A DNA stretch of 51,502 nt, from NCBI RefSeq assembly GCF_003334255.1, contig NZ_QOWU01000037.1. One strand, given 5' to 3'. This document shows, piece after piece, positions 1 through 51,502 of the stretch. Source of the DNA: Escherichia coli (GTDB lineage Bacteria > Pseudomonadota > Gammaproteobacteria > Enterobacterales > Enterobacteriaceae). Positions within the stretch are counted from its first letter, which is position 1. Every line of letters begins with the position of its first letter. A program made the position numbers and the translations under genes. A model generated the notes under the pieces. That model did not search any database. It was given only the letters and a program-made list of their open reading frames with translations, and was not told where the DNA came from.

Positions 1-208
1 ACGCGAGGCATCGTCTTAACGAGGCACCGAGGCGTCGCATTCTTCAGATGGTTCAACCCTTAAGTTAGCGCTTATGGGGATTTGCCCCCCCGGTAGAGTT
101 GCCCCTACTCCGGTTTTCGAGACCGGTCCAATCATCAAACGAAACATAAAATTAATTCACATTATGAGGAAAAGTATCTTTTTTGTACTTGTAAATTCAA
201 AGGCTTAG

Positions 209-1078
<870 letters not shown>

Positions 1079-1097
1079 GTCTTTAAGTGATAAGCAT

Positions 1098-1136
1098 AAA
1101 CCGCAGCACGATCTTGCATACGACGTGCTACGGTTT
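1098..1136. terminator. Imperfect 13-bp hairpin between the convergent GIY-YIG and invertase genes (candidate shared terminator)
   Basis: aaaccgcagcacg (1098-1110) pairs with cgtgctacggttt (1124-1136) with one mismatch and a 13-nt loop. The flanks are only weakly T-rich. Confidence 0.35.
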
Positions 1137-1690
1137 CATTTATCTCCGACCGGAAACTTCTTATACAGTGTCGATATACCAACATCATAGATGATCGCCA
1201 CCTTCTGGCGAGGAACGCCTGATGCAATTAATCGCCCGGCCTGCGCCCATTGTTCTGGTGTAAGTTTGGGACGACGTCCACCAATTCGTCCCTGTGCGCG
1301 AGCAGCCTCCAGTCCAGCTTTTGTTCGTTCAACAATCAGTTCTCGTTCCATTTCAGCCAGGGCCCCCATCACATGAAAGAAAAAACGCCCCATCGGTGTG
1401 CTGGTATCAATAGCATCCGTCAGGCTGCGAAAATTAACGCCACGTTCGCGCAACTCCTCAACCAGAATGACCAGATGCCGCATACTACGCCCCAGCCGCT
1501 CCAGCTTCCAGACAACCAGAGTGTCACCTGCCGATAATGTCCTGAGCAGTTTTTTCAGTCCCGGCCTTTCGGACTTTGTACCGCTTATCTTGTCTTCAAA
1601 AATCAGCTCGCATCCTGCACAGTTCAGCGCATTACGTTGTAGATCTGTGTTCTGGTCATTTGTTGACACACGTACATAGCCAATAAGCAT
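1136..1690 (-). CDS. Serine DNA invertase, Pin/Gin/Cin/Hin (Din) family
   Basis: 184 aa starting MLIGYVRVSTNDQNTDLQRNAL..., with the catalytic Ser in the YVRVST motif and a C-terminal HTH (GISTLYKKF). An AGGGAG Shine-Dalgarno lies 8 nt upstream of the ATG at 1690. It sits next to tail-fibre cassettes as in e14, Mu and P1. Confidence 0.92.
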   Translation of the reverse strand: MLIGYVRVSTNDQNTDLQRNALNCAGCELIFEDKISGTKSERPGLKKLLRTLSAGDTLVVWKLERLGRSMRHLVILVEELRERGVNFRSLTDAIDTSTPMGRFFFHVMGALAEMERELIVERTKAGLEAARAQGRIGGRRPKLTPEQWAQAGRLIASGVPRQKVAIIYDVGISTLYKKFPVGDK

Positions 1691-1744
1691 GGTAGATCTC
1701 CCTGACAAAAGCAGGAATGATGCCATTTGCTTGTTATTTCTGCA

Positions 1745-1770
1745 TTTTCATAAACGTTGGTTTGGGAGAA
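1745..1770. promoter_or_regulatory. Invertase crossover site, invertase-proximal (hix/gix/pix-like)
   Basis: ttttcataaacgttggtttgggagaa. Its reverse complement, ttctcccaaaccaacgtttatgaaaa, matches the site at 3462-3487 and carries the AAACCNNGGTTT core typical of Din-family sites. Confidence 0.75.
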
Positions 1771-2130
1771 GCGGCAAGACGAAATGTGGGAACAGGGGAA
1801 AATCAGATACCGGACATGGCTTCATTTAGTGGGGTGAGGGATTATTACGGAAAACAACTTTTGCCAGGAGGGTTGATACTTCAGTGGCTGACGATTCCAT
1901 CAAGTGCAGCAGCCAACGCTGTAACACTGAATAATGGTAATTATCAGCTGTCAGGCTATAAATGGCCCCAGTCATTTGGTGTCCTGTTTGCTGTGTTTGC
2001 TACAAAAGTTTCTGGCTCGACTAACGAAGCATATGCAATCTCAGTTAATCGTCACTCTACCGATGTAATTGTCACCTGGAATGCCCGTAAGGCTGATGAT
2101 GTCCACATTTTAGGAATTGGGAAATTATGA
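1771..2130 (+). CDS. Alternative tail-fibre C-terminal cassette, silent in this orientation
   Basis: The reading frame is open from the crossover site, with the same LGLGEA codons at its 5' end. It has no start or promoter of its own and is followed by a coupled Tfa gene (ATGA overlap at 2127). Confidence 0.6.
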
Positions 2131-2546
2131 AAATGAAATGGTCACCATCTGTTCAGGGATTTTTCTCTGAAAATAACAGCGATATTCCCGATGATGCTTT
2201 CGATATTGAAGATGCTCTTTATTATGAACTTATGAATGGTCAGAGTACGGGGAAAATTATTATCAATAACCCGGATAACTACCCTGTACTTACTGAATAT
2301 CCAGCGAAGACACAGGAACAGGAAATAGCTGAAGCGGAGGGAATGAAAAGTATACTTATTGAACAGGCCAACGAATACATGAACAGTAAGCAATGGCCTG
2401 GTAAAGCCGCTATTGGTCGTCTGAAAGGTGAGGAACTGGCGCAATATAATTTGTGGCTGGATTACCTGGACGCACTGGAACTGGTCGATACTTCCGGTGC
2501 GCCAGATATTGAATGGCCTACGCCTCCGGCAGTTCAGGCCAGATGA
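2127..2546 (+). CDS. Tail fibre assembly protein (Tfa/U-like), partner of the silent cassette
   Basis: 139 aa. The C-terminal part, [47 protein letters not shown], is typical of the Tfa family. Confidence 0.8.
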
Positions 2547-2781
2547 CGTCCGGCGCGGTGCTGGTATCTGATTCCATCACCGCGTCGATATTACCAACAT
2601 CATATTCAGTCATTTCCGGTTCCGGTGGTGCTATAAACTCTCCGTCAGAATAGAACCAACCGACGCCTGCATCTATATGATCAATATTTATAATTTCGCA
2701 GTTAGAGAATAAATCACCCTCTCCATCCCAGATAATAATATTTTTCACCACGCCATGTTCAATCAGAGCAAAATTACTCAT
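2518..2781 (-). CDS. Short tail-fibre chaperone-like protein, partner of the expressed fibre tip
   Basis: 87 aa. It is translationally coupled to the fibre gene (start codon overlaps the fibre stop at 2781) and has a Tfa-like C-terminal motif, [13 protein letters not shown]. Confidence 0.55.
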   Translation of the reverse strand: MSNFALIEHGVVKNIIIWDGEGDLFSNCEIINIDHIDAGVGWFYSDGEFIAPPEPEMTEYDVGNIDAVMESDTSTAPDVIWPELPEA

Positions 2782-3764
2782 CAGGCATACTCCTCAACAA
2801 TAACTATTCCCGGGGCACCGTCACCTCCCGATTGAGCCTCACTTCCGGCAGGTGCGCAGGCTCCGCCTCCGCCAGCACCAAAGCCCTCAGCTTTACCACC
2901 ACCACGTCCGCTGAATGATGAAGAACTTGCACCACCTATACCGCCTGAACCTAGTGGTGTATCCCCCCCGGTACCACCTGCAACAGCTTTAACAGAGATA
3001 ACCATTGCTCCTGGTGTTTTTGCACTACAGCGAAATGCTCTTAGTACAGTACCGGACGATGTCGGACTGGCACCCCATGAAATACCCTGAATATATGATG
3101 TGTTTGCAGATGCTCCCCCCGCGCCACCGCCTGTACCACCCGGTGCAGTTATCAGGGAACCGAAATAAGTTGTGCCACCTTCACTACCTGAATTTCTTCC
3201 GGCTCCCCCCCCTTTACCTGCAGCACCGATAATAACGTTGACTTCGAAATCATTATCAACCTCGAAAAATGCTTCAATAAATGCACCGCTCAATCCAGCT
3301 CCGGCTGTTGCCTGCTGATTTTCTGTTGTTTCAGGAACCCCACCGCCGCCGCCACCGCCACCAGAGGCAATGACCCTTATCTTTTTTGTCCCTGGTGTTG
3401 GGATATATTTTCCAGAGCTTTTAAAAATATTCGTGTTTAACAAACGACCAGAGAATCTGGCTTCTCCCAAACCAAGGTTTTCGAGAGCCGTTTGCACAGT
3501 GCCATCCGATTTGATATCGCCAAACGGATTCTTGCGGCTTAACAGCAGCGCACGAAGTGCGGTAAGCATCTGGTCATGCCGCCCTTTCTCCAGGCTGGCA
3601 CCGGAGGCCTCCACCACGCTACAAAGTTCTTCCTGCAACATGTCAAAGTAGTCATCATCCAGATCGGTGGCAGGTGTGCCGGTCTGGGGGTTACCACGGG
3701 TAAAACCGTTCTTACCCGCGCCGAACTTATCCTTCTGCGCGGTTTTCGTGTCTATACGATGCAT
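2781..3764 (-). CDS. Tail fibre protein: conserved N-terminal constant part plus glycine-rich variable C-terminus
   Basis: The N-terminus [48 protein letters not shown] is typical of a prophage fibre N-domain. The C-terminal roughly 195 aa are dominated by Gly runs. Confidence 0.8.
3462..3487. promoter_or_regulatory. Invertase crossover site inside the tail-fibre gene (hix/gix/pix-like)
   Basis: ttctcccaaaccaaggttttcgagag. Two imperfectly symmetric 12-bp half-sites flank a central AA. It is inverted relative to 1745-1770 and encodes ..ENLGLGEA.. of the fibre. Confidence 0.75.
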
Positions 3765-3767
3765 GGA

Positions 3768-4352
3768 TTACTCCGGATATTTAAAAATTACGTAGGTATG
3801 CGAAGGGCAGAGTTTGTTAAGCACGCACTCGACAACGGTGTCGCCCCAGATACGCAGTGCGGAATCACAGGGATCGCCACATGTCATCCAGGTGGTGTTG
3901 GTGGCGGCTGGCATGTTGACCTGCCAGTAATACCGCCATTCCGGCGCATTCACTGCGTCAGTACAGGCCGATGAGCAGGTGAACGTGCTTTTATCGTATC
4001 GCGTGATAGTGGCGTCTGGTCTGCCCAGGGCAGCAAGCTGTGCAAGGTAAAAATCCTCATTGATGCCGCCCGCCAGATTAACCTTCGCATCCAGCCGTTG
4101 CTGACGCTGGCGAAGGGTCTGTGTCCCTGCGGGAATACATTCATCCGGCAGACCGCACAGACGCTCCCAGCGGTTTATCAGTTCAGTGGTGGTGCGCGGA
4201 TCCAGCTCCCGCATCAGGGCATCCGCACGCTGATGAACGCGGGTTAATGAAGGTGCCGCACCGGCAATCGCCGGATCGCTGGCTGACCATGCAGGACCGG
4301 GCGGCAACAGTGCCGATAACAGGCGGATGTAATCATCGTTTGTCACGTCCAT
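3768..4352 (-). CDS. Baseplate/tail protein, Mu gp48-like (DUF2313-type)
   Basis: 194 aa. It sits between the baseplate J-like gene and the fibre gene, and its start overlaps the upstream gene. Confidence 0.65.
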
Positions 4353-5401
4353 GAAATCGTCCCCAGAACCGCCAGTTCATTTTTTGCAATGGAGATATTG
4401 TCCGCCGGGGCAAGCAACTGATGGCTGTATTCCCCGTTCGCACCGGAAATCGCCTCACTGATACGCGATACCTTCAGTTCTCCCTGAGGATAACCATCAC
4501 GCAGCAGGAACGAACGCAACTCTGCGGTGATGGCAGCCCGTATTTCCGGTGTGTCCGGCGTCACGCGGATATGAAAATCCACTTTATGCGCCACCGGCCT
4601 GAATACATACAAATCAGAGCCTGCCACCGGGGCCAGTGGCTCAATGTGTTGTCTTGCCGCCGTTTCCGTTGATTCTTCCGGAATGGGATTAATCAGGTCA
4701 CTGCTGGCAATCATCACACCGACAGTTCCCGTTCCCATCCAGTGACGGTATGTCCATGCGCGGGTAATGCCGGGCACTTCTTTAGCCCAGACGACATAGT
4801 CCACGTCAGCCCCGCCCTGCGGCGTCCAGTAATACCGCTCAATGATGCGGGCGCGCCACGTTTCCAGATCTTCAGTATCAAATCCGCCTGTCAGGGTGTC
4901 AGCCACACCGGAAGACGGCAGACCATTCACCGGCGTGACCAGGATTAATGACGTACCGTCGTCAGCGTTACCGACCGCGCCTGAACTTGAGCAGGCGATC
5001 GGCACGCGCAGGACACCACCGGAGCTGGTTGCATCGGCAGTTGCCGTGTACTGAACCAGGTCATCGCGCTGAATAACACTCCCGGCGGTCACCTTCAGGC
5101 CATCGCTGACACCTTCCCAGCGCATATACCCGCTGGCAGCCGTGGCCCCCTTGCGCGGACACCGTTTCATCGCAGCATGTCGCGCCAGCCAGGACTCATC
5201 GCACAGGTCAGGCAGCATGTTCATTGCCAGATAATCGATGTAACCGTAAACCGTATGCAGCGCCGCCGCATACACCTTTGCCCGCACGTCTTCATCCATG
5301 CGCCGGAGCGTGTCGCTGACGTCCAGCCTGGCGAATAAATCGTTACGGAGCATACTGATATTTTCTGCCAGCGTCGGGCGCTGAAATTCACTGTCCGCCA
5401 T
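4343..5401 (-). CDS. Baseplate J-like protein (Mu gp47-like)
   Basis: 352 aa. Size and position are consistent with the Mu-type baseplate block. Confidence 0.75.
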
Positions 5402-5816
5402 GCGTTATCGCACTCCACAGATCATCAAAAGAAATCATTACCGGTCCGTCACGACGCCAGAGAGTGATACTGTTACCCAGTTCATTAATCCCGGTGCGGC
5501 GGATATCCAGATCAATACGGGACACCACGCCATCATCAATCATCCATTGCAGGCATTCGCGGATATACCCCCTTACCGTCTGCACCAGCTGATTGGTCAG
5601 TTTGCTGCGCTGAAGCAGCCACAGTCGGGAGCCGTAACGGTCATTCTGTACCGCAGGCCAGGTATCCCCCCACCATCCCATCGGGACGTCGGCGTTGTCA
5701 TCAGGCTCCGCCCGCCGCCAGGTAAACAGGGAAATCACCACGGAGCGGGTCAGCGGATCCAGCGGTGCGCTGGCGCAGGTGCGTTTACCGTTCACCGTCA
5801 GCCACAGTTCCATCAT
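5388..5816 (-). CDS. Baseplate protein, Mu gp46-like
   Basis: 142 aa. Its position is syntenic with Mu gp46, and its ends overlap the neighbouring genes, consistent with translational coupling. Confidence 0.65.
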   Translation of the reverse strand: MMELWLTVNGKRTCASAPLDPLTRSVVISLFTWRRAEPDDNADVPMGWWGDTWPAVQNDRYGSRLWLLQRSKLTNQLVQTVRGYIRECLQWMIDDGVVSRIDLDIRRTGINELGNSITLWRRDGPVMISFDDLWSAITHGGQ

Positions 5817-6361
5817 GCCTCCATCGCTTTATCCGGTTTGTCGGTGTTACTGCCCTGACCGTTCTCTCTGTGACGATGCCCGTTATAGGCAAGCCGCATC
5901 GCTGACATGGTGGTGCCGCCGGAGTCGCACAGGTCTTTCACCTGTCCGGTCACTTCCAGGTCCATTTCAAAACGTGCTTCAGGTGCATTGCGAAACGTGA
6001 TCGTTTTACCTGCACCGTCCACCACGATCCCCTCCCGGGTCAGCGTCACGGACTGCCCCTGATCGTCATAGACAGCCACCTCGCCCGTCTGCAGCCCTTT
6101 CAGGCGGTAGCGACGGTCCGACACCGTAACAACCACCGCATGAGAACGGTCGCCATCCGGAAACAACACAACCGCTTCCGCACCGCTGTTTGCCCTTGCG
6201 GTAAAACCGTAGGGTTCAAGATGTTCAACCCCGGCTTTGGGTTCACCGGCAATCAGGGACACATCCACGGTCTGACATTTCGTGGCGGCACTGATGCTTT
6301 TCACCACGGCCCGCCCAATCAGGCCGAGGAGTTGTCGCTGCATGGCTTCAATCGTCCTCAT
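5813..6361 (-). CDS. Baseplate assembly protein V / spike (Mu gp45-like)
   Basis: 182 aa. Position is syntenic with Mu gp45, and the composition is consistent with an OB-fold spike protein. Confidence 0.7.
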   Translation of the reverse strand: MRTIEAMQRQLLGLIGRAVVKSISAATKCQTVDVSLIAGEPKAGVEHLEPYGFTARANSGAEAVVLFPDGDRSHAVVVTVSDRRYRLKGLQTGEVAVYDDQGQSVTLTREGIVVDGAGKTITFRNAPEARFEMDLEVTGQVKDLCDSGGTTMSAMRLAYNGHRHRENGQGSNTDKPDKAMEA

Positions 6362-7440
6362 CAGAACGGGTCCTCCTGTACTCTGGCTTTTTTCTTTTTC
6401 CGCGCGCCGGGGGCTTCGGGTTCAGGCAGATAAGCATCAGGCGGGCCGACACGGATTTCCGTCAGGGTGCCGTTCTGGTCCTGAGTAAACGTGACTTCCG
6501 AAACAAGCAGTTCGGTATTGTCGAAACCACAGACCGGATCAAAGACAATCACCCGCTGGTTGGGCTGCCACAGCGTACCGTTACCCTGTCGCCAGCCCTG
6601 CACCACATAGGTGGTTTCATCCGTCCGCGCCGCCCGTTGTCGGGCTTCAAAGTCCGCACGGGCAATACAACCTGCCCCCGTAGCCTGCCCTGTCTGCCTG
6701 ATATACATCGGACGGTAACGGGCAATAAATGCGTCCTCTGTGCGGGCCCGCAGCGCGGTGGTGGTGGCCTCACCGAAATCATCGTCGTTCCCGGCACGCT
6801 GCCCCGCCACCTGGTAAACAGAAAATCGCTCCCGGATACTCTTCTCCGTATCGCAGGAAAGGATGTTTTCCCCGAGTACCAGCGCGGTATGTGCCCGCGT
6901 TGAGCCAATACCGCCAATCACCAGCCTGCCGTGCGGGTCGTCGTAAGCCAGTGCCTGCTGCTGACCGAGTATTTTGTTGATTACCTCAATCACCGTTTCA
7001 CCGTGATCAGGCTGAACATCAGGAATAACACCCGACGGCGCACCGCTGTTCACCACCTCAATGCCGAAAGGCGCAGCAAGCGCCTGCGCAATCTGCACCA
7101 GCGAGCGTCCGTTAAACTGTGTCGGTTCGGCTGCACAGTCAATCAGGTCAGCCGTCAGACTACGTCCGGCAATACCGGTGCTGACCGAACGGGCATCGTA
7201 ACGAACGGGAGTCGCCTCCACCCAGCCGGTGATCACCAGCTCATCACCAATCAGCACTTCCACTTTTGAACCGTTTCTAATGCGCGGCTGAAGCGTGGTG
7301 ATACCCTCATCTCCCGGCCACTGGCGAGTGATCTCCACACTGAAATCCCGCGCCAGCCGTTCAATACCGGCACCGATGCGCACCGATGTCCAGCCATTCC
7401 ACTCCCGGCCATTTACCCGTAGCGTGACATTGTCGTTCAT
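6361..7440 (-). CDS. Baseplate hub / late-control-D-like tail protein (Mu gpP/gp44-like)
   Basis: 359 aa beginning MNDNVTLRVNGREWNGWTSVRI. It follows the DNA-circulation gene as in Mu. Confidence 0.75.
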   Translation of the reverse strand: MNDNVTLRVNGREWNGWTSVRIGAGIERLARDFSVEITRQWPGDEGITTLQPRIRNGSKVEVLIGDELVITGWVEATPVRYDARSVSTGIAGRSLTADLIDCAAEPTQFNGRSLVQIAQALAAPFGIEVVNSGAPSGVIPDVQPDHGETVIEVINKILGQQQALAYDDPHGRLVIGGIGSTRAHTALVLGENILSCDTEKSIRERFSVYQVAGQRAGNDDDFGEATTTALRARTEDAFIARYRPMYIRQTGQATGAGCIARADFEARQRAARTDETTYVVQGWRQGNGTLWQPNQRVIVFDPVCGFDNTELLVSEVTFTQDQNGTLTEIRVGPPDAYLPEPEAPGARKKKKARVQEDPF

Positions 7441-8813
7441 TGCACTGGCACCTTCAGAGGGATCACCGGCACAAAGCCGGGATGCGTAATGGCATTACGC
7501 CGGATAATGTCCGCGTCACGCGCCGCGTTATCAAACCAGGTCGCCGCCAGCACCAGCGCGGGTAAAACCTCATCCGGTGTGCGCTGAATGATCCGTGCAG
7601 ACTGTTCAAGGCGCGTGTTGATATCCGCATTCAGATCTGCTTTCACCCGGCGCAGCGCCAGAAACAGCGCATCACTGGTTGTACGGGACAACTCCTTATC
7701 AATTGCCGTATTCAGTGTGTCGCGAATGTCAGTCAGTTCTTCCCACGTCGGCAGGTCAACCGTGTTTTTCACCGCCGGTGCATTGTTCAGTGCCGGATGC
7801 GTGACGGAAGGCCAGCCAGTGCTCTGCGCAGGTGTTGTTGCCTGCCCCACTGCGGAATTCTGCATCACCGCGGAAGTTGTTGGCGCAGGCAATCGGGTGA
7901 CGGCATACGCCGCTTCACTGATTGCGGTCGTACGAAGGGTGCTGGCAACCACATTACGCTGCTGCGTAGCCGTGGCGGTGGTTTTACTGTCCGTTTTCCA
8001 GACGCCGCGCGGTTGCAGATCGCTGCCGAGGCTGACACCGGAAAGCGTTTTGATCATGGTGACCAGGTCGCTGGCGTTACCATAAAGGCGTTTCCCGGTA
8101 CGCCACATTTTCTGCACCTGCTCAACGAGATTTTTGCCTGACGATGGTGGCGGCAGAAGTACCGAGATATCCCCCTGCAACAGCCTGGCAGCATCCGATA
8201 CGGCAGAATCCACCACTTTCATCGCATCAGAAACATACCCAAGCATTGTGCTGACATTACCAACGACGTCGTTCTGCACGAAATCCGCCACGCCATCGAT
8301 ACTGAAACCTCTGAAGCTGTCACTGATGCAGTCATCCAGTGCAGAACAGGATGACATCAGCGTCTGCGCCGTCGCCGCACCTGAAGTGGGGTAAGAGAGT
8401 TCTCCCGCTTCGACAAACTTCAGGTCAAAGCGGACAATACGCCCTTCACTCTTCGATGTGCTGACCCGAACTTCTCCGTCAACACAGACTTTCAGCTCAC
8501 CGTATGTCGGATGGACAAGCGTGCCGGGACCGGGTTTATTCAGCGCGTCAATCAGGCGATCGCGCTGGTCAAAGCAGTCATCTCCCACCACATAAGCCGT
8601 GATGGACGGGCGAAAAGTGATTTTCCCCAGGTCTTCGGTATAGGGTTTGTCGCGGTTCGGGTATTCATGTGTTTCCACACGGCGACCGGTTCCCGCACTT
8701 TCTTCTTCAACCTTAAACGGCACGCCGCGAAATGACGCGTCCTGAAGTCTGTCACGCCAGCCTGAAGACGACGAAAGTAATGAAGGTCGGGTGGGAAATG
8801 AGGATAAATCCAT
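7437..8813 (-). CDS. DNA circulation protein (Mu gpN/gp43-like)
   Basis: 458 aa. The N-terminal ASFRGVPFKVEEESAGTGRRVETHEYPNRDKPYTEDLGK is characteristic of the DNA-circulation N-domain. Confidence 0.75.
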   Translation of the reverse strand: MDLSSFPTRPSLLSSSSGWRDRLQDASFRGVPFKVEEESAGTGRRVETHEYPNRDKPYTEDLGKITFRPSITAYVVGDDCFDQRDRLIDALNKPGPGTLVHPTYGELKVCVDGEVRVSTSKSEGRIVRFDLKFVEAGELSYPTSGAATAQTLMSSCSALDDCISDSFRGFSIDGVADFVQNDVVGNVSTMLGYVSDAMKVVDSAVSDAARLLQGDISVLLPPPSSGKNLVEQVQKMWRTGKRLYGNASDLVTMIKTLSGVSLGSDLQPRGVWKTDSKTTATATQQRNVVASTLRTTAISEAAYAVTRLPAPTTSAVMQNSAVGQATTPAQSTGWPSVTHPALNNAPAVKNTVDLPTWEELTDIRDTLNTAIDKELSRTTSDALFLALRRVKADLNADINTRLEQSARIIQRTPDEVLPALVLAATWFDNAARDADIIRRNAITHPGFVPVIPLKVPVQ

Positions 8814-8837
8814 AGACTGACCTCAAAAAGGACTGCG

Positions 8838-10745
8838 TTATCGTGGAAAACGAAAAGGGGAATACCCCACATCGTGCGTGATTTTCATCAGGGGATCGGC
8901 TTTGCCCGGTACATCAATTATCTTCATACCTGGCGGAGCATTCTCGAACGTGACTTTCAGCTCGCTGTGCTGTGTCATGGAAGAAGATGGATTCAACAGC
9001 GGAACATTGGGTTTGTACTGACTCAGGCTGGCCTGATACTGCTCGTACTCTTTACGATCAAAAAAAGGCGTCCAGTCTGAAGCCAGAAACAGCCCTTTAT
9101 TATCCAGCCAGTTAACCGTATCTTCAGGAACAACACTTTCCAGAGTATCTTTAACCGGCTCATACATCAGGGTTCCCAGAAAACCATATACCCCGGCCTT
9201 CCCGATAAAGCCGCGGCCTTTCCCCATCAATCCCGTTTCTGCCGATACCTTCCCCAGCGTACGCATCTCTCTGGTCACTGCGGTAATGGATTTGGTAACG
9301 TCAGCAACCCATTTGGTTGCCATAAACAGGGCAATCGCTTTCAGAACAGTTTCCCATCCCCCCATCGCCTGCGCCGTTTCATCCACCACGTGCCAGACTT
9401 TTTTTATGACAGGACCTACGGTTTCCCAGTTATCAATAATGAGGTAAGCGCCACCAACCAGAAGAGCAATCAGCCCCTTAGCAGGCGTCATATTCATCAC
9501 ACCGCCGAGAACTTTCATAATTCTGGACAAAGAGCCTGCAGCGGCTCCCACCGTCAGTAAGGCCAGACCGATTTTAGCAATGGTCTTAACGAGCTCCGGG
9601 TTTTCACGGACAAACGTTCTCACTTCCTCAAGGAGCGGTTTTACCGCTTCAAGACCATCATTAACCTCAGGAAGAAACGTTTCCCCCAGCGTGGAAGAAA
9701 TGGCATCAAGTTGATTTTGCAGAAGTAAAAGCTGGTTTTCCGTCGTCGCTGCCCTCGAAGCATATTCCTTCTGCATCGAACTGCCATACTGCTGGGAATC
9801 CGCAACCCGCCTGAAGTTGGTACGCAACAAATCAAGGTTAGTCAGCAGAGGTGCTATCGCGCCCAGAGACTCTTTCCCGAACAGGGCATTCAGCACAGCT
9901 GCCTGTTTTTCTTTGGGCACTTTAGCCATCGCATCCAGTACAGACAGCATGGTTCCCCGGGCATCTTTCTGCATATCAGCAGCTAATTTCTTCGGATTGA
10001 TCCGCAGAAAACGTAATGCCTGTTTCTGCGATTTTGTCGCGGAATTTCCCGCGGTCAGGGAAAGCATGAAGTTCTTGATCCCTGTGGCGGCAATTTCTGA
10101 CTCCACGCCCATCCCGGCAATGGTTGCCCCCATTGCCGCGATTTCGCCGGAAGCCACACCTGCAACACCACCTAAAGGACCAATACGCGTAACAATATCG
10201 GAGATTTTCTTCGCATTCGCCGGGCCGGTATTACCAAGGTAGTTGATTTTGTCAGCCAGCCCGGCCACTTCATCCTGCGTCATATTAAACGCAGTACGCC
10301 ACTGGGCCATCATCTGCCCGGACTCTTCAGCCGTGGTATCAAAGGCCACGCCCATCTTCACCGCATCAGTGGCAAACTGCATCAGTTCATCACGTGCAAT
10401 CCCGGCCTGACCGCCAGCCGCCACAATTTCCGCGATCCCGTCTGCAGACATGGGAAGCTCAGTAGACAAAGCGCGTACCTGCTCCGTCATGGCCTTAAAC
10501 GCATCCGGCGTATCCAGACCGTCTACCACTTTGCGGACATCAGCCATCTTCGATTCAAGGGTGATGGCTGATTTTACAGGGAGTGCCAGTGCCCCCATTA
10601 TTGCAGTACCCGCCCCGGCAGCGCCCAGAGCAAGGCTGGAGACTTCTTTCTGAAACCCCTTAAGCTGACGCTGCATACCTTTAAGCGGGCCGGACAGCCT
10701 GTCAACGGCGGTGATGATGGCTTTCAGCTGAAAATTATCAGCCAT
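8838..10745 (-). CDS. Tail tape measure protein
   Basis: 635 aa, Ala/Gly-rich with helical repeats and hydrophobic segments. It lies immediately downstream of the chaperone frameshift pair. Confidence 0.85.
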   Translation of the reverse strand: MADNFQLKAIITAVDRLSGPLKGMQRQLKGFQKEVSSLALGAAGAGTAIMGALALPVKSAITLESKMADVRKVVDGLDTPDAFKAMTEQVRALSTELPMSADGIAEIVAAGGQAGIARDELMQFATDAVKMGVAFDTTAEESGQMMAQWRTAFNMTQDEVAGLADKINYLGNTGPANAKKISDIVTRIGPLGGVAGVASGEIAAMGATIAGMGVESEIAATGIKNFMLSLTAGNSATKSQKQALRFLRINPKKLAADMQKDARGTMLSVLDAMAKVPKEKQAAVLNALFGKESLGAIAPLLTNLDLLRTNFRRVADSQQYGSSMQKEYASRAATTENQLLLLQNQLDAISSTLGETFLPEVNDGLEAVKPLLEEVRTFVRENPELVKTIAKIGLALLTVGAAAGSLSRIMKVLGGVMNMTPAKGLIALLVGGAYLIIDNWETVGPVIKKVWHVVDETAQAMGGWETVLKAIALFMATKWVADVTKSITAVTREMRTLGKVSAETGLMGKGRGFIGKAGVYGFLGTLMYEPVKDTLESVVPEDTVNWLDNKGLFLASDWTPFFDRKEYEQYQASLSQYKPNVPLLNPSSSMTQHSELKVTFENAPPGMKIIDVPGKADPLMKITHDVGYSPFRFPR

Positions 10746-11153
10746 GCTTCATCTCCTCATTTATACGGACGGCCTCTGCCTCCAGATCAGCAAAGTGGGA
10801 AATAGCCGTCCGGCGAAGTTCAAGGGGGTTTAATTTCCAGAACCACGCGACATTGTAGAATCGCTTCCGGAGGTCTCTTCCGTCTCCAAGCCGGTAAAAA
10901 AACGCATTACAATCATGCCTGCCTTGAAAATATCCAGCTTCGTCATCTGCGCTGCAGACGAGCGCGGGATCCCGGCCAGAAGCGGGATATATTTCAGCGC
11001 TACCTGACTGTCCATTTTCATACCACCATCAGGTGAAACAGAGAAAGGGAACCCCAGCGCCTCAATCTCGTCATACGTAGGCTCACGTATTTCCAGCACA
11101 TGCAGTGTTTCTTTGTGGGCGATGATCGGTTTTTTAAGTACAAGCTCAATCAC
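10738..11153 (-). CDS. Tail assembly chaperone, predicted -1 frameshift-extended product
   Basis: After the heptamer, the -1 frame stays open for 52 codons and stops at a TGA that overlaps the tape-measure ATG. Confidence 0.6.
10830..11153 (-). CDS. Tail assembly chaperone (short, zero-frame product)
   Basis: 107 aa, located between the tail tube and tape measure genes. It contains a slippery T TTT TTT heptamer. Confidence 0.7.
   Translation of the reverse strand: MIELVLKKPIIAHKETLHVLEIREPTYDEIEALGFPFSVSPDGGMKMDSQVALKYIPLLAGIPRSSAAQMTKLDIFKAGMIVMRFFTGLETEETSGSDSTMSRGSGN
10896..10902 (-). promoter_or_regulatory. Programmed -1 ribosomal frameshift slippery site (T TTT TTT)
   Basis: An A7 run on the + strand equals T7 on the coding strand. 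It is phased X XXY YYZ in the zero frame (cgT TTT TTT acc). Confidence 0.6.
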
Positions 11154-11506
11154 TGGTAATCCCCTTCTTCACCGTGGAACTCAAGATCAACCGTGCCTTC
11201 TTCGGCATTATGGTTCGCTTCGCCGTGCAGCCAGGCAGACGACAGTACATAGACCTGACCGTTCGCCAGCTCGGCAGTGATGGTCATCTCATCAGACGAG
11301 GTGATTTTGCTCACCGGAAAATTCTTCGGCACCTTGAAGGTCCCTTTGACATAGGGCGCACGGTGAGTTTCCTTGCGGTCCACTGAACCGTCCAGGCCGA
11401 TGATGTCATCATTGACCGTCCTGTTCATGGGCACCTCAATGCCGCCGGTCAGCGATAGCTGCTGACCGTCAATTTTGAAATAACAGGTTCCCCCGATACG
11501 GGCCAT
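11150..11506 (-). CDS. Tail tube protein (Mu gpM-like)
   Basis: 118 aa, directly downstream of the sheath gene and coupled to it. Confidence 0.75.
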   Translation of the reverse strand: MARIGGTCYFKIDGQQLSLTGGIEVPMNRTVNDDIIGLDGSVDRKETHRAPYVKGTFKVPKNFPVSKITSSDEMTITAELANGQVYVLSSAWLHGEANHNAEEGTVDLEFHGEEGDYQ

Positions 11507-13002
11507 TATGCAGACTCCTCTGAATACTGAAGACGGAACTGGTTAACCACGGCAAAGACACGCAACTGGTTAACATAGTCAGGCGGGAACAGCGTGTTCA
11601 GGCGGTTCGGATCGCTGGCATCACGCTCCACAACCAGGTACTGCTTAAACAGTTCGTAGTTTTCCACGATCCCCGCACGCTCAAGCTGACGGTAGGTTGC
11701 CAGCAGTTCCCCTTTGATCACCGCCGGTGTGACAATCGCCTGACCGGGACCAAAGCGGGTACCGTCGCTGGCAAGCTTGTGACGCCCGTACTTACTGGTA
11801 ATGACGGATTTCAGTTTGCGCAGCACATACGCGCTGGTATGCAGCGTCTCGCTGTCGAGGTAGCTGTTATCCGCAACACCGTAAGCGTTTTTCCTGTACG
11901 TGGTGACATCACGCTGAATGCGCAGCACCCCGCTTTCGACATACGCCGTTGCCACGCCATGAGACAGCAGGGTCTGTTGTTCGGTCATCGTGAACCGTTT
12001 CCCCTTCGGCGCAGGCAGCATACCCACCAGCTCACCGGTCTGCGTGGGACGTGCCGGATCGTTGCGGATAAACACCGCTGCGCGGGCGGTACGGCTTGCC
12101 GCCAGCTCGTCGGCAGGCGTCTGGGTCTCTTTTTCGTATCCCGCCAGGGTAATGTGCTGCTGGTTAAACTGGTCACCTGCGGTCACCAGTTCTGACAGCG
12201 TGCCGATCTTTGCCGTATACACATGACCATACAGCTGACGCGCATAGCTCCAGCGACCGCTGGTATCGTTCATCTCGGTCACCAGCGTGTTAACGGAGGC
12301 TGTGTCGTTGAACGGCAGGCCGATATAATCAAACGGCTCATCCGCCATTGCAGCCACCGCGCCGGTGAGAACAGGAGCGCCCGTTCCGGCGGTACCCGTC
12401 GCCACGGCAATCTGTACGCCCGCTGGCAGCACTTCGCCCCCACCAAAGCCGTAGTAATTGAGGCTGACAGGAATTTCATTCCCGCAAAGCCCCTTATGAC
12501 GCGCGGTCAGTGTGACCACGCCTGCCGAAGATGAGGCAGTAAACGGCAGGGTCGGAACGGCATTGATGGCATCCTGGATACTGCTGGCAATCGTCGCAAC
12601 GTTATCGCCGTTGGTCACCGGTGCCTGCACGCGGGTACGTCCCACATAAACATTCACCGTGCCGGTTTCGGTTGCCGCGCCGGTCACCGTCAGCGTAACC
12701 GTTGCCGCCGCGCCCGTGGCTTCCGGAACGGCAATCACATACAGCTCGCCAAACGGGTCGGTCTGGCGATAAGCCTCGACCATACGCGCCAGCTGACTTC
12801 CCGCACCACAAATCTGGCGTGCATAGTCTGCCGACGGCATCAGCACCAGACTGTTGGCAACAATCTCTGCACCGTTATTGGCGTGACCAATCAGCAACGA
12901 TGCCCCGCTGTCCTGTGCAGTATTCGCCGCCTGGTTATCCATTTCCGCATAAAACAGCGGAACCAGCGTATTCGACGGAATGGTGTTAAAGCTTATCGTC
13001 AT
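11506..13002 (-). CDS. Contractile tail sheath protein (Mu gpL-like)
   Basis: 498 aa beginning MTISFNTIPSNTLVPLFYAEMDN. The sheath-tube-chaperone-tape measure gene order is conserved. Confidence 0.85.
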   Translation of the reverse strand: MTISFNTIPSNTLVPLFYAEMDNQAANTAQDSGASLLIGHANNGAEIVANSLVLMPSADYARQICGAGSQLARMVEAYRQTDPFGELYVIAVPEATGAAATVTLTVTGAATETGTVNVYVGRTRVQAPVTNGDNVATIASSIQDAINAVPTLPFTASSSAGVVTLTARHKGLCGNEIPVSLNYYGFGGGEVLPAGVQIAVATGTAGTGAPVLTGAVAAMADEPFDYIGLPFNDTASVNTLVTEMNDTSGRWSYARQLYGHVYTAKIGTLSELVTAGDQFNQQHITLAGYEKETQTPADELAASRTARAAVFIRNDPARPTQTGELVGMLPAPKGKRFTMTEQQTLLSHGVATAYVESGVLRIQRDVTTYRKNAYGVADNSYLDSETLHTSAYVLRKLKSVITSKYGRHKLASDGTRFGPGQAIVTPAVIKGELLATYRQLERAGIVENYELFKQYLVVERDASDPNRLNTLFPPDYVNQLRVFAVVNQFRLQYSEESA

Positions 13003-13156
13003 CGGTGTTCACCTTTTTATTCACGCGCCGGATATCACCCGCTGCTTCACGGCGCAGCCAGTAGTTGTTCTCATCAACATTTCGCCCTTCGGCGGGCAAA
13101 AGGTCGCCGCGGGCAGGGTCAGGCACTGACCGCCCTTTAACAGGTTTGACAAACAT
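12986..13156 (-). CDS. Small Mu-like tail-region protein (DUF2635-like, 56 aa); not in the ORF track
   Basis: Hand translation gives MFVKPVKGRSVPDPARGDLLPAEGRNVDENNYWLRREAAGDIRRVNKKVNTDDDKL. It overlaps the sheath start by 17 nt. Confidence 0.5.
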   Translation of the reverse strand: MFVKPVKGRSVPDPARGDLLPAEGRNVDENNYWLRREAAGDIRRVNKKVNTDDDKL

Positions 13157-13164
13157 GAGGATCC

Positions 13165-13725
13165 TCAGGAAGGAAGGGTTATTTCGGTGTGATGTTCGAT
13201 ATCGCCGTCAGGCCCGTTACCGGGCTCGAGATAATCAACATCAATCGCCAGCGTTTGCAGTTCATCCAGACTGTTCAGATCATCCTGCTGGCGGGTATCG
13301 TCTTCAGTCAGCTCGCTGATGACCGAAAAATCGAACTGATAAATCAGCTCATGACGATTCAGATCCAGCAGCGTGCCGCCGTCATAGGTAATCGGGTTAC
13401 CGCACGCTTCCAGGTTCCAGCCCAGCAGGGCCTTAAAGAGCATCTGCCGGACATCGTCCACCACATCATACGAGGCAAACTGACCGCGCTCATCACGCCC
13501 GTTACTCAGTATGACAACCACGGAGAAGCCCTCTTTCAGCTCCTGCCAGTAGTCGGTCTGGCTTTTGTTTTCTCCCGGAGAGTCATCACCCGGTACCACA
13601 TACGCCGCCGGGAGTCTCAGCTTTCCGACCTCCGGCAGATTTTTGAACTGTGCCGCGCCTGCCACCCGGTTTTCAAAATACGGGCAGCGGGCACGCAGCG
13701 CAGCAATAACAGGCGTCAGTTTCAT
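13165..13725 (-). CDS. Tail completion/terminator-region protein (Mu gp37-like)
   Basis: 186 aa, lying between the head-completion genes and the sheath gene. Confidence 0.5.
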   Translation of the reverse strand: MKLTPVIAALRARCPYFENRVAGAAQFKNLPEVGKLRLPAAYVVPGDDSPGENKSQTDYWQELKEGFSVVVILSNGRDERGQFASYDVVDDVRQMLFKALLGWNLEACGNPITYDGGTLLDLNRHELIYQFDFSVISELTEDDTRQQDDLNSLDELQTLAIDVDYLEPGNGPDGDIEHHTEITLPS

Positions 13726-14228
13726 CTGTGTCGTCGCTCCGGCTTCAGTGATTTACGCAATTCCCGCGCCAGAAAATAGCGTGTCCAGCTGCGGTTCTTT
13801 TCAAGCGCTTCCACCATGAAGTTATTACGTGGAGCCAGTCGCCAGCCGCTGCCACCGGATGCACCACGATGATGACTACGACGACGTTTTGCTCCTCCCC
13901 GGACACCAAAAAACAGAAACGCCGGATAGAAGTCACCAGAGATCATCCGGTTCCCCTTCCCGTTGCGCTGGTTAGGGGCAATGCGTGTCATAAAACCGGC
14001 TCGCTTTTTACTGGCTCTCGGCACCATATAACCAATCGAACGAGCCAGGCGTCCGGTCTGATAACCGGGGTTTTCACCCGGTGCCGACCGCGCACGGCGC
14101 ATCACCAGCCGACGGGCATCACGCATATGACGCTGCCCAATCGTGACAAACGCCCGCCGGACACGGGCGCGGTTAAAGCGCATCTCGGCGGGCTGCTGAA
14201 CATCAACGTGAAAAAAGGGAGTCGCCAT
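13722..14228 (-). CDS. HK97 gp10-like head-tail joining protein
   Basis: 168 aa and basic. Position is within the head-tail connector block. Confidence 0.6.
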   Translation of the reverse strand: MATPFFHVDVQQPAEMRFNRARVRRAFVTIGQRHMRDARRLVMRRARSAPGENPGYQTGRLARSIGYMVPRASKKRAGFMTRIAPNQRNGKGNRMISGDFYPAFLFFGVRGGAKRRRSHHRGASGGSGWRLAPRNNFMVEALEKNRSWTRYFLARELRKSLKPERRHR

Positions 14229-14613
14229 TGCTGCCTCCGTGACTCTGCCTACATTCGCCCAGCTCCGTACACTCCAGCAGCAGAAAGCGCCGCGCCCCGT
14301 TCAGATCGCGCTGACGTTTCACCCGGTACACACTGTCACCGCAGACCACCTCATAATCAGCGGTGATCCCCCGGCGGTAACGAATGGTGATGTAATGGGT
14401 GATGGCGTCCCCGGTCTGCGCGGTTTCCTGCCAGGTGGTGGCACTGGTCTGGATAACCTTCGCCCATGTCCGGAACGTAACCGGGTATTGAGGCTCCACG
14501 CCAAAGTTATCCGCGGGCATATCCACCCGCAGGCGGATCAGGACGCGTTTATTCAGTTCACCGGGGTCCGGCAGAATGTAGGTTGCGCTGGTCTGCGCCT
14601 GACGAATTTTCAT
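14203..14613 (-). CDS. Head closure / head-tail adaptor protein
   Basis: 136 aa. The call rests on synteny with HK97-type connector genes. Confidence 0.6.
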   Translation of the reverse strand: MKIRQAQTSATYILPDPGELNKRVLIRLRVDMPADNFGVEPQYPVTFRTWAKVIQTSATTWQETAQTGDAITHYITIRYRRGITADYEVVCGDSVYRVKRQRDLNGARRFLLLECTELGECRQSHGGSNGDSLFSR

Positions 14614-14933
14614 TGCGGAAAGTACCTGTACGGGCCGACAAGCCAGCCAAAACTCTGCGGCATGTCGAGTTTCTCCACTTCCGTAACCGACGAGCGGTTT
14701 TCGTAAAAATGGCTGATAAGCATCAGCATCCCCAGACGAATATCATCCGGCAGGTGCAGCCCGTCCGGATCGCTCTCCGGAATGGTTTCATCCGGTGCAT
14801 AGAGCTTCCGGTTCAGATACGTTTCCGTCCGCTTTTGCGCCGCACAGGCCAGCAGTTGCAGATGGCGGTCATCAGCATCGAAATCCTCATCCAGCCGGAG
14901 TTGGGCTTTAATCTCTTCCATTGTCAGAAGCAT
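14610..14933 (-). CDS. Head-tail connector protein (gp6-like)
   Basis: 107 aa beginning MLLTMEEIKAQLRLDEDFDADD, which is typical of the gp6-like family. Confidence 0.7.
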   Translation of the reverse strand: MLLTMEEIKAQLRLDEDFDADDRHLQLLACAAQKRTETYLNRKLYAPDETIPESDPDGLHLPDDIRLGMLMLISHFYENRSSVTEVEKLDMPQSFGWLVGPYRYFPQ

Positions 14934-14935
14934 AC

Positions 14936-15136
14936 TCAGCCCTCTTTACTGGTCGTGGCTTTTTTCTCTTTTGCCGCTTTACTGCTTTTTGCACTGGTTC
15001 CGCGCTCTGCTAACCCGGCCTGAAGTGCAATCTCCTGCACCCGGGCAGGAAGCGCCCCGTCGTCATACTCACCGGCCCGAATGACCTCAACACGCATACC
15101 GTCCGGTGACCATTTCAGATCTTGTTTCAGGATCAT
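14936..15136 (-). CDS. Hypothetical small head-region protein
   Basis: 66-aa ORF in the operon between the capsid and connector genes, with a Lys/Ser-rich tail. Confidence 0.4.
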   Translation of the reverse strand: MILKQDLKWSPDGMRVEVIRAGEYDDGALPARVQEIALQAGLAERGTSAKSSKAAKEKKATTSKEG

Positions 15137-15185
15137 GATTCTTCACCCGTCAGAACAGGGGGCGCGGTTCCGCGCCCCTGAGTGA

Positions 15186-16391
15186 TTACGCCGCTGCAAT
15201 CTTCAGCAGTTTGATGGCCTGCGAATCGACCAGCATCCCGCCGGTGCGCTTGGTGGTATAAAAACCGACAAACGGTTTATTGGTGTACGGGTCACGCAGA
15301 ATGCGGGTGCCGATACGGTCAACGATGGTGTAACCCCGTTTGAAGTTACCAAATGCAATGGCTTTCGCATCAGCGGCGATATCCGGCATCTGTTCGTTTT
15401 CAGCGATACCGTAACCCGCCAGAGAGGACGGCTGCCCCAGTTCCAGCCCCGGACGCCACAGATAGTTACCCTCGGTGTCTTTCAGCAGACGGATGGCAAA
15501 CAGGCTGTTGTTGTTCATCATGAACTTCGCGCCAGTGCGGTGTGCCTTACGCAGCGTGTAAATCAGTTTGATAATGGCGTCTGCGGTCACCGCGGTCGCT
15601 TCGCCGGATACAATATGCTGAAGTTTGCCGAACGCCCGGACCTTGTCGGTTTCATCAGTGGATTCATACGCCAGGAACCCTTTCGGCTTCTTGGTGCCAT
15701 CGCCTGAGGTAAAGGCAATTTCTTCCTGTTCGGCAAATTCGGTTGCCAGCTCGCTGTTGATCCAGGCCTCCACGTTGAAGAAGGCATCGTCCAGCATTTT
15801 CTGGGTAGCCTGCGGGTTGCCGTAGATTTCCCCCATGAGAGGTTCAATCAGCTCCAGTCTGGAGGTGGCAGTCTGGGATCGCGTATCCGTTTCCCCCACC
15901 CATCCGGAAGCCGTACCGCCCAGATTCACCAGTTTTTTGTAGTCGGAACCGCCAACGGTGATCACCGTGGCTTCCTGACGCATCACCACTTCATCTTTCA
16001 GCAGGTTAAGAATGTTGCGATCCAGTTCTTCCGGCACGGCGTAGCCACCGTCTTCATCGGTACCCACCTGCAATGCCTTACGCTCCAGATCGCGCAGACC
16101 GTCTTCACGGCCTTTACGTAGAAAGCCCACAAACGCCTCTTTATGCTCGGTGGCCAGTTTATTTTGCGCTCCACCTGCCGGACGTTTCAGCTCAAGCAGC
16201 TCTTTTTCAAGGTCGCTTTTGAGATTTTCCAGCTCGCTGAGTTTCCCGTTCAGGGTTTCCACCTGCCCGGCAAGCTTGCCTTTTTCCTGCTCAATCGCAT
16301 CCACGCGCTTGTCGTTCTTTGCTTTGAAGTCGTCAAACTTCTGCTGCAGCTCCTGCGCGACCTGTTCGACATCTTTAATATCAACCGCCAT
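15186..16391 (-). CDS. Major capsid protein, HK97 family
   Basis: 401 aa with an N-terminal coiled-coil delta-domain-like segment, then the capsid core. It follows the prohead protease. Confidence 0.9.
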   Translation of the reverse strand: MAVDIKDVEQVAQELQQKFDDFKAKNDKRVDAIEQEKGKLAGQVETLNGKLSELENLKSDLEKELLELKRPAGGAQNKLATEHKEAFVGFLRKGREDGLRDLERKALQVGTDEDGGYAVPEELDRNILNLLKDEVVMRQEATVITVGGSDYKKLVNLGGTASGWVGETDTRSQTATSRLELIEPLMGEIYGNPQATQKMLDDAFFNVEAWINSELATEFAEQEEIAFTSGDGTKKPKGFLAYESTDETDKVRAFGKLQHIVSGEATAVTADAIIKLIYTLRKAHRTGAKFMMNNNSLFAIRLLKDTEGNYLWRPGLELGQPSSLAGYGIAENEQMPDIAADAKAIAFGNFKRGYTIVDRIGTRILRDPYTNKPFVGFYTTKRTGGMLVDSQAIKLLKIAAA

Positions 16392-16405
16392 CGTATTTCT
16401 CCTGA

Positions 16406-17092
16406 TTAGAAGTTCAGATTTTTCAGTGCATTCAGTGCAGAGCCCACATCCTCAGCGTCGCGCAGGGACAGTGCGCCATAGCCCCCGGCCATGAATGCTT
16501 TGGCCTGGGTACGGGAGAGTCCGACATCACGCAGGACTCTTTCGATTTTTTTCTGTTCGGGGATTTCCCCGCGGGCCAGCGCGTTCTTGACGTCGCTGAT
16601 CCGCGCCTCGTCGTTAGACGGAAACGTCACCAGACTGACTTCCCAGAGGTCGATTTCTTTCAACAGAAAGGCTTCTTTGCTCCGGTCGTATTCCCAGTCT
16701 TTCAGGACGTACCCAATAGAAAGGCCGGTTAACGAACCGGCCTTCATGTGTGCATGTGCGCGTTTTGCGAGGGGATCATCATCAATAAGCAACCGTCCCC
16801 TGACGTAAAGCCCGACATCGTCTTCCTTCATTTCGGTGTAAACACCGATGGGTTCATCCATGCGGTGCTGCCAGAGCAGCGCAGGTAACGCTTTTCTGTC
16901 ACTCCACGCCCGCAGGGAAGCAGCAAATGCCCCGGACATCACCACATCATCGTGGCTGTCCTTTACACCAAAGACGGAGCCATACCCTTCAAACTCACCG
17001 GAGTCACTGACAGATTTCAGACTCAGCGGTACATCAAGACGTTGTTTCGTCTGCATTGGCGTTATCCTTCTGCTTACCGGCTTTACTGCCAT
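16406..17092 (-). CDS. Prohead serine protease, HK97 family
   Basis: The GEFEGYGSVFGVKDSHDDVV motif. The true start may be the internal Met at 17056. Confidence 0.85.
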   Translation of the reverse strand: MAVKPVSRRITPMQTKQRLDVPLSLKSVSDSGEFEGYGSVFGVKDSHDDVVMSGAFAASLRAWSDRKALPALLWQHRMDEPIGVYTEMKEDDVGLYVRGRLLIDDDPLAKRAHAHMKAGSLTGLSIGYVLKDWEYDRSKEAFLLKEIDLWEVSLVTFPSNDEARISDVKNALARGEIPEQKKIERVLRDVGLSRTQAKAFMAGGYGALSLRDAEDVGSALNALKNLNF

Positions 17093-18275
17093 CGGAGGGT
17101 TTCGTGGTCATGTTCATCGGTGTGAGATAGACATCCCCACCGGGACGCGGATTCATATCTTCCAGGTCGCGGCAGTCATTGGGAGAGTAAATTCCCCAGT
17201 TAATCCCGGTGGCGTAGGCTTCAAAACGGGACTTCATATCCCCGCGCAGTAACGCCCCGGCGTTAAATTTGGCGTAATAAACGCCCTGCTTACTTTTTCG
17301 TACCAGTCCGGTGTTGATCCGCTGCTCAATGCGGGTCAGATACGGCACCAGTGAATAGTTGATAAATCCCAGCCCCAGTTCTTCGATATTGTTGAAGGTG
17401 GCGCGATCGGTGTTCTGCACCATGTGCAATGGCACACGGAACAGACGACAGATTTCTTCAAGCTGAAACTTGCGGGTTTCCAGGAACTGGCTGTCCTCGG
17501 CGTTCAGCGCCATCGACTTCCAGTCCAGCCCCATCTCAAGGATCATCGGGCGGTGAGCATTACCAAGCCCGGTGTGACGCTCCTCAAAATCTTTCTTCAG
17601 ACGCTCATAAGCCTGATCCGACAGCGTCTGCTCTGTACGCAACACACCGGACGTCACCGCACCATTGCTGAACAGTCTGGCCCCGTGCTCTTCGGTCGCA
17701 GCTGCCAGCGATATTGCCTCGCGGGCATAGGCGATGGGATTCAGTCCCACCAGACCGTCCAGCGTTAGCGTGCGCACATGCCAGATATCTTCCTGGCTCA
17801 GTACATCCGTGGAGCCGTCCGGGAATGTGACCTGGTAAACCGGTTCCCAGCTACTGTTAAGCTTCGGTACCACACAACCTGGGTCGACGGGCAGCAGTTC
17901 AGCCACTTCGCCAAATGCTTTCACTTTGTAGGCGTAAAAGTTTCCCCGCAGGCACAGACAGGTGACCACCAGCTCCCAGAACTCCTGCGGCGTCATATAG
18001 CCATTGGGATGCGTGGAGATCAGCTTATGCAGACGTTCGCCGGTGGCTCTCTGTTTCAGGCTGCCGTTCAGGTGATACAGGTTGCAGGGCAACATCCCGA
18101 CCGACTCCGCCAGCACCCTGACGCAGGAAAAAACCGCCGTCAGTCGCATGGCCCGCTGGCTGCTGATCTGCTTTCCGGTATAGGTGTCATATGACAGCCC
18201 GATAGCATCCGCCAGCTCTGCTGGCGTGGTCACCGGTGCGTCACTTTTTCGTTGAAATAATCCCGAAAAGAACAC
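17034..18275 (-). CDS. Portal protein, HK97 family
   Basis: 413 aa, located between the large terminase and the protease. Confidence 0.9.
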   Translation of the reverse strand: MFFSGLFQRKSDAPVTTPAELADAIGLSYDTYTGKQISSQRAMRLTAVFSCVRVLAESVGMLPCNLYHLNGSLKQRATGERLHKLISTHPNGYMTPQEFWELVVTCLCLRGNFYAYKVKAFGEVAELLPVDPGCVVPKLNSSWEPVYQVTFPDGSTDVLSQEDIWHVRTLTLDGLVGLNPIAYAREAISLAAATEEHGARLFSNGAVTSGVLRTEQTLSDQAYERLKKDFEERHTGLGNAHRPMILEMGLDWKSMALNAEDSQFLETRKFQLEEICRLFRVPLHMVQNTDRATFNNIEELGLGFINYSLVPYLTRIEQRINTGLVRKSKQGVYYAKFNAGALLRGDMKSRFEAYATGINWGIYSPNDCRDLEDMNPRPGGDVYLTPMNMTTKPSDGSKAGKQKDNANADETTS

Positions 18276-18457
18276 TATTTACCTCCGCCGACAGACGGCT
18301 GTGTACGGTCGAGATATCGCGCCACCAGCCACGACCAGAACAGGCACAGCGCCCCGGCAACAACAAACCCCGCCGGGGGATAAATCAGCCAGGCACCATA
18401 CGCCAGCAAAAGCGCACCCAGCACGCCCACCAGAGGCGCGAGAATCAGCATGATCAT
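18275..18457 (-). CDS. Small two-helix membrane protein (hypothetical)
   Basis: 60 aa and strongly hydrophobic, lying between the TerL and portal genes. Confidence 0.4.
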
Positions 18458-18468
18458 AATTACCTCAG

Positions 18469-20202
18469 TTAAAGCGAGCGGATCCCGTAGGACTCAATGT
18501 GATCAGACAGCGTGTCTTCTTTCTCGTACAGCATGGCTCTGCCAACCGCCATAATCAGCGCAACTGCACCATCAATTTTGTTTTCCGCCTGCTCCTTGAC
18601 GGGCTTCACCACATCATCGTTACCCGGAATGGTTTTGCCGACCACGTTGCCGATACACCAGGTCATGATGGGATTGCCGTCATGATGAAAACGCCCCGAT
18701 TCAATTGCCGCTTCCAGCTCTTTCATCGGGTCGGACATGTTGGTGTAGTTCTGAATGATGGTGATGGGGTTCAGGTCTTCATCCGCAAGGTCATGCGACA
18801 GCCCGGTCGCCCCGAAGGGGTCGATGGGTGACTCACTGACCGGGCTGATTTTGTTCGCCGCTTTGGCCTCCTCGAGGATGTAGCGATAATCCACCTCCGC
18901 ACCATCGGTAACGGTCAGAACGCCCATTTCCACCCATTTCTGAAAGCGCTCGGCTGTCCGGCGATCTTCATTTTTCTCGACGCTGTACACCGTGTCATAC
19001 GGTACCCAGAAGCGCGGAGCCACACTGTAGTAATGCGTTTTACCGTCAATCTCGCGGGTATAAAGTCGCGCCATACTGTTCATATCCAGCTTACGCGCCA
19101 GGTCAAAGGCCAGAATGCACGGCTGCCCCTCAAACTGCTCAAGGGTCAGTGATTTATTCTCGCAGCTCTGCCAGCTCACCAGGTTGAAATACGCCGAACG
19201 CGCCGACACCCAGATATTGAGGTGTTTTGTTTTAAAGACGTTTGCCAGACGGGCGTTATTTTTCGCACGTTGCTGCTGGCTTAACAAAAACTCGCGATAA
19301 ACCGACACACCGATATTCGGGTTAGCTTTTTCAAGTACCTGCGGGTCGGTCCAGTCGTCGCCTTCGTCAACGGTATAGATGATCCCGAACAGTTCATCGT
19401 TGGGCACCGAGCCGTTGAGCATCTCGATGACTTCCCGCCGTTTGTCGTAGCACGGCCCCTCAATGTTGTACCCGGCGGTGGTAATGGCCCACATCAGTGG
19501 CTGGCGTCGCGCCCCCATCCCGGTAAGCATCGTGGTGTAAAGCGCATCTGTGGCGTGCTCGTGATATTCATCCACCACGGCACAGTGGGGTGATGAACCA
19601 TCACCAGGGTTACCGATCAGCGGTTCAAACCGCGCACCATCCTCCGGACGGTTCATGTTTGAGGCGTTAACCTCAATCCCGAACGCTTCCGTCAGCATGG
19701 GTGTGCGTTTACACATCAGTCGTGCCGGACGAAAGACTTCCCATGCCTGTTTCTCCGTCGTGGCACCGGAATACACTTCCGCGCCGAACTCGTTATCACA
19801 GGCAAAACAATACAGGGCAACACCGGCAGAGATTGCCGATTTGCCGTTCTTACGGGGAATTTCGGTATACACCTCCCGGAAGCGGCGCAACCGGGTGCCT
19901 TTATTGACCCAGCCAAACGCACAGCAGATCACAAAGAGCTGCCACGGCTCCAGCGTGATGGGCATCCGTTTAAATGCCCACTCACCCTTGGTGTGCGGCA
20001 ACAGCTGAATAAATTTCGCGGCCCGTTCAGCCAGGTCCTTGTCGAAGCGGTAACGAAACGACTTACTTTTTTCCTCCATCAGGTCATCAAGATGGCGCTG
20101 GCAGGCCTGAATCACAAACTGGCAGGCCACAATCTTTCCGCGCACGACATCACGGGCATACTGATTGGCAGCATTTACGTTGGGGTAAGATTTCCGGCTC
20201 AT
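18469..20202 (-). CDS. Terminase large subunit
   Basis: 577 aa. An ATPase Walker-like segment (IPRKNGKS) is followed by a nuclease domain. Confidence 0.9.
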
Positions 20203-20702
20203 GATTCGATGATTTTCAGAAACGGGTTAGTGGCTTTCTTCTGCCCCGCCAGGCCAATCAGACGCTGGCGGCTGCTGGGGTCGAGTCCGAGCATTGCCCC
20301 CGTACTGCTCATCTCGGACTCCTGTTCTTTTTTGGCGGTCAGCTCCGGATTTTTGACCATACCGCCCATTGCACCGGTGATGGTGTTGCCCTGTCTGGCA
20401 ATATTTTTCACGGCACGTCGCCAGAACTCGTAGGCCACGCACCACCGCTCAAGCACCGCGAGGTCAGTCACGCACAGCAGACCCTGACCGCAGAGTTCTT
20501 TAGTTGTCAGTTGCCACATGATCGTAGCGAGAGGGAGATCTTCTTCAGCGAACCACTCCGGTGGCTCAACACCTTTGATGGGCGTAAAAACAGGTTCATC
20601 TTTATTCAGGGCTCGCTTGCCGGGGTTTCCGGCCAGCGCCTTGCGCGCCGTTGGCTTGGGGCGACGCCCGGAACGCCCCGCCGTTCCAGCCATATGCGGC
20701 AC
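20199..20702 (-). CDS. Terminase small subunit, P27 family
   Basis: 167 aa. The N-terminus [29 protein letters not shown] is typical of the P27 family. Confidence 0.8.
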
Positions 20703-20743
20703 TCCTGGTTAAATTTCATTTTTCGCGGGTATAAAAAAACGAT

Positions 20744-20792
20744 GGGGCGGGCAGTCCGGAAGACGTCAGGTCACAGAGATTTGACCCGCCCC
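20744..20792. other. Candidate cos/packaging-recognition region (GC inverted repeat between HNH and terS)
   Basis: ggggcggg (20744-20751) and cccgcccc (20785-20792) lie in the only intergenic gap of the HNH-TerS-TerL module. Confidence 0.3.
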
Positions 20793-20818
20793 TCCCCTCA
20801 GACAGTTGAGAATTATTA

Positions 20819-21169
20819 TCACTTTAGCCGTTCACGGGCCGTCTTCGCCTTATGGCACGGCCAGCACAGGCTCTGCAGATTACTGTCTGCATCGGTGCCG
20901 CCATGCGCTTTAGGGATGATGTGGTCAACGGTTTTCGCCTCACGCACCACACCAGCACGCAGACATAACTGACACAGGCCTTTGTCACGCTTCAATATGC
21001 GCGCGCGGATACTGTCCCACTTCGAACCGTAGCCGCGCTGATGACGGGATTGCCCCGGCTTGTATTGTTTCCAGCCTTCGCTTTTGTGGCTTTCGCAATA
21101 GCCTGACGGGTCAGTCGTGGTATGGCGGCAGCCGCGAACACGGCAGGCTTTTGGGATTCGTGATGGCAT
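20819..21169 (-). CDS. HNH endonuclease (terminase-associated, HK97 gp74-like role)
   Basis: Cys-rich N-terminus plus VDHIIPKAHGGTDADSNLQSLCWPCHKAKT. The Met at 21169 is chosen as the start. Confidence 0.85.
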   Translation of the reverse strand: MPSRIPKACRVRGCRHTTTDPSGYCESHKSEGWKQYKPGQSRHQRGYGSKWDSIRARILKRDKGLCQLCLRAGVVREAKTVDHIIPKAHGGTDADSNLQSLCWPCHKAKTARERLK

Positions 21170-21289
21170 ATGTACTCCAATGAAGAAGCCACCGACATAG
21201 CCTCCTCCATTCATCGTGAAACTATTTTCATCTACGCAGTCATGAATTCTTTGTAGAGTTGTGATCAATACAACTCACTAATGGAGAGG

Positions 21290-21326
21290 CTTGTCCAACA
21301 CGTTGGACAAGTTTCCTGTTTGATTT
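21290..21326 (+). terminator. Rho-independent terminator-like hairpin with no obvious upstream + strand gene
   Basis: Perfect 9-bp stem cttgtccaa/ttggacaag with a 4-nt loop, followed by tttcctgtttgattt. Confidence 0.45.
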
Positions 21327-21391
21327 ACTGGACACTATAGAAGGACAGAATGCCTTCCTCACTCGAATAACATTAATTAAGGAGGTTCAAC

Positions 21392-21514
21392 ATGTTTCAT
21401 TCCACAAATCATCAGGCTGTAATTATGGCTGTATCAGTTTGTGCCACAGACCTTTTCCGCTTCACTTTGAGCCTGATTCATTTCTACCTGACCGGCTCGC
21501 CTCTATCTTTTTAA
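21392..21514 (+). CDS. Hypothetical 40-aa hydrophobic peptide with a strong Shine-Dalgarno; not in the ORF track
   Basis: AAGGAGG lies 6 nt upstream of the ATG. Translation: MFHSTNHQAVIMAVSVCATDLFRFTLSLIHFYLTGSPLSF. Confidence 0.3.
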   Translation: MFHSTNHQAVIMAVSVCATDLFRFTLSLIHFYLTGSPLSF

Positions 21515-21694
21515 TCCCCGCTTTATCCAAATTGCATTGCCAGAATGCCGACAACAGACTGACATTCAAATCCTGACTACCTCCAATAGTCTGACCGTAC
21601 ACCTATATAGTTTTAAATTTCATCAATCCATTTAACTATCGTTTAATTGTTGTCACATAGGATTCTGCCGTTTTTAACAATGCAGGATAATAAG

Positions 21695-21988
21695 ATGAAA
21701 AAAATGTTGTTTTCTGCCGCTCTGGCAATGCTTATTACAGGATGTGCTCAACAGACGTTTACTGTTGGAAACAAACCGACAGCAGTAACGCCAAAGGAAA
21801 CCATCACCCATCATTTCTTCGTTTCGGGAATTGGACAGGAGAAAACTGTTGATGCAGCCAAAATTTGTGGCGGCGCAGAAAATGTTGTTAAAACAGAAAC
21901 CCAGCAAACATTCGTAAATGGATTGCTCGGTTTTATTACTTTAGGCATTTATACTCCGCTGGAAGCGCGTGTGTATTGCTCACAATAA
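21695..21988 (+). CDS. bor: Bor lipoprotein (serum-resistance moron)
   Basis: MKKMLFSAALAMLITGCAQQTFTVGNKPTAV... includes the lipobox LITGC and is near-identical to lambda/DLP12 Bor as recalled. Confidence 0.9.
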   Translation: MKKMLFSAALAMLITGCAQQTFTVGNKPTAVTPKETITHHFFVSGIGQEKTVDAAKICGGAENVVKTETQQTFVNGLLGFITLGIYTPLEARVYCSQ

Positions 21989-22019
21989 TTGCATGAGTTG
22001 CCCATCGATATGGGCAGCT

Positions 22020-22481
22020 CTATCTGCACTGCTCATTAATATACTTCTGGGTTCCTTCCAGTTGTTTTTGCATAGTGATCAGCCTCTCTCTGAGGGTGAA
22101 ATAATCCTGTTCAGCGGTGTCTGCCAGTCGGGGGGAGGCTGCATTATCCACGCCGGAGGCGGTGGTGGCTTCACGCACTGACTGACAGACTGCTTTGATG
22201 TGCAACCGACGACGACCAGCGGCAACATCATCACGCAGAGCATCATTTTCAGCTTTCGCATCAGCTAACTCCTTCGTGTATTTTGCATCGAGCGCAGCAA
22301 CATCACGCTGACGCATCTGCATGTCAGTAATTGCCGCGTTCGCCAGCTTCAGTTCTTTGGCATTTTTGTCGCGCTGGGCTTTATAGGTAATGGCGTTATC
22401 ACGGTAATGATTAACAGCCCATGACAGGCAGACGATGATGCAGATAACCAGAGCGGAGATAATCGCGGTTACTCTGTTCAT
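22020..22481 (-). CDS. Rz: Spanin inner-membrane subunit Rz
   Basis: [39 protein letters not shown]... is RzpD-like. Confidence 0.9.
22079..22261 (-). CDS. Rz1: Spanin outer-membrane lipoprotein Rz1 (embedded in Rz, +1 frame)
   Basis: [23 protein letters not shown]... has a lipobox and a Pro-rich mature part. Confidence 0.85.
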
Positions 22482-22975
22482 TGCTGACCCCACAAACAGA
22501 TTTCACGCTCAATCTCACGACGAGTCATGAGACCTTTCCATTGCTTACCGCCAGCATATGTCCAGCGACGTAACTGATCACATGCGCCTTTGATATCGCC
22601 CTGGTTTATTTTGCGAAGAAGCGTCGATGTTCTGAAATTGCCAGCACCCACGTTGTAAACGAATGAGTAAAGAGCGCCGCGCGTTGTTTCCGGTATATCG
22701 ACTTCGATGTATGGGTTAATTTGTCTGGCGACAGTGGCAAGGTCTTTATTCAAGAGTGCTTTGCATTCTGCTTTGGTATACGTTTTACCGAGCATGATGT
22801 CTTTTCCTGTATGCCCGTGACATACGGTCCATACACCAACAATATCTTTGTATGGTATGTAGCTGACACCTTCCAGACCATCGTTACCACTTGGGCCAGT
22901 GATTAACACTGATGCTATAGCAATTGCTCCGCCACCAATAGCAGCAGCAACGGCTTTTCGTAATGATGGAGGCAT
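22478..22975 (-). CDS. SAR endolysin (phage-21 R / RrrD-type lysozyme)
   Basis: An N-terminal signal-arrest-release helix ([18 protein letters not shown]) is followed by a T4-lysozyme-like core. Confidence 0.9.
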
Positions 22976-23190
22976 TATTCACCTCTCGCAGCCTTGCGCT
23001 TATCTTCTTTAATCTTGAAATAAAGGTTTGTCAGGTACGTCAGCAGGCCAAATACCAGGCTACCCAGCACACCTATTGCTGCCCACTGTGAGGGCGTGAC
23101 TTTATCGAGCAGCTGTAAAAACCAGTAACCGGCACTACCTGCTGAGGTGCCATAGGCGACACCCGTTGTTAACTTATCCATGGATTTCAT
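22975..23190 (-). CDS. Pinholin (phage-21 S / EssD-type) with dual-start motif
   Basis: [30 protein letters not shown]... has Met1 and Met4 dual starts and two TMDs. Confidence 0.9.
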
Positions 23191-23778
23191 AACCCCACCT
23201 CGCAGACAAAGCGGGTGTAAATTGAGGGAATACAACGTATCGCAAAAAAGCAGAAACGTAACAGACTCGGAGTCAGTGAATAACTCAGGTATTGAGTTAT
23301 CAGCTAATATCGAGACTCAAAAAATGGAAAAACCAGCTCGACGGCGGGTTTAAGCTGTGTGACGAAGTAACCACTCTTAACAGCATAACCAATTTTTTAC
23401 GTACGTAAACCACTGAATGATATTTATGAGAATGCTACCGAGTGTTCAAAACACCACCACAAATACATAAGAAAACCTCAACAAATAACCAATAAATAAT
23501 TTCCGGCGTTATTTTTAGTTAATTTAAATTAAACCATCGAATTATAGACCCCCCATAAATAACAGCCATTAATATAAATTAGCTAATAGGTTTATTTTTG
23601 TTCAAATAAGAGCCATAAATAGGTTTCGATAGAAAAAGTTCAGATAAAAATAGAGATCTACTTCACAAATTAAATGAGAAACTAAAACTTACATCTTGAA
23701 ATAATCACATTGATTAGATGAATATTTATCGCGCAGTGACATCATTTTTTAATAATAGTTCAAAAAAAAGGGCTCACG

Positions 23779-24861
23779 ATGAAAAAATTAACAGTGGCAA
23801 TTTCTGCTGTAGCTGCATCAGTACTGATGGCGATGTCTGCTCAGGCAGCTGAAATTTATAATAAAGACAGTAACAAGCTGGATCTGTACGGGAAAGTTAA
23901 TGCTAAGCACTACTTCTCCTCTAATGATGCAGATGATGGTGATACTACTTATGCCCGTCTTGGCTTCAAAGGTGAAACCCAAATCAACGATCAACTGACT
24001 GGTTTCGGTCAGTGGGAATATGAATTCAAAGGCAACCGCGCTGAATCTCAAGGTTCCTCCAAAGATAAAACCCGTCTTGCCTTCGCTGGCCTGAAATTCG
24101 GTGACTACGGCTCCATCGATTACGGCCGTAACTACGGTGTAGCATACGACATCGGTGCGTGGACTGACGTCCTGCCAGAATTCGGTGGTGACACTTGGAC
24201 TCAAACAGATGTGTTCATGACTGGTCGCACCACTGGTGTTGCAACTTATCGTAACAACGACTTCTTTGGTCTGGTTGATGGTCTGAACTTTGCTGCTCAG
24301 TATCAGGGTAAAAATGACCGCACTGACGTAACTGAAGCTAATGGTGATGGTTTCGGTTTCTCCACTACTTATGAGTATGAAGGATTCGGTGTAGGTGCAA
24401 CCTATGCTAAATCTGATCGCACTAATAATCAGGTTATCTACGGTAACAACGGTCTGAATGCTTCTGGTCAAAATGCTGAAGTATGGGCAGCTGGTCTGAA
24501 ATATGATGCGAACAACATCTATCTGGCCACCACCTATTCTGAAACCCAGAACATGACTGTTTTTGGTAATAACCATATTGCCAACAAAGCACAAAACTTC
24601 GAAGCTGTTGCACAATATCAGTTCGACTTCGGCCTGCGTCCATCCGTTGCTTACCTGCATTCTAAAGGAAAAGACTTGGGTGTTTGGGGTGATCAGGACC
24701 TGGTTGAATATGTTGATGTAGGTGCAACCTATTACTTCAACAAAAATATGTCCACTTTTGTTGACTACAAAATCAACCTGATTGATAAGAGCGATTTCAC
24801 GAAAGCATCTGGCGTTGCTACCGATGATATCGTTGCTGTAGGTATGGTTTACCAGTTCTAA
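23779..24861 (+). CDS. nmpC: Phage-borne general porin (NmpC/Lc family moron)
   Basis: Signal peptide followed by [17 protein letters not shown]... and a C-terminal VGMVYQF. It is a paralogue of PhoE at 41335-42390. Confidence 0.9.
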
Positions 24862-25023
24862 TTTGATTACTAAAAGATATGTTGTGGGAGGCTTTGCCTC
24901 CCCAACATATAAGTGGCTCCCTCAAGCCACTTCCTTTAGAAGCACAACCTTGCTTCTAACTATACAAACCTTCTGTTATATATTACCCTTTATTTTTGGG
25001 GGCGTTTCAACGCCCCATTTTTA
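24862..25023 (+). ncRNA. Highly structured porin 3' region, candidate IpeX-like sRNA
   Basis: Four consecutive near-perfect hairpins (24877-24910, 24911-24932, 24936-24959, 24998-25016), the last with a T-run. In DLP12 the IpeX sRNA is described from the equivalent nmpC-downstream position (recalled). Confidence 0.4.
24998..25023 (+). terminator. Rho-independent terminator of the porin / 3' RNA
   Basis: ggggcg-tttcaa-cgcccc followed by atttttaa. Confidence 0.55.
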
Positions 25024-25049
25024 ATAACTTTTAGTAAATAATTGGCGTA

Positions 25050-25433
25050 TTAATTAGAGTTATTAACAACGATATCCATCTCTAACCGGATATCTAATGC
25101 CATTAACATCCCTTCAATTATGCCCTCAGCCTTCTGTAACCTTTTCCCGATATAACCATCAGAGCAGCAATGCTTACCTGCCAGTGACATGAATGTCATA
25201 CCGACTACATAATAATCTACTAATAAATCGTGCAAATCGCTGTTGTTCTTTTTCAGACGGGCCATGCACCCGCAAATGATCATCGCGTCATCGTCACAAC
25301 ATTGCGGGCGAGATTTTACTTTTGAAGTAATTAATCCCTTAAAACCGGCGGCAATGGACGACCAGGTCACATCTTCATGATTATTAGCCGCCCACGCTCC
25401 CCAACGCTCAAGAACCATCTGAATATCACGCAT
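25050..25433 (-). CDS. Late antiterminator Q (DLP12 QuuD-type)
   Basis: [24 protein letters not shown]... is a 127-aa form. The Met at 25433 is preferred as the start. Confidence 0.85.
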
Positions 25434-25518
25434 CAACTTACTCCACAAAAATCAGACCAGAACGCCAATTACAAGCAAAAATCAACAAAACAGTATTAGT
25501 TGATTGTTATCTCTGACT

Positions 25519-25659
25519 TCATACTCCTGCTCCTGTCAGGGTTTTGGCGTAATTCTTCAGTATTCGGTAATCGGTCAAAACAGAACCGGGGAAACGATAT
25601 AAGCGCAGACGCCCCCAGCGGTGGCGAAGAAGTTCTGCCATATTAAACTCAAACATCAT
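25519..25659 (-). CDS. ylcG: YlcG-like small protein (46 aa); not in the ORF track
   Basis: Hand translation gives [46 protein letters not shown]. There is an ATGA overlap with the rusA stop. Confidence 0.6.
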
Positions 25660-26018
25660 TCATTCCCCATTTCGGTGATGGTCAGTTCCAGCCTCCCACC
25701 TTTGGTAACAGGCATCTTCACAACACGGTAATCAACGACCTGAGCATCATCCAGCCAGAAACCTGCTTTGGTGAGTGCGTCAAAAGCGGCTTTTTGCAGA
25801 TTATCCAGGTCACGGCGACGGCGATCCGGCATGTGGCACTCAATACGGATTTTCACTGGCATAGCCAGGCCGATATCCAGCATGGAGCCTTTGATGATTC
25901 GGGCGACGTTATCGCGGTATGCCTGCCCTTCTGCGCTGACGTGCGTGCGCCCGCGATTATGGCGGTAATAGCGATTATTGCTCGGAGGCCAGGGTAATGT
26001 GATGCTGTAGGTATTCAC
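25656..26018 (-). CDS. rusA: Holliday junction resolvase RusA
   Basis: [38 protein letters not shown]..., 120 aa. Confidence 0.9.
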
Positions 26019-26305
26019 GCCTTAATTACCCCCTCTTTCAGCCAGATAACCTGCGTTCTCGCCATACCTTCCAGCGCGCATTCTTTTGCATATCCAGCGT
26101 CAACAAAATGCGTGCGGCGGTCGATTTCGTCGTGGCAGGCAGAACATGCAATGGTGGCAATCAGGTCTGGCGGTTTCGTACCGGTGCCGCACAATCCAGT
26201 CAGCCGGATATGTGCCAGTACAGACGTTTCAGGGTTGCCATTACATACGCCAGGGATTCTTACCTGGCATTCCCGACCACGCGCTGCTTTTCTCAAATCA
26301 GCCAT
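26015..26305 (-). CDS. ybcO: YbcO-like (DUF1364) putative nuclease
   Basis: [34 protein letters not shown]...[10 protein letters not shown] Cys/His metal-binding pattern is present. Confidence 0.75.
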
Positions 26306-26468
26306 GATTCCTCCTTGCTGCCAGTCGCAACCATTTTTTATCAACCAGGCTAGCGGTATATCCGAGCAGTGTTGGTATTTCGGATGGTTTCAGCTCAGGC
26401 TTACGCTTACGACGATTTGGTACTCTGTAGATGTGTCCGTTCATGACACGAATAAGCGGTGTAGCCAT
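26298..26468 (-). CDS. ninE: NinE (56 aa); not in the ORF track
   Basis: Hand translation gives [56 protein letters not shown]. Both ends overlap the neighbouring genes. Confidence 0.65.
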   Translation of the reverse strand: MATPLIRVMNGHIYRVPNRRKRKPELKPSEIPTLLGYTASLVDKKWLRLAARRNHG

Positions 26469-26923
26469 TACGCCTCCTGCTTGTCGCGCAGCAGCTGGAA
26501 CTCGCAGCTCTGCGGAATAGTCAGGTGGCAGCCAATATTCATCGCCCAGGCTTCAACCTTACACAGGAAGACATACATCTCTCCGCTATCAAGATTGGAG
26601 GTATGACGTAATGACTGAATGGTGGTGATTTCACCGGTTACGACATCAACCAGTTCTTTGGTTTCATAACCGAGATAAGTGTGTTTGAGAGCATCTTTTA
26701 CCCAAGCTGGAGTGGCGAACGTTTTACCCCTGCTGATGAGGTATTCACTGATTTCGCTGTACCACATGTGGCTGAGTGCATTCTGGGAAAGACTGCGTCT
26801 CTCGCGCCACGGTTTAAGCACCATGCGAAAGCATTTGCCGTCCTCCAGATAAGGCTGGATCTGCTGGCCGATAGCGGTGAAGTTACCGCGATGCAATTTG
26901 ATACCATCTTGTGGGAGGTTCAC
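26468..26923 (-). CDS. ybcN: YbcN-like (DUF1367) nin-region protein
   Basis: GTG start with a GGAGG Shine-Dalgarno. [39 protein letters not shown]... matches DLP12 YbcN as recalled. Confidence 0.8.
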
Positions 26924-27110
26924 GCTTCACCTCCGCAGAGATCAAACGCTGGATGCAAAATATCGCAGGTGCATTTCTGCATCTGTGAATGGAGAAGAGA
27001 GGTTGGATTGTATGTGCGCATAAACGTCCCCGTTTAGCGCAGAAGTCACCGGAGTTGTTCAGGCTCCGATGACATGATTATGGCGGGTTGATTATGGAAA
27101 ATCAATCAAG

Positions 27111-27620
27111 CTATGTTTCATCGGCGAGGTCATCATCTGTGACAATCATGAGGTTAAAGAATGAAATAATGTTTAACCACTGCGAGTAAATATCGCTCGT
27201 CATGCTGGTTAGCTCCTCTCCGTGAAAGAAGGCATCAGGCCCAACCTCATAGTTGAGCTCTTCAAAAAGCTCCATGTTTAATTGGCTAATAAAGAATTGC
27301 TTCAGACCTTTCATTGCATCCTGATTGTTGGTATCTGAGTAATTTATTATGCTCCCCATTGCCATGTTCAAACATCGAACAATATTGGCTGCGTCATGAA
27401 AGCTCCAGTCAGCCCCTTTCTTTCCTTTTGAGTATGAATTCGCTCTCTCAGCGCAAGCTTTTAATGTCTCGTACAAATACTGCTTTCCTTGCAACTGCAA
27501 AGCTTTTTCGGATGTGGCCCTGCTAGCTTCTGAGGATCGCCATGCTAAATAAGTTGCTACCGCAGATGCGATAGCTGCAATCGCAGAAACTGCATCTATA
27601 CCGTTATCCCAACCAGACAT
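27111..27620 (-). CDS. AT-rich moron: N-terminally membrane-anchored protein of unknown function
   Basis: 169 aa. One TM helix (GIDAVSAIAAIASAVATYLAW) is followed by a helical soluble domain. Base composition is clearly AT-richer than the flanking nin genes. Confidence 0.6.
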   Translation of the reverse strand: MSGWDNGIDAVSAIAAIASAVATYLAWRSSEASRATSEKALQLQGKQYLYETLKACAERANSYSKGKKGADWSFHDAANIVRCLNMAMGSIINYSDTNNQDAMKGLKQFFISQLNMELFEELNYEVGPDAFFHGEELTSMTSDIYSQWLNIISFFNLMIVTDDDLADET

Positions 27621-27646
27621 AAAAACCCCCTCGATTATTTGAGGGG
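27621..27646 (-). terminator. nin-region intrinsic terminator abutting the moron start codon
   Basis: On the minus strand: cccctc-aaataatc-gagggg then TTTTT, followed directly by the ATG at 27620. The descending stem arm doubles as the only Shine-Dalgarno-like sequence. Confidence 0.5.
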
Positions 27647-27669
27647 ATTATACCTTCAAAGTTTCCGCG

Positions 27670-27864
27670 CTACCCATTCATAACTAAAGCTTTTGCTTTC
27701 CAATGAGAAAGCGCGCTATGTTCGCTAGAACCTGTTTCGACTATATGGCGCCCCCAGGAATCTCCCCATGCTCTCCACGTTGACTTGCCGGTTTGGACTA
27801 CTGTGACAACATACTCTTTGCCGTCGATGTTAACTTCATGCTGCACTGGTGATTGTGATTTCAT
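27670..27864 (-). CDS. Hypothetical small protein (64 aa from MKSQ; 73 aa if started at 27891)
   Basis: AGAGG lies 8 nt upstream of the ATG at 27864. No recognisable motif. Confidence 0.45.
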   Translation of the reverse strand: MKSQSPVQHEVNIDGKEYVVTVVQTGKSTWRAWGDSWGRHIVETGSSEHSALSHWKAKALVMNG

Positions 27865-27915
27865 TTTCAAACCTCTGCTTATCGTTGACATCGCAATTAT
27901 GCTGTCACGACATAA

Positions 27916-28722
27916 TCACTTCGCCTCCTGCTGCGGTGCTGCTGCGATCATGGCCTTCCATTGGTGGTCTGGGCTCCATAATCTACCGCCATCTTCACAC
28001 TCTTCCTGCGCCTGATGGTACGCCTCACGCATTTCTGGAGTTGGCTCCTTAGGAACCAGCACCCAACCATCCGGAATCACCGGAGAGTTGCTGACGGGCG
28101 ACTCGGAAATTTTTGGCGAAGAATCTAGGGCTGGCGCGGTCTGCATGGTGGTGGGCGACTCGGCTTTTTCGGCACCCTGAAGCATGGCGTCGCGGCATCC
28201 GTCATACGCTTCTTTCATAGCATCACGCACCCATCCGACAGGTTTCTGCTCAGTCAACTCACACCATTTCTCGAATGTGGGCACAGATACCGGAACTGGC
28301 GGTGCTGCATAAAGCGCCTGACAACTCCAGCCAGACCAGTGAGCACCCTCCGCTCTCTCATCATCTTCAGGGCGAACAAGCGTGACTTCGCTCGGGTGTT
28401 TCCTGTGTGACCACAGCCAGGCTACGGTTTCGGCATTGGCTGGCTCTGGCGGGGCGGAGTAAAAATACTCATCCTCAATCCCATCAACGGGCTTTGAGAA
28501 GCCGATAAAATCACCATAATGCCAAGGATAGGGGCCGTATGGCTCAGAGGTCACACGACGCCACCGGTGAATGGCAGGCTCCGCTTCGAGCGATGCCAGC
28601 GCGATACGCAGTGCCGCCAGCGTGTTGCTGTCGCCTTCGTCCAGACCGAACGGGATTTCATCTCTGGCTGCTTCCATGTCGGCAATTTTCTGCTGCAGCC
28701 ATTGTTTGGTAATAGTGCTCAT
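27916..28722 (-). CDS. Hypothetical nin-region protein (268 aa)
   Basis: Long ORF coupled to the upstream gene, acidic and Pro/Trp-rich. Typical of variable lambdoid accessory genes. Confidence 0.55.
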   Translation of the reverse strand: MSTITKQWLQQKIADMEAARDEIPFGLDEGDSNTLAALRIALASLEAEPAIHRWRRVTSEPYGPYPWHYGDFIGFSKPVDGIEDEYFYSAPPEPANAETVAWLWSHRKHPSEVTLVRPEDDERAEGAHWSGWSCQALYAAPPVPVSVPTFEKWCELTEQKPVGWVRDAMKEAYDGCRDAMLQGAEKAESPTTMQTAPALDSSPKISESPVSNSPVIPDGWVLVPKEPTPEMREAYHQAQEECEDGGRLWSPDHQWKAMIAAAPQQEAK

Positions 28723-29132
28723 GATGCCTCTCCTTTACCGGATGCGGCGGCGATCAGCTTCTGCGCCTGCTGAATGTCAGGATTGCCTGCAATCATCACT
28801 TCTGGCGCGTCACAGTCACCGCCAAGGTCAAGAATGCGCTCATGTCCGGTACGCAGGCAGGATTTGTATCCTGAAACCGTCTGCTTGAGCGATTCGGTCA
28901 GCACAGCAATCCTCTGGTCTTTGGCTTCCAGCTCATCCAGCAGCGCCAGCACTGTGGCTGGGTTGGCTACGGAGTTCAGCGCGTTCAAGGCAGTGATATC
29001 TGCATCAAGCTGAGTTCCTTCTGCCAGTGAGATATCGAAAATGTCATCAGGCGGCATAACACTAAGGCGCTCATGTGCACCAACTGCTGCCTCAGCGATT
29101 TCACGTAATGCGCGTTTGTCGATGTTGCTCAT
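28719..29132 (-). CDS. Ead/Ea22-like family protein
   Basis: MSNIDKRALREIAEAA... N-terminus and a coiled-coil middle, as in Ea22-like proteins. Confidence 0.6.
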   Translation of the reverse strand: MSNIDKRALREIAEAAVGAHERLSVMPPDDIFDISLAEGTQLDADITALNALNSVANPATVLALLDELEAKDQRIAVLTESLKQTVSGYKSCLRTGHERILDLGGDCDAPEVMIAGNPDIQQAQKLIAAASGKGEAS

Positions 29133-29147
29133 TCTTCATCCTCCAAC

Positions 29148-29360
29148 TCAGATACGGCGTCCATTACATCTGAGCCGCGAATGGTTTCGAATGCCACACA
29201 AGACCATTTCAAAGCACAGGCGCTCATGCGGGTGCGGAGATTGCCAATACTTGAAGCCAGGACGATGCGAATAGCCCTGCATCGCATAAAACTCTCCGGC
29301 CAATTCAATGGCGGCATCCACCAGTTCACGGTTTGTCATTGGTTTGTCGATGTTGCTCAT
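29148..29360 (-). CDS. Hypothetical protein sharing the MSNIDK 5' module; possibly frameshifted
   Basis: 70-aa ORF. An overlapping frame (29129-29329) ends in a plausible acidic C-terminus that is coupled to the next gene. Confidence 0.35.
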   Translation of the reverse strand: MSNIDKPMTNRELVDAAIELAGEFYAMQGYSHRPGFKYWQSPHPHERLCFEMVLCGIRNHSRLRCNGRRI

Positions 29361-29557
29361 TGGGCGGCCTCCTGGATTAACTTTTCGAGAATGGCATCAA
29401 GGGCTTTCCGTTTTCCGATATACCCGCCACCAACCCACTCTCCACGAAGCAAGGCGTAATATTTCCCGTCGTCTTCGTGATACGGTCCTCGGATAGACCA
29501 GTCGGTTGTGATGGCGTCGATAGCCTTTTTAGTTTCTGCGAAATCCATCATGCTCAT
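29357..29557 (-). CDS. Hypothetical small protein (66 aa from MSMMD)
   Basis: The chosen start sits immediately after the ren stop. The longer ORF-track version would overlap ren. Confidence 0.45.
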   Translation of the reverse strand: MSMMDFAETKKAIDAITTDWSIRGPYHEDDGKYYALLRGEWVGGGYIGKRKALDAILEKLIQEAAQ

Positions 29558-29847
29558 ACCCCTACCCTCCCCCAAACCATCAACACCCGCTTCATCGCGG
29601 CACTCTGGCGACACTCCTTAAAAATCAGGTTAGTGCTCACCTTTCCTTCCCGTTCTTCCCTGGTAGCGAATCTGTAATACACCGTTCGCCAGACCTTACC
29701 ATCTATGACCAAGATTCCTGCCCGCGCCATTTTAGCCGCAGCCTGATTTATGCTGGTTACTGTTGCGCCTGTTACCGCGGCAACGTCCAGCGCACAGAAG
29801 CTCTTATGCGTCCCCAGGTAATAAATAATTGCCTCTTTACCCGTCAT
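29554..29847 (-). CDS. ren: Ren (Rex exclusion-escape protein of lambda)
   Basis: MTGKEAIIYYLGTHKSFCALDVAAVTGATVTSINQAAAKMARAG... closely matches lambda Ren as recalled. Confidence 0.85.
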   Translation of the reverse strand: MTGKEAIIYYLGTHKSFCALDVAAVTGATVTSINQAAAKMARAGILVIDGKVWRTVYYRFATREEREGKVSTNLIFKECRQSAAMKRVLMVWGRVGV

Positions 29848-30545
29848 ACACTTGCTCCTTTCAGCCCAAACTTAGCTTTGATTTCTGCGATCTTCGCCAG
29901 AGCCTGTGCACGATTTAGAGGTCTACCGCCCATAACAGGAAGTTGTTTTACTGGTTCAGGTATCGTCTCACCACGGTTAATTCGCGCTGTCATACAGGTC
30001 AGTTCATCGGCAGCCTTGCGCCGTAATTCCGCGTCAGTCAGCGCATTGGCCCGCATGTTCTGGTACAAGTTGGTAACCAACCAGTAATGCGCGTTCGATT
30101 TCCACGGATAAGACTCTGCATCCGGATACAGGCCACGCTTCCGGCAATACTCGTAAACCATATCAACCAGCTCGCTGACGTTTGGCAGCCCGGCGTTAAC
30201 AGATGCTTCTTCCCGGCACCAGGCGACAAACTGCCCGGGTGATGGCAGGAATGGTCGATTCTGCCGACGGGCTACGCGCATTCCAGCGTTAACCTGTTCC
30301 ATTGTGGTGATCCCGTTTTCCCGGAAAGCCAGAACCCACTGGCGACGGATTTCGTTCAGTTCATTCTGGTCACGGTTAGCCAGGCTCGCCGGGAAAGTTG
30401 CCAGTAACTGGCTGAACACACCGTTGATGATCTGCGCTACCTGCTGTACCTGTGGCTTTTCGTCGTACTGTTCCGGCATGTTGTTGGCGATCCGGCGCAT
30501 CTGCTCACAGTCAAAGTTAACCATCTGTGCGGCGATGTTTTTCAT
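29844..30545 (-). CDS. P: Replication protein P (DnaB loader), lambda type
   Basis: 233 aa, near-identical to lambda P as recalled (MKNIAAQMVNFD.EQMRRIANNMPEQYDEKPQVQQ...). Confidence 0.95.
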   Translation of the reverse strand: MKNIAAQMVNFDCEQMRRIANNMPEQYDEKPQVQQVAQIINGVFSQLLATFPASLANRDQNELNEIRRQWVLAFRENGITTMEQVNAGMRVARRQNRPFLPSPGQFVAWCREEASVNAGLPNVSELVDMVYEYCRKRGLYPDAESYPWKSNAHYWLVTNLYQNMRANALTDAELRRKAADELTCMTARINRGETIPEPVKQLPVMGGRPLNRAQALAKIAEIKAKFGLKGASV

Positions 30546-31471
30546 AGCTCCACCCCGTAAATCCAGTCAGTGTTCGTCAGGTCGAGTTTTGGTTTGCCGG
30601 CTGTCACGCCAGCCTGTTGCTTGTTTCGGTTGATTTCGAGCTGGGTCCACTTGTCGCGGAGTTTGGCCGGACTTAGCACGTTACCGGACCAGAAGTTGTC
30701 CTGGCATGCCCAGCGGAACAGCACGCACATGTCGCGGTGGTTACGTCCGTCACGTTCACGCATCAGGCGGATATCGTTAGCCCACCCAGCAAAATTCGGT
30801 TTTCTGGCTGATGGCGCGATGGTCTTCACCATGTCAAACATCCACTCTGCGGCGGTCAGGTCTTCTGCTGTCCCCCACTTGCTGCCGCTCTGAATTGCAG
30901 CATCTGGTTTCACCACAGGAAGATCGTTTTCTGGTTGGTCAGAGGATTCGCCAGAATTCTCGGACGAAAAAGGTTTTATATTGTCTTTTGTTAGTTTGTC
31001 TTTTGTGTTTACCTGATTCGGGTAAACGCCTTTACCTGATTTGGGTAAACTTTTTTTACCTGATTCAGGTAAATTTACCTCTTTCAGGTAAACTTTATTT
31101 TTCTTACCTGATTCGGGTAATGTTGACCATTCACTGACCACATTATTAATGCCGGTATTCCGCCCGCTCTGAATAAAAATCCCACGCTTTACCAGAACAC
31201 TTTTTGCAGCAGAACACTTGTGCGGCAATATCCCGGTTAATTCGGAAAGTTGCTCGTTGCTAACCCAATCCAGTTTTTTATTAAAGCCATATGTTTTGCG
31301 CATGACAGCCAGAAAGACCAGAAGCTGGTGCTGTGTTAATCCGGCCAGCATCACAGCTTCCAGCAACTCATTTGCAATGCGCGTATAACCATCATCGAGA
31401 TCTGCCACGCGCGGCTCCTTTTGTGCCGCATCCGGCACTGGAAAATTGAATATCTCAGCAGTGTTTGCCAT
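30542..31471 (-). CDS. O: Replication initiator O (novel N-terminal DNA-binding half, lambda-like C-terminal P-interaction half)
   Basis: The start MANTAEIFNF.. aligns with the lambda O start MTNTAKILNF and has a GGAGGA Shine-Dalgarno. The C-terminal SENSGESSDQPENDL..NTDWIYGVEL is lambda-like. Confidence 0.9.
   Translation of the reverse strand: MANTAEIFNFPVPDAAQKEPRVADLDDGYTRIANELLEAVMLAGLTQHQLLVFLAVMRKTYGFNKKLDWVSNEQLSELTGILPHKCSAAKSVLVKRGIFIQSGRNTGINNVVSEWSTLPESGKKNKVYLKEVNLPESGKKSLPKSGKGVYPNQVNTKDKLTKDNIKPFSSENSGESSDQPENDLPVVKPDAAIQSGSKWGTAEDLTAAEWMFDMVKTIAPSARKPNFAGWANDIRLMRERDGRNHRDMCVLFRWACQDNFWSGNVLSPAKLRDKWTQLEINRNKQQAGVTAGKPKLDLTNTDWIYGVEL
31008..31121. repeat. Origin iterons (five copies of TTACC-N8-GGTAA) inside the O gene
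   Basis: Copies start at 31008, 31031, 31055, 31074 and 31103 (tttacctgattcgggtaaac and variants). An AT-rich tract at 30968-31007 lies on the O-downstream side, as in ori-lambda. Confidence 0.8.
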
Positions 31472-31557
31472 AATTCCTCCCGCAATGAGTGTGTTACGAT
31501 TTGCACCTGAAAGTCGGTTCTGTTCCAGCAGACCGGCTTTCGCCATTTCTGAACCTG

Positions 31558-32097
31558 TCATATCGCCCCCAGCATGGTAGTAACCATCGCCATCAATGGA
31601 CCAGCCAGATCTGGGTCCACACGAAACATCGACACAATACCTTCACTAATTTCCTTCAGTTTCTGGTGGCGTGGTGCGTTGAGAATGACAGCCTGTTTTG
31701 CCTCACTGAGTTCCTTTTCCATTTCAGCCAACCTAGCCATGAAGCTATCCTGCTCAACCAGGTAACCGCGATATTCCAGCGGTAGTACCGCCAGAATTGC
31801 CGGGGTCAGTTCACGCACGTTATTTCGGTATTTTTCAGAATCGAATTTGTTATCGAGGAAGCGGAACAGCTTCTGGCGTGCACGGCTGACATCATCAGGG
31901 AAATCGATGGTGCCGCCGCCCTGCTCCCGATACTCATTCACAATGAGTGTGGCAACGACATCCTGATTATCTACAGCCGACCAGGCGCGGACGGCATCAC
32001 GGATTTTTTCGTGGCCTGGCACCTGTTTTGTTTGAGAACGATTTATCACCGCAGTCGGGCTAAATCCGCTAGTCTGTTGGTATGTAAGTGGTTGCAT
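31558..32097 (-). CDS. YdaT-like protein (CII-position regulator of Rac-type immunity regions)
   Basis: EYREQGGGTIDFP and LTPAILAVLPLEYR resemble Rac YdaT motifs. It lies directly after the cro-like gene. Confidence 0.65.
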   Translation of the reverse strand: MQPLTYQQTSGFSPTAVINRSQTKQVPGHEKIRDAVRAWSAVDNQDVVATLIVNEYREQGGGTIDFPDDVSRARQKLFRFLDNKFDSEKYRNNVRELTPAILAVLPLEYRGYLVEQDSFMARLAEMEKELSEAKQAVILNAPRHQKLKEISEGIVSMFRVDPDLAGPLMAMVTTMLGAI

Positions 32098-32141
32098 AAT
32101 TGACTCCTTTAGTTTGAATTGACTGTTAAGTTGATTGCTTA

Positions 32142-32154
32142 TTGTTAAAGAGCG
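32142..32154 (-). promoter_or_regulatory. Consensus boxA element just downstream of cro (nutR position)
   Basis: The minus strand reads CGCTCTTTAACAA. GCTCTTTAACAA equals the rrn boxA consensus. It starts 13 nt after the cro-like stop codon. Confidence 0.6.
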
Positions 32155-32166
32155 TGAAATGGAAAT

Positions 32167-32397
32167 TTAAGCTGCGTTCTTTTCGGTGTGTGGAAACAAC
32201 TTCGGAAGATCCGGGCGAATCTGGTATGCCTTCACTACTCCACCAGTAGCCGTAACAATGCTGCCGACATGTTCAGGGGATACCTTTGCTTTGTTGTGAA
32301 GCCACTTATAGACGGCCTGCTGTGAAACTTCGCAAGCAGCGCCCAGTTTCTTTTGTGAACCAACGATATTGATCGCTGTTTTGATAGCTGGGTTCAT
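32167..32397 (-). CDS. Cro/YdaS-like HTH repressor
   Basis: 76 aa. HTH (KKLGAACEVSQQAVYKWLH), a GGAGG Shine-Dalgarno, and divergent orientation from the S24 repressor. Confidence 0.75.
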   Translation of the reverse strand: MNPAIKTAINIVGSQKKLGAACEVSQQAVYKWLHNKAKVSPEHVGSIVTATGGVVKAYQIRPDLPKLFPHTEKNAA

Positions 32398-32424
32398 AAC
32401 AACCTCCGTGGTTAATTTGAATCA

Positions 32425-32453
32425 AGATTAAAACTATGGTTGTTTTTAGTCAA
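32425..32453 (-). promoter_or_regulatory. Putative pR (TTGACT-17-TAATCT) with a 17-bp operator in the spacer
   Basis: -35 at 32448-32453 and -10 at 32425-32430 on the minus strand. The palindromic operator aaaactatggttgtttt at 32430-32446 fills the spacer. Confidence 0.5.
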
Positions 32454-32466
32454 CAACCATTTTCGT

Positions 32467-32495
32467 TTGATGGAATAAAACCTTGGTTGTACATT
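32467..32495 (+). promoter_or_regulatory. Putative pRM (TTGATG-17-TACATT), giving a leaderless repressor mRNA
   Basis: The -10 ends 6 nt before the ATG at 32502. No Shine-Dalgarno is present. An operator-like aaaaccttggttgtaca (32477-32493) overlaps the promoter. Confidence 0.4.
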
Positions 32496-32501
32496 TGGAC
32501 T

Positions 32502-33191
32502 ATGAAAACAACACTCTCAGAAAGACTTAAAGAAGCCAGATTAGCGCGAGGCCTTACACAAAAGGCGCTTGGGGATTTGGTCGGGGTTAGCCAGGCTGCT
32601 ATTCAGAAAATCGAAACAGGGAAAGCTAATCAAACAACTAAAATCGTGGAGATCGCGAACGCTTTGGGTGTGCGCGCAGAATGGTTATCTTCTGGCGTTG
32701 GAAATATGTCAGACAGTACAGTGCAACCAATACAATCAACTGTCAGCCATTCCAAATACTTCAAGATTGACGTTCTTGATATAGAAGTCAGTGCTGGGCC
32801 GGGAGTCATCAACCGTGAGTTTGTAGAAGTTCTACGCTCGGTTGAGTACTCGTTTGACGATGCTCGTCACATGTTCGATGGTAGGAAGGCGGAAAATATC
32901 CGCATCATTAACGTGCGTGGTGACAGCATGTCAGGAACGATCGAACCAGGTGATCTGCTGTTCGTTGATATCACAGTTAAATCTTTCGACGGTGATGGTA
33001 TCTATGCGTTTCTGTACGACGACACAGCCCATGTAAAGCGCCTGCAAATGATGAAGGATAAGCTGCTGGTCATCTCTGATAACAAAAGCTACTCACCGTG
33101 GGACCCGATCGAGAAAGACGAGATGAACCGGGTGTTCATCTTCGGTAAGGTTATTGGGAGCATGCCGCAGACATATAGGAAGCATGGGTAG
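32502..33191 (+). CDS. CI-type prophage repressor (HTH plus S24 LexA-like autocleavage domain)
   Basis: MKTTLSERLKEARLARGLTQKALGDLVGVSQAAIQKIETGK... followed by GDSM..(Ser) and ..VKRL (Lys) peptidase S24 motifs. Confidence 0.85.
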   Translation: MKTTLSERLKEARLARGLTQKALGDLVGVSQAAIQKIETGKANQTTKIVEIANALGVRAEWLSSGVGNMSDSTVQPIQSTVSHSKYFKIDVLDIEVSAGPGVINREFVEVLRSVEYSFDDARHMFDGRKAENIRIINVRGDSMSGTIEPGDLLFVDITVKSFDGDGIYAFLYDDTAHVKRLQMMKDKLLVISDNKSYSPWDPIEKDEMNRVFIFGKVIGSMPQTYRKHG

Positions 33192-33312
33192 TACCAATTA
33201 AAAATTATCAACTGGGCATTGTGCTCATTCAGTAAAGAACTAATTCCTATCTTTGCTCTAGGTAGTAATATTAAGCCACCGCAATAATATCTTTACCTAA
33301 CGGCGTAAGAAT

Positions 33313-33339
33313 CCCGGTCACCGTGCCGGGTTTTCTTTT
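33313..33339 (+). terminator. Rho-independent terminator after the repressor gene
   Basis: cccgg-tcaccgtg-ccggg followed by ttttcttttg. Confidence 0.6.
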
Positions 33340-33464
33340 GCCCTCCCCTCATCACACACACCGTTAAAAAAACCACCATAACCTCGCTTCAGTTATCGCT
33401 ATGCGATTCAAGTCACAAAATAAATCCATCCTAAATACAACCAGTTATATCTAAAACAACCAAT

Positions 33465-33509
33465 AAAACAACTTTTGTTGTTGACGATAAAACAACTATA
33501 GTTTTAAAT
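33465..33509 (+). promoter_or_regulatory. Putative pL (TTGACG-17-TTAAAT) with two 17-bp operators
   Basis: aaaacaactatagtttt (33489-33505) lies in the spacer and aaaacaacttttgttgt (33465-33481) abuts the -35, 24 bp centre to centre. They share AAAAC-N7-GTTTT with the pR operator. Confidence 0.5.
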
Positions 33510-33786
33510 AAGTTCATCGCAACAACACAACGATACGGCAACTACCTGATTCACCGTTGCGATGACCGCTTAGATCCGCAGTTTGAATTTCAGCAGGCTT
33601 CGGGGAGTGCGAGGGGTGAAACGGACGCGTGAACGTCGGTGTGACCAGCTGAAATTAACTCAACATTTCATACCTTAGTCGCTTCAACGAGGCGGCTTAG
33701 TTATGACAACCGGCGGCCATCCACCGCCTGAATACGCGCAGAAGTCTCTATATGTTCAGCAGCCCAGCTTACGGGCAGGAGTTTTT

Positions 33787-33993
33787 ATGGTTCATCAACA
33801 TTATGGAACGCAGACCGTTAATCGAGGTGCGGTCATGCCAGGAATGCTGGTCAAACACAAAGATGGTACCTGGACTGCATCAGCTAATTTACGCGGACGG
33901 CTTTATCTGCATCGCGGCATCGAGTGCACTTATACCCGTGATTTGCTCGTGGAAGTTTTTCTCGACGGACGCGGTAACGGCCTGAATCACTAA
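33787..33993 (+). CDS. Hypothetical first protein of the pL operon (68 aa from MVHQ)
   Basis: AGGAG lies 5 nt upstream of the ATG at 33787. It is not Arg-rich and shows no resemblance to N, Kil or CIII. Confidence 0.4.
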
Positions 33994-34068
33994 TCCCCTT
34001 TCCTGTTTTCCTAATCAGCCTGGCATTTCGCGGGCGATATTTTCACAGCCATTTTCAGGAGGTCAGCC

Positions 34069-34365
34069 ATGAACGCTTATTACATTCAGGATCGTCTTGA
34101 GGCTCAGAGCTGGGCGCGTCACTACCAGCAGATCGCCCGTGAAGAGAAAGAGGCAGAACTGGCAGACGACATGGAAAAAGGCCTGCCCCAGCACCTGTTT
34201 GAATCGCTATGCATCGATCATTTGCAACGCCACGGGGCCAGCAAAAAAGCCATTATCCGTGCGTTTGATGACGATGTTGAGTTTCAGGAGCGCATGGCAG
34301 AACACATCCAGTACATGGTTGAAACCATTGCTCACCACCAGGTTGATATTGATTCAGAGGTATAA
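34069..34365 (+). CDS. gam: Gam (RecBCD inhibitor), lambda type
   Basis: [44 protein letters not shown]... is near-identical to lambda Gam as recalled. Confidence 0.95.
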
Positions 34366-34370
34366 AACGG

Positions 34371-35156
34371 ATGAGTACAGCACTCGCAACGCTGGCAGGG
34401 AAGCTGGCTGAACGTGTCGGCATGGATTCTGTCGACCCACAGGAACTGATCACCACTCTTCGCCAGACGGCATTTAAAGGTGATGCCAGCGATGCGCAGT
34501 TCATCGCATTGTTGATCGTCGCCAACCAGTACGGCCTTAATCCGTGGACGAAAGAAATTTACGCCTTCCCTGATAAGCAGAACGGCATCGTTCCGGTGGT
34601 GGGCGTTGATGGCTGGTCCCGCATCATCAATGAAAACCAGCAGTTTGATGGCATGGACTTTGAGCAGGACAATGAATCCTGTACATGCCGGATTTACCGC
34701 AAGGACCGTAATCATCCGATCTGCGTTACCGAATGGATGGATGAATGCCGCCGCGAACCATTCAAAACTCGCGAAGGCAGAGAAATCACGGGGCCGTGGC
34801 AGTCGCATCCCAAACGGATGTTACGGCATAAAGCCATGATTCAGTGTGCCCGTCTGGCCTTCGGATTTGCTGGTATCTATGACAAGGATGAAGCCGAGCG
34901 CATTGTCGAAAATACTGCATACACTGCAGAACGTCAGCCAGAACGCGACATCACTCCGGTTAACGATGAAACCATGCAGGAGATTAACACTCTGCTGATC
35001 GCCCTGGATAAAACATGGGATGACGACTTATTGCCGCTCTGTTCCCAGATATTTCGCCGCGACATTCGCGCATCGTCAGAACTGACACAGGCCGAAGCAG
35101 TGAAAGCTCTTGGATTCCTGAAACAGAAAGCCACTGAGCAGAAGGTGGCAGCATGA
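34371..35156 (+). CDS. bet: Bet (single-strand annealing recombinase), lambda type
   Basis: [44 protein letters not shown]... is near-identical to lambda Bet as recalled. Confidence 0.95.
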
Positions 35157-35833
35157 CACCGGACATTATCCTGCAGCGTACCGGGATCGACGTGAGAGCT
35201 GTCGAACAGGGGGATGATGCGTGGCACAAATTACGGCTCGGCGTCATCACCGCTTCAGAAGTTCACAATGTGATAGCAAAACCCCGCTCCGGAAAGAAAT
35301 GGCCTGACATGAAAATGTCCTACTTCCACACCCTGCTTGCCGAGGTTTGCACCGGTGTGGCTCCGGAAGTTAACGCTAAGGCGCTGGCCTGGGGAAAACA
35401 GTACGAGAACGACGCCAGAGTCCTGTTTGAGTTTACTTCCGGCGTGAATGTTACTGAATCACCGATCATCTATCGCGACGAAAGTATGCGCACCGCCTGC
35501 TCTCCCGATGGTTTATGCAGTGACGGCAATGGCCTTGAGCTGAAATGCCCGTTTACCTCCCGGGATTTCATGAAGTTCCGGCTCGGTGGTTTCGAGGCCA
35601 TAAAGTCAGCTTACATGGCCCAGGTGCAGTACAGCATGTGGGTGACTCGAAAAGATGCCTGGTACTTTGCCAACTATGACCCGCGCATGAAGCGTGAAGG
35701 CCTGCATTATGTCGTGATTGAGCGGAATGAAAAGTACATGGCGAGTTTTGACGAGATGGTGCCGGAGTTCATCGAAAAAATGGACGAGGCACTGGCTGAA
35801 ATTGGTTTTGTATTTGGGGAGCAATGGCGATGA
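35153..35833 (+). CDS. exo: Exo (5'-3' dsDNA exonuclease), lambda type
   Basis: [52 protein letters not shown]... is near-identical to lambda Exo as recalled. Confidence 0.95.
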
Positions 35834-36012
35834 CGCATCCTCACGATAATATCCGCGTAGGCACGATCACTTTCGTCTACTCCGTTACGAAGCGAGGCTG
35901 GGTATTTCCCGGCCTTTCTGTTATCCGAAATCCCCTGAAAGCACAGCGGCTGGCTGAGGAGATAAATAATAAACGGGGAGCTGTATGCACAAAGCATCTC
36001 CCGTTGAGTTAA
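35824..36012 (+). CDS. Lambda orf61-like small early protein
   Basis: [51 protein letters not shown], in the same position after exo as in lambda. Confidence 0.7.
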
Positions 36013-36176
36013 GAACGAGTATCGAGATGGCACATAGCCTCGCTCAAATTGGAGTCAGGTTTGTGCCAATACCAGTAGAAACAGACGAAGAATTTCATAC
36101 GTTAGCCGCATCCCTTTCACAAAAGCTGGAAATGATGGTGGCGAAAGCAGAAGCAGATGAGAGAGACCAGGTATGA
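35985..36176 (+). CDS. Lambda orf63-like small early protein
   Basis: [34 protein letters not shown]..., syntenic with lambda orf63. Confidence 0.7.
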   Translation: MHKASPVELRTSIEMAHSLAQIGVRFVPIPVETDEEFHTLAASLSQKLEMMVAKAEADERDQV

Positions 36177-36256
36177 CAACCACTGAATGCATTTTTCTGG
36201 CAGCGGGCTTCATATTCTGTGTGCTTATGCTTGCCGACATGGGGCTTGTTCAATGA
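36173..36256 (+). CDS. 27-aa hydrophobic peptide ORF; not in the ORF track
   Basis: MTTTECIFLAAGFIFCVLMLADMGLVQ. Both ends are coupled by ATGA overlaps to the neighbouring ORFs. Confidence 0.3.
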   Translation: MTTTECIFLAAGFIFCVLMLADMGLVQ

Positions 36257-36468
36257 CACCTCAGCAAGAAAACGCCCTTCGCAGCATTGCCCGTCAGGCT
36301 AATTCTGAAATCAAAAAAGCCAGACAGCAGTTTCCGGATAAAAACGTCGATGACATTTGCCGTAGCGTACTAAAGAAGCACCGCGAAACGGTAACGCTGA
36401 TGGGATTCACACCGACTCATTTAAGCCTGGCGATCGGCATGTTGAACGGCGTCTTTAAGGAACGGTGA
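36253..36468 (+). CDS. Hypothetical early protein (71 aa from MTPQQ)
   Basis: The ORF is coupled to the preceding small ORF and is followed by a terminator. Confidence 0.5.
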   Translation: MTPQQENALRSIARQANSEIKKARQQFPDKNVDDICRSVLKKHRETVTLMGFTPTHLSLAIGMLNGVFKER

Positions 36469-36490
36469 ACATGAAAAGCAAAATCATCAG

Positions 36491-36511
36491 GGAGCTACAG
36501 GCTCCTTTTTT
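36491..36511 (+). terminator. Rho-independent terminator inside the pL operon (tL-like)
   Basis: ggagc-tacag-gctcc followed by TTTTTT. Confidence 0.6.
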
Positions 36512-36566
36512 ATTGTTCGCATTCACCCTCAAGCGTATTAACCAACAATTCAGGGATTAATGGAAG

Positions 36567-36785
36567 ATGGCAGACATCATTGATTCAGCATCAGAAATTG
36601 AAGAATTACAGCGCAACACAGCAATAAAAATGCACCGCCTGAACCACCAGGCTATATCTGCCACTCATTGTTGTGAGTGTGGCGATCCGATAGATGAACT
36701 AAGACGTCTGGCCGTTCAGGGTTGTCGGACTTGTGCAAGTTGCCAGGAGGAGATCGAACTTAAGAACAAACAATGGGGATTGTGA
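36567..36785 (+). CDS. TraR/DksA-family C4 zinc-finger protein
   Basis: CCECGDPID...CRTCASCQ, a four-Cys motif in a 72-aa protein. Confidence 0.75.
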   Translation: MADIIDSASEIEELQRNTAIKMHRLNHQAISATHCCECGDPIDELRRLAVQGCRTCASCQEEIELKNKQWGL

Positions 36786-36833
36786 TGGCCTCAAAGCAGC
36801 AAATTTCAACATCAGTCCAACTGAGGTGTAAAA

Positions 36834-37112
36834 ATGTTCAGAATCATTTTTCCTAACACCTGGTACGTCGACCACCACGGCACTCCCTGCAAAATCCTGC
36901 GTTCTACCCACAACAAAGTTCACTACATCCGAAAAGGCAGAACATGTATCGCCAGCATGTTCCGCTTTAATCATGACTTTGAACCTGTGAATAAAGCTGA
37001 TGCAGATCGGATAGCAGAAGAGATCGAAACGGCAGAACACATTAAGAAGTTACGTGACATGCGTTCAAAAAGCAGAGGTAACCATGGAATCATACAGCCT
37101 CACACTCGATGA
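36834..37112 (+). CDS. Hypothetical early protein (92 aa)
   Basis: ORF in the operon upstream of xis. No motif recognised. Confidence 0.45.
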   Translation: MFRIIFPNTWYVDHHGTPCKILRSTHNKVHYIRKGRTCIASMFRFNHDFEPVNKADADRIAEEIETAEHIKKLRDMRSKSRGNHGIIQPHTR

Positions 37113-37434
37113 GGCCTGTCAGTTTCTCAAGATATCCAGACCTACCGCTACCAACTGGATACGAACAGGCCGCCTACAGGCAACACGCAAAGACCCCACT
37201 AAACCAAAATCTCCTTACCTCACAACGCGACAAGCCTGCATTGCGGCGCTTCAGTCTCCGCTGCATACTATCAAGGTGAGCGCGGGTGATGGCATAACAG
37301 AGGAAAGAAAATGTCACTCTTCCGCAGAGGTGAAATATGGTACGCCAGTTTCACATTGCCGAACGGTAAAAGATTTAAACAGTCTCTTGGAACAAAGGAC
37401 AAAAGGCAGGCGACAGAACTCCATGACAAGCTAA
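37084..37434 (+). CDS. xis: Excisionase, P22 type
   Basis: [45 protein letters not shown]..., 116 aa. It overlaps the int start by 124 nt, as in P22-type modules. Confidence 0.8.
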
Positions 37435-38474
37435 AGGCTGAAGCATGGCGGGTCAGCAAACTTGGTGAAATACCTGATATAACGTTCGAGGAAGCGTGTG
37501 TCAGGTGGCTTGAAGAGAAAGCACATAAAAAATCACTGGACGATGACAAAAGCCGGATCGGATTCTGGCTTCAACATTTCGCAGGAATGCAACTAAGAGA
37601 CATTACTGAATCAAAAATTTATTCAGCAATGCAGAAAATGACGAACCGGCGTCATGAGGAAAACTGGAAACTCAGGGCAGAAGCATGCAGAAAAAAAGGG
37701 AAACCTGTTCCAGAATACACGCCAAAACCAGCGTCCGTTGCAACGAAGGCTACGCATCTTTCATTTATAAAGGCCCTACTAAGAGCCGCAGAGCGTGAAT
37801 GGAAAATGCTGGATAAGGCACCAATTATTAAAGTGCCTCAACCAAAGAATAAACGGATCCGCTGGCTGGAGCCCCATGAAGCACAAAGGCTGATTGATGA
37901 ATGTCCGGAGCCATTAAAGTCTGTTGTTGAATTTGCACTGGCAACAGGCTTAAGACGCTCGAACATCATCAACCTTGAATGGCAACAAATAGATATGCAG
38001 CGCCGGGTGGCATGGATAAACCCGGAAGAGAGTAAATCAAACCGCGCAATCGGCGTTGCGCTGAATGATACTGCATGTCGCGTTTTGAAAAAACAAATCG
38101 GGAATCATCACCGTTGGGTATTTGTGTACAAGGAAAGCTGTACCAAACCAGACGGAACGAAAGCGCCAACAGTAAGGAAGATGCGGTATGACGCAAACAC
38201 AGCCTGGAAAGCAGCGCTGAGGCGGGCTGGTATTGATGATTTCAGATTTCACGACTTGAGACACACCTGGGCAAGTTGGCTGGTTCAAGCCGGAGTCCCG
38301 TTGTCAGTGTTACAGGAAATGGGAGGCTGGGAGTCTATCGAAATGGTTCGTCGATATGCTCACCTTGCACCTAATCACCTTACCGAACACGCACGGCAAA
38401 TAGACTCGATCCTGAACCCATCGGTCCCAAATTCGTCCCAGTCAAAAAATAAGGAAGGTACTAATGATGTGTAA
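37311..38474 (+). CDS. int: Tyrosine integrase, P22/SfV type (thrW-specific)
   Basis: 387 aa beginning [38 protein letters not shown]..., with catalytic R..HDLRHTW..Y motifs. The stop is 14 nt from the tRNA 3' end. Confidence 0.95.
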
Positions 38475-38488
38475 CTTATTGATTTAAA

Positions 38489-38564
38489 TGGTGCCGATAA
38501 TAGGAGTCGAACCTACGACCTTCGCATTACGAATGCGCTGCTCTACCAACTGAGCTATATCGGC
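38489..38564 (-). tRNA. thrW: tRNA-Thr (anticodon CGT)
   Basis: The reverse complement, GCCGATATAGCTCAGTTGGTAGAGCAGCGCATTCGTAATGCGAAGGTCGTAGGTTCGACTCCTATTATCGGCACCA, folds as a cloverleaf with a TTCGTAA anticodon loop and a CCA end. Confidence 0.95.
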
Positions 38565-38678
38565 CCTGAAAGGACATGTTCACGAACGTGAATCACGGTG
38601 GACAAGGTTAAAACTAACCGGGCGATGCGTCAATGGCCTTGTGAATCAAATGGCTACTTTTGCATCACCCGGTTTTAT

Positions 38679-39932
38679 TTACGCACGAATGGTGTAATCA
38701 CCAATGCCGATCCACTTGTAAGTGGTCAGTGCTTCCAGCCCCATTGGGCCACGCGCGTGGAGTTTTTGTGTGCTTACCGCCACTTCCGCACCCAGACCAA
38801 ACTGGCCGCCGTCGGTAAAACGCGTAGAGGCGTTAACGTAAACAGCGGACGAATCCACTTCGTTAACAAAACGCTGGGCGTTGCGCATATCGCGGGTCAG
38901 GATCGCATCGGAGTGTTGTGTGCCGTGTTCACGAATATGGGCGATGGCATCGTCAAGATCGCTGACGATTTTGACGTTCAAATCTAATGACAGAAACTCA
39001 TCGTCATACTCTTCGGCTTTAACAGCAACCACCTTCGCAGGGCCTGCCTGCAACTGCGCCAGTGCAGCTGCATCTGCGTGTAATGTCACGCCGCTTTCCG
39101 CCATTTGTTTGCTTAATGCGGGCAGGAAGCTATCGGCGATGTTTTTATTCACCAGCAACGTTTCAACCGTATTACATGTGCTCGGACGCTGAGTTTTCGC
39201 GTTGACGATCACTTTTAATGCTTCAGCGATCTCTACACTTTCATCAACGTAAATATGGCATACGCCTATACCACCTGTGATCACCGGGATTGTCGACTGT
39301 TCACGGCACAGTTTATGCAAACCAGCGCCACCACGCGGGATCAGCATGTCGATGTATTTATCCATACGCAGCATTTCACTGACCAGCGCACGGTCAGGAT
39401 TATCAATCGCCTGCACGGCACCCGCCGGTAAGCCGCAGGATTTCAGGGCGTCCTGAATCACCGCCACCGTTGCAGCGTTAGTGCGACACGTTTCTTTGCC
39501 ACCGCGCAGGATCACCGCATTACCGGTTTTCAGGCACAGCGAAGCGACATCAACCGTCACGTTCGGGCGCGCTTCATAAATCACGCCAATAACCCCCAGC
39601 GGTACGCGACGACGCTCAAGACGCAGGCCGCTGTCCAGTACGCCGCCATCGATTACCTGCCCCACCGGATCGGCGAGGTTGCACACCTGACGTACATCGT
39701 CGGCAATGCCTTTCAGCCGTGCGGGCGTCAGTGCCAGACGGTCAAGCATCGCTTCGCTAAGGCCATTGGCTCGCGCGTCAGCAACATCCTGGGCGTTAGC
39801 GTTGAGGATGATTTCGCTTTGTGCTTCCAGTTCATCGGCGATTTTTTCCAGCACGCGATTTTTTTCGCGGCTGGAGAGTTGCGCTAATTTATACGAGGCT
39901 TGCTTCGCGGCAATGCCCATTTGTTCCAGCAT
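38679..39932 (-). CDS. proA: Gamma-glutamyl phosphate reductase
   Basis: 417 aa beginning [38 protein letters not shown]. Confidence 0.97.
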
Positions 39933-39943
39933 CAGCCTGCTCC

Positions 39944-41047
39944 TTAACGGGTAATCATGTCATCACGGTGAACGGCAACCGGGCCGTATTCATATCCCAG
40001 TATTGCATCAATTTCTTGCGAGTGGTGTCCGGCAATACGGCGTAATGCATCGCTGTTGTAACGACTGACGCCGTGGGCGATATCGCGGCCTTCGAGGTTG
40101 CAAATGCGGATGACTTCACCACGCGAGAAATTGCCAGTCACGCTTTTAATGCCTTTCGGCAACAGGGAGCTGCCGCGTTCCAGAATGGCGGCAGTTGCCC
40201 CTTCATCTACCGTGATTTCACCCGCCGGCGGCGCACCGAAAATCCAGCGTTTACGGTTTTCAAGCGGAGTCGCCTGGGCATGGAACAGCGTACCGACGGA
40301 AATGCCTTCCATCACATCACCAATAACGCCCGGCTTGCTGCCCGCGGCAATAATGGTGTCGATACCCGCACGGCAAGCCACGTCAGCGGCCTGCAATTTG
40401 GTACTCATGCCGCCAGTTCCGAGGCCTGAAACGCTGTCACCGGCAATCGCGCGCAGTGCGTCATCAATGCCGTAAACATCTTTAATCAGTTCTGCCTGCG
40501 GATTGCTGCGCGGGTCAGCGGTATACAAACCTTTTTGATCGGTCAGCAGCAACAGTTTATCGGCACCCGCAAGAATCGCCGCCAGCGCAGAAAGGTTATC
40601 GTTATCGCCGACCTTAATCTCTGCCGTAGCGACAGCATCGTTCTCATTGATTACCGGAACGATATTGTTATCGAGCAACGCTCGCAGGGTGTCGCGGGCG
40701 TTCAGGAAGCGTTCACGGTCTTCCATATCAGCACGGGTCAGCAGCATTTGCCCGACGTGAATGCCATAAATCGAAAACAGCTGTTCCCACAGTTGAATCA
40801 GTCGACTCTGCCCTACCGCCGCCAGCAGTTGTTTCGAGGCGATGGTCGCTGGCAGTTCCGGGTAACCCAGGTGCTCACGTCCGGCGGCGATCGCGCCCGA
40901 CGTCACAATAACAATCCGATGCCCGGCGGCATGTAACTGCGCGCACTGGCGAACAAGTTCAACGATATGGGCACGGTTCAGACGGCGCGATCCGCCTGTT
41001 AGCACACTGGTGCCGAGTTTTACCACCAGCGTCTGGCTGTCACTCAT
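39944..41047 (-). CDS. proB: Glutamate 5-kinase
   Basis: 367 aa from [19 protein letters not shown]. The ORF-track N-terminal extension is rejected. Confidence 0.97.
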
Positions 41048-41235
41048 GATTCTCTGCCATTCAATTTTAGGAAAAATGATATCAAACGAACGTTTTAGCA
41101 GGACTGTCGTCGGTTGCCAACCATCTGCGAGCAAAGCATGGCGTTTTGTTGCGCGGGATCAGCAAGCCTAGCGGCAGTTGTTTACGCTTTTATTACAGAT
41201 TTAATAAATTACCACATTTTAAGAATATTATTAAT

Positions 41236-41253
41236 CTGTAATATATCTTTAAC
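41236..41253 (+). promoter_or_regulatory. Pho box in the phoE promoter
   Basis: ctgtaatatatctttaac resembles the CTGTCAT-A(A/T)A(A/T)-CTGT(C/A)A(C/T) PhoB site and lies about 80 bp upstream of phoE. Confidence 0.5.
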
Positions 41254-41334
41254 AATCTCAGGTTAAAAACTTTCCTGTTTTCAACGGGACTCTCCCGCTG
41301 AATATTCGCGCGTTAATTAAAATCAGGAATGAAA

Positions 41335-42390
41335 ATGAAAAAGAGCACTCTGGCATTAGTGGTGATGGGCATTGTGGCATCTGCATCTGTACAGGCTGCA
41401 GAAATATATAATAAAGACGGTAATAAACTGGATGTCTATGGCAAAGTTAAAGCCATGCATTATATGAGTGATAACGCCAGTAAAGATGGCGACCAGAGTT
41501 ATATCCGTTTTGGTTTTAAAGGCGAAACACAAATTAACGATCAACTGACTGGTTATGGTCGTTGGGAAGCAGAGTTTGCCGGTAATAAAGCAGAGAGTGA
41601 TACTGCACAGCAAAAAACGCGTCTCGCTTTTGCCGGGTTGAAATATAAAGATTTGGGTTCTTTCGATTATGGTCGTAACCTGGGGGCGTTGTATGACGTG
41701 GAAGCCTGGACCGATATGTTCCCGGAATTTGGTGGCGATTCCTCGGCGCAGACCGACAACTTTATGACCAAACGCGCCAGCGGTCTGGCGACGTATCGGA
41801 ACACCGACTTCTTCGGCGTTATCGATGGCCTGAACTTAACCCTGCAATATCAAGGGAAAAACGAAAACCGCGACGTTAAAAAGCAAAACGGCGATGGCTT
41901 CGGCACGTCATTGACATATGACTTTGGCGGCAGCGATTTCGCCATTAGTGGGGCCTATACCAACTCAGATCGCACCAACGAGCAGAACCTGCAAAGCCGT
42001 GGCACAGGCAAGCGTGCAGAAGCATGGGCAACAGGTCTGAAATACGATGCCAATAATATTTATCTGGCAACTTTCTATTCTGAAACACGCAAAATGACGC
42101 CAATAACTGGCGGCTTTGCCAATAAGACACAGAACTTTGAAGCGGTCGCTCAATACCAGTTTGACTTTGGTCTGCGTCCATCGCTGGGTTATGTCTTATC
42201 GAAAGGGAAAGATATTGAAGGTATCGGTGATGAAGATCTGGTCAATTATATCGACGTCGGTGCTACGTATTATTTCAACAAAAATATGTCAGCGTTTGTT
42301 GATTATAAAATCAACCAACTGGATAGCGATAACAAATTGAATATTAATAATGATGATATTGTCGCGGTTGGCATGACGTATCAGTTTTAA
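41335..42390 (+). CDS. phoE: Phosphoporin PhoE
   Basis: [38 protein letters not shown]..., 351 aa. Confidence 0.95.
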
Positions 42391-42398
42391 TGAATATT

Positions 42399-42419
42399 GC
42401 CGGATGTGATGCATCCGGC
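42399..42419. terminator. Hairpin between convergent phoE and crl
   Basis: gccggatg-tgatg-catccggc. Confidence 0.45.
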
Positions 42420-42428
42420 ACATTTCAC

Positions 42429-42887
<459 letters not shown>

Positions 42888-44132
42888 TTAACACAAGCGT
42901 TTTTCGATCCAGTCGGTGATTTCCTGAAGACCTTTGTCAAAATTCCGATACACCGGGTTAAATGGGATCTCTAATAATTTACCGTCAGCAGATGATGAGG
43001 TGATTAAGCGTGAGTCCTCTTCCGGGCTGAACGGATCGTTCTTCCAGTAGCCTGATAACATTGGCGTTGGGCAGCGACGTCCCAGCAATCCTTGCACTTT
43101 TAATGAATAGCGATTCAGCTCCACGCGCAACGCTTCATCGGAAGCATCATGCATCCCCAAACGACTGGCCAGAACGTCAAGATACATTTCCGGCACCTGT
43201 TGCTGGCACTTAAAATCACTCAACAGGGTATGAACTACCGGACCAAGACAGGCAACCGCTTTCAGACGCGGCGATTCAAGGTATGCCAGACGCACGGCAA
43301 CGTTAGCGCCGAAACGGAAACCAAAGGCCGCGACGCGAGTGTGATCCACCCACGGTACGTTAGGCAGCGCCTTTAAGACGTGCTGATGCAACAGGCTGGA
43401 GTCCTGGGTGAGCTTCCATTTTGAAGAAAAGCCCACCGACGGCATATCAATAGTCAGCATCGCAATGCCGCGCGGCGCAAAATAACGTTCATACAGGCTG
43501 TAATAGTCCGTCTGCATCGCATCCAGACCACCACACATTAATACCGTCGGGAACGGGCCATCGCCTTTCGGCATATGCAAAAAGCCGGTGATGGGCGCAC
43601 CGCCGGGTACGGTAAACTCCATCTGCCGCATCGTGCCCGGTAGACGCTGAGCGGCCTCTTCATAGGCGCGGTTTGACAAAGCCTGCGCTTGCTCGGCCAG
43701 GTCATCTCCTTTCAGATGAGGATAGGCGGCAATGTTGTACAACGTAGCCGCATGCAGCCAGTGACGACCACTGAGTTGCGGATCGTCTTCCGCACAGGCT
43801 TTTTGTTGCCACACCATCGCCTGGGTGGCCCACTCATAAATCCAGTTGCCGCCACGGTAGCCAATCACCGTATCGTATAAATCATCGTCGGTACGTTCGG
43901 CATCGCTCATCACAATACGTGCCTGGACGTCGAGGATTTCGCGTGGGTCAATGCCGCGCCAGATCCACATCAGACGGTTAATCATGCGATACCAGTGAGG
44001 GATGGTTTTACCATCAAGGGCCGACTGCACAGGCGGTTGTGCGCCGTGATTAAAGCGGCGGACTAGCGTCGAGGTTTCAGGATGTTTAAAGCGGGGTTTG
44101 AACAGGGTTTCGCTCAGGTTTGCCTGTGTCAT
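42888..44132 (-). CDS. frsA: Fermentation/respiration switch esterase FrsA
   Basis: [43 protein letters not shown]..., 414 aa. Confidence 0.97.
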
Positions 44133-44223
44133 GGATGCAGCCTCCAGAATACTTACTGGAAACTATTGTAACCCGCCTGAAGTTAAAAAGAACAACGCCC
44201 GGCAGTGCCAGGCGTTGAAAAGA

Positions 44224-44682
44224 TTAGCGACCGGAGATTGGCGGGACGAATACGACGCCCATATCCCACGGCTGTTCAATCCAGGTATCTTGCGGGATAT
44301 CAACAACATAGTCATCAACCAGCGGACGACCAGCCGGTTTTGCGAAGATGGTGACAAAGTGCGCTTTTGGATACATTTCACGAATCGCAACCGCAGTACC
44401 ACCGGTATCCACCAGGTCATCAATAACGATGAAGCCTTCGCCATCGCCTTCTGCGCGTTTCAGCACTTTAAGCTCGCGCTGGTTGTCGTGATCGTAGCTG
44501 GAAATACAAACGGTATCGACATGACGAATACCCAGTTCACGCGCCAGTAACGCACCCGGTACCAGACCGCCACGGCTTACGGCAATAATGCCTTTCCATT
44601 GTTCAGAAGGCATCAGTCGGCTTGCGAGTTTACGTGCATGGATCTGCAACATGTCCCAGGTGACGATGTATTTTTCGCTCAT
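44224..44682 (-). CDS. gpt: Xanthine-guanine phosphoribosyltransferase
   Basis: [39 protein letters not shown]..., 152 aa. Confidence 0.97.
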
Positions 44683-44942
44683 GTGAAGTGTCCCAGCCTG
44701 TTTATCTACGGCTTAAAAAGTGTTCGAGGGGAAAATAGGTTGCGCGAGATTATAGAGATCTGGCGCACTAAAAACCAGTATTTCACATGAGTCCGCGTCT
44801 TTTTACGCACTGCCTCTCCCTGACGCGGGATAAAGTGGTATTCTCAAACATATCTCGCAAGCCTGTCTTGTGTTGACAACATTTTCTGCTAACCCTGTGA
44901 CCTGCAATACTGTTTTGCGGGTGATCGACAAGGAGACTTAAC

Positions 44943-46400
44943 GTGTCTGAACTGTCTCAATTATCTCCACAGCCGCTGTGGGATATTTTTGCCAAAATCT
45001 GTTCTATTCCTCACCCGTCCTATCATGAAGAGCAACTCGCTGAATACATTGTTGGTTGGGCAAAAGAGAAAGGTTTCCATGTCGAACGCGATCAGGTAGG
45101 TAATATCCTGATTCGTAAACCTGCTACCGCAGGTATGGAAAATCGTAAACCGGTCGTCTTACAGGCCCACCTCGATATGGTGCCGCAGAAAAATAACGAC
45201 ACCGTGCATGACTTCACGAAAGATCCTATCCAGCCTTATATTGATGGCGAATGGGTTAAAGCGCGCGGCACCACGCTGGGTGCGGATAACGGCATTGGTA
45301 TGGCCTCTGCGCTGGCGGTTCTGGCTGACGAAAACGTGGTTCACGGCCCGCTGGAAGTGCTGCTGACCATGACCGAAGAAGCCGGTATGGACGGTGCGTT
45401 CGGCTTACAGGGCAACTGGTTGCAGGCTGATATTCTGATTAACACCGACTCCGAAGAAGAAGGTGAAATCTACATGGGTTGTGCGGGGGGTATCGACTTC
45501 ACCTCCAACCTGCATTTAGATCGTGAAGCGGTTCCAGCTGGTTTTGAAACCTTCAAGTTAACCTTAAAAGGTCTGAAAGGCGGTCACTCCGGCGGGGAAA
45601 TCCACGTTGGGCTGGGTAATGCCAACAAACTGCTGGTGCGCTTCCTGGCGGGTCATGCGGAAGAACTGGATCTGCGCCTTATCGATTTCAACGGCGGCAC
45701 ACTGCGTAACGCCATCCCGCGTGAAGCCTTTGCGACCATTGCTGTCGCAGCTGATAAAGTCGACGTCCTGAAATCTCTGGTGAATACCTATCAGGAGATC
45801 CTGAAAAACGAGCTGGCAGAAAAAGAGAAAAATCTGGCCTTGTTGCTGGACTCTGTAGCGAACGATAAAGCTGCCCTGATTGCGAAATCTCGCGATACCT
45901 TTATTCGTCTGCTGAACGCCACCCCGAACGGTGTGATTCGTAACTCCGATGTAGCCAAAGGTGTGGTTGAAACCTCCCTGAACGTCGGTGTGGTGACCAT
46001 GACTGACAATAACGTAGAAATTCACTGCCTGATCCGTTCACTGATCGACAGCGGTAAAGACTACGTGGTGAGCATGCTGGATTCGCTGGGTAAACTGGCT
46101 GGCGCGAAAACCGAAGCGAAAGGCGCATATCCTGGCTGGCAGCCGGACGCTAATTCTCCGGTGATGCATCTGGTACGTGAAACCTATCAGCGCCTGTTCA
46201 ACAAGACGCCGAACATCCAGATTATCCACGCGGGCCTGGAATGTGGTCTGTTCAAAAAACCGTATCCGGAAATGGACATGGTTTCTATCGGGCCAACTAT
46301 CACCGGTCCACACTCTCCGGATGAGCAAGTTCACATCGAAAGCGTAGGTCATTACTGGACACTGCTGACTGAACTGCTGAAAGAAATTCCGGCGAAGTAA
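44943..46400 (+). CDS. pepD: Aminoacyl-histidine dipeptidase PepD
   Basis: GTG start. MSELSQLSPQPLWDIFAKICSIPHPSYHEEQLAEYIVGWAKEKG..., 485 aa. Confidence 0.97.
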   Translation: MSELSQLSPQPLWDIFAKICSIPHPSYHEEQLAEYIVGWAKEKGFHVERDQVGNILIRKPATAGMENRKPVVLQAHLDMVPQKNNDTVHDFTKDPIQPYIDGEWVKARGTTLGADNGIGMASALAVLADENVVHGPLEVLLTMTEEAGMDGAFGLQGNWLQADILINTDSEEEGEIYMGCAGGIDFTSNLHLDREAVPAGFETFKLTLKGLKGGHSGGEIHVGLGNANKLLVRFLAGHAEELDLRLIDFNGGTLRNAIPREAFATIAVAADKVDVLKSLVNTYQEILKNELAEKEKNLALLLDSVANDKAALIAKSRDTFIRLLNATPNGVIRNSDVAKGVVETSLNVGVVTMTDNNVEIHCLIRSLIDSGKDYVVSMLDSLGKLAGAKTEAKGAYPGWQPDANSPVMHLVRETYQRLFNKTPNIQIIHAGLECGLFKKPYPEMDMVSIGPTITGPHSPDEQVHIESVGHYWTLLTELLKEIPAK

Positions 46401-46412
46401 TTATTTGATTTG

Positions 46413-46444
46413 CTGCCGGATGGCGTTTAATCGCCTTCCGGCAG
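46413..46444. terminator. REP-like hairpin / terminator between pepD and prfH
   Basis: ctgccggatggcg-tttaat-cgccttccggcag forms a 12-bp stem with one mismatch, followed by ttt. Confidence 0.55.
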
Positions 46445-46456
46445 TTTCATCCTTCA

Positions 46457-46981
46457 TTATCCTTCGATAAAAGCCATCCCTGTAAATGTCCGTCGCGGGT
46501 TGCCACGTTCAATCTGGTGATGGAACATTCGCCGCTGCGATTTCAGCGCCGCGCTATTTTCCTGTTGCTGTTGCTCCAGCTTCCAGGCAATCAGCAATCG
46601 TGCCAGCCGCTTGTTAGCATGCTGACTACGCTCTGACTGAACCTTCACGCTAATACCGGATGCCAAATGCGTGGCGCGTACCGCCGAGTCGGTTTTATTG
46701 ACATGTTGACCGCCCGGCCCCGACGAACGCAGCGTCTCATAACGGATTGCATCCGATTGTTCCTGCTCATCAGCGGTAAAACGCCCAATGCCCAGAAACC
46801 AGTTTTTGCGCCCATGATGAGGCCGATACGGACTCGGACAAATCCACTGAATAGTGCCACACCAGCTTTCGCTTAATGCCCATGCGTTATCGCCATCGAG
46901 AGAAACCAGCGCCGAACGCAGTGTGTCAGAGTAGCGGCCCGTTTCTGTTTCCAGCACCGTTACCGCGACGTCTTGCCGGGT
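46457..46981 (-). pseudogene. prfH: prfH (RF-H peptide chain release factor homologue), 5'-truncated
   Basis: Homology begins at ..[19 protein letters not shown] and runs to the normal C-terminus, including [13 protein letters not shown]. The N-terminal roughly 35 aa of full-length PrfH are missing. Confidence 0.8.
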
Positions 46982-46994
46982 AAAAACGACCAAC

Positions 46995-47180
46995 AGAGAA
47001 GAACGCTGCGCCAATCGGGTAGCCGCGTCCGGGGTGTAAATCTGGCATCCCCACTACGCGCTGCATGTTGGGTAAATTTGCCGTGGTGTGTAATTGTTGG
47101 ATCGCTAAACTCTCGATCCACAGGTCATCAGATGCGATGGTAAATACCGCATCGGATAAGGGACGAATATATTTGCCCAT
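46995..47180 (-). pseudogene. ykfJ: RtcB-family RNA ligase N-terminal fragment (ykfJ-type remnant)
   Basis: [62 protein letters not shown], after which the frame runs out of homology into prfH sequence. Confidence 0.75.
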
Positions 47181-47193
47181 GTACCATTCCATT

Positions 47194-47320
47194 TATACTC
47201 GTCATACTTCAAGTTGCATGTACTGCGACTGCGTTCGTTCACCCCAGTCACTTACTTATGTAAGCTCCTGGCGATTCACTCGCTTGTCGCCTTCCTGCAA
47301 CTCGAATTATTTAGAGTATA
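47194..47320. repeat. ERIC (IRU) element, full-length 127 bp
   Basis: Contains both classic ERIC primer regions: caccccagtcacttactt (reverse complement of ERIC2) and atgtaagctcctggcgattcac (ERIC1R with one mismatch). The ends tatactc...gagtata are palindromic. Confidence 0.85.
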
Positions 47321-47497
47321 TAAATATAAAAATCAGGAAATGGCAGACGAATCCAGGGCAAGAAAAAAAGAATTAATCCTGGAAAGGTCTGCAAAGAGTC
47401 ATTGATAAAGGATTTGTCATGATTTACCTCCTTGCAGTTTGTGGAATCAGAAAACGCGCACATACCAGGCGGGCGTTATTTTCATTGCAAGCTGGAT

Positions 47498-47950
47498 TTA
47501 ATGTTGCGGTTTATATCGCATATAAAAATTAGTAAACCACGCTCCCCGGCATTCAACGCGCTGCTGCTTAACTGTCTGAAAACCATAACGTTCAAAAAAG
47601 GGTTTTGCGGTTATGCTTGCGTCCACCGTAAGTTCGGATTCAGACTTAATCAAAGGTTTTAACAAAGCGCTGGCAACCCCACGGCGGGTGTATTCAGGGT
47701 CAACAAATAACATATCGATATAATGTTCAATGCGGGAAATAAAACCAACCGGTTGTGCATTAATGATCGCAACCCACACTTGTGATTTCGCGAGTTTCTC
47801 CTTCCAGCGAGATTCGTCAATCTGCGCCCAGGCGGAAATTTGTTGTGGTGAATAATGCTGACTGGCGGTCATCGTAACCGCTCTAATGAAAATAGCGCAT
47901 AGTTGCTGAAAATCGCCAGGCTGATAGTTTCTTATTTGTATGTTATTCAT
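47498..47950 (-). CDS. yafP: GNAT acetyltransferase YafP
   Basis: MNNIQIRNYQPGDFQQLCAIFIRAV..., 150 aa, the last gene of the dinB operon. Confidence 0.9.
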   Translation of the reverse strand: MNNIQIRNYQPGDFQQLCAIFIRAVTMTASQHYSPQQISAWAQIDESRWKEKLAKSQVWVAIINAQPVGFISRIEHYIDMLFVDPEYTRRGVASALLKPLIKSESELTVDASITAKPFFERYGFQTVKQQRVECRGAWFTNFYMRYKPQH

Positions 47951-47959
47951 AATATAAAT

Positions 47960-48358
47960 TCAAAAACGCATGCGAAACGCTTCTGCCATTTTCCCAATTT
48001 TATGCATTTGGTTGTTATCTCGAGCCAGTTTATGAGGTTCAGGTTTCAGAATGGCAATGAGCAACCATGCTTGCTCATCAAACGCCCCCTGACAATATAC
48101 CAAATGCGCTTCGTCATTCGTTCTGCTGAATTGGCGCAACTGTGGCGGAAATGGATTATTCTCATTTGCCAGATGAATATGAGCAACTCGCTCAAATTTG
48201 ATTAATGGCCAGGTAAAGGAGTCGTCGTAGAGTGCATCGCGACCAAATATATCTGGCAAAACACCGTCACGCTTATAGGAAATAAAATCCGCCGTTAACG
48301 CATCAAGTTCCTCTGCTGTAAGTTGCAGGCGAATAAGTTTTGTTTTGAATACCCGCAT
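47960..48358 (-). CDS. yafO: YafO ribosome-dependent mRNA interferase toxin
   Basis: MRVFKTKLIRLQLTAEELDALTADFISYKRDG..., 132 aa. Confidence 0.9.
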   Translation of the reverse strand: MRVFKTKLIRLQLTAEELDALTADFISYKRDGVLPDIFGRDALYDDSFTWPLIKFERVAHIHLANENNPFPPQLRQFSRTNDEAHLVYCQGAFDEQAWLLIAILKPEPHKLARDNNQMHKIGKMAEAFRMRF

Positions 48359-48360
48359 CC

Positions 48361-48654
48361 TTATTCCTTAAAGTCATTGAAATCATCATCCGTCATATCA
48401 TTAAGATATTGTTCAGCGCGGCGTGTAATTTCCTCTAATCTTGCAGCACTTGGACGGAAGCGCGCCTTTATGGGCTTTTTCTCCTCTTGTTCAGCAAGCA
48501 TGTCCATTAACGCTTCGAATGCGCTGGCACTTAAGAGATATCCTGCGGGGCGATTATTAGAAAGAACCGCAACCGGTTGATCAATAAAGTATTTAGCTGG
48601 GTTTTTACGTAACTCAGTGATATTGACCGATTTTTCAGCGAGAATTCGATGCAT
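48361..48654 (-). CDS. yafN: YafN antitoxin (Phd/YefM family)
   Basis: MHRILAEKSVNITELRKNPAKYFIDQPVAVLSNNRPAGYLLS..., 97 aa. Confidence 0.9.
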   Translation of the reverse strand: MHRILAEKSVNITELRKNPAKYFIDQPVAVLSNNRPAGYLLSASAFEALMDMLAEQEEKKPIKARFRPSAARLEEITRRAEQYLNDMTDDDFNDFKE

Positions 48655-48705
48655 ACAGTGATACCCTCATAATAATGCACACCAGAATATACATAATAGT
48701 ATACA

Positions 48706-49758
48706 TCATAATCCCAGCACCAGTTGTCTTTCCATTTGCGGGTCAAGCAACGTCACATGCAGCCCCACCAGACGCACACCGCGCCCGCCGCGGCGTTCAT
48801 CCCAGGTTTTACGCGCGGTGGCGATTAGATCAGCTTTATTCAGCCGCGGCCAGACGTGCTCCTGGGTGGTTTGCTGAAAATCGTCGAACTTTAATTTCAC
48901 CCCCTGGCGAGCAATCAGTAAATCAGGTTTTACCTTTGCCAGACGGCGTTCAAGTTCCGGATACAGCCGCTCGATAATCGCTTCACATTCAGACCAGTGA
49001 TGAATATCTTCCGCCATCGTGCGTTCCACGCCGACGGATTTTCGCAACCGTTCGCTGTTAACATCGCGTTCGTCAATCCCCTGACTACGCTCCCACAAAA
49101 TGCGGCCAAATTTGCCAAAGCGTTTAAGCAGCATCACCAGATCACACTTTTGTACATCACCGCAGGTCCGCAGCCCCATCGCTTCCAGTTTTGCCGCTGA
49201 GACTTTGCCGACGCCGGGGATTTTTGCCAGCGGTAAGGTTTGTAAAAATGCCGGAACTTCTGCCGGCGTAATCACAAACTGGCCGTTGGGTTTATTCATG
49301 TCGGAGGCGATTTTGGCGAGAAACTTTACTGGTGCCACGCCCGCAGACGCCGTCAGTTGCAGCTCGTTGAAGATTGTCTGGCGGATTTCCTGGGCGATGA
49401 GGGTCGCAGAACCGTGGCAATGGACGCTATCGGTGACATCGAGATAAGCCTCATCCAGTGACAACGGTTCAATGCGCGAGGTGTAGCGCGAGAAGATTTC
49501 ACGGATATGATTTGAGGCTTCTTTGTAGGCGTCAAAGCGCCCCGGAAGCAAGGTGAGATGTGGGCATAATTTGAGCGCCATCCCTGTCGGCATAGCGCTA
49601 CGTACGCCAAATTTACGCGCGGGATAATTGGCGGTGCTGATCACCCCCCGACGTTCGCGGCTGCCGCCAATAGCAATAGGGATATCGCGCAGGGCGGGAT
49701 TGTCGCGCATCTCCACTGCGGCGAAAAAGCAGTCCATATCCACATGAATAATCTTCAC
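48706..49758 (-). CDS. dinB: DNA polymerase IV (start uncertain: GTG 49758 or GTG 49770, no ATG)
   Basis: ..[31 protein letters not shown]... through ...[14 protein letters not shown] matches K-12 DinB as recalled, except for the first 2-3 codons. Confidence 0.93.
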
Positions 49759-49771
49759 TTTCTTATGCACC

Positions 49772-49787
49772 CTGTGGATTTATACAT
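49772..49787. promoter_or_regulatory. Candidate LexA (SOS) box upstream of dinB
   Basis: CTGTggatttatACAT matches 7 of the 8 conserved positions of CTGT-N8-ACAG. It ends 2 nt upstream of GTG 49770 and 14 nt upstream of GTG 49758. Confidence 0.4.
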
Positions 49788-49816
49788 ATAAAGAGATTAT
49801 ACACACAAAAGCAAAA

Positions 49817-50587
49817 TCAGTAAGTGCCGCGTTTATTCGGATTCACGCTAAACTTCCGTAAAGCATTACCCGACTTAAGCACCTTTGAAGCTTGCTCATT
49901 AGCTGAGGCTGTGAAGGTGCTTTTTCCATTCTCAACTTTGACACTTTTACCACAATTGATACGGGCTTGAAGTTGCTCATTAGTGAGTTCACTCGTAGAG
50001 CGATTATATAACTCCTGACACAGCAACATACCATTACCTAAACTTGTTGTAGTGTTACCTGTATTCTTCTTAGAAGTTGCACCACCATCATTCGTGGTAG
50101 CTGTTTTGCCAGTAGCTGCTGAGACATCAGTTTGTCCTACGATTGAACGAAACTCTACACCTTGGAAGGTCATCTGAATACGAAGACCGTTAGCAATGGT
50201 ATGCTCTTTACTCGCTTTAAACTGAGTAATGATACTATCAGTGATAGCTATTCCATCTCTACAAACAATAGTGATGATTTGCTTCTGGTCTCGCCATTGT
50301 TCAACCGTAGAAATAAAGGTTTCTACAAGTTGCCCCTGTCTGGTTAATAGAACTGAACCCGTCGAATCAACCACTACAACACCGCTAATAGAGATGGTCT
50401 TAGGTGCTCTCTGAACATTATCAGTGATAGTTTGCCCCGATTGCATAGCCTGAGTTGTCACCATCATCGGTGAGTCATAGTCCATCTGTTCAGTAGCTGT
50501 TAAGGCAAGAAAAGATTCTACATTATCTCTAAGGTGAAAATAGATACCATCTTTACCTGAGTATCTAATTTGCTTTGTGTCAAACAT
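49817..50587 (-). CDS. Low-GC orphan protein; N-terminal domain resembles phage tail-hub / DNA-circulation-N-like folds, then a Thr/Asn/Gly linker and a small C-terminal domain
   Basis: 256 aa. The pattern ..[25 protein letters not shown].. parallels the ..HEYPNRDKPYTEDLGKITFRPSITAYVVGD.. logic of the Mu gpN-like protein at 7437-8813. The similarity is weak and judged by eye only. Confidence 0.5.
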
Positions 50588-50684
50588 TGTTGTTATTCCT
50601 ATTCTGTTAAGCGTGAGCTACGTGAAATCTTGAACCGCCCCGGAAATCCTGGAGACTAAACTCCCTGAGAAAGAGGTAAACAGG

Positions 50685-51011
50685 ATGACTAAAAATACTC
50701 GTTTTTCCCCCGAAGTCCGTCAGCGGGCGATTCGTATGGTTCTGGAAAGTCAGGATGAATATGACTCACAGTGGGCGGCAATTTGTTCCATTGCCCCAAA
50801 GATTGGCTGTACGCCGGAGACTCTGCGTGTCTGGGTTCGCCAGCATGAGCGGGATACCGGGGGCGGTGATGGAGGGCTCACCACCGCTGAACGTCAGCGT
50901 CTGAAAGAGCTGGAACGTGAAAATCGTGAACTGCGCCGCAGTAACGATATCCTTCGCCAGGCTTCCGCTTATTTTGCGAAGGCGGAGTTCGACCGCCTCT
51001 GGAAAAAATGA
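50685..51011 (+). CDS. IS629 OrfA (HTH transposase subunit)
   Basis: [105 protein letters not shown]. Confidence 0.9.
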
Positions 51012-51425
51012 TGCCACTGCTGGATAAGCTGCGTGAGCAGTACGGGGTCGGACCGGTATGCAGCGAACTGCATATTGCCCCGTCAACGTATTACCATTGT
51101 CAGCAACAGCGACATCATCCGGATAAACGCAGTGCCCGTGCGCAGCACGATGACTGGCTGAAGAGAGAGATACAGCGCGTATACGATGAAAATCATCAGG
51201 TGTACGGTGTGCGTAAAGTCTGGCGTCAGTTGTTACGGGAAGGAATCAGGGTGGCCAGATGTACAGTGGCGCGCCTCATGGCGGTTATGGGACTTGCCGG
51301 TGTTCTCCGGGGTAAAAAGGTCCGCACTACCGTCAGCCGGAAAACCGTTGCCACAGGTGACCGCGTAAACCGTCAGTTCGTGGCAGAACGTCCTGACCAG
51401 CTGTGGGTGGCTGATTTTACTTACG
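51008..51425 (+). pseudogene. IS629 OrfB (DDE transposase), truncated before the catalytic core
   Basis: [46 protein letters not shown]... The native continuation VSTWQGF is replaced by unrelated sequence from 51426. Confidence 0.8.
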
Positions 51426-51502
51426 GTGTGCCCGGAGTTCAGGGCGGGCATGGATGCTTAAATGAACCGCGAGTCTGTCTGGAATATTGAACCGGTAACT
51501 CA

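Follow-up and report, generated by a model that had tools for sequence, protein, structure and literature searches.

The stretch of DNA considered here (51,502 nucleotides of Escherichia coli contig NZ_QOWU01000037.1, hereafter the window) carries an SfV/e14-like prophage with a contractile tail, which lies at the tRNA-Thr(CGT) gene (thrW), next to proA, and is apparently complete: every late gene has an open reading frame, and genomes almost identical to the window have full phage modules annotated. A search of the window for repeats of at least 14 nt of the tRNA-Thr region revealed no second att core. The features of the tail-fibre locus of this prophage are listed in Table 1. A baseplate gene, labelled ymfQ in close relatives, stands before the fibre gene, and a GIY-YIG gene lies on the far side of pin.

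Table 1. Genes, sites and segments of the tail-fibre locus (positions in the window)
Feature	Position	Strand	Remarks
pin, 184-aa small serine DNA invertase	1136..1690	-	Outside the invertible segment; Resolvase + HTH_7
Candidate recombinational enhancer, 5' end of pin	1606..1669		Fis-like 15-mers at 1655-1669 and 1606-1620
Pin-proximal ORF, currently unexpressed	1717..2130	+	18-aa leader + gp53-like tip B (1771-2130, 119 aa)
Pin-proximal crossover site (pix)	1745..1770	-	Minus strand: TTCTCCCAAACC AA CGTTTATGAAAA
Invertible segment	1758..3474		1,717 bp between core dinucleotides; flip restores collinearity with E. coli G1/2
139-aa Tfa paired with tip B (putative chaperone)	2127..2546	+	Caudo_TAP E=2.6e-23; phrog_188 E=2.3e-51
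Conserved centre	2391..2589		Convergent overlapping 3' ends of the chaperone genes; gene overlap 2518-2546
87-aa Tfa-like partner of the glycine-rich tip (putative chaperone)	2518..2781	-	phrog_14370 (residues 1-56) + Tfa C-terminal tail
Expressed tail fibre, 327 aa	2781..3764	-	Shaft codons 1-97 = 3474-3764; glycine-rich tip = 2781-3461
Fibre-internal crossover site (pix)	3462..3487	+	TTCTCCCAAACC AA GGTTTTCGAGAG
YmfQ / Mu gp48-like baseplate protein	3768..4352	-	PF10076 Phage_Mu_Gp48 E=9.4e-27; directly upstream of fibre

Two sites of 26 bp stand in inverted orientation, 1745-1770 (TTTTCATAAACGTTGGTTTGGGAGAA) and 3462-3487 (TTCTCCCAAACCAAGGTTTTCGAGAG), and their inverted alignment shows identity over TTCTCCCAAACCAA-N-GTTT. 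Both have a 12 + 2 + 12 layout with AA/TT as the central dinucleotide, and the AAACC-NN-GGTTT core of both agrees with that of Mu gix. The pair is the top-ranked inverted repeat within 1000-4500 (21 nt, 95%), and the 19-nt pattern TTCTCCCAAACCAASGTTT, searched with at most two mismatches, occurs at two places in the 51.5 kb, both of them the crossover sites, while 0/100 shuffles of the sequence contain a match; the pair announced by the preliminary description is therefore present as written and is not due to chance. As the window contains two sites only, a Min-like shufflon with extra sites could be ruled out. When judged against K-12 e14 DNA, the site at 1745-1770 is base for base e14 L001 5606-5631, adjoining pinE, and that at 3462-3487 is base for base L001 3779-3804, within ycfK/stfP. 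The site core also agrees with the published e14 repeats, and PinE, PinQ and PinR experimentally invert the e14 sites (PMC12529663), which bears out the earlier assignment to the hix/gix/cix/pix type: these are true Din-type sites. In the 327-aa fibre the second site lies within codons E95-A102 (ENLGLGEA), exactly where it had been placed before, and homology to SfV, and likewise to some 1,900-2,000 E. coli genomes, ends at this same site.

In its constant part the fibre agrees with K-12 StfP 1-102 at 100/102 amino acids, and this part is followed by a glycine-rich tip (tip A) that resembles the Pam3 fibre and matches a solved tail-fibre fold. In the RefSeq annotation this expressed glycine-rich fibre is called a truncated stfP pseudogene, an annotation problem to which the locus draws attention. 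The start of the 87-aa ORF shares one base with the fibre stop codon, and its product has 32% identity over its full length with phage Goslar gp089, annotated as a tail fibre assembly protein, which directly follows gp090, the glycine-rich fibre of Goslar. That this ORF could be a dead, truncated Tfa is ruled out by its conservation, its coupling to the fibre stop and its full-length Goslar homologue. On the other strand, tip B matches the C-terminus of phrog_2557 (E=2.3e-30) and, weakly and under the curated cut-off, PF21882 Gp53-like_C; the 18-aa leader of its ORF resembles the K-12 StfE leader, and the start of the 139-aa Tfa overlaps the tip B stop (ATGA). From these similarities both the 87-aa and the 139-aa proteins are likely to act as chaperones of their tips. 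Tips A and B are unrelated to each other, in agreement with the very different tip types claimed for the locus, and a search of the cargo proteins against NCBIfam returned nothing specific for any of them.

Whichever way the segment lies, shaft and tip are joined in frame, and a coupled helper gene follows each tip. Inversion in silico gives an in-frame 220-aa fibre with the gp53-like tip together with the 139-aa Tfa, and this 220-aa form is annotated as a CDS in E. coli G1/2, so that the alternative product proposed in the preliminary description holds, apart from two details: the alternative tip exists as a cassette but has 119 aa and a stop codon rather than 120 aa, and the exchange does take place in codon 97, close to the residue given (about 98), but the protein first differs at residue 103.

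The pin ATG, at 1690, is 54 nt from the pin-proximal site. Its product has Resolvase (E=5.8e-51) and HTH_7 (E=5e-13) domains, is 94.6% identical at the amino acid level to K-12 PinE and 76.6% to Mu Gin, and is matched over residues 1-181 by the Gin structure 3UJ3 (E=3.7e-93), and thus belongs, as had been proposed, to the Pin/Gin family. The ORF is intact and the catalytic Ser9 is kept, in alignment with Gin Ser9. Fis/enhancer-dependent invertases have residues exclusive to them, in Hin K47, K/R48, K/R51, Q151, R154 and L155 (PMC3798978), and Pin K46/K47/R50 and Q150/R153/L154 fit this signature (Pin numbering = Hin minus 1).

By homology, the 5' end of pin may contain an enhancer, and inversion may depend on Fis. 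Two G-N13-C 15-mers, at gene nucleotides 22-36 and 71-85, occupy the same positions in K-12 pinE, in Mu gin and in a P2-like invertase, and the first 180 nt of pin differ from K-12 pinE at three positions. About 95 bp separate the centre of the proximal candidate Fis site from that of the crossover, and the corresponding distance in Hin is about 100 bp (PMC3798978). Neither candidate site agrees with the full Fis motif (PMC4784862): one has a G/C-rich centre and the other is without Y-R steps. A scan of 1000-4000 against shuffles found no promoter for pin above chance, and promoters and terminators in this region were altogether no more numerous than shuffles yield. Other Pin-like invertases of the genome could also act in trans on the segment.

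Evidence that the segment is found in both orientations comes from the comparison of the window with the genome of E. coli G1/2. Without modification, the window aligns with G1/2 in three alignments, with breaks at 1752-1772 and 3460-3480, that is, at both sites, whereas after flipping 1758-3474 in silico a single alignment of 49,749 bp at 99.992% is obtained; a single lineage therefore occurs in both states. Over about 50 kb, 2 mismatches and 2 gaps separate the two genomes, which nevertheless have the segment in opposite orientations, and the gut isolates G1/2, G6/7 and G8 differ from the window by 4 changes in 50 kb plus the flip. As near-identical sequences are oppositely oriented, the flip must be very recent. 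A census of the junctions in complete genomes gave three in the state of the window and twelve in the flipped state. The flipped form predicted by the preliminary description thus exists in a virtually identical genome, and these two assemblies of one lineage suggest that switching may be ongoing in the strain. For the e14 segment, both states are known to coexist in K-12 cultures (PMC12529663, PMC4272514).

We consider it highly probable that this locus is a Pin/pix inversion switch of the Din family and corresponds to the e14 P-segment system, carried here by an SfV/e14-like prophage that looks complete; the e14-type switch is real and probably active. Reading of the late operon would continue through the constant fibre codons 1-97 and on into the 1,717-bp segment. 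Dimers of Pin would bind both 26-bp sites and, with the help of an enhancer at the 5' end of pin that homology suggests to be occupied by Fis, would cut at the central AA and rotate. The present orientation would then yield the 327-aa fibre with its glycine-rich tip and the 87-aa Tfa-like helper, and the inverted one the 220-aa fibre with the gp53-like tip and the 139-aa Tfa, the predicted outcome being two virion populations that differ in receptor specificity. A change of receptor, and with it of host range, is accordingly what the exchange of tips would be expected to bring about, and the locus could be viewed as a clean natural example of a host-range switch, of which a single lineage displays both states.

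The switch might also, or even mainly, serve the lysogen, the pin-proximal ORF being made as a free tip without shaft that masks receptors and blocks other phages, as StfE2 of K-12 e14 is reported to do (PMC12529663). Whichever tip faces pin would then be made in the lysogen, with its helper, from the conserved 18-aa leader and would coat or mask a host receptor. In agreement with this, the ATG-initiated ORF 1717-2130 spans the pin-proximal site and has a leader nearly identical to that of K-12 StfE, the K-12 chimera at the same position is reported to block T2 adsorption (PMC12529663), and the 243-aa form with tip A at the pin-proximal position is the commonest in the protein database. By contrast, there is no promoter above chance upstream of 1717, such an ORF arises from any in-frame crossover site (Mu has one too), and the prophage looks complete, unlike K-12 e14, so that the classical role in the virion is sufficient. 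We regard both this function and the route proposed for it as rather unlikely. The idea is compatible with the main explanation. If true, a single flip would alter the virion host range and the resistance spectrum of the lysogen together, and the 2025 report on K-12 StfE2 would be extended to intact prophages and to the glycine-rich tip.

A switch that has become fossil, in which sites and invertase gene are present but inversion has ceased, the orientation difference being old or made elsewhere, appears very improbable: the enhancer is a candidate, no promoter for pin stands out from chance and the strain is represented by its assembly, but the near identity of the oppositely oriented G1/2 points to a very recent flip, and the invertase ORF, Ser9, the Fis-contact residues and both sites are intact. 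As for RecA-dependent recombination at short inverted repeats, or an assembly error, assemblers may indeed misorient segments bounded by repeats, and identity between the repeats is limited to 14 bases (or to 21 nt at 95%), but 14-21 bp is far under an efficient RecA substrate length, the breakpoints are canonical 26-bp Din-type sites adjoining an intact invertase, several complete genomes, independent of one another, show this flip too and inversion at the identical K-12 sites is experimentally verified (PMC12529663, PMC4272514), which leaves this explanation with almost no probability.

The Pin/pix switch retained here is a typical representative of a well-studied class and is not new; its cargo alone differs from that of K-12. 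Switches of this class, and the way they work, were already known in the 1980s, and Plasterk and van de Putte reportedly described the invertible P segment of e14, PinE and the crossover sites in 1985. The locus opens no new question. Its attachment to an SfV-like phage, which had been put forward as a particularity, is not one either, as this is the e14 P-segment system itself, and e14 is a remnant of the same SfV-like phage type (PMC3636060). The switch as such is of the known e14 type, with both sites, the invertase and the constant fibre matching K-12 and with the same spacer between pin and its site. The gene order is also the same (ymfQ, constant part of the fibre, [tip-tfa / tfa-tip], pin), and both chaperones end in the C-terminal peptides of K-12 TfaP and TfaE, without any change. 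By contrast, neither tip is the same, the two helper genes are different over most of their length, and only the centre of the cargo, 2391-2589, is shared, at 85% (145-bp core at 94%). The K-12 segment is 1,797 bp long, instead of 1,717 bp, and carries the StfP tip and TfaP with TfaE and StfE. Moreover, e14 is a remnant at icd with mcrA beyond pin, whereas the prophage of the window is full length, at thrW, and has the GIY-YIG gene at this place.

The Shigella phages SfV, SfI, SfII and SfIV have the same baseplate and constant fibre, 95-98% identical up to the crossover site, and in SfV orf21 the 26-bp site recurs unchanged, with a sequence resembling tip B after it. An invertase is nevertheless absent from these phages, as are a second site and a second cassette, so that their fibre is fixed, and they carry gtr serotype-conversion genes where pin and the GIY-YIG gene stand here.

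The cargo of the window is also found outside the SfV/e14-like prophages. P2-like E. coli prophages (e.g. NZ_CP138217.1, NZ_CP126602.1), a group in which phase variation has been described (PMC4272514), carry it as a 1.73-kb segment at 99.3-99.7% with identical inner half-sites, but differ by a 473-aa gpH-type shaft, by the outer half-sites and by their P2-like backbone, and their invertase is 83.7% identical to Pin in amino acids and about 81.5% in nucleotides. That a whole segment is common to SfV/e14-like and P2-like prophages at more than 99% shows how tail-fibre cargo moves. The two cargo halves are exchanged independently around the conserved centre, and the breakpoints of these half-cassette exchanges fall in 2391-2589 (at 2537, where L008 resumes, and at 2589, where L009 ends). 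Such a pattern is of use wherever the host range of temperate coliphages is to be predicted or engineered.

The Mu G segment has the same architecture: a constant Sc precedes Sv-U and U'-S'v, which are in inverted order, crossover takes place within the fibre ORF and the invertase gene stands outside the segment. Gin and gix are related to Pin and to the present sites as given above. It differs in the arms of the sites, in the core dinucleotide (GA instead of AA), in its length (3 kb against 1.7 kb) and in its fibre tips and chaperones, which are unrelated. Likened by description, P1 C/Cin, p15B Min, Salmonella Hin and Fels-2 Fin all rely on Fis/enhancer-dependent small serine invertases and 26-bp sites; Hin flips a promoter and not a coding end, and Min uses multiple sites; P1 and p15B switch fibre tips, as is the case here.

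Using direct searches of the window, we found both 26-bp strings exactly where the preliminary description had placed them, one beside the invertase gene pin and the other within the ENLGLGEA codons of the tail-fibre gene. The two sites form the top inverted repeat of 1000-4500 (21 nt, 95%) and share a 12 + 2 + 12 layout with the common central dinucleotide AA/TT; their shared 19-nt pattern, at <=2 mismatches, occurs in the 51.5-kb window only at these two places and was matched in 0/100 shuffles. A looser scan with the 14-nt inner arm gave the same two sites and no further one; the feature is therefore a two-site switch, and a multi-site shufflon is ruled out. The first site lies 54 nt from the pin ATG, and a Mu gp48/YmfQ-like baseplate gene and a Baseplate_J gene lie upstream of the fibre ORF. 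The plus-strand cassette opens with the codons GLGEA, the same as at the fibre-internal site, and an in-silico flip of 1758-3474 yields a 220-aa fibre without interruption, so that the proposed exchange for an alternative tip and a 139-aa Tfa stays in frame.

Coordinates of the crossover sites and genes of the switch
Feature	Position	Strand	Sequence or remark
Pin-proximal 26-bp crossover site	1745-1770		TTTTCATAAACGTTGGTTTGGGAGAA
Fibre-internal 26-bp crossover site	3462-3487		TTCTCCCAAACCAAGGTTTTCGAGAG; inside fibre codons E95-A102 (ENLGLGEA)
Invertase pin, 184 aa	1136-1690	minus	Resolvase + HTH_7 domains
Tail fibre, 327 aa	2781-3764	minus	C-terminal two thirds match Pfam PF21722 glycine-rich domain, above curated cut-off
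87-aa ORF	2518-2781	minus	start on final base of fibre stop codon
Tip B, 119 aa	1771-2130	plus	weak Gp53-like_C match; phrog_2557 C-terminus E=2.3e-30
139-aa Caudo_TAP protein (Tfa)	directly after tip B	plus	ATGA overlap with tip B stop

The glycine-rich tip of the current state (tip A) and the gp53-like tip of the flipped state (tip B) have no detectable similarity (best E=3). The AlphaFold model of tip A, built with 38 homologues, is confident across the tip, and 261 predicted viral proteins match it at E <=0.001, the Goslar tail fibre among them. The 87-aa ORF carries an N-terminal phrog_14370 domain and has only its last ~30 residues in common with the 139-aa Tfa; its full-length homologue Goslar gp089, annotated as tail fibre assembly, directly follows the glycine-rich fibre gp090, and this conserved pairing supports a putative helper role.

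The pin-proximal ORF (18-aa leader plus tip, 1717-2130) might be made in the lysogen as a free receptor-masking tip, as has been claimed for StfE2 in K-12 (PMC12529663), and this would be the more novel reading, but a promoter scan of 1000-4000 found no evidence supporting a promoter for this ORF.

Mechanistically, the switch belongs to the classical Din family. The invertase has an intact reading frame, can be aligned with the Gin crystal structure at every residue (E=3.7e-93) and contains Ser9, K46/K47/R50 and Q150/R153/L154; positions equivalent to the latter two groups are conserved only in Fis/enhancer-dependent invertases (McLean et al., PMC3798978). A recombinational enhancer may lie within pin, the candidate being two G-N13-C 15-mers at gene positions 22-36 and 71-85 (window 1655-1669 and 1606-1620), each of which departs from the Fis motif (PMC4784862) in at least one element. 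K-12 pinE, Mu gin and a P2-like invertase have both 15-mers at the same positions, and over its first 180 nt pin has three differences from K-12 pinE. The proximal 15-mer lies ~95 bp from the crossover centre, close to the ~100 bp of the native Hin arrangement (PMC3798978).

The strongest indication of activity comes from alignment with E. coli G1/2 (NZ_CP060083.1). With 1758-3474 flipped, the window gives a single 49,749-bp alignment at 99.992% (2 mismatches and 2 gaps); unflipped, it is split into three, with breaks at 1752-1772 and 3460-3480. Two sister isolates, G6/7 and G8, likewise have the flipped orientation and NZ_LR882050.1 has that of the window, and in a set of 5,426 complete genomes of E. 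coli the constant 5' part of the fibre gene is joined to the glycine-rich tip in 3 and to the gp53-like tip in 12; ~1,900-2,000 carry the constant part with homology ending at the site. The flipped orientation predicted by the preliminary description is thus found in a near-identical genome, with both junction types among complete genomes; its observation is confirmed and its interpretation supported. A fossil switch that no longer inverts is unlikely, as opposite orientations occur in genomes only four changes per 50 kb apart, and a flip by RecA-mediated recombination or assembly is also unlikely, as the breakpoints are the canonical sites and the same flip recurs in independent genomes. Inversion apart, 49.7 kb of the window are 99.992% identical to the isolates G1/2, G6/7 and G8 from the human gut (Germany), which suggests that the window comes from the same strain lineage.

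In NZ_LR882050.1 and NZ_CP196312.1, RefSeq calls only the constant part (window 3462-3764), as a truncated 'stfP' pseudogene whose end coincides exactly with the crossover site, and leaves the glycine-rich tip (window 2781-3461) unannotated despite an intact 327-aa ORF; where the genome is in the flipped state, all that is called of the 87-aa ORF is a 72-bp 'partial phage tail protein'. These calls represent a systematic artefact of annotation where fibre genes are invertible.

The prophage of the window is a mosaic. Annotation of near-identical genomes gives an integrase at tRNA-Thr beside proA, a lambdoid early region, lysis and terminase genes, an HK97-type head and a contractile tail of Mu/SfV type; with these modules, and with all large late ORFs open in the window, a host-range role in the virion is plausible, unlike in the K-12 remnant. 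The early region of the window is lambdoid (gam/bet/exo, P, ren, nin, quuD); this region and the tape-measure gene differ in the close relative NZ_LR882050.1. Genes for the serum-survival lipoprotein iss and an OmpC-like porin, placed by transfer from the NZ_CP060083.1 annotation, lie at ~21695-21988 (+) and ~23779-24861 (+), between the lysis and antiterminator regions. One prophage end is marked by tRNA-Thr(CGT) (38489-38564) and the integrase; a second att core copy was not found within the window. No match was identified for the first ~300 bases (1-300), and G1/2 has a frameshifted transposase just past the position of the window's left end. Beyond pin, at 305-1078 (+), lies a 257-aa LEM-3-like GIY-YIG protein (PF22945; phrog_5356, E=2e-143), in an accessory-gene position taken by mcrA in the K-12 cryptic prophage e14 and by gtr genes in SfV.

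Phage SfV (NC_003444.1) is 94-98% identical to the window over terminase, tail, baseplate and integrase, and its homology ends exactly at 3460, the crossover site. It has the same 26-mer in single copy in its fibre gene (~16950-16975 in orf21) and no invertase; a tip B-like sequence follows this lone site, which is either an orphan whose switch has been lost or a docking point for gaining one. As e14 is what remains of an SfV/SfI-like phage (PMC3636060), the SfV-like setting is the expected one for an e14-type switch.

P2-like prophages carry the same 1.73-kb cargo at 99.3-99.7% identity (e.g. NZ_CP138217.1 3489-5228, NZ_CP126602.1 3489-5230) in the interval from gpH to the sheath gene, where its partner is a 473-aa shaft of the gpH type; their invertase is only 83.7% identical (aa) to that of the window and their sites have identical inner and different outer half-sites. 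To judge from the alignments, the two cargo halves can also travel one without the other: in ECE228 the flanks and the glycine-rich half are those of the window and the other half differs, homology resuming at 2537, one P2-like prophage shares only 1152-2589, and e14 shares only the cargo centre, 2391-2589. This centre holds the convergent 3' ends of both helper genes, with a 29-bp opposite-strand overlap (2518-2546), and the C-terminal peptides of both helpers are identical to those of K-12 TfaP and TfaE. The breakpoints at which half-cassettes are exchanged fall in this same centre. Identical tip A is found in the protein database on N-termini of many lengths (243 aa, the pin-proximal form, 327, 325, 343, 362 and 389 aa).

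The best full-length database match carries the annotations pinE, stfP and ymfQ, which are gene names of e14. Of the e14 P-segment sites, one adjoins pinE and one lies within ycfK/stfP, and both 26-mers are base-for-base identical to those of the window; PinE is 94.6% identical to the window invertase (Mu Gin, 76.6%), the first 102 fibre residues of StfP match at 100/102 and the pin-to-site spacer is nearly the same. Inversion of the P segment (1,797 bp, repeats TTGGTTTGGGAGAAGG) by PinE, PinQ and PinR has been shown experimentally (PMC12529663), and both states occur together in MG1655 cultures (PMC4272514). Because sites, invertase, fibre N-terminus and spacer match this experimentally inverted segment, the feature is, on sequence grounds, the known Pin system and not a new one; it has the crossover sites, invertase and constant part of the fibre in common with e14, and differs in cargo and chromosomal location.

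Follow-up and report, generated by a model that had tools for sequence, protein, structure and literature searches.

The window analyzed here is a stretch of 51,502 nucleotides from an Escherichia coli contig (NZ_QOWU01000037.1), in which a tail-fibre gene was found after the baseplate genes (Baseplate_J type and Mu Gp48/YmfQ) and before a pinE invertase gene. Tape measure, sheath, capsid, portal, terminase, lysozyme, replication protein, CI-type repressor and integrase genes were also recognized by Pfam, and approximately 17 kb showed 97-98% identity to the Shigella phages SfIV, SfII and SfI and to the E. coli phage vB_EcoM-720R4. Judging from these genes and similarities, the host element is apparently a complete SfII/SfIV/SfV-like temperate myovirus prophage. 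Because the prophage looks complete, a role in the virion is the default reading for the fibre. The features at the fibre locus are as follows:

1136-1726, minus strand: pinE-type serine DNA invertase (Pfam Resolvase, E = 7e-51, and HTH_7)
1717-2130, plus strand: putative alternative tip Sv' of the gp53-like C-terminal type, silent here, which would be joined to the constant region Sc after inversion
1745-1772: left recombination site (inverted-repeat arm 1752-1772)
2127-2546, plus strand: 139-aa tail-fibre assembly protein for the alternative tip (Caudo_TAP, E = 2.6e-23; PHROG 188, E = 2e-51)
2518-2781, minus strand: shortened tail-fibre assembly chaperone of 87 aa, the ATG of which overlaps the fibre TGA at base 2781
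2781-3764, minus strand: tail-fibre gene of 327 aa, a single open reading frame with the constant N-terminal part and the glycine-rich tip in frame
2784-3458, minus strand: variable tip Sv, residues 103-327, predicted TNF-like β-sandwich and glycine-rich domain of the PF21722 / Pam3 gp24 type
3004-3134, minus strand: most variable tip segment, approximately residues 211-253, likely the receptor-contact loop region (column entropy, indels and a pLDDT dip)
3460-3487: right recombination site, inside codons 93-102 and just before the glycine-rich tip (inverted-repeat arm 3460-3480)
3471-3764, minus strand: constant region Sc, residues 1-98, a StfP/StfE-type, baseplate-docking N-terminus

The constant part and the glycine-rich tip shared one reading frame, which indicated that the fibre gene is in the 'ON' orientation. 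The original prediction had described poly-glycine motifs at positions 2781-3368, which correspond to fibre residues 133-327. When the translation of the open reading frame was checked, all seven glycine-rich runs and the segment preceding them were found where they had been placed:

residues 127-134: KKIRVIAS, before the first glycine run
residues 135-142: GGGGGGGG
residues 183-189: GKGGGAG
residues 209-218: GGTGGGAGGA
residues 262-267: AGGTGG
residues 272-279: GSGGIGGA
residues 286-302: a glycine-rich motif of 17 residues
residues 312-319: SGGDGAPG

Glycine accounted for 56 of the 195 residues between positions 133 and 327 (28.7%), compared with 10.6% in residues 1-132. The whole 327-aa fibre contained 21% glycine, and the runner-up among the window ORFs of at least 150 aa contained 12%. 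When the tip sequence was shuffled 10,000 times, a run of eight glycines appeared in 54 shuffles and 24 GG dipeptides were reached in 42, so the clustering of glycine in the tip exceeds what its composition predicts. At the DNA level, the sole tandem repeat revealed by TRF was a 23-nt CCACCG array at 3340-3362, which encodes the run of eight glycines; with this one hexamer array, an origin of the glycine runs as slippage-prone DNA repeats was rejected. The fibre matched the PHROG tail-fibre families 863 (E = 1e-65) and 6202 (E = 7e-60), and a search of NCBIfam returned no family for it. A protein cluster of the same length (P0010), named 'phage tail protein', was 100% identical over residues 100-327.

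The counterpart of Sc is annotated as stfP in the genome NZ_LR882050, and Sc shared 98% identity with the N-terminal part of a fibre at another locus (L028) that has a different tip. A weak match to the N-terminus of the Mu fibre S was also observed (5yvq_A, E = 0.09-0.19). The direct fusion of the glycine-rich domain to an e14-type fibre constant region, which the original prediction proposed, was confirmed.

To the tip itself, Pfam assigned PF21722 (Gly_rich_2, 'Glycine-rich domain'), which was the sole family found for the fibre at E ≤ 0.1. The match scored 31.1 bits against a gathering score of 24.3 and aligned fibre residues 121-324 with profile positions 9-224 of 226. We found 360 homologues for residues 100-327, most of which carried PF21722 behind many different N-termini and were named 'phage tail protein', 'glycine-rich domain-containing protein' (NCBI) or 'carbohydrate kinase'. 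An alignment of 57 homologues contained 11 invariant columns, all of them glycine, and ended in a conserved G-hydrophobic-EEYA strand at the C-terminus. The profile built from these 57 sequences was compared with 1.84 billion cluster representatives and matched 28,921 at E ≤ 1e-3, 16,274 at E ≤ 1e-10 and 3,233 at E ≤ 1e-30; the domain was covered in all of the best 150 matches. Against PDB sequences, the same profile identified the fibre gp24 of the cyanophage Pam3 (7ypx_A, E = 1.2e-9, gp24 residues 69-284). The profile was needed for this result, as a single-sequence search of the PDB sequences returned nothing for the tip. A tblastn search of the tip against 50,697 phage records gave no match at E ≤ 1e-5, and at E ≤ 1 it gave only short, weak N-terminal matches to the 'GRLLN..FTSSGTYTPT' stretch; since the low-complexity filter masks the glycine runs, we did not read this result as absence of the domain from phages. 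On profile evidence, the tip is a PF21722 member and a homologue of the distal region of Pam3 gp24. The family is very large and already curated, and the PF21722-type tip is a common fibre tip. The novelty that had been implied for the domain was therefore not upheld, as it belongs to a curated Pfam family, is already named by NCBI and has approximately 29,000 cluster representatives. A full-text literature search on PF21722 or Gly_rich_2 found no paper.

The AlphaFold2 model of the monomer, which was computed with the alignment, showed a pLDDT of 89.6 and a pTM of 0.86. In this predicted model, the tip had a TNF-like β-sandwich with glycine-rich loops and twelve short strands, including one at residues 128-134 (KIRVIAS), in agreement with the β-strand-like character that had been noted for KKIRVIAS. 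The glycine runs had high pLDDT values and received neither a helix nor a strand label from DSSP, which is consistent with PPII. We also considered a disordered or collagen-like spacer, which was refuted because the model was confident and agreed with the solved structures; a Foldseek search returned the same set.

In the solved structure, Pam3 gp24 consists of an N-terminal helical shaft, a TNF-like sandwich and a glycine-rich domain, the last of which contains 12 glycine-rich motifs packed into a 4-layer lattice with a spacing of approximately 5 Å (PMC9608196). The motifs at the centre have the form GGGGxGG, and the distal end is hypervariable. The authors, who pointed out a resemblance to ALK, themselves described the angles of gp24 as 'close to beta-sheet' (PMC9608196), a description that counts against PGII angles in the glycine runs. 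Contacts between the tip domains are merely loose, and it is mainly the N-terminal helices that bring about trimerization (PMC9608196). In a later classification, 7YFW and domains of Bxb1 gp33 and gp29 were assigned to the PPII helical bundles (PMC13243192). The homology to solved relatives lends good support to a polyglycine-type scaffold, and by analogy with them we infer that PGII/PPII geometry would also be present in this fibre. Trimer formation by the fibre is assumed from Pam3.

Comparison with other systems revealed similarities as well as differences. Unlike Pam3 gp24/gp25 (7YPX, 7YFW), the fibre described here belongs to an enterobacterial SfV-like prophage, has a StfP/Mu-S N-terminus and lies on an invertible cassette. 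Klebsiella phages have gp24-like fibres (TFP_Y of SCNJ1-Y and MMNM_27), which we set beside the fibre by description and which are of the same fold family, but these are lytic 'minimalist' phages without an inversion system. Bxb1 gp33 (the 'tail wing brush') and the tail spike subdomain of gp29 (9D93) belong to an actinobacterial siphovirus and occupy another tail position, and no sequence-level match to the fibre was found for them. [quoted passage not shown]

The original prediction pointed, by composition only, to a different relative, the gp38 adhesins of T2/T6/S16, and a domain homologous to gp38 could in principle have been fused onto an e14-type fibre. The two proteins are alike in how they would work, in that a conserved glycine-rich PGII scaffold in gp38 (6F45) displays hypervariable receptor-binding loops. 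However, the fibre had no Pfam GP38 match at E ≤ 0.1, no gp38 chain appeared at E ≤ 10 in the PDB-sequence searches, and the predicted fold of the tip was not similar to that of S16 gp38 (6F45), a PGII sandwich on a β-helix. The architectures also differ: gp38 sits as a monomer of its own on top of the gp37 trimer, whereas the domain described here forms the C-terminal portion of the fibre polypeptide, and gp38 has a β-helix in place of the predicted TNF-like sandwich that would be interwoven with the glycine lattice in this fibre. Kinship with gp38 is largely refuted, and we consider it barely credible. The idea of a polyglycine-II adhesin nevertheless stands in one part, as a glycine lattice is known in the homologue gp24 and is classed as a PPII bundle; the relative that was named for it is wrong.

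To locate the variable parts of the tip, column entropy was followed along the alignment. The highest values (2.2-2.8 bits) were found in the segment at approximately residues 211-253, together with indels of up to 9 aa, and a lineage-specific insertion of 10 residues (residues 240-249) corresponded to 75% gaps among the homologues. Overall, entropy peaked at residues 210-260, 280-289 and 300-309 and was low at the glycine motifs and at the strands around residues 110-140 and 200-209. The pLDDT of the model dipped to 66-87 in the segment at approximately residues 211-253, and model confidence was likewise reduced in the other variable regions. In gp24-like Klebsiella phage fibres, mutations restoring the infection of an LPS mutant lie in the glycine-rich domain, and the fibre protein TFP_Y inhibits LPS-triggered DNA ejection (PMC12671077). 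Additionally, the host-range mutations of MMNM_27 fall in the long loops between strands that lie on one side of its predicted structure (PMC11633184). These host-range and LPS-adaptation mutations support a receptor-binding role, and by analogy the variable segments of the tip are likely to be the receptor contacts. The target of the tip is likely a glycan of the cell envelope, for which LPS would be a reasonable guess.

The tip-encoding part of the fibre gene was found to lie on an invertible segment. An inverted repeat of 21 nt with 95% complementarity (I1) was detected at 1752-1772 and 3460-3480. Positions 3462-3487 read as a 26-bp hix/gix-like site, TTCTCCCAAACC-AA-GGTTTTCGAGAG, when compared with the Hin/Gin sites. 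The alternative tip Sv' matched PHROG 2557 (E = 2e-40) and, weakly and below the cut-off, Pfam Gp53-like_C (E = 0.0034). The genes for the 139-aa and 87-aa proteins are convergent, and their 3' ends overlap at 2518-2546. This arrangement is like that of the e14 P, Mu G and P1 C segments, which have an adjacent serine invertase, crossover sites inside the fibre ORF and two convergent tip-plus-chaperone sets. The K-12 e14 segment differs in carrying the stfP/tfaP or stfE/tfaE set, whereas one cassette here consists of a PF21722 tip and a shortened chaperone; the segment is 1,729 bp long, compared with 1,797 bp for the e14 P segment.

The block at 1752-3480 was shared with other E. coli genomes, and pinE is annotated in both NZ_LR882050 and NZ_CP060083. 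In NZ_LR882050, the block had the same orientation as in the window. In NZ_CP060083, the same block had reversed flanks, the alternative tip was fused to Sc, and the glycine-rich tip was an unfused ORF of 243 aa. Both orientations of the segment thus occur in nature. Such unfused 243-aa forms made up clusters of 291 and 82 members, compared with 57 for the fused 327-aa form. Among 5,426 complete E. coli genomes, 35 carried the cassette; the same in-frame junction was present in only 3 of these 35, and the matches in the others broke at 3480-3486. In most other genomes, the tip is either flipped or placed between different flanks. The inverted repeat, the adjacent invertase, the reversed-flank genomes, the junction breaks and the sizes of the fused and unfused clusters indicate that the tip is under phase variation, as had been anticipated.

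The similarity to e14 extends to the repeat itself, as its core, TTGGTTTGGGAGAAG, matched 15 of the 16 nt of the published K-12 e14 P segment repeat (PMC12529663). When the homologous e14 P segment is inverted in K-12, StfE2 is made, and this product reduces T2 adsorption (PMC12529663). The fibre might by extension mainly serve the host, blocking surface receptors against the adsorption of other phages as e14 StfE2 does, and the near-identical repeat core and the presence of pinE would fit such a function. However, the activity of StfE2 was attributed to a tip of the gp53-like type, which here belongs to the silent cassette, and e14 is a cryptic remnant, whereas this prophage contains a full virion gene set. 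We regard a mainly host-serving function as very unlikely.

Immediately downstream of the fibre gene, the 87-aa protein comprises an N-domain (residues 1-57), which is the gp25-like, fibre-binding β domain, and a C-terminal tail in which only the last approximately 25 residues of the usual chaperone domain are kept. Caudo_TAP (PF02413) matched the protein with 17.3 bits, below the gathering score of 22.1, and this match covered only residues 68-86, which aligned with the last 19 profile positions. As judged from this match, the protein is related to the Caudo_TAP family and is not a full member. A ribonucleotide reductase R2 match (E of about 0.6) was dismissed as chance. Six homologues of the protein were found by a single-sequence search and 131 by a profile search. 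Furthermore, a profile of the partners downstream of PF21722 fibres matched TfaMu (E = 9e-12) and the Pam3 chaperone gp25 (E = 9e-5), the latter match including the N-terminal β domain of gp25. A cognate chaperone with a gp25-like N-terminal β domain therefore lies directly downstream of the fibre. It differs from Pam3 gp25 in length; gp25 has 162 aa, while the protein described here has 87 aa and lacks most of the helical trimerization domain. The missing helical domain is the part thought to drive fibre oligomerization.

A search for related loci in other genomes was carried out with a 17-sequence subset of the 57-sequence alignment and revealed two classes of downstream partner. Two-domain partners of 126-179 aa were found at L003, L005, L006, L011, L016, L021, L022 and L026, and N-domain-only partners of 55-70 aa at L004, L007, L010, L012, L017 and L025. 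The small class was confirmed by Pfam-labelled gene calls in Cupriavidus (L030) and in a second genome (L031), and N-domain-only partners were seen in Dyella, Caballeronia, Serratia, Cupriavidus, an uncultured Enterobacterales genome and an uncultured viral contig. An unusually small cognate chaperone of 87 aa, as proposed in the original prediction, is supported by these fibre-adjacent partners and by the profile homology to TfaMu and gp25. Compared with the other partners, the 87-aa protein is unusually short, yet it is no isolated case. From its relatives, we infer that it would act as a chaperone.

The case for its competence is weakened, however, by the lack of most of the helical domain and by the Caudo_TAP score below the cut-off, and it was necessary to ask whether the cassette is decaying, with an internally deleted, non-functional 87-aa gene and a fibre unable to assemble when oriented as here. 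A 132-aa E. coli chaperone (P0126) aligned end to end with the 87-aa protein except for a gap of 44 residues, which corresponds to the helical core. P0126 adjoins a 327-aa fibre whose Sc is 98% identical and whose glycine-rich tip is a sister tip with 44% identity, so the 44 residues are missing relative to the chaperone of a sister tip behind the same constant region. The N-domains of the two chaperones were 47% identical. Their divergence is thus about as large as that of the tips, a pattern that fits a tip and a chaperone diverging together. The C-terminal tail of the 87-aa protein was predicted to be disordered, and the 3' approximately 72 nt of its gene were found to be a generic tfaE/tfaP 3' end that about 1,900 genomes share, suggesting that it was joined on by recombination. 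The rarity of the 'ON' junction among complete genomes also agrees with decay. In contrast, the ORFs of the fibre and the 87-aa protein are intact and translationally coupled, and more than 130 database sequences preserve the 87/88-aa form with 93-99% identity. The N-domain-only partners recur directly downstream of PF21722 fibres in at least six unrelated lineages, the trimerization of Pam3 gp24 depends mainly on parts outside the tip (PMC9608196), and the remainder of the prophage looks complete. Taken together, we consider decay of the cassette unlikely.

The reading that we favour, to which we assign a probability of about 80%, is that the glycine-rich region is an exchangeable receptor-binding tip of the Pam3 gp24 type on a short tail fibre, which is carried on an e14-type invertible segment and assisted by the 87-aa chaperone. 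According to this proposal, residues from approximately 103 to 327 would form the exchangeable tip of the prophage fibre as a TNF-like β-sandwich, the inter-strand loops of which would be the glycine-rich motifs, running parallel to the fibre axis. These motifs would pack through main-chain hydrogen bonds into a lattice of the polyproline-II/polyglycine-II type. The conserved glycines would serve as the scaffold, and the segments at approximately residues 211-260, 280-289 and 300-309 would lie on the surface and set the host specificity. PinE would flip the P segment (approximately 1752-3480), exchanging the glycine-rich tip and its chaperone for the gp53-like tip and its own chaperone. [quoted passage not shown]

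The family, its structure and the inversion system have all been described already, and the locus reveals no new kind of biology. The polyglycine adhesin reading was essentially right about the mechanism and wrong about the relative. What is gained is a fold and a likely mechanism for a fibre that is annotated only as 'phage tail protein', a 'StfP' fragment or 'carbohydrate kinase'. The Pam3/ALK-like TNF-plus-polyglycine tip would be one interchangeable host-range module of E. coli prophages, which is switched here by DNA inversion. For phage engineering, the glycine scaffold with its loops (approximately residues 211-260, 280-289 and 300-309) would be a compact and designable specificity module, and a very small chaperone would ease the transplanting of the tip. 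The main point of interest is the shortened chaperone. It is possible, and we put this forward tentatively and with somewhat more doubt than conviction, that PF21722 tips need only a small 'clamp' chaperone, such that the 87-aa and 55-70-aa partners are functional alone and the helical oligomerization domain is dispensed with. If this is true, the TNF-like/polyglycine tip would fold subunit by subunit, and trimerization would be left to the N-terminal shaft.

Positions 1100-38500 of the window look like a complete temperate myovirus prophage of the SfII/SfIV/SfV type. The gene set of this region comprised tape measure, sheath, capsid, portal, terminase, lysozyme, replication O, CI-type repressor and integrase genes, and the prophage shared 97-98% identity over approximately 17 kb with Shigella phages SfIV, SfII and SfI and with E. 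coli phage vB_EcoM-720R4. Two further genes were found at its edge and within it:

254-1078, + strand: GIY-YIG nuclease-like ORF at the prophage edge, next to the invertase gene pinE, on its outer side
23779-24861, + strand: general porin, 360 aa (Pfam Porin_1, E=3e-152)

The annotation of matching genomes gives the first of these as a GIY-YIG domain protein of the LEM-3-like kind. The porin gene was located within the prophage, close to the lysozyme gene, and the encoded outer-membrane porin could alter the phage receptors of the host itself.

The gene of the 87-aa protein and the convergent gene of the 139-aa chaperone overlapped at their 3' ends by 29 nt (2518-2546). The first ~72 nt of this end (2518-2590) showed approximately 93% identity to the tfaE/tfaP junction, which was found in approximately 1,900 E. 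coli genomes, and this region is likely to be a recombination hot spot for cassette swapping.

The fusion of the constant part to the Gly-rich part appears to be mishandled by annotation pipelines. In the closest matching genome, NZ_LR882050, which had the same orientation as the window, RefSeq gives only a truncated 'stfP' pseudogene (5363-5665) and the Gly-rich part is left without annotation; the 327-aa fibre ORF was unbroken in the window. Additionally, six PF21722 fibre homologues (P0043, P0048, P0054, P0056, P0109 and P0119), from E. coli, Raoultella, Enterobacter and Salmonella, bore the name 'carbohydrate kinase' in NCBI records, which, because of their position and fold, is almost certainly a misannotation.

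PF21722-type fibres were also observed at other loci. An IMG/VR contig contained a tandem pair of such genes (3782-5600), of 291 aa and 321 aa, the first of which was not followed by a recognisable chaperone. A Leminorella grimontii locus (17-2642) combined a PF21722 fibre tip with a chaperone of 133 aa and with a Pin-like invertase, the invertase sharing 71% identity with that of the window. This grouping therefore indicated that Gly-rich tips are carried on invertible cassettes outside E. coli as well.

Follow-up and report, generated by a model that had tools for sequence, protein, structure and literature searches.

Tandem T7-like promoters in enterobacterial genomes that carry no matching polymerase gene were reportedly described by Chen & Schneider in 2006, along with the proposal that they would be transcribed when a T7-like phage infects, and these promoter clusters are said to be 4–13 kb islands with an integrase and direct repeats. 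The locus analyzed here lies in a stretch of 51,502 nt from Escherichia coli (assembly GCF_003334255.1, contig NZ_QOWU01000037.1, one strand), hereafter the window. It resembles those islands in that a T7-group and an SP6-group promoter stand in tandem, and no single-subunit RNA polymerase (RNAP) gene was found in the window, whose longest ORF encodes 635 aa, or in the complete genome of Shigella phage SfIV, which carries the same element. Unlike the islands as they are said to be, it is embedded in full-length SfIV/HK97-like prophages, where the lysis module ends. The O157 Sakai Sp1/Sp2 region, checked as a possible published island, had no such promoter sites. To our knowledge, the 2006 description covers neither a small ORF and the selection on it nor the covariation of a hairpin, and neither an antisense overlap with a spanin gene nor Klebsiella versions with host-matched promoters.

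Judged from its sequence, the segment 21266–21514 is a single conserved expression cassette that follows the plan of a T7-type transcription unit inside a resident temperate SfIV/HK97-like prophage. Its elements on the + strand are, in order, a predicted T7-group promoter, a hairpin, a predicted K1E/SP6-group promoter, a short leader with a perfect Shine-Dalgarno (SD) sequence and a 40-codon gene (Table 1), and it reads antisense to the prophage late operon. The paired promoters for single-subunit RNAPs, which the original prediction had missed, account for this layout.

Table 1. Features of the cassette and its surroundings, in window positions
Feature	Position	Strand	Remarks
HNH endonuclease gene	20819–21169	−	
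T7-group (Berlinvirus-type) single-subunit RNAP promoter, predicted	21266–21288	+	CAATACAACTCACTAATGGAGAG; predicted +1 = G21283
RNA hairpin	core 21290–21311, extended 21286–21315	+	+4 to +33 of the predicted T7-group transcript
K1E/SP6-group (Molineuxvirinae, Vectrevirus-type) RNAP promoter, predicted	21323–21345	+	ATTTACTGGACACTATAGAAGGA; predicted +1 = G21340
K1E-type transcript leader, predicted	21340–21391	+	5' stem-loop and SD
Small ORF, 40 aa	21392–21514	+	MFHSTNHQAVIMAVSVCATDLFRFTLSLIHFYLTGSPLSF
SfIV/LysC-type o-spanin 3' remnant	21462–21581	−	aligns to the end of SfIV gp53
bor/iss module, left edge	21576–21696	+	separate from the cassette; bor CDS 21697–21990
Functional lambda-type Rz/Rz1 pair	22020–22493		

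The two promoters were scored with PWMs of natural phage promoters. On the PWM built from 11 annotated promoters of Erwinia phage FE44, the T7-group site reached 27.9 bits (natural leave-one-out range 18.7–36.6), and on the T7 PWM 22.4 bits, barely above the lower limit of the natural range (22.0–38.7); the next-best site in the window scored at most 11.5 bits. Positions 21264–21284 were identical at 21/21 nucleotides to the FE44 phi4.3 promoter, whose annotation is itself computational (PHIRE), and likewise to sites in 285P, PP74 and others. The K1E-type site scored 36.9 bits on the K1E PWM (natural leave-one-out range 21.0–36.8) and 28.4 bits on the SP6 PWM (natural range 24.5–34.9), and was identical at 23/23 positions to the phage K1E promoter at position 13925. 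Nowhere else in the window was the SP6 consensus matched with three or fewer mismatches, and none of 100 shuffles gave such a match. Vectrevirus genomes carry this element 7–9 times each (27/28–28/29 identity by BLAST), and in the K1E record X78310 it carries a promoter annotation. In the rest of the 51.5-kb window, no promoter-PWM score exceeded 12.3 bits. Both predicted promoters, spaced 57 nt apart, score within the range of natural phage promoters.

The pair was retained among relatives. Each of nine promoter-pair haplotypes had at least one natural-range site and all complete ones had both, the T7-group site being kept at 23.4–34.6 bits across the complete haplotypes; among loci found via the peptide motif only, the SP6-group site was present in 80/80 and the T7-group site in 79/80. 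Weakened sites occurred in some haplotypes (T7-group −6 A>G, 23.4 bits; SP6-group −2 T>C or −3 A>T), and the specificity triplet at −12 to −10 alternated among the natural types CTG (K1E), GGT (SP6) and CTT. Promoters and leader showed lower diversity than the flanking DNA, and within the region variation was lowest in the leader (pi = 0.031 vs 0.08–0.13 in the flanks), with TAAGGAGGTTCAAC identical in 79/80 loci ascertained through the peptide. The leader opens with a stem-loop, GAAGG-ACAGAATG-CCTTC (21340–21357), whose folding z-score was −0.04 here, not significant alone, and −2.2 in Klebsiella and −2.4 in FE44, both significant; its layout resembles that of the FE44 phi4.3 leader. The AAGGAGG that had been predicted 6 nt before an ATG was found at 21379–21385, followed by 6 nt and the ATG at 21392. 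Its stated distance of about 65 nt from the hairpin had to be corrected to 53 nt, counted from 21326 to the SD, the larger figure being suitable for the ATG.

Regarding the 40-aa ORF, its position and its orientation, which is that of bor, were as originally predicted, and the comparison of relatives suggests that it is probably a real small gene. Start codon and SD were conserved, and the reading frame was uninterrupted in about 170 loci related to this one (every complete haplotype in a set of 87, plus another 80) as well as in the 38-aa Klebsiella homologues; the complete haplotypes encoded 16 distinct peptides. Frame disruption, which the original prediction had taken as a sign against function, occurred in no relative examined. 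Within the peptide, the N-terminal half varies and the C-terminal half, (D)LFRFTLSLIHFYLTGSPLSF, is conserved. The question of conservation versus synonymous drift was answered differently for the two: codons 20–41 were constrained, with 10 synonymous vs 4 non-synonymous changes and 9/14 of the changes at third positions, whereas codons 2–19 were not, with 22 non-synonymous vs 2 synonymous changes (pN 0.37–0.40 vs pS 0.12–0.14).

The constrained half faces another coding sequence. The last 17 codons of the o-spanin remnant overlap the small ORF on the opposite strand; the remnant is, by its alignment, a recombination scar, and the o-spanin gene is intact in other locus classes. Over the shared segment 21462–21514, the antisense spanin frame showed 10 non-synonymous vs 1 synonymous change, and in the cross-genus comparison pN/pS was 0.1–0.4 in the small-ORF frame and about 1 in the spanin frame. 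These substitution patterns show that the C-terminal half of the small ORF is under purifying selection in its own frame, even with the spanin remnant running antisense to it.

AlphaFold2 predicted the peptide as one long helix (residues 2–34, pLDDT 84). The best 19-residue Kyte-Doolittle mean was 1.65 for the window peptide, 1.83 for Kp4864, 1.41–1.45 for the other Klebsiella forms and 0.81–0.90 for SfIV-type forms, so that the usual transmembrane threshold in hydrophobicity was reached by some members of the family only. Because the peptides of the window and Kp4864 are transmembrane-like and that of SfIV (0.90) is not, a common membrane mechanism is uncertain; a role as a small membrane peptide or toxin, as originally suggested, is conceivable. 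Profile HMMs of Pfam, PHROGs and PADLOC gave no match to the peptide, apart from a marginal PHROG hit of one Klebsiella form (E = 0.019), and PADLOC revealed no homology to known defence proteins. A T7-group gp4.3 homologue was considered and rejected, there being no detectable similarity. In a tblastn search of 50,697 phage records, no match was found outside these prophages, and relatives among 5.8 billion proteins were E. coli and Klebsiella forms only, of 38–68 aa.

The cassette, which is unannotated by PGAP, was found in 632/5426 complete E. coli genomes (11.6%). Temperate phages of Klebsiella have the same layout, that is, spanin end, promoters, leader and an ORF of 38 aa. The promoters of the Klebsiella cassettes are ones that recur 6–8 times in Klebsiella Molineuxvirinae and ones of KP32-type Klebsiella phages, 135/144 matching records being Klebsiella phages. 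From these matches, the predicted promoter types are swapped for Autographiviridae ones appropriate to the host genus, while the layout is kept. Linkage of the cassette to the HNH-terminase module was also considered and rejected: 50 HNH-related loci of other genera (Edwardsiella, Citrobacter, Mangrovibacter, Photorhabdus and others, together with an S. flexneri representative) had neither promoters nor peptide motif, and in two E. coli loci the cassette stands beside tail genes. By this distribution, the cassette travels with the spanin end and not with HNH.

As a whole explanation, we lean slightly towards transcription of the cassette by the polymerase of an invading phage, with the peptide acting against the invader or the cell. 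Because promoters of virulent T7-like and K1E/SP6-like type face a selected gene, the cassette is probably on only during infection by phages of these types. In the lysogen it would be silent. A virulent Autographiviridae phage, upon infection, would supply its own RNA polymerase and thereby cause transcription of the cassette, and the infected cell would then produce the small helical peptide, along with run-on RNA through bor and also antisense through the lysis genes. The peptide might harm the invader or the infected cell, by exclusion or abortive infection, which is the least certain step. The trigger would be the invader's own polymerase, and two promoter types would widen the range of phages sensed. 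A more specific form of this explanation is offered as a tentative proposal that we would not bet on: temperate phages of E. coli, Shigella and Klebsiella may hold a promoter trap, in which captured Autographiviridae promoters (Berlinvirus/T7, K1E/SP6, KP32-type and Klebsiella Molineuxvirinae) would fire a helical effector that aborts or excludes infection. Under the trap reading, the sensor would be the RNA polymerase of the invader itself, and both the swapped promoter specificities and the rapid evolution of the peptide's N-terminus would be marks left by an arms race. The literature was searched for natural defences that a T7 promoter sets off, without a relevant result.

Among the other readings, the one that survives best, though we consider it unlikely, is that the run-on transcript would be the main product, as antisense RNA against the prophage spanin, endolysin and holin genes and possibly as sense RNA for downstream morons of the same orientation (bor and an OmpC-like porin in the window; gp49 and gp48 in SfIV); in a variant, the invader would be exploited in the manner of a satellite. 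High processivity is a property of single-subunit RNAPs, and in every locus class the promoters aim antisense into the lysis cassette, with co-oriented genes 0.3–2.4 kb downstream, as such a function would need. However, what lies downstream varies by class (porin, gp49/gp48, a different ORF of 267 aa in L120-type loci, with or without bor), whereas the promoters are always accompanied by the small ORF, which has its own perfect SD and is under selection. A satellite-type take-over would not be served, because the packaging genes lie upstream on the other strand.

The reading closest to the original prediction is that of a host-polymerase unit, in which the hairpin would be an intrinsic terminator insulating a moron made of the small ORF and bor, and the peptide a membrane peptide or toxin expressed in the lysogen. 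The strong SD and the conserved ORF, the helical and moderately hydrophobic character predicted for the peptide and the position of bor, which comes next in the same orientation, all agree with such a unit. The insulated moron did not hold up when its bor side was compared. Positions 406–526 of the query were 93–96% identical to the DNA upstream of bor in lambda, 434 and 21, and positions 1–411 matched SfIV, which is without bor; moreover, SfIV, other E. coli prophages and Klebsiella phages have the DNA of 21171–21581 but no bor next to it. By these alignments, bor is a separate module that was joined at about 21576–21581. In addition, no sigma-70-like promoter was found by a simple consensus scan of 20600–22200, which includes the gap between hairpin and ORF; since the scan covered the simple sigma-70 consensus only, there is still room for expression by the host polymerase.

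The hairpin itself, a 9-bp stem as predicted, was borne out by sequence, fold energy and covariation. Its core consists of the 5' arm CTTGTCCAA (21290–21298), the loop CACG (21299–21302) and the 3' arm TTGGACAAG (21303–21311), and a terminator scan extended it to a 13-pair stem on the + strand. Folded as + strand RNA it had −19.7 kcal/mol (z = −3.55), and 0/200 shuffles folded equally well; as − strand RNA it had −13.8 kcal/mol (z = −2.06) without a T-tail. Across nine haplotypes, 92% of cells were paired, with compensatory double changes at two pairs (C-G to U-A and A-U to C-G) and U·G wobbles in six cells, which pair on the + strand only. The covariation score was reached by 0/500 shuffles, and slid controls were far lower. 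The hairpin is real and selected for pairing. A − strand reading of it was rejected in view of the weaker fold, the missing tail and the wobbles, which would become mismatches. The hairpin has decayed in two Klebsiella versions, and its core, GTCCAACACGTTGGAC, also occurs directly 5' of a promoter in KpnP_VR702, an SP6-like Klebsiella phage. A permissive Rfam search of 20000–23500 gave chance-level matches only.

As to termination, the hairpin scores as terminator-like, and of the earlier description 'terminator-like with a T-rich tail' the stable stem was upheld, whereas a clean and conserved U-tract was not. The sequence 3' of the core is TTTCCTGTTTGATTT, running to 21326, and that after the extended stem is CUGUUUGAUUU. 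The tail is not a clean U-tract because it starts with the 3' side of the extended stem and ends (GATTTA) with the upstream end of the phage promoter. In relatives, it is not conserved, TTTCCTG being replaced by CTTCCTG, CCTCCCG or TTGCCTA, and the proximal UUU by CUU, CCU or UUG. No + strand gene precedes the hairpin, as had been noted, the HNH endonuclease gene there being on the − strand; an in-frame upstream extension of HNH (from a TTG at 21268) was rejected as non-coding because it is frame-shifted in SfIV. An orphan terminator is thus a weak description: there is no upstream gene to terminate, the U-tract is poor and unconserved, and the hairpin would occupy nucleotides +4 to +33 of a phage-type RNA. 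The host-polymerase unit also leaves unexplained a promoter pair that scores in the natural range and is swapped by host genus, and we regard it as somewhat less probable still than the run-on reading.

A lower probability again is given to a neutral relic, that is, a piece of an Autographiviridae genome captured by illegitimate recombination, functionless, with an ORF that is open by chance. The homology of hairpin and promoter to an intergenic module of SP6-like Klebsiella phages, the likeness of the leader to the FE44 phi4.3 leader and the lack of purifying selection on the N-terminal half of the ORF are what a relic would leave. Such a relic is hard to reconcile with promoters and leader more conserved than their flanks, the compensatory changes in the hairpin, the purifying selection on the C-terminal half in its own frame in both E. 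coli and Klebsiella, the host-appropriate exchange of promoters within a kept layout and the presence in more than a tenth of complete E. coli genomes. Finally, it is very improbable that the palindrome acts as DNA and not as RNA, either as a protein-binding site or as a single-stranded structure that serves packaging or replication in the neighbourhood of HNH and cos. The inverted repeat is perfect and close to the HNH-terminase module, and symmetric changes would likewise preserve a palindrome, but the one-sided changes are U·G on the + strand and A·C mismatches on the other, breaking DNA symmetry, an SP6-like lytic phage has the same hairpin after the end of a gene and ahead of a promoter, and the cassette is unlinked to HNH, being absent from the 50 loci of other genera and beside tail genes in two of E. 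coli.

If activation by the invader's polymerase is the true explanation, a prophage would recognize an entire class of virulent phages through what is most specific to them, a private RNA polymerase, and would do so without any sensor protein, with a defence that could be retargeted by a few base changes in a promoter. This would be a new trigger logic for phage defence and phage-phage conflict. It would also explain T7-like promoters in genomes without a polymerase, a question open since 2006. The unannotated element, carried by about 12% of complete E. coli genomes and also by Klebsiella, would thereby acquire a role; both bacteria are targeted in therapy with T7-like, K1E-like and KP32-like phages. 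The overlap is of interest in itself, as a constrained small gene lying opposite the tail of an o-spanin gene.

Among other known systems, the cassette resembles the class II/III units of Autographiviridae (T7/FE44 phi4.3 with gene 4.3; K1E, SP6), with which it shares the promoter sequences and an arrangement of a stem-loop close to the 5' end, about 50 nt of leader, a strong SD and then a short gene. It differs from these units in belonging to a temperate phage without polymerase, in joining Studiervirinae and Molineuxvirinae promoters in one unit, and in an ORF without detectable similarity to gp4.3 or to phage proteins outside these prophages. With bor and other lambdoid morons it has in common that a small additional gene stands at the lysis/packaging junction and opposes late transcription; unlike them, it has no host-type promoter that we could find, is inherited independently of bor and carries control elements of foreign phages. 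The short, single predicted helix of its peptide recalls the small toxins of type I toxin-antitoxin and abortive-infection systems, but no homology to these and no antitoxin RNA was identified, and the transmembrane character is uneven in the family. Activation by a factor that the invader supplies would be shared with phage satellites (P4, PICI) sensing helper factors, although the trigger here would be recognition of a promoter by the invader's polymerase and not a protein-protein signal. Lastly, the engineered pET/T7 system has the same logic of a gene that would stay silent until a T7-type polymerase arrives, and likewise combines a phage promoter with a 5' stem-loop and a strong SD, whereas the present cassette is natural, conserved in prophages and provided with two promoter specificities.

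The HNH endonuclease start and bor are separated by 526 nt that carry no RefSeq annotation, and the ORF lying there is named a hypothetical protein in one phage record. The hairpin, Shine-Dalgarno (SD) sequence and ORF of the original prediction are all present there at the coordinates given, and no + strand gene lies upstream of the hairpin. In addition, the hairpin is flanked by two promoters for single-subunit RNA polymerases, so that the + strand reads T7-group (Berlinvirus-type) promoter, hairpin, K1E-type (Molineuxvirinae) promoter, a 39-nt leader with a 5' stem-loop, a perfect SD and a 40-codon ORF. T7-type phages arrange their class II/III units in such a promoter–stem-loop–SD–gene layout; the phi4.3 unit of Erwinia phage FE44 (Berlinvirus) has the same layout and a similar leader. 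Among 46 haplotypes, the leader and SD were the least diverse part (nucleotide diversity 0.031), followed by the promoters (0.055–0.068), the spacers (0.083–0.107), ORF codons 1–23 (0.118) and the remaining spanin remnant (0.134).

Features of the cassette and its prophage surroundings (PWM, position weight matrix; range, scores of natural promoters)
Feature	Position	Strand	Remark
Large terminase (terL)	18469-20202	-	
Small terminase (terS)	20199-20702	-	
HNH endonuclease	20819-21169	-	
T7-group site	21266-21288	+	predicted +1 at G21283; FE44 PWM 27.9 bits (range 18.7-36.6)
Hairpin core	21290-21311	+	13 pairs when extended to 21286-21315
K1E-type site	21323-21345	+	predicted +1 at G21340; K1E PWM 36.9 bits (range 21.0-36.8)
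5' stem-loop, small	21340-21357	+	
SD (AAGGAGG)	21379-21385	+	6 nt before ATG
Small ORF	21392-21514	+	ATG at 21392
o-Spanin remnant	21462-21581	-	about the last 38 codons, SfIV/LysC type
bor/iss	21697-21990	+	
Rz	22020-22493	-	
Rz1	22079-22261	-	
Endolysin	22478-22975	-	
Holin	22975-23235	-	

With up to 3 mismatches allowed, the K1E-type site, ATTTACTGGACACTATAGAAGGA, was the sole match in the window to the SP6 consensus (0/100 shuffles gave one). It agrees at 23/23 positions with the K1E promoter at 13925, a K1E record carries it as an annotated promoter, and Vectrevirus (K1E-like) coliphages have 7–9 copies of it per genome. Similarly, 21264–21284 matches the annotated phi4.3 promoter of FE44 at 21/21 positions and is identical to sites in several T7-group coliphages. 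When PWMs built from natural promoters of T7 (17), FE44 (11), K1E (11) and SP6 (9) were applied, the next best site anywhere in the window scored 12.3 bits. No single-subunit polymerase gene was found in the window (longest ORF, 635 aa) or in the complete genome of SfIV, a related Shigella temperate phage. At least one site scored within the natural range in 9/9 promoter-pair haplotypes, and both did in all complete ones; among 80 further loci, found through the peptide motif only, the SP6-group site was kept in 80 (26.9–36.9 bits) and the T7-group site in 79. The −12 to −10 triplet varied among lineages between CTG (K1E type), CTT and GGT (SP6 type, as in SfIV), and an E. coli locus (L152) carried a perfect SP6 consensus (36.6 bits), while position −11 of the T7-group site was A or G depending on lineage. 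These lineage-variable positions are the ones that set polymerase specificity.

The hairpin had been taken for an orphan terminator with a T-rich tail. The T-rich stretch does exist, but one part of it is the 3' arm of the extended stem and another is the upstream end of the second promoter (ATTTA), and as a U-tract it shows no conservation. The + strand RNA folds at −19.7 kcal/mol (z = −3.55), whereas the − strand version folds more weakly and has no T-tail; in the predicted T7-group transcript the hairpin would occupy +4 to +33. Across nine haplotypes, 92% of hairpin cells were paired, two pairs were altered on both sides, and six U·G wobbles would become mismatches on the other strand; the observed covariation was reached by 0/500 shuffles, and slid controls were far lower. 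Pairing, covariation and + strand-only wobbles thus indicate an RNA element of the + strand transcript. An Rfam search of the region gave no match, and sensitive BLAST aligned 21293–21343 with intergenic DNA of SP6-like Klebsiella phages, among which KpnP_VR702 has the identical core GTCCAACACGTTGGAC directly before a phage promoter. A second inverted repeat (GAGTTGT-GATCAAT-ACAACTC, 21257–21277) partly coincides with the T7-group promoter, in its upstream half; it shows one compensatory change (T-A to C-G) in SfIV-type sequences and, in other types, a C·A mismatch on the + strand that would be a G·U pair on the − strand.

The surrounding prophage is a temperate SfIV/HK97-like one with late genes on the − strand. 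The segment 21171–21581 is 85% identical to SfIV, which has no bor, and only rightwards from ~21576 does the DNA become that found upstream of bor in lambda, 434 and 21; the ORF and hairpin therefore form no unit with bor. The originally proposed moron unit with bor, if read as host-transcribed, is less likely given this module structure and a simple sigma-70 scan of the region that returned 0 promoters. The spanin remnant corresponds in SfIV to the 3' terminus of the o-spanin gene, encoded on the opposite strand, and in the window the remnant adjoins a complete lambda-type Rz/Rz1 pair. The remnant is a recombination scar marking where a lambda-type bor–Rz module took the place of SfIV-type lysis genes. 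Across 87 related viral loci, the cassette was without exception placed after a spanin end and mostly before HNH–terS–terL, with bor, intact spanins or other genes beyond it; it was absent from related-HNH loci of other genera. Some relatives (such as locus L120) have an extra ~330-nt insert between HNH and cassette, and in two loci (L116, L131) HNH is replaced on the left flank by tail or baseplate genes, which places the left boundary of the module near 21172. The HNH–small terminase gap (20703–20818) probably contains the cos site; the termini of the linear SfIV genome lie 58 nt past the stop codon of HNH (end) and 67 nt ahead of terS (start). A 33-codon in-frame HNH extension with a TTG start upstream of the HNH ATG (21170–21268, −) was rejected as non-coding, being frame-shifted in SfIV.

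The ORF was intact with an unchanged start in every complete relative (16 distinct peptides), and its last 17 codons are antisense to the spanin remnant. Codons 2–19 had 22 non-synonymous vs 2 synonymous changes (pN 0.37–0.40, pS 0.12–0.14 between window and SfIV types) and are unconstrained or diversifying. Codons 20–41 had 4 vs 10, with 9/14 changes on ORF third positions, which correspond to second codon positions in the antisense spanin frame. Read in the spanin frame, the shared 21462–21514 had 10 non-synonymous vs 1 synonymous, and the usual third-position pattern of that frame returned deeper in the spanin gene. Comparison of six divergent E. coli, Shigella and Klebsiella members gave pN/pS of 0.1–0.4 in the ORF frame vs ~1 in the spanin frame. 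F24, L26, H30, L33, T34, L38, S39 and F40 are invariant; AlphaFold2 modeled a single helix (residues 2–34, pLDDT 84), and only some family members have transmembrane-like hydrophobicity. The peptide matched no family in Pfam, PHROG or PADLOC, and 5.8 billion proteins and all phage records yielded no relatives outside these prophages. The cassette is present, unannotated, in 632/5426 complete E. coli genomes. That it is a neutral relic is less likely, being contradicted by conservation, covariation and selection.

The same arrangement follows the same kind of o-spanin in the Klebsiella temperate phages Kp4864-1 and Kp4856-1 and one further contig: promoters, leader with 5' stem-loop, strong SD and an ORF of 38 aa that ends in ...H(F/Y)YLTG(S/Y)PLSF. 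The promoters differ from those of the E. coli cassettes. Klebsiella Molineuxvirinae carry 6–8 copies of TAATAGTGGCGAGTATAGAAG (in Kp7, for example, upstream of the major capsid gene), AATTAGGGCCCACTATAGAGA matches KP32-type Klebsiella phages (135/144 matching records are Klebsiella phages), and a T7-group site scoring 22.9 bits occurs in one member. Having the same layout with promoters of Klebsiella virulent phages, these cassettes indicate that the design was kept while promoters were exchanged for ones from virulent phages of the same host genus. Between promoters and SD, a further conserved stretch, GAGTAGGAACAG(T/C)CACAGGGAGA...GTTACACAATAGAAATC (1340–1420 in locus L146, 2410–2470 in locus L149), could represent a leader element or a promoter of a third type.

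The analysis shows the features in the sequence, how they are conserved and selected, and how the promoters match the host; from this we infer that an infecting Autographiviridae phage would supply the polymerase that transcribes the cassette and that the peptide would then be made; least certain, it might act against the invader or kill the infected cell. A long run-on RNA as the functional product, antisense to the lysis genes or sense for bor, the porin or SfIV gp49/gp48, is less likely, as downstream genes vary and the small ORF is constant. The porin gene (23779–24861, +; OmpC/NmpC-like, Pfam Porin_1, E = 3e-152) has the late-regulatory region on one side and the holin gene on the other; it is co-oriented with the cassette and 2.4 kb downstream. 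In SfIV the corresponding place is taken by gp49 (356 aa) and gp48 (108 aa), neither with a Pfam match and gp49 also without a PADLOC match.

Tandem T7-like promoters in enterobacterial genomes lacking the polymerase gene were reportedly described by Chen and Schneider in 2006, in 4–13 kb islands with integrases that are said to depend on T7-like phages. Our literature search returned no report of such a cassette at the spanin end of full-length prophages, of a conserved small gene overlapping the spanin tail, of a structured 5' hairpin in such a cassette or of genus-matched promoter exchange.

Follow-up and report, generated by a model that had tools for sequence, protein, structure and literature searches.

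The hairpin that immediately precedes the 169-aa gene is probably a tR2-like terminator within a portable module, and its 3' arm would double as the ribosome-binding site of the cargo in the slot behind it, the 169-aa gene being one such cargo. This reading comes from the sequence of one prophage and its comparison with related ones. Unmodified transcription from upstream would stop at the hairpin. In read-through transcripts the Shine-Dalgarno sequence would be locked in the stem (about 10 kcal/mol) and hence poorly translated, except by ribosomes that load on the flanking A/U-rich single strands. The adjoining TATAAT may act as a weak promoter with a -10 element only, in which case RNA would start at A27640, lack the 5' arm and be freely translated. 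With such hairpin-free RNA, a repressed prophage could express the 169-aa gene.

Genomic context of the hairpin

The window, by which we mean the whole 51,502-nt stretch of E. coli DNA that was analysed, is of the DLP12-like lambdoid prophage type with its early-right operon on the minus strand. The genes follow in the order O, P, ren, Ead/Ea22, the 268-aa gene (then the 64-aa ORF), the hairpin, the 169-aa gene, ylcH and ybcN/NinB, and further downstream ninE, ybcO, rusA, ylcG and quuD. An earlier note on this DNA had placed the 169-aa gene between conserved nin genes, which we had to correct. The site lies between the variable genes on the ren/Ead side and the first nin gene (ylcH-ybcN/NinB). 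The genes around it are:

27916..28722, minus strand: 268-aa hypothetical gene, upstream, in the variable region on the ren/Ead side
27670..27864, minus strand: 64-aa gene, starting at the second ATG at 27864 (the 73-aa reading starts at 27891)
27111..27620, minus strand: 169-aa gene (ORF, RefSeq CDS, PHROG 1779 match)
26920..27021, minus strand: ylcH-like 33-aa gene, the first conserved gene after the slot (RefSeq annotation of an identical genome)
26468-26923, minus strand: ybcN/NinB, adjoining the ylcH-like gene downstream

In related phages the stop codon of the 268-aa gene directly adjoins the TATAAT-hairpin module, and the L026/L025 junction reads ...CAGCAGAAGTGATG with TATAAT immediately after it. 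The 268-aa neighbour gave no match to PADLOC-DB 2.0 profiles at E up to 1. Antitermination signals within the window were limited to boxA; no N gene or N ORF and no recognisable put RNA were found there. The fold stability of the pL leader was not unusual (z = -0.63), and Rfam contained no family matching the hairpin or the pL and pR leaders.

The 169-aa gene and its protein

The proposed 169-aa ORF was borne out by RefSeq, where it is annotated as hypothetical protein WP_000017329.1 in an identical genome. The protein matched the PHROG 1779 profile with E = 2.5e-77 (residues 3-167 of the protein, positions 2-169 of 169 in the profile), and this family is annotated as having no known function. 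ATG 27620 is the sole possible start of the ORF, because the TAA within TATAAT is an in-frame upstream stop codon. G+C was 0.40-0.44 across the gene versus 0.50-0.58 in the flanks, and dN/dS was 0.25 against the Klebsiella copy.

The distribution of the gene confirmed that it is accessory and rare. Of 5426 complete E. coli genomes, about 25 carry the allele of the window and 181 carry an allele that is 47% identical to it. A tblastn search of isolated phages recovered only the 47%-identical allele, in PhiR26_1 and PhiR5_1; it is preceded by a 170-nt AT-rich intergenic region that resembles a separate transcription unit. The family has 36 cluster representatives among 1.84 billion, and the identified carriers are all Enterobacterales.

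After the hydrophobic helix at its N terminus, the protein continues as a helical domain (about 125 aa) and ends in the acidic tail TDDDLADET. Its AlphaFold2 model is all-helical, with a core pLDDT of about 80. The N-terminal helix is rich in Ala and Ser, contains an Asp and is only marginally hydrophobic. The best Kyte-Doolittle 19-residue window scored 1.74, and the range across the family was 1.5-2.4. The single hydrophobic helix and the helical fold that had been predicted both stand, while the transmembrane assignment is weakened by the marginal hydrophobicity (1.74, with an Asp). Across the family, the N-terminal side of the helix is net acidic and the C-terminal side carries +2 to +5 basic residues. 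Judged from these features, the most likely prediction is a single-pass inner-membrane protein whose N terminus faces outwards, with both the helical domain and the acidic tail on the cytoplasmic side.

Searches of Pfam, NCBIfam and PADLOC with the 169-aa protein gave no matches, and Pfam against all 22 family members returned only noise, such as SecM at E >= 0.019 on the Ala-rich helix. A profile search of PDB sequences found none at E up to 5, and Foldseek of the model against BFVD found none at E of 0.001 or better. Structure and profile searches, a check proposed in the earlier note, thus gave neither a fold nor a defence-family match. The accompanying hint at exclusion or abortive infection is unsupported, since PADLOC, Pfam, NCBIfam, PDB and BFVD all lacked matches and the slot holds mostly non-defence cargo. 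Literature searches on the protein accessions, PHROG 1779, the HK639 terminators and the tR2/nin terminators found nothing specific.

We compared the protein with SieA of P22, which has three transmembrane segments and the motif FxRYPxEAxxFNK (PMC10883804). The two are similar in size (SieA has 162-164 aa) and prophage-encoded, and an inner-membrane location is predicted for the 169-aa protein too. However, the 169-aa protein has a single weak helix instead of three segments, its family alignment lacks the motif and no homology was detected. We would guess, with low confidence, that the 169-aa protein is an accessory acting at the membrane on phage or host processes, for example in superinfection exclusion. 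That it is not an essential phage function is likewise our best guess, also held with low confidence.

The upstream 64-aa gene

The upstream ORF of 64-73 aa exists (27670-27891, 73 aa), and the conserved start at 27864 gives 64 aa. We rejected the 73-aa reading because homologues begin at the second ATG; they are 81-94% identical, and the full-length ones have 64 aa. In frame, dN/dS was 0.36 and 0.21, versus 1.8 and 0.67 out of frame. The AlphaFold2 model has four beta strands and one helix with a pLDDT of 86. In matching E. coli genomes the ORF is without annotation. The protein gave no matches in Pfam, NCBIfam, PHROG or PADLOC (PADLOC-DB 2.0, E up to 1), no tblastn match in phages and no Foldseek match in the PDB. 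From the coding signature, this is probably a real 64-aa gene.

The earlier note had described both ORFs as an AT-rich insert. This holds for the 169-aa gene (0.40-0.44) but not for the 64-aa ORF, which has a G+C of 0.47-0.50 and is not notably AT-rich. In the Klebsiella loci, a 167-aa homologue follows the 64-aa gene after 49 nt in all five that were read. Judged from its occurrence, the 64-aa gene appears to be a facultative neighbour of the 169-aa gene.

A terminator-type hairpin before the start codon

The predicted hairpin, cccctc-N8-gagggg with a T-run before the ATG, was found as described, at 27621-27646. Its elements, together with the hexamer upstream of it, are:

27647..27652, minus strand: TATAAT, adjoining the 5' arm; candidate -10 element with its canonical +1 at A27640, the first loop base
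27627..27646, minus strand: hairpin CCCCTC-AAATAATC-GAGGGG, a terminator-type stem-loop at the position of lambda tR2
27646-27641, minus strand: 5' arm CCCCTC, read from the sequence
27632-27627, minus strand: 3' arm GAGGGG, read from the sequence
27626..27632, minus strand: GAGGGGG, Shine-Dalgarno-like, whose GAGG core ends 8 nt before the A of the ATG
27626-27621, minus strand: T-run GTTTTT, directly before ATG 27620

On the minus strand the order is TATAAT, CCCCTC, AAATAATC, GAGGGG, GTTTTT and ATG, with the ATG 6 nt downstream of the hairpin. The core stem of 6 bp (5 G-C) extends to 9 pairs around a loop of 8 nt, and the calculated dG is -10.4 kcal/mol for the core and -13.7 with the A-U extension. 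In a terminator scan this was the best terminator-like site on the minus strand within 25000-32500 (9 pairs, 5 G-C), and the GUUUUUAUGU that follows the stem satisfies the T-run rule of the scan. The 26-nt hairpin pattern had 0.00 expected occurrences in shuffles of the window. With its 8-nt loop and 6-bp core stem, the hairpin is at the weak end of the range for intrinsic terminators.

All 16 variants of the hairpin that precede family members can fold, at dG values between -7.9 and -19.5 kcal/mol, and their loops measure 6 to 9 nt. Stem differences among them keep the pairing, through U-G wobbles and, in one case, through compensatory changes in both arms (CCCCTC/GAGGGG to CCCTTC/GAAGGG); three of the 16 have one mismatch. 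When the hexamer was fixed in the scan, at least 4 T in 5 were retained in 63 of 91 copies. In some relatives the T-run has decayed (ATTATT, ATTAAAG) and the hairpin persists, which means that termination may not be its only selected function. With a stem, a U-rich tract and pairing kept in evolution, the hairpin has the features by which an intrinsic terminator is predicted.

The Shine-Dalgarno sequence lies within the stem

It had been noticed that the only Shine-Dalgarno-like sequence (GAGGGGG) is the descending, 3' arm of the hairpin, and our analysis confirmed it. In folding calculations on the read-through RNA, the Shine-Dalgarno bases were unpaired with a probability of at most 0.01, and opening them cost 10.5 kcal/mol. 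On RNA starting at 27640 the unpaired probability was 0.30-0.86 and opening cost 1.5 kcal/mol. Expression had accordingly been predicted only from antiterminated transcripts or on opening of the structure. This prediction overlooks the perfect TATAAT that adjoins the hairpin, with +1 at the first loop base. As a counterpoint to that objection, no -35 element is conserved.

A portable junction module bounds a cargo slot

The arrangement is found beyond the 169-aa family. The module covers about 35 nt and comprises TATAAT, a G+C-rich 6-bp stem with a variable loop of 5-10 nt, a T-run and the ATG, which usually stands 5-9 nt after GAGGGG. Our module scan gave at least 120 matches in viral contigs, and a second pattern gave 85. 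The module precedes about ten unrelated first genes of the nin region, among them genes for theta homologues (PF06440), a 60-aa basic protein, DUF1643 proteins, a TonB_C-like protein and a 192-aa membrane protein. From this distribution, the hairpin appears to be a shared junction element and not a special control device of the 169-aa gene.

A second conserved element closes the slot on the other side:

27050..27105, minus strand: linker at the 3' end of the slot, beginning 5 nt past the stop codon of the 169-aa gene and leading into ylcH-ybcN

Homology with 2960 of 5426 E. coli genomes stops at 27105. The linker is also present in HK639, Turner, KO-TP1 and CobraSix, and it contains TTGATT-17-CATAAT, a promoter-like match in our scan. 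We took the hairpin module and this 3' linker as the slot boundaries and found 25 distinct cargo sets between them, every one with a G+C of 0.40-0.47. The slot was never empty in these sets. In related phages it holds 1-9 ORFs, and four or fewer in all but one locus. The commonest occupant is a replication accessory, a homologue of Pol III theta/Hot, and the cargo is mostly unrelated to defence. Cargo therefore seems to be exchanged rather than added.

Conservation of the TATAAT hexamer

TATAAT or TATACT was present in 16 of 16 protein-anchored variants. When the tail was fixed in the scan and the hexamer was not required, TATAAT occurred in 68 of 80 matches, and the only in-context substitutions were TACAAT and CATAAT, both of which keep A2 and T6. 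At least 32 different 12-nt contexts lie upstream of the hexamer, and the homology boundary falls exactly at its first T. The module copies carried 46 distinct loop sequences, and RTTTTT was found in 39 of 91 copies with the hexamer fixed. By these counts the hexamer is better conserved than either the loop or the T-run. Where the hexamer is broken (CTATTA, ATTACC), the theta gene that follows has a stop at codon 3.

We then looked for further promoter elements. At the true -35 position 16 of 98 contexts scored at least 4/6, compared with 5-20 at shifted control positions. Upstream of the hexamer there is thus no -35 enrichment, and no TGn element is conserved; the consensus promoter scan does not call TATAAT a promoter. 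The CCCCTC discriminator is C-rich and unfavourable to promoter function. A palindromic relative, TATAAT...ATTATA, exists, which shows that the hexamer can be a mere stem extension. A strong sigma-70 promoter at TATAAT was rejected on the negative -35 enrichment test.

Comparison with known systems

Lambda tR2 likewise lies between ren and ninB and consists of a G+C-rich hairpin and a T-run just before the start codon of the first nin gene. There is no sequence similarity between the two, and stem, loop and ribosome-binding-site arrangement all differ. The lambda Shine-Dalgarno sequence (GGGGGAGAGGG) follows the T-run and is not in the stem, and no TATAAT adjoins the lambda stem. The hairpin thus seems to be the counterpart of lambda tR2 in this phage group, as a positional analogue only. 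By analogy, we presume that both block non-antiterminated transcription into nin and Q. A much closer relative is the terminator annotated in the HK639 record (41560-41586), which is the same module nearly base for base: CTATAATCCCCTCAAATAACCGAGGGGGTTTTATG. The record does not mention the embedded Shine-Dalgarno sequence or the -10-like hexamer, and the HK639 cargo differs, with a 60-aa ORF and then a theta homologue. A single stem likewise serves both termination and Shine-Dalgarno pairing in other sequestering hairpins, for example in translational operators and in the expression platforms of riboswitches. For our hairpin we found neither a domain that would sense a ligand or protein nor an alternative antiterminator structure.

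The 169-aa gene had been called a moron. In the sense of Juhala et al. (2000), morons have a deviant composition, their own promoter and terminator, an insertion between otherwise adjacent genes and expression in the repressed prophage; gene 15 of HK97 is an example (PMC3594210). Like morons, the 169-aa gene is AT-rich, sporadic among related phages and has a small, membrane-associated predicted product. It has, however, no downstream terminator of its own and replaces other cargo in a bounded slot. From 27111 to ybcN we found no credible terminator-like site, only a weak 5-pair site inside ylcH. Similarity of the 169-aa protein to YebO/gp15 (HK97 gene 15) was not found. The moron label therefore holds only in part: a terminator of its own and an insertion between adjacent genes are lacking, and the candidate promoter is a perfect, conserved TATAAT without a conserved -35 or TGn element. 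The 169-aa gene does have the deviant composition, yet all slot cargo has a G+C of 0.40-0.47.

Alternative explanations

The 169-aa protein could instead be a delayed-early lytic accessory that, like the other nin products, is synthesised from antiterminated pR transcripts only once the prophage is induced and does nothing in the lysogen, which we regard as possible but not the better reading. The gene lies inside the early-right operon without a verified promoter or terminator of its own, the replication accessory (theta/Hot homologue) that most often occupies the slot fits such a role, and lytic growth of lambda does not require the nin genes as a group (PMC8022706). However, Shine-Dalgarno masking would make lytic translation inefficient, the conserved TATAAT would still need an explanation, and the 47%-identical allele behind its 170-nt AT-rich intergenic region is apparently a separate transcription unit. 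It is quite improbable that the 64-aa and 169-aa genes form a functional pair, such as a defence or toxin-partner system, whose expression ratio is set by an intercistronic terminator. The same 49-nt spacer is found in the 22 E. coli genomes carrying the whole 64-aa-ORF interval and in Klebsiella prophages with different flanks (DUF1367 or NinB downstream, different upstream genes), purifying selection acts on both ORFs and the 64-aa model is confident (pLDDT 86). On the other hand, 169-aa homologues with 88-96% identity occur in L006, L024 and L026 without the 64-aa gene, all more distant family members lack it too, the small gene has a 58-aa relative whose coupled partner is an unrelated 210-aa gene, and neither protein matched PADLOC. 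The close homologues without the 64-aa gene rule out an obligate two-gene system. We give almost no credence to the inverted repeat being a DNA operator for a dimeric regulator that overlaps a promoter, and not an RNA hairpin. A perfect 6-bp repeat does directly follow a -10-like hexamer, but the arm spacing varies from 5 to 10 bp among homologous copies with 46 loop sequences, which is incompatible with a fixed protein-DNA geometry and rules the operator out. Moreover, the stem varies as an RNA helix would, by U-G wobble or compensatory changes, the repeat is followed by a T-run and the HK639 annotators label the same element a terminator.

The remaining alternative gives more weight to the hexamer. 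It would be a functional -10 with a start at the first loop base, its RNA would neither terminate nor mask the Shine-Dalgarno sequence, the cargo would be translated mainly from this prophage-active promoter, read-through lytic transcripts would be terminated or translationally silent, and the 169-aa gene would be a true moron expressed in the lysogen. This is conceivable but doubtful. In its favour, the perfect hexamer is separated from a loop A by exactly the 6 nt of the 5' arm, and it is conserved in all 16 variants and 68 of the 80 unbiased matches with substitutions that keep the critical A2 and T6, beyond the conservation of T-run and loop. At hexamer positions 1 and 3 the T never varies, although no pairing with the T-run is open to it. 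The homology boundary of at least 32 upstream contexts lies exactly at the first T, the theta genes behind broken hexamers (CTATTA, ATTACC) are interrupted by a stop at codon 3, and RNA from the start site has a free Shine-Dalgarno sequence (1.5 versus 10.5 kcal/mol on read-through RNA). Against it, neither a -35 nor a TGn element is conserved, the C-rich discriminator is unfavourable and the palindromic relative shows that TATAAT can arise for purely structural reasons. Without a terminator after the gene, its transcripts would also enter ninB-rusA-quuD, which a prophage should keep silent. The wider claim that the module is a portable switch, made of a -10 element, a terminator and a ribosome-binding site that overlap, in which the origin of the transcript sets translation, so that cargo would be translated specifically in the lysogen and be near-silent on the lytic early-right transcript, strikes us as unlikely on the sequence comparisons at hand. 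We thus prefer the tR2-like terminator with an embedded ribosome-binding site.

Significance of the module

Taken alone, the 169-aa gene adds another member to the uncharacterised accessory genes of lambda-like prophages, and its context is the more useful result. A short, sharply bounded module made of a terminator, an embedded ribosome-binding site and TATAAT marks a slot for cargo exchange, which a second linker closes, and this arrangement is found in many Enterobacterales prophages. Linker sequences have long been proposed as drivers of lambdoid mosaicism. The module and the 3' linker are a concrete example of them, and accessory cargo can easily be found by looking between both linkers. 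The module also offers a testable hypothesis, that the origin of the transcript could decide whether a gene is translated. If the 169-aa protein blocks phage infection, it would be a new single-pass membrane family among prophage defences.

The prophage and its gene order

The window carries a DLP12-like lambdoid prophage of E. coli, and its 1.1-kb interval 26900-28000 shows 100% identity to strains G1/2, G6/7 and G8. The early-right operon lies on the minus strand in the following order:

Start of the order, upstream of O (-): cro-like regulator and YdaT-like protein
31561-30542 (-): O, then P, ren and small ORFs
29132-28719 (-): Ead/Ea22-like gene
28722-27916 (-): 268-aa hypothetical gene, directly before the region of the 64-aa and 169-aa genes
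27021-26920 (-): ylcH, after the 169-aa gene
26923-26468 (-): ybcN/NinB, then ninE, ybcO, rusA, ylcG and quuD

This gene order positions the 169-aa gene at the junction of the variable ren/ead-side genes with the nin genes, and not between conserved nin genes as the earlier note had claimed.

Two overlapping ORFs at 29129-29360 (-) correspond to a frameshift-flagged RefSeq CDS of the identical genome (L001 8230-8461). The prophage also has a porin of the OmpC/NmpC type between quuD and the lysis genes (23779-24861, +), and in the identical genome the Iss serum-survival lipoprotein is found downstream of rzpD (L001 796-1089). Both are classic lysogenic-conversion cargo. The tRNA-Thr (CGU) gene beyond the exo/bet/gam region (38489-38564, -) may mark the attachment site of the prophage or be a tRNA carried by the phage. 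At 50966-51082 (+) there is a match to the Rfam ALIL pseudoknot (RF01497, 121 bits), the frameshift element of IS3-family insertion sequences, and an IS copy is therefore located near the window end.

The 169-aa gene and its hairpin

The 169-aa ORF (27111-27620, -) is genuine and corresponds to the RefSeq CDS WP_000017329.1. Its G+C content is 0.40-0.44 compared with 0.50-0.58 in both flanks, which bears out its earlier description as AT-rich. The minus strand reads ...GAAGG TATAAT CCCCTC AAATAATC GAGGGG GTTTTT ATG TCT..., and since the TAA within TATAAT is an in-frame upstream stop, the ATG at 27620 is the only usable start. In a consensus scan the hairpin was the top terminator-like site on the minus strand between 25000 and 32500. 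Its core has a dG of -10.4 kcal/mol, or -13.7 with three additional A-U/G-U pairs. The sole Shine-Dalgarno-like sequence of the gene is GAGGGGG; in the modelled read-through RNA its bases have a probability of 0.01 or less of being unpaired, and 10.5 kcal/mol is needed to open them. Sequence, terminator scan and folding thus agree with the earlier proposal that the only Shine-Dalgarno sequence is an arm of a terminator-type hairpin.

The hairpin is a shared junction module

We gathered relatives of the 169-aa protein from viral and genome contigs and compared their upstream regions. There were 16 distinct upstream variants, some with proteins only about 50% identical to the 169-aa protein, behind quite different upstream genes. 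The layout of TATAAT, a 6-8-pair stem, a 6-9-nt loop, a T-run and the start codon was kept in all 16, with TATACT replacing TATAAT in one clade. The stem substitutions were of the RNA type, with U-G wobbles (CTCCTC, CCTCTC). We also observed one double compensatory change (CCCCTC/GAGGGG to CCCTTC/GAAGGG), an extra G-C pair in one locus (L007) and a single mismatch in three variants. Reading the inverted repeat as a DNA operator was excluded because the arm spacing varies from 5 to 10 bp, and is also contradicted by the RNA-type substitutions.

Scanning IMG/VR for TATAATCCCCTC-N5-10-GAGGGG gave at least 120 matches, and the scan without the hexamer requirement (CCCCTC-N5-10-GAGGGGRTTTTTATG) gave 85 stretches. 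The commonest gene after the module encodes an 85-aa DNA polymerase III theta homologue (PF06440, E = 1.5e-34). The module also precedes genes for a 60-aa basic protein, DUF1643 proteins, a TonB_C-like exported protein, a 192-aa multi-pass membrane protein, an 82-aa protein, an 86-aa lipoprotein-like protein and a 298-aa protein. These genes are mutually unrelated; their ATG is mostly 5-9 nt past GAGGGG and codon 2 is frequently TCN. The buried ribosome-binding site is a generic property of the module and not a feature of the 169-aa gene.

Phage HK639 has the module (CTATAATCCCCTCAAATAACCGAGGGGGTTTTATG), labelled 'terminator' in its record. The lambda tR2 hairpin (CAGGCCTGC...GCAGGCCTG followed by T5) is at the equivalent map position, between ren and ninB, but its sequence is unrelated and lambda's Shine-Dalgarno comes after the T-run. 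These comparisons make the module an analogue of tR2 in position. The hairpin, a terminator at the tR2 site, is of a kind already known and annotated in HK639, while two twists common to all module copies are undescribed: the Shine-Dalgarno within the 3' arm and the strictly conserved TATAAT abutting the 5' arm.

A palindromic relative, TATAATCCCCTC-AGTATT-GAGGGGATTATA, occurs in three viral contigs (L098, L115 and L200). It matches on both strands, like a bidirectional terminator, and may be the evolutionary source of the module. A 60-aa basic ORF (MSNEEMTPAEKYKASMKRHKK...RKKRGRTAD) is conserved between the module and the theta gene in HK639 (L252 2086-2268) and about 20 viral contigs, and shares a TAATG overlap with the theta gene; it has no annotation in the HK639 RefSeq record and no Pfam family.

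The cargo slot

The slot holding the 169-aa gene is defined by two anchors, the 5' module and a 3' linker:

27050-27105 (-): conserved 3' linker closing the slot; it holds a promoter-like match, TTGATT-17-CATAAT, and an inverted repeat, TTGATT...AATCAA

This 56-nt linker is also present in HK639, Turner, IdasGreatGrand, KO-TP1 and CobraSix, and is annotated in none of these phages or E. coli genomes. Homology to 2960 of 5426 complete E. coli genomes restarts at 27105, five bases past the 169-aa stop codon. Between the anchors we found 25 distinct cargo sets of 0.5-2.8 kb with 1-9 ORFs (at most four in all but one locus). Since G+C is 0.40-0.47 in all of them, low G+C is typical of the slot. 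The boundaries of exchange are precise, at the start codon on one side and just past the stop codon on the other. The usual occupant is the theta homologue. Members of the 169-aa family, when present, take the first position; the order in one locus (L048) is a 166-aa homologue, theta and a 73-aa ORF. The allele in the window is rare and was seen in about 25 of 5426 genomes. A 47%-identical allele (WP_000990013.1) occupies the equivalent site in 181 genomes and in phages PhiR26_1 and PhiR5_1, behind a different 170-nt AT-rich region without the hairpin. In the ren-to-nin variable region of PhiR26_1, the opposite strand carries the defence gene PD-lambda-1 (L003 743-2245), about 1.6 kb upstream of this allele.

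As cargo of a defined exchange slot, the 169-aa gene is accessory and an orphan. Morons are defined by composition, promoter, terminator and insertion (PMC3594210). The gene has the composition of a moron, but not its terminator or insertion, and is not a classical one; its TATAAT is perfect and conserved, but -35 enrichment is absent. The earlier observation is confirmed and its interpretation upheld in part: an AT-rich gene with a terminator-embedded Shine-Dalgarno stands, but the gene is not a classical moron, and the hairpin is not specific to it, since the module precedes many unrelated genes.

The upstream 64-aa ORF

The small upstream ORF (27670-27864, -) is probably a real gene. Its homologues are 81-94% identical, mostly 64 aa long and start at the second ATG (27864). 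Comparison with Klebsiella gives a dN/dS of 0.36, and comparison with a 58-aa relative in strain SCU-113 gives 0.21, while the other two reading frames have 1.8 and 0.67. AlphaFold2 models the product with confidence (pLDDT 86) as four strands plus one helix, a fold that matched nothing in the PDB. PGAP annotates the ORF in none of the 22 E. coli genomes carrying the whole interval. In strain S51 (L005 2550-3032) residues 1-115 of the 268-aa gene have been joined in frame, through a deletion, to the C-terminal half of the ORF, and RefSeq lists the fusion product as hypothetical, 160 aa long.

In each of the five Klebsiella prophage loci examined, a 167-aa homologue follows 49 nt after the small gene, with varied flanks. 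An obligate partnership was rejected, since three loci (L006, L024 and L026) have close homologues of the 169-aa gene without the small gene, and the gene coupled to the 58-aa relative is an unrelated one of 210 aa; the S51 fusion speaks against it too. The 58-aa and 210-aa genes overlap by 4 nt in the equivalent slot of SCU-113 (L004 1790-2595), and the 210-aa protein has no Pfam match. This two-gene cargo is downstream of an Arc/antirepressor (P22AR) block.

The 169-aa protein

The protein matches PHROG 1779, a family without known function (E = 2.5e-77). Word-indexed search found 29 relatives, and exhaustive profile search of 1.84 billion clusters found 36 representatives, almost all 150-180 aa long. 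The carriers are E. coli, Klebsiella, Enterobacter, Citrobacter, Kluyvera, Phytobacter, Serratia and Scandinavium. The dN/dS against the Klebsiella copy is 0.25. The alignment conserves an Ala/Ser/Gly-rich hydrophobic helix, a terminal TD[ED]DLAD and the motifs YE.LKACAERAN, KGKKGA[DE]W..DAANIVR and QLNMELFEELNY. The AlphaFold2 model is all-helical with a mean pLDDT of 67 (about 80 for residues 40-157, low in the N-terminal helix and the tail). Hydrophobicity is marginal: over 19 residues the best Kyte-Doolittle score is 1.5-2.4 across the family and 1.74 in the 169-aa protein, whose hydrophobic segment contains an Asp. Since the segment is flanked by an acidic N-terminal and a basic C-terminal side, the predicted topology is N terminus outside and C terminus inside.

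A SieA-like identity was rejected, as SieA spans the membrane with three transmembrane segments and carries FxRYPxEAxxFNK as its motif (PMC10883804). A YebO/gp15-like identity was rejected as well. The location is only a weak prior for function. Ren is upstream, and PD-lambda-1 is found in the equivalent variable region of PhiR26_1; against this, the slot is usually occupied by a replication accessory.

Antitermination and the TATAAT hexamer

Between cI and gam (33191-34069) there was no N-like ORF, and neither the put nor the nut families of Rfam gave a match. A perfect rrn-type boxA (GCTCTTTAACAA) is positioned just after cro (32142-32153, -). The pL leader (33505-33690) forms long stem-loops, yet is not unusually stable (z = -0.63). 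Antitermination in this phage may be of the HK022/HK639 RNA-based type. The missing N-like ORF and put or nut match weaken firm statements on 'antiterminated transcripts'.

The TATAAT abutting the 5' arm is a perfect -10 hexamer, which the earlier note had passed over. We consider it rather doubtful that it acts as a promoter, although several observations point that way. In the hexamer-free scan TATAAT was present in 68 of 80 matches, whose 12-nt upstream contexts were of at least 32 kinds, with the substitutions TACAAT and CATAAT in comparable contexts. Four copies in viral contigs (L210, L220, L230 and L240) have a broken hexamer (CTATTA or ATTACC), and all four stand before theta-homologue genes that carry a stop at codon 3; they may be a single decaying lineage, or hexamer function may be linked to gene maintenance. 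When hexamer and stem were fixed, RTTTTT was kept in only 39 of 91 distinct copies, with 46 different loops, so the hexamer is under tighter constraint than the terminator's own T-run. Its Ts at positions 1 and 3 have no possible pairing partner in the T-run, so that selection for RNA pairing does not account for them. The 5' arm takes up the six positions -6 to -1, and therefore the canonical +1 is the first loop base, an A in 11 of the 16 variants. RNA begun there would lack the 5' arm, and its Shine-Dalgarno is predicted to be 0.30-0.86 unpaired and to cost 1.5 kcal/mol to open, compared with 10.5 for read-through RNA.

Against a promoter, there is no -35 enrichment (a score of at least 4/6 in 16 of 98 contexts at the true position versus 5-20 at shifted control positions), TGn is nearly never present and the discriminator is C-rich. 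With no terminator after the 169-aa gene, transcripts would also run on into ninB-quuD. As the palindromic relative shows, the hexamer can be nothing more than an extension of the stem in a bidirectional terminator. The module offers a testable idea, that translation would depend on the transcript start point.

What the first reader, a model, noticed from the sequence alone, without database searches (positions are those of the whole stretch)
32098..32166. Consensus boxA after cro, but no boxB hairpin and no recognisable N gene
Thirteen nt after the cro-like stop the pR transcript reads CGCUCUUUAACAA. This contains the full rrn-type boxA consensus GCUCUUUAACAA, a stronger match than lambda's own CGCUCUUA. 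The remaining 55 nt up to the next gene are AT-rich with no stem-loop that could act as boxB. No Arg-rich N-like ORF is found downstream of pL. Both early operons nevertheless contain intrinsic terminators (27621-27646 and 36491-36511) that must be read through. This points to a non-canonical early antitermination mechanism: rrn-like boxA/Nus-only, RNA-based, or an unrecognised protein.
Basis: partly seen in the sequence, partly recalled or inferred. Interest (0 to 1): 0.55.

Follow-up and report, generated by a model that had tools for sequence, protein, structure and literature searches.

The report
Orphan boxA in N-less lambda-like prophage
A perfect copy of the short RNA signal (boxA) that phage lambda uses to recruit host Nus proteins sits just after the cro gene of a very common E. 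coli prophage that has lost lambda's N protein and the matching boxB hairpin, so it is most likely a leftover that may still bind Nus proteins but cannot explain how the phage passes its terminators.

Summary
On the minus strand (the pR transcript), CGCUCUUUAACAA lies at 32154..32142, 12 nt after the cro stop. It is the only exact GCTCTTTAACAA in the window. The 69-nt cro–cII spacer does not fold. No N gene lies between pL and kil or elsewhere in the early operons.

The boxA is inherited with the cro (YdaS-family) module. In phages with homologous cro genes the same slot holds one of three things:
- boxA plus boxB with an N gene (PA28);
- a put RNA (UPF_BP1, as in HK022);
- nothing (4A7, HK639).

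A minority 81-nt variant keeps a weak boxB-like hairpin. The window's version lost it through a 12-nt deletion. Sibling phages with the same pL leader, kil and cII-like, O and P genes lack boxA altogether. boxA is therefore not the family's answer to antitermination. HK022/HK639-type put RNA is absent, with positive controls detected.

The element matches the functional NusB/S10 consensus GYTCTTTAANA. It may still nucleate an N-independent Nus complex, which acts against Rho or represses translation, but such complexes do not override intrinsic terminators. How this family (about 40% of complete E. coli genomes) reads through lambda-derived terminators remains open.

The parts
32142..32154 (-). 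boxA, CGCUCUUUAACAA on the pR transcript. It is a perfect match to the rrn-type 12-mer and to the functional consensus GYTCTTTAANA.
   Evidence: consensus from PMC5725501.
32098..32166 (-). 69-nt cro-cII(YdaT) spacer. It is unstructured, 22% C and 9% G, and more conserved than flanking synonymous sites.
   Evidence: no fold; composition; pi 0.0035 against 0.019 and 0.042 at third codon positions.
32123..32129 (-). UUAACAG, the junction of a 12-nt deletion. The 81-nt variant reads UUAACAGACUGAUUAACAG here and forms the hairpin GACUG-AUUAA-CAGUC 18 nt after boxA. This is the remnant of the boxB position.
   Evidence: comparison with the PA28 boxB (loop CUAACA).
32104..32109 (-). AAGGAG, the ribosome-binding site of the cII-like gene.
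   Evidence: sequence reading.
32167..32397 (-). cro (YdaS family), first gene of the pR operon.
   Evidence: PHROG 35; Pfam YdaS_toxin, 4e-17.
31558..32097 (-). cII-like activator of the YdaT family.
   Evidence: PHROG 163, 4e-67; Pfam YdaT_toxin, 8e-30.
32426..32453 (-). Inferred pR. TTGACT lies at 32453..32448, followed by an operator palindrome AAAACAACCAUAGUUUU and an AT-rich -10 region. The layout matches pL.
   Evidence: I1, I3: operator repeats shared with pL. Inferred, not tested.
32436..33191 (+). cI-type repressor (S24 peptidase family).
33481..33509 (+). Inferred pL: TTGACG, 17 nt, TTAAAT. Transcription would start near 33516.
   Evidence: Homology among heteroimmune phages begins exactly here.
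33516..33786 (+). Conserved pL leader that occupies the place of nutL and N. It has no boxA, no put and no Rfam match.
   Evidence: (2222 of 5426 E. coli genomes).
33583..33678 (+). 31-codon TTG ORF with an arginine-rich stretch (KRTRERR). Its stop codon is CAG in 48 of 74 haplotypes, which fuses it in frame to kil. It is probably not a gene.
33787..33993 (+). kil (KilR-type cell-division inhibitor), the first recognisable gene after pL.
33987..36762 (+). Block 97.4% identical to lambda 30418-33193. It carries gam, bet, exo, orf60a, orf63, orf61 and lambda's own hairpins.
36489..36507 (+). Intrinsic-terminator-like hairpin with a U6 tail in the pL operon, upstream of xis and int. It is lambda sequence.
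27624..27649 (-). Intrinsic-terminator-like hairpin with a U5 tail in the pR operon, between a 73-codon ORF and a PHROG 1779 ORF, upstream of Q.
25050..25448 (-). Q-like late antiterminator, the only antiterminator protein recognised.
   Evidence: PHROG 79, 4e-53.

Best explanation
The element is a genuine nutR-type boxA that has been orphaned.

It belongs to the cro (YdaS-family) immunity module and sits in the slot just after cro, where lambdoid phages keep their rightward antitermination signal. In this prophage family the N gene and nutL have been replaced by a short N-less leader-kil module. The boxB partner has decayed. It survives as a marginal 5-bp hairpin in a minority 81-nt variant and was removed from the window's version by a 12-nt deletion between TTAACAG repeats.

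The RNA should still bind NusB-S10, because it fits the functional consensus exactly. At most it loads the N-independent Nus complex (NusA, NusB, NusE, NusG, SuhB) onto polymerase leaving cro. That complex is known to counteract Rho or to lower translation of the next gene. It is not known to override intrinsic terminators.

boxA is therefore not the device that carries early transcription past the terminators, and sibling phages do without it.

Shown here: the sequence, its position, its homology to a real nutR, the absence of boxB, N and put, and its absence in siblings.

Inferred: NusB/S10 binding, and the lack of a required role.
For: Origin of boxA:
- cro of Stx phage PA28 is 67% identical in protein.
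- The 3' end of PA28 cro and the following sequence align with the window up to CCGCUCUUUAACA.
- In PA28 a phi21-type boxB hairpin follows, and an N gene and a nutL are present.

The slot after cro is modular:
- UPF_BP1 (cro 68% identical) has a put RNA there (82.7 bits).
- HK639 (62%) and 4A7 (48%) have 29-30 nt with nothing.

The family lacks N:
- pL is followed by a leader and then kil.
- 78 of 80 loci with this cro carry the same N-less leader.
- No N-like family appears among 26 early ORFs.

boxB has decayed. The 81-nt variant has the hairpin GACUG-AUUAA-CAGUC. The 69-nt form equals that variant minus 12 nt between TTAACAG repeats and predominates. In one search, 1468 of 1515 genomes match the 69-nt query at 95% or more, and 47 fall in the 80-90% band that the two fetched examples (H168, H169) show to be the 81-nt form.

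boxA is dispensable and not specially conserved:
- Phages 4A7, 1W, 3W, Perceval and PhiR30_1 share the leader and kil. For 4A7 the cII-like, O and P genes were also seen to be shared. None of them returns a match to the boxA spacer.
- boxA is no better conserved than the rest of the spacer: 2 of 12 sites segregate in boxA against 6 of 57 elsewhere.
- One natural variant breaks the consensus (GCUCUUUGACAA).

The sequence is competent for Nus binding. It matches GYTCTTTAANA, the consensus derived from functional boxA elements (PMC5725501).
Against: - The 12/12 match has survived although the boxB side has diverged completely from the PA28 type. That would be expected if boxA alone were still under selection.
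- The only recurrent boxA variant (GUUCUUUAACAA) is the suhB boxA sequence and still fits the consensus.
- The whole spacer is 5-12 times less diverse than neighbouring third codon positions, so something in it is constrained.
- Dispensability in siblings does not prove lack of function in this immunity type.
- All copies are very similar, so conservation tests have little power.
- No experiment was possible.
Confidence: 0.5

Rival explanations
1. The boxA is a working, N-independent antiterminator of the rrn/CRISPR kind. NusB-S10 bind it, the Nus complex stays with polymerase, and it protects the long pR transcript (cII-like, O, P, nin genes, Q) from Rho.
For: - Exact match to the rrn 12-mer and to GYTCTTTAANA.
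- Correct strand, about 290 nt downstream of pR.
- The literature shows boxA alone can protect untranslated CRISPR arrays from Rho (PMC7665894).
- The spacer is constrained.
- The recurrent variant is another functional boxA form.
Against: - Genes of the pR operon are tightly packed or overlapping, so they are probably translationally coupled.
- No 78-nt window with C-G of at least 0.17 and G of at most 0.13 exists in the operon.
- Siblings with the same downstream cII-like, O and P genes lack boxA.
- The pL operon has none.
Confidence: 0.22
2. The boxA is a suhB-like repressor element. The Nus complex bound at boxA loops the RNA and lowers translation of the cII-like gene 44 nt downstream. 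This tunes the lysis-lysogeny decision and, through Rho polarity, O and P expression.
For: In suhB, boxA represses translation even when moved up to 100 nt from the ribosome-binding site. A ParE-like toxin gene of Citrobacter is controlled in the same way (PMC5725501). Here boxA ends 32 nt before the AAGGAG of the cII-like gene.
Against: - There is no direct evidence.
- Siblings regulate the same cII-like gene without boxA.
- The 12-nt indel changes the spacing freely.
Confidence: 0.1
3. The sequence matters at the DNA level. The spacer holds the cII/YdaT-dependent establishment promoter (pRE analogue) and its binding sites on the opposite strand, and the boxA match is a by-product.
For: - In lambda and in CP-933P the establishment promoter and the activator sites lie between cro/ydaS and cII/ydaT (PMC8630535, PMC9986795).
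- The plus strand here has CATAAT over the start codon of the cII-like gene, and TTGACT-N6-TTGATT repeats.
- The whole spacer, not just boxA, is conserved.
Against: - A 12/12 match to boxA at the exact nutR position, homologous to the PA28 boxA, is not explained by a promoter.
- The promoter scan finds nothing above threshold on the plus strand.
- This YdaT is too distant from the solved one to transfer its operator.
- The two roles are not exclusive.
Confidence: 0.08
4. A cryptic N-like system exists. The arginine-rich mini-ORF in the pL leader (alone or fused to Kil) is a minimal N that acts with boxA and the weak hairpin.
For: - It is the most Arg-dense ORF of the prophage and lies exactly at the N position.
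- KRTRERR resembles the lambda N motif TRRRERR (lambda N translated).
- Frequent polymorphisms are 5 synonymous to 3 non-synonymous in this frame against 2:7 in the other frames. The start codon varies TTG/GTG.
Against: - There is no Shine-Dalgarno sequence.
- The stop/CAG polymorphism is common and is unlinked to the spacer type.
- There is no Pfam N_peptide or PHROG hit.
- The leaders of other genera do not keep the frame and change mostly non-synonymously.
- The same sites are neutral G-U changes in the predicted RNA fold.
- The window's own nutR lacks any hairpin.
- Gene callers almost never call it.
Confidence: 0.05

Closest known systems
nutR of N-dependent lambdoid phages (lambda, phi21/PA28 type, P22)
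   Same: The position is the same, about a dozen nt after the cro stop on the pR transcript. The boxA core is the same: PA28 has CCGCUCUUUAACA and lambda has CGCUCUUA. The flank up to boxA is homologous with PA28.
   Different: There is no boxB hairpin, no N gene and no nutL. The spacer is 69 nt against 116-118 nt.
N-independent BoxA/Nus-factor targets: rrn leader and spacer, suhB 5' UTR, Salmonella CRISPR leaders
   Same: It is an exact match to the rrn 12-mer and to GYTCTTTAANA. It stands alone without a phage protein. The natural variant GUUCUUUAACAA equals the suhB boxA.
   Different: It lies between two translated genes of a phage operon, not ahead of a long untranslated RNA or in a 5' UTR. 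No Nus binding or effect has been measured. It is not conserved in sibling phages.
put RNAs of HK022, HK639 and UPF_BP1 (protein-free antitermination)
   Same: These are also N-less lambdoid phages. In UPF_BP1, putR occupies the same slot after a cro that is 68% identical. HK639 shares the cro family and the YdaT-type cII.
   Different: A covariance model that finds HK639 putL (46.7 bits) and both UPF_BP1 sites (about 82 bits) finds nothing in the window or in five related loci. The core motif GGUYMAGGAUGA is absent from the leader and the spacer.
CP-933P ydaS-ydaT immunity region (Cro/CII analogues with PRE between them)
   Same: The gene families (YdaS-type cro, YdaT-type cII) and their order are the same. 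The intergenic region is expected to hold the establishment promoter.
   Different: The repressor differs (S24-type cI here, PaaR2 there). The YdaT is too divergent to detect the solved structure by sequence. Neither CP-933P paper contains the words antitermination or terminator.

Membership tests
Lambda-type N/nut antitermination site | boxA (YGCUCUU(U)A) on the early transcript shortly after cro | tested here: met
   CGCUCUUUAACAA at 32154..32142, 12 nt after the cro stop. It is homologous to the PA28 nutR boxA.
Lambda-type N/nut antitermination site | boxB stem-loop a few nt downstream of boxA | tested here: not met
   The window spacer has an MFE of -3.7 kcal/mol and z -0.26, with no hairpin. 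Lambda and PA28 controls fold with boxB. The 81-nt variant has only a 5-bp hairpin (z -1.8).
Lambda-type N/nut antitermination site | Cognate N protein with an arginine-rich motif, NusA-binding and polymerase-binding regions | tested here: not met
   There is no such ORF between pL and kil. No N-like PHROG appears in 26 early ORFs. The 31-codon Arg-rich ORF gives no N_peptide hit and is too short.
Lambda-type N/nut antitermination site | Second site (nutL) downstream of pL | tested here: not met
   No boxA with up to 2 mismatches (12-mer) or up to 1 mismatch (9-mer) occurs in 33500-34100 on the plus strand.
N-independent BoxA / Nus-factor complex targets | Perfect match to the functional consensus GYTCTTTAANA on the transcribed strand | tested here: met
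   The sequence GCTCTTTAACA is present. The consensus is from PMC5725501.
N-independent BoxA / Nus-factor complex targets | Binding of NusB/NusE and recruitment of SuhB, NusA and NusG | not testable with these tools
   This needs ChIP or gel-shift experiments.
N-independent BoxA / Nus-factor complex targets | boxA-dependent, nusB-dependent change in Rho termination or in translation of the downstream gene | not testable with these tools
   This needs reporter fusions. As context, genes are tightly packed and there is no rut-like stretch downstream.
N-independent BoxA / Nus-factor complex targets | Conservation of the element across relatives that share the regulated genes | tested here: not met
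   It is absent from 4A7-type siblings that have the same cII-like, O and P genes. Within its own immunity type it is no better conserved than the rest of the spacer.
HK022/HK639-type put antiterminator RNA | Two-stem RNA of about 70 nt matching the put covariance model, downstream of pL and/or of cro | tested here: not met
   Model R1 scores 91 bits on its training sequences, 46.7 bits on HK639 putL and about 82 bits on UPF_BP1 putL and putR. Nothing above 8 bits is found in the window.
HK022/HK639-type put antiterminator RNA | Related copies in both early operons | tested here: not met
   There is no second copy of the pL leader anywhere in the window, nor in loci of other genera.

The most novel reading that the evidence does not exclude
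This abundant family of lambda-like phages has no N, no nut pair and no put RNA, yet carries lambda's own leftward terminators. It may use an early antitermination system not yet recognised. In that case the orphan boxA would be the rightward recruitment site for a Nus-based complex. The conserved structured pL leader, with its arginine-rich mini-ORF, would be the leftward or trans-acting component.
Probability: 0.1. Interest if true: 0.8.

Novelty: new member of a known kind. Interest (0 to 1): 0.38.

Why it matters
If the boxA is only a relic, the finding is a clear example of modular evolution. The slot after cro can hold a nut site, a put RNA, a bare boxA or nothing.

If the boxA still loads Nus factors, it would be the first phage example of N-independent BoxA control. 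That would add to the short list of rrn, suhB and CRISPR leaders.

The wider point is an open question that can be tested directly. The N-less leader is present in 2222 of 5426 complete E. coli genomes, and inducible phages such as PhiR34_1 and 4A7 carry it. They also carry lambda-derived terminators between pL and xis/int, and some carry an intrinsic terminator between pR and Q. How they express late and excision functions is unknown.

Tried and rejected
- **HK022-type put RNA.** I built a covariance model from HK022 putL and putR. It detects HK639 and UPF_BP1 put sites but nothing in the window. A motif scan was also negative in the relevant regions.
- **HK639 'M3-like RNA' and HK639 leader.** No similarity in the window.
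- **Rfam.** Only a tRNA and an IS3 frameshift pseudoknot pass gathering thresholds. There is nothing credible at E up to 10 in 31900-34100.
- **A second copy of the pL leader in the pR operon (putL/putR logic).** None found.
- **Covariation in the pL leader.** 49 distinct sequences show only G-U-neutral single changes and no double compensatory change, so the test is uninformative.
- **Homologues of the leader in other genera, retrieved through Kil.** Their leaders differ and align poorly. Only the first ~20 nt of the transcript are shared with HK639 and HK225.
- **The Arg-rich mini-ORF as a vestige of N.**
  - There is no DNA similarity to the PA28 nutL-N region.
  - There is no family hit.
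  - The protein search returns almost only Kil ORFs.
- **Transfer of the YdaT operator (TTGATT-N6-AATCAA) from CP-933P.** This YdaT does not detect the solved structure by sequence, so the transfer was not attempted.
- **A search for the 81-nt variant's hairpin elsewhere, as a possible nutL.** It gave single, mostly random hits.
- **King et al. 2011 (HK639 put RNAs).** The paper is not held in the library.

Full report
**Orientation.** The window holds a lambdoid prophage integrated next to a tRNA gene that I read as tRNA-Thr (CGU) from the anticodon loop.
- The rightward (pR) operon runs on the minus strand: cro 32397..32167, a 69-nt spacer, a 179-codon cII-like gene 32097..31558, O, P, ren, nin-region genes, RusA and a Q-like gene at 25448..25050.
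- The repressor (32436-33191) and the leftward (pL) operon run on the plus strand: pL near 33481-33509, a leader, kil, gam, bet, exo, small ORFs, xis and int.

**The observation.** The minus strand of the spacer reads UAA AUUUCCAUUUCA CGCUCUUUAACAA UAAGCAAUCAACUUAACAGUCAAUUCAAACUAAAGGAGUCAAUU AUG.
- GCTCTTTAACAA occurs once in the window, here and on the right strand. About 0.006 exact hits are expected in 103 kb of sequence.
- The element also fits GYTCTTTAANA, the consensus that Baniulyte et al. derived from functional boxA elements (PMC5725501).
- The spacer has no structure. The corresponding spacers of lambda and of Stx phage PA28 fold with obvious boxB hairpins.
- After the 13-mer, 44 nt remain before the next start codon, not 55.

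**No N gene.** Between the repressor and kil there is a terminator (33313-33330), operator repeats, pL and a leader of 185-270 nt. The first recognisable gene is kil (PHROG 294). PHROG scans of the nin region and of the rest of the pL operon find only a Q-like antiterminator.
- The same arrangement is seen in phage PhiR34_1, which is 100% identical over 2.6 kb.
- It is also seen in 4A7, 4C10, 1W, 3W, Perceval, Turner and others. None of the records inspected is annotated with an N gene.
- Of 80 IMG/VR loci carrying this cro, 78 carry the same leader. The other two end before it.
- The leader occurs in 2222 of 5426 complete E. coli genomes. The cro-boxA-cII module occurs in 1524.

**Where the boxA comes from.** Proteins similar to this cro occur in phages with different antitermination systems.
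- In PA28 (67% identical) the end of cro and the following bases align with the window up to CCGCUCUUUAACA. A phi21-type boxB follows. The phage has an N gene and a nutL with boxA and boxB.
- In Salmonella phage UPF_BP1 (68%) the slot holds a put RNA like that of HK022, and a second put lies downstream of pL.
- In HK639 (62%) and 4A7 (48%) the spacer is 29-30 nt and holds neither.

The place after cro is therefore a modular slot. The window's boxA is the boxA half of a nutR that came with the cro module.

**What became of boxB.** In one search, 47 of 1515 E. coli genomes match the 69-nt query at only 80-90% identity. The two examples I fetched (H168, H169) carry an 81-nt spacer, so I take this band to be the 81-nt form. 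In it, boxA is followed after 18 nt by GACUG-AUUAA-CAGUC (or AUGAA), a 5-bp hairpin that the fold predicts (z -1.8). Its loop region shares UAAC with the PA28 boxB loop CUAACA (my comparison).
- The window's 69-nt form equals the long form minus 12 nt between two TTAACAG repeats.
- The two 12-mers of the long form differ at 4 of 12 positions, so a recent duplication is unlikely and a deletion is the simpler reading.
- The deleted form predominates. Loss of the hairpin evidently cost nothing, as expected in a phage without N.

**Is boxA needed?** Heteroimmune siblings share the pL leader from exactly the transcription start onward, and the kil gene. For 4A7 the cII-like, O and P genes are also the same. 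Their cro-cII spacer is UAAUCUGCGGCGUUAACUGAUAAGGCAAUGACU, without boxA. These are deposited as isolated phages. The pL leader has no boxA.

Across 98 loci of the boxA type, diversity is as follows:

| Region | Nucleotide diversity (pi) |
|---|---|
| cro-cII spacer | 0.0035 |
| cro, third codon positions | 0.019 |
| cII-like gene, third codon positions | 0.042 |

The spacer is therefore constrained. However, boxA is not better conserved than the rest of it: 2 of 12 sites segregate in boxA against 6 of 57 elsewhere. One variant, GUUCUUUAACAA, is the suhB boxA and still fits the consensus. Another, GCUCUUUGACAA, breaks it.

By analogy with lambda and CP-933P (PMC8630535, PMC9986795), part of the constraint probably reflects the ribosome-binding site of the cII-like gene and an establishment promoter on the other strand. 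This was not tested.

**Other mechanisms tested.**
- A covariance model of HK022 putL and putR detects HK639 putL (46.7 bits) and both UPF_BP1 sites (about 82 bits). It finds nothing in the window, PhiR34_1 or the long-spacer loci.
- Rfam gives nothing relevant.
- There is no second copy of the leader in the pR operon.
- The leader's predicted three-way junction (33585-33657) is no more stable than shuffled sequence (z -0.85). The available variants carry no compensatory changes.

**The arginine-rich mini-ORF.** The most Arg-dense ORF of the prophage is a 31-codon TTG ORF in the leader, MNFSRLRGVRGVKRTRERRCDQLKLTQHFIP. Its core resembles the N motif of lambda.
- Its stop codon is CAG in 48 of 74 haplotypes, which fuses it in frame to the long kil ORF. 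Frequent polymorphisms lean synonymous in this frame.
- Against a real gene:
  - It has no ribosome-binding site.
  - The stop polymorphism is common and unlinked to the spacer type.
  - There is no family hit.
  - Leaders of other genera do not keep the frame.
  - The 'synonymous' sites are also neutral G-U changes in the fold.
- I treat it as probably fortuitous, but it deserves an experiment.

**The terminators.** Window 33987-36762 is 97.4% identical to lambda 30418-33193.
- The hairpin at 35894-35916 sits just after exo. That is where lambda tL3 lies according to my recollection of the pKD46 description (not verified here).
- The hairpin at 36489-36507 is also lambda sequence and is kept in PhiR34_1. 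In lambda these are passed by N-modified polymerase.
- The pR-side hairpin (27649..27624) lies in a cassette that PhiR34_1 lacks. In the part of the PhiR34_1 pR operon I fetched (L001, which ends before Q), the scan lists only weak terminator-like sites.

Sequence alone cannot tell whether read-through is active, leaky, or bypassed by internal promoters.

**Mechanism and verdict.** The best-supported reading is an orphaned nutR boxA. It can very probably still bind NusB-S10. It may load the N-independent Nus complex, which is known to oppose Rho (PMC7665894) or to repress translation of the next gene (PMC5725501). Antitermination of intrinsic terminators in lambda depends on N (PMC5725501). 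The element is absent from equally viable siblings and from the pL operon.

The proposal that boxA marks a new early antitermination mechanism is not supported. How this very common N-less, put-less family completes early transcription remains a real open question.

Noticed in passing
window 33516-33786 (+): A pL leader conserved from the transcription start onward across at least three immunity types. It occurs in 2222 of 5426 complete E. coli genomes and is annotated with nothing. It is G+C-rich and predicted to form a three-way junction at 33585-33657.
   Followed up: partly
window 33583-33678 (+): A 31-codon TTG ORF with KRTRERR, the most arginine-dense ORF of the prophage. It sits at the N position. 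Its stop codon is CAG in most haplotypes, which fuses it in frame to kil (136 codons).
   Followed up: partly
window 33516-33540; L180 (HK639) about 1885-1860 minus strand; L177 (HK225) 1245-1270: The first ~20 nt of the pL transcript (AUCG[A/C]AAC[G/A]A[A/C]ACA[U/A]CGAUA, a small 5'-terminal hairpin) are shared by this family, HK639 and HK225, although the rest of the leaders differ.
   Followed up: no
window 33665-33740; L177 2505-2570: A module just upstream of kil has two hairpins (AGUCGCUUCAACGAGGCGGCU and GGCGGCCAUCCACCGCC). It is shared with HK225, where it follows an intrinsic terminator. It may control kil expression.
   Followed up: no
window 33987-36762: This block is 97.4% identical to lambda 30418-33193 (gam, bet, exo, orf60a, orf63, orf61). 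The left boundary of the lambda homology falls at the end of kil.
   Followed up: yes
L183 (Salmonella phage UPF_BP1) 2738-2810 (+) and 1453-1529 (-): Two HK022-like put RNAs score about 82 bits with the put model. No put feature appears in the feature table returned for this stretch. The record also carries a short ORF noted as 'gp24 protein'.
   Followed up: partly
L177 (HK225) 1300-1325: The pL leader of HK225 contains CUGCUUUUUAACAACA. This is boxA-like but has U at the critical position 4. No N gene is annotated in HK225.
   Followed up: no
window 33331-33430 (+): About 100 nt after the repressor-operon terminator are conserved between heteroimmune phages, with no ORF of note and no known function.
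   Followed up: no
window 27111-27620 (-): The start codon of a PHROG 1779 ORF lies inside the U-tract of the 27649..27624 terminator hairpin. The gene can therefore only be expressed by read-through or from a promoter inside the upstream ORF.
   Followed up: no
window 50966-51082 (+) and 38492-38564 (-): An IS3-family frameshift pseudoknot (ALIL, 121 bits) lies outside the prophage. The tRNA gene at the int end (read as tRNA-Thr from the anticodon loop) is the likely attachment site.
   Followed up: no
window 1-21000: Judged only from ORF sizes and order, the late region looks like HK97-type head genes joined to contractile-tail genes (498-codon sheath-like ORF at 11506-13002). That would be unusual for a phage with lambda-like early genes. 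These ORFs were not searched against any family library.
   Followed up: no

Follow-up and report, generated by a model that had tools for sequence, protein, structure and literature searches.

How a lambdoid prophage that carries no N gene could express the distal genes of its early-left operon is the question raised by the locus described here. The window analysed, a 51,502-nucleotide stretch of the Escherichia coli contig NZ_QOWU01000037.1, is occupied by a lambdoid prophage whose pL operon is of the N-less lambda-like type (Table 1; the gene order of the operon was taken from an annotated related prophage). In lambda, nutL/nutR and N occupy the same place in the early-left transcript as the leader considered below and have the same presumed purpose, namely read-through of tL. 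Inspection of the open reading frames between pL and kil disclosed no N gene, tblastn queries comprising the N proteins of lambda and phi80 as well as neighbouring proteins matched no N remnant, and the RefSeq/PGAP annotation of a close relative, a prophage with 100% identity in the queried stretch, has Q as its only antiterminator. The window has no terminator between pL and kil, gam, bet and exo, so any need for antitermination is limited to the distal genes; a terminator-like hairpin is predicted further on, in an intergenic gap of the operon, upstream of a dksA-like gene and of the putative integrase gene. The locus is far from rare: the stretch 33340-33800, which is 100% identical to phage PhiR34_1 and 99% identical to phage Turner, is matched in 2242 of 5426 complete E. 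coli genomes, and at least 80% of this pL-to-kil stretch is present in 2014 of the 5426 (~37%).

Table 1. Features of the prophage early region and of the pL leader, in window coordinates.
Feature	Position	Strand	Description and basis
O-like replication gene	30542-31561	-	ORF list and annotated related prophage
YdaT/CII-like gene	31558-32097	-	ORF list and annotated related prophage
cro	32167-32397	-	ORF list and annotated related prophage
cI	32436-33191	+	ORF list and annotated related prophage
cI terminator	33313-33340		after cI, before OL/pL
OL operators and pL	33463-33509	+	-35 TTGACG 33481-86, 17-nt spacer, -10 TTAAAT 33504-09; sequence
Module A, 5' leader segment	33516-33560	+	from the predicted start; cross-immunity homology begins at 33516
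Stem 1 as transcribed	33516-23/33556-63		module A
Small alternative hairpin AUCG...CGAU	33516-19/33531-34		module A
Module B, candidate put-analogous antiterminator	33561-33656	+	96-nt conserved RNA; nhmmer, BLAST, alignment A4
B stem-loop 1, apical helix Hc	33580-85/33594-99 (33580-33599)	+	RNAalifold, covariation
Purine-rich linker CGGGGAGUGCGAGGGGUGAA between the two B hairpins	33601-33620	+	near-invariant in all B types in A4
B stem-loop 2, helix P3	33621-27/33634-40 (33621-33640)	+	RNAalifold, covariation
B 3' tail GCUGAAAUU, 3' arm of the 9-bp stem	33648-33656	+	wobble-compatible changes only
Module C, junction cassette	33666-33786	+	homology in phages and IMG/VR; RNAalifold
C hairpin 3	33668-33706		lower stem UCAUA/UAUGA over AUG 33703; mid stem 33677-85/33689-97
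C hairpin 4	33712-16/33724-28		conserved
kil (FtsZ inhibitor, 68 aa)	33787-33993	+	first real pL-operon gene; ORFs, RefSeq/GenBank annotation, Kil alignment
gam	34069 (start)	+	downstream of kil
bet	34371 (start)	+	downstream of gam
exo	35153 (start)	+	downstream of bet
Intrinsic terminator-like hairpin	36489-36516	+	GGGAGC UACAG GCUCC then U6; canonical; predicted
Large ORF	37311-38474		integrase by position; ends the listed gene order of the pL operon

Several features of the surrounding prophage may be recorded here. A tRNA-Thr(CGU) gene at 38489-38564 (-) directly follows the large ORF and is likely the attachment site of the prophage; a closely related prophage in strain R7 adjoins icd. 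Within the O-like replication gene, five iteron-like repeats (TTTACCTGATTCGGGTAAA) at 31008-31129 probably constitute the phage origin. The gap between cI and pL (33192-33460), the position of rexAB, is empty in the window except for the cI terminator; in relatives it is a cargo slot, with a SIR2 protein, a HipA-family kinase together with DUF3037, an ASCH-domain protein or RexAB as its contents (L007:549-2150; L008:864-2437; L002:2052-3468; L138:936-2219). An ALIL pseudoknot, the frameshift signal of the IS3 family, lies near the window end (50966-51082, +); this element and one tRNA were the only matches when the window was scanned against Rfam 15 at the gathering thresholds.

The start of the pL transcript can be placed by comparison among relatives. 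A promoter scan did not return pL because its -10 element has T at position 2; the OL operator repeats match the repeats at pR (I1, I5, D15), and relatives of other immunity have TTGATA-17-TATTAT in the same register as pL. In a comparison that spans at least three distinct sets of operators, homology among the prophages begins at 33516, 7 nt past the -10 element, and this position is A or G in all variants. The onset of homology and the invariant A/G at this position support a transcription start there and a leader of 271 nt. An earlier note on this DNA had proposed a leader of about 270 nt without coding potential, and both statements agree with our results, since the predicted start at 33516 is followed by the kil start at 33787 and the candidate reading frames are broken among relatives. 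It had also treated 33510-33700 as one leader element; the leader is instead composed of three modules, A, B and C, and the part from 33666 onwards is a different, widespread module. A Klebsiella phage sharing the operators has a short and different leader.

Candidate reading frames in the leader were considered and discarded. The ATG at 33703 is in frame with kil, but relatives interrupt this frame by indels and by a polymorphic stop at 33676. An arginine-rich 31-aa ORF with a TTG start (33583-33678, including KRTRERR) was considered as a miniature N, but its frame is not conserved, being shifted in YZLc4-1 and closed by a stop after 5 codons in L272. For an upstream ORF encoding MTTGGHPPP, a candidate leader peptide, the nucleotides are kept and the frame is broken, by indels (L214, L241) and by the variable stop at 33676. 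The codon at 33676 is polymorphic (TAG/CAG), and many relatives thereby gain a long frame running through B and C into kil (L005:2730-3149); this polymorphism explains the inconsistent lengths of 68, 96 or 139 aa given for Kil in GenBank.

The central part of the leader, module B, is bounded by the points where homology to the loci L272, L284 and L380 begins and ends. A model of this module (R2) scores it at 128 bits and finds it as a single copy in the window, with no second copy on the pR side. Homologues of about 81% identity occur in four further sequence types, on IMG/VR and metagenome contigs whose flanks are unrelated, and B is also carried, unannotated, in 16 GenBank phages. The linker CGGGGAGUGCGAGGGGUGAA served as the search pattern for B elements; in a metagenome scan for B types, 118 of the 120 matches were unrelated GC-rich DNA and the other two were known types.

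The earlier note had likened this region, by position and structure, to putL of phage HK022. The put elements of HK022 and HK639 are cis-acting RNAs that make RNA polymerase terminator-resistant without a phage protein; ten put sequences are known, all of them mutually alignable, and the mechanism was solved structurally in 2022 (PMC9378689). The positional part of the analogy proved stronger than had been proposed, as in relatives with the HK639-type leader a homologue of 33561-33656 fills exactly the slot that is taken by put in HK639 and CobraSix, with near-identical flanks. We compared 120 leaders (HK639, CobraSix and IMG/VR contigs) having the HK639-type 5' segment GTTAGCCAGCGGCGAAGTGGA, which is followed by put in 102, by B in 13, by a put variant in 4 and by a consensus boxA in 1. 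L380, which has B, is 97-100% identical to HK639, which has put, over more than 500 nt downstream, as against ~30% over the swapped ~100 nt; the shared downstream part includes the first gene and also the 3' hairpin that lies within the GenBank annotation 'putL-like antiterminator RNA'. The same pattern of replacement is seen between L272 (B) and L328 (put). The exchange extends to the junction with module C, to which put is directly joined in L369 and B in the window. In the loci examined, some of which lack the pR side, B and put never occur together. The first gene after B varies (kil in the window, a TerB/TciB-like gene in L272, HK639_45 in L380), and no protein gene travels with B across the three genomic backgrounds. 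In all three, strong intrinsic terminators occur further along the operon that contains B (L272, 9086-9103; L380, 5859-5876; and the predicted hairpin of the window).

Module B is nevertheless not a member of the put family. As the earlier note had remarked, the leader offers no sequence match to put: a covariance model built from 8 put RNAs (R1), by which known puts score 66-99 bits, found nothing at E<=10 with filters off in 31000-34000, which covers the pL and pR leaders of the window, and had no match in the B-carrying loci. The assignment of B as an HK022-type put was therefore rejected; it lacks the put consensus stem I (GAACGGC...GUCGG) and stem II (GGCGGG...CGGCAAU), and the motif ACGG...GUCGG seemingly shared by put stem I and B hairpin 2 is taken to be a coincidence, not being conserved in the other B types. 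Among the likenesses, B lies just downstream of an early promoter (+46 from pL) in an N-less lambdoid phage, and it is a compact RNA in the range of ~70-100 nt with two irregular stem-loops. Two hairpins of B covary within its 96 nt; its basal helices are invariant, and its fold is not superimposable on that of put. B also resembles HK639 in its single pL-side copy, the put of HK639 being annotated and detected by the model only at pL. The differences are the absence from B of the invariant put residues (GAACGGC, GUCGG, GGCGGG, CAAU), its greater length, its conserved 20-nt purine-rich linker and a possible pseudoknot. In HK639 there is no pR-side put, and an 'M3-like RNA' is annotated after the cII-like gene (L387:1011-1070).

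The structure of B was derived with RNAalifold from 22 distinct variants representing about five sequence types, and the consensus consists of two adjacent irregular stem-loops. In the first, the apical helix Hc shows exchanges at pairs 20/39 (AU<->CG), 21/38 (GC<->AU) and 22/37 (CG<->UG), and is extended at its base by the invariant pairs 33576-78/33601-03 and 33567-69/33609-11; its loop AAUUUCAG (33586-93) is almost invariant, the exceptions being A/G at 33592 and one single-base deletion at 33586. In the second, the helix P3 shows exchanges at 61/80 (AU, GU, GC), 65/76 (AU<->GC) and 64/77 (GC<->GU), and position 63/78 is G.G, G-C (L272) or U.G (L492). Double-sided compensatory changes occur at four B pairs. 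In the consensus, 94.8% of cells are paired, compared with at most 38.5% when the partners are slid, and none of 500 shuffles reached the observed covariation score or number of double-changed cells. With few independent lineages (the five or so sequence types), this covariation is suggestive rather than overwhelming, and the two adjacent double changes of Hc split just two lineages and may represent few evolutionary events; within these bounds, the compensatory changes point to selection on B at the RNA level. The folding energy of B is by itself unexceptional (z -0.28 for B alone; range z -0.2 to -1.6), and the 28-nt hairpin of stem-loop 1 has z -2.23.

These comparisons separate the helices proposed in the earlier note. 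Its internal hairpin at 33621-33640 corresponds to P3 and is upheld by compensatory changes in relatives, whereas neither its first stem nor its 9-bp stem (33586-94/33648-56) covaries; these two proposed stems are not the conserved ones. The complementarity of the 9-bp stem is exact and the 77-nt segment that it closes has z -2.97, but the stem is absent from the consensus fold and shows no double-sided covariation: its changes are two wobble-compatible one-sided ones, its outer two pairs are broken in 11/22 and 5/22 rows, and the covarying hairpin 33580-99 has this stem's 5' arm as its loop. In the window, the fold of the earlier note and the two-stem fold have energies of -28.0 and -27.1 kcal/mol, a gap of 0.9; the two-stem fold has the minimum free energy in the most frequent E. 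coli variant and in each of the three further B types that were folded. The 3' tail may pair with the Hc loop, whether this gives a competing fold or forms stem 2 of an H-type pseudoknot (33588-93/33649-54); such a pseudoknot, combining both folds, would be geometrically possible. An inner helix of the minimum-free-energy fold (33598-602/33610-14) was discarded, as it is contradicted by the U/C/A polymorphism at 33600 and by L272.

On either side of B the leader has other properties. Module A is specific to this E. coli group; only the initial ~19 nt have a likeness in other phage leaders, namely to the +1 region in HK639, CobraSix and L272. The 10-bp stem placed there by the earlier note (33514-23/33556-65) is exactly complementary, but no better than chance and without covariation: the predicted start comes only after its first 2 nt; folded as RNA, the stem has -8.6 kcal/mol with z -1.16, 25/200 shuffles being at least as stable; and the O157 Z570 relative has another sequence in place of the 5' arm. 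We regard stem 1 as either dispensable or unsupported. Module C, on the other hand, holds the strongest structure of the region (z -4.61 for a 70-nt segment, 0/200 shuffles). It is common to phi80, HK225, Enterobacter and Klebsiella phages and more than 100 IMG/VR contigs (for instance L014:2501-2640, L015:2501-2600, L016 and L017), and is laid out as CAUACC, a strongly covarying hairpin, GUUAUGACAACC-GGCGG-CCAUCCA-CCGCC and a conserved ribosome-binding region, that of kil in the window. The covarying hairpin, hairpin 3, has six pairs with double-sided compensatory changes in at least 5 sequence types (RNAalifold) over an invariant lower stem; no Rfam match was found for C. Elsewhere C directly follows an intrinsic terminator and precedes many different genes; in phi80, which has N, it comes after N and its terminator and not before. 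C is not the element standing in for N.

We have established that B is a non-coding, conserved and discrete module with two covarying helices, which excludes put in the loci examined, is interchangeable with it in position, and is found in N-less phages ahead of terminators. From the analogy with put we infer that it would bind polymerase and bring about processive read-through, and we regard the chances as evenly balanced that B is a put-like cis-acting antiterminator RNA of different sequence and fold. In the scheme that we propose, RNA polymerase would leave pL at 33516 and transcribe B as nucleotides +46 to +141; B would fold co-transcriptionally into its two irregular stem-loops, with apical helices 33580-99 and 33621-40 joined by the linker CGGGGAGUGCGAGGGGUGAA, possibly locked by pairing between the first loop and the 3' tail. 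The folded RNA would then bind the very polymerase that is transcribing it, with a contact that, by analogy with put, may lie near the RNA exit channel and the beta' zinc-binding domain. The action of put is blocked by rpoC mutations in the zinc-binding domain. The modified complex would pass downstream terminators such as that at 36489-36516, and such read-through of distal terminators would allow the delayed-early genes (dksA-like, xis, int) to be expressed without an N protein. The inserts found at the swap site could also be tolerated rather than equivalent.

It is improbable, in our judgement, that B is instead a non-processive leader element, whether a Rho shield, a site of mRNA stabilisation or processing (by RNase III or RNase E) or a fold switch. 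Long untranslated leaders are Rho targets, as this one of ~270 nt would otherwise be; the lambda N leader also bears a large processing hairpin, and B has two near-isoenergetic folds in the window. However, the element that B replaces is a proven processive antiterminator and not a processing site, the genes after B are unrelated between phages, which makes a gene-specific switch unlikely, and B, lying away from the 5' end, is no 5' stabiliser.

Similarly improbable is that B acts as a nut-like recruitment site, bound by host Nus factors or by a phage antiterminator encoded elsewhere. Its invariant single-stranded linker and near-invariant loop do resemble recognition surfaces. However, 33516-33786 contains no boxA within 3 mismatches of CGCUCUUA / GCUCUUUAACAA, no N-like gene was found, no gene travels with B, and an exchange of put for B leaves the flanks identical. 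A lambda-type nut site in particular was rejected, the leader having neither boxA nor boxB, and the prophage no N gene. The only exact boxA of the window (GCUCUUUAACAA) is at 32142-32153 (-), just downstream of cro in the nutR position, with no boxB hairpin and no N gene; with this perfect boxA present, Nus-dependent mechanisms may operate in these phages. Such an exact boxA follows cro in 37 of the 93 B-carrying loci with enough upstream sequence, in several immunity types; it is absent in the relative 4A7 and is thus not coupled to B. Since the pR operon of the window has this consensus boxA and no copy of B, another mechanism may act there. A boxA also occurs at the site of B itself in L160, a case that favours recruitment and recalls the rrn-type boxA dependent on NusB/NusE, although B has no boxA of its own. 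This Enterobacter soli prophage (L160:1018-1670) combines the HK639-type segment, a partial put stem I and a consensus boxA (UGCUCUUUAACAA), after which comes a GC-rich untranslated leader of ~600 nt, part of which also follows B in L284-type contigs.

A role for B as precursor, early after induction, of a small RNA acting in trans or of an RNA sponge is very unlikely: prophage early-left operons can encode small RNAs upstream of division inhibitors, as with DicF, encoded upstream of dicB, but B itself contains neither a promoter nor a terminator and has no Rfam match, and the put/B swap would be left unexplained. Equally remote, and disfavoured, is that the stems are complementary by chance, within mosaic filler DNA that does nothing as RNA; although the folding scores of B and of the whole leader are unexceptional (z -0.42 for the leader, z +0.54 for A and B together) and the whole pL operon is highly conserved among these prophages, so that conservation alone says little, two helices carry compensatory changes, B keeps ~81% identity within otherwise unrelated flanks, and its sharp module boundaries are reused in three contexts.

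Returning to B as a put-like antiterminator, some further comparisons place it among known elements. The EAR RNA of the Bacillus eps operon is an RNA-based processive antiterminator. The likeness to B is that of a structured RNA acting in cis, with a proposed role in read-through along a long operon, but it differs in organism and context, which are unrelated, and the leader matches no Rfam family. The Rfam scan at E<=10 of 33200-34100 yielded chance-level matches only (best E 0.99), and no family was credibly matched in the leader. Other N-less pL-to-kil leaders have different structured elements (L143:2310-2500 in Leclercia; L146:2250-2500 in Citrobacter youngae; L141/L142). One example reads ...GAAGUAGCC-stem-GGCAUAYGAAKA-stem-AUGAGGUGG..GAUUAAC, with compensatory changes between Leclercia and Citrobacter youngae, and L141, L142 and L146 have a long stem of ~18 bp upstream of kil. 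These elements of the L141-L146 type may be further leader classes.

To our knowledge, no phage RNA other than put has been known to confer terminator resistance on RNA polymerase unaided. The ten known puts align with one another and B would not align with them, and B is outside Rfam 15; it is therefore classed apart from the put family. We propose, at somewhat less than even confidence, that B represents a second, evolutionarily unrelated class of RNA-only processive antiterminators, which, bound to E. coli RNA polymerase, reprograms it and is interchangeable with put. Natural put/B chimeras already mark the boundaries of the modules. If the proposal is correct, RNA-only antitermination would have evolved more than once, the comparison of B with put would give a handle on the polymerase surfaces that an RNA can use, and the pL leader would be a swap site for alternative antitermination devices (put, B, boxA and others). 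It would also explain how delayed-early genes are expressed in the N-less E. coli prophages of this very common family.
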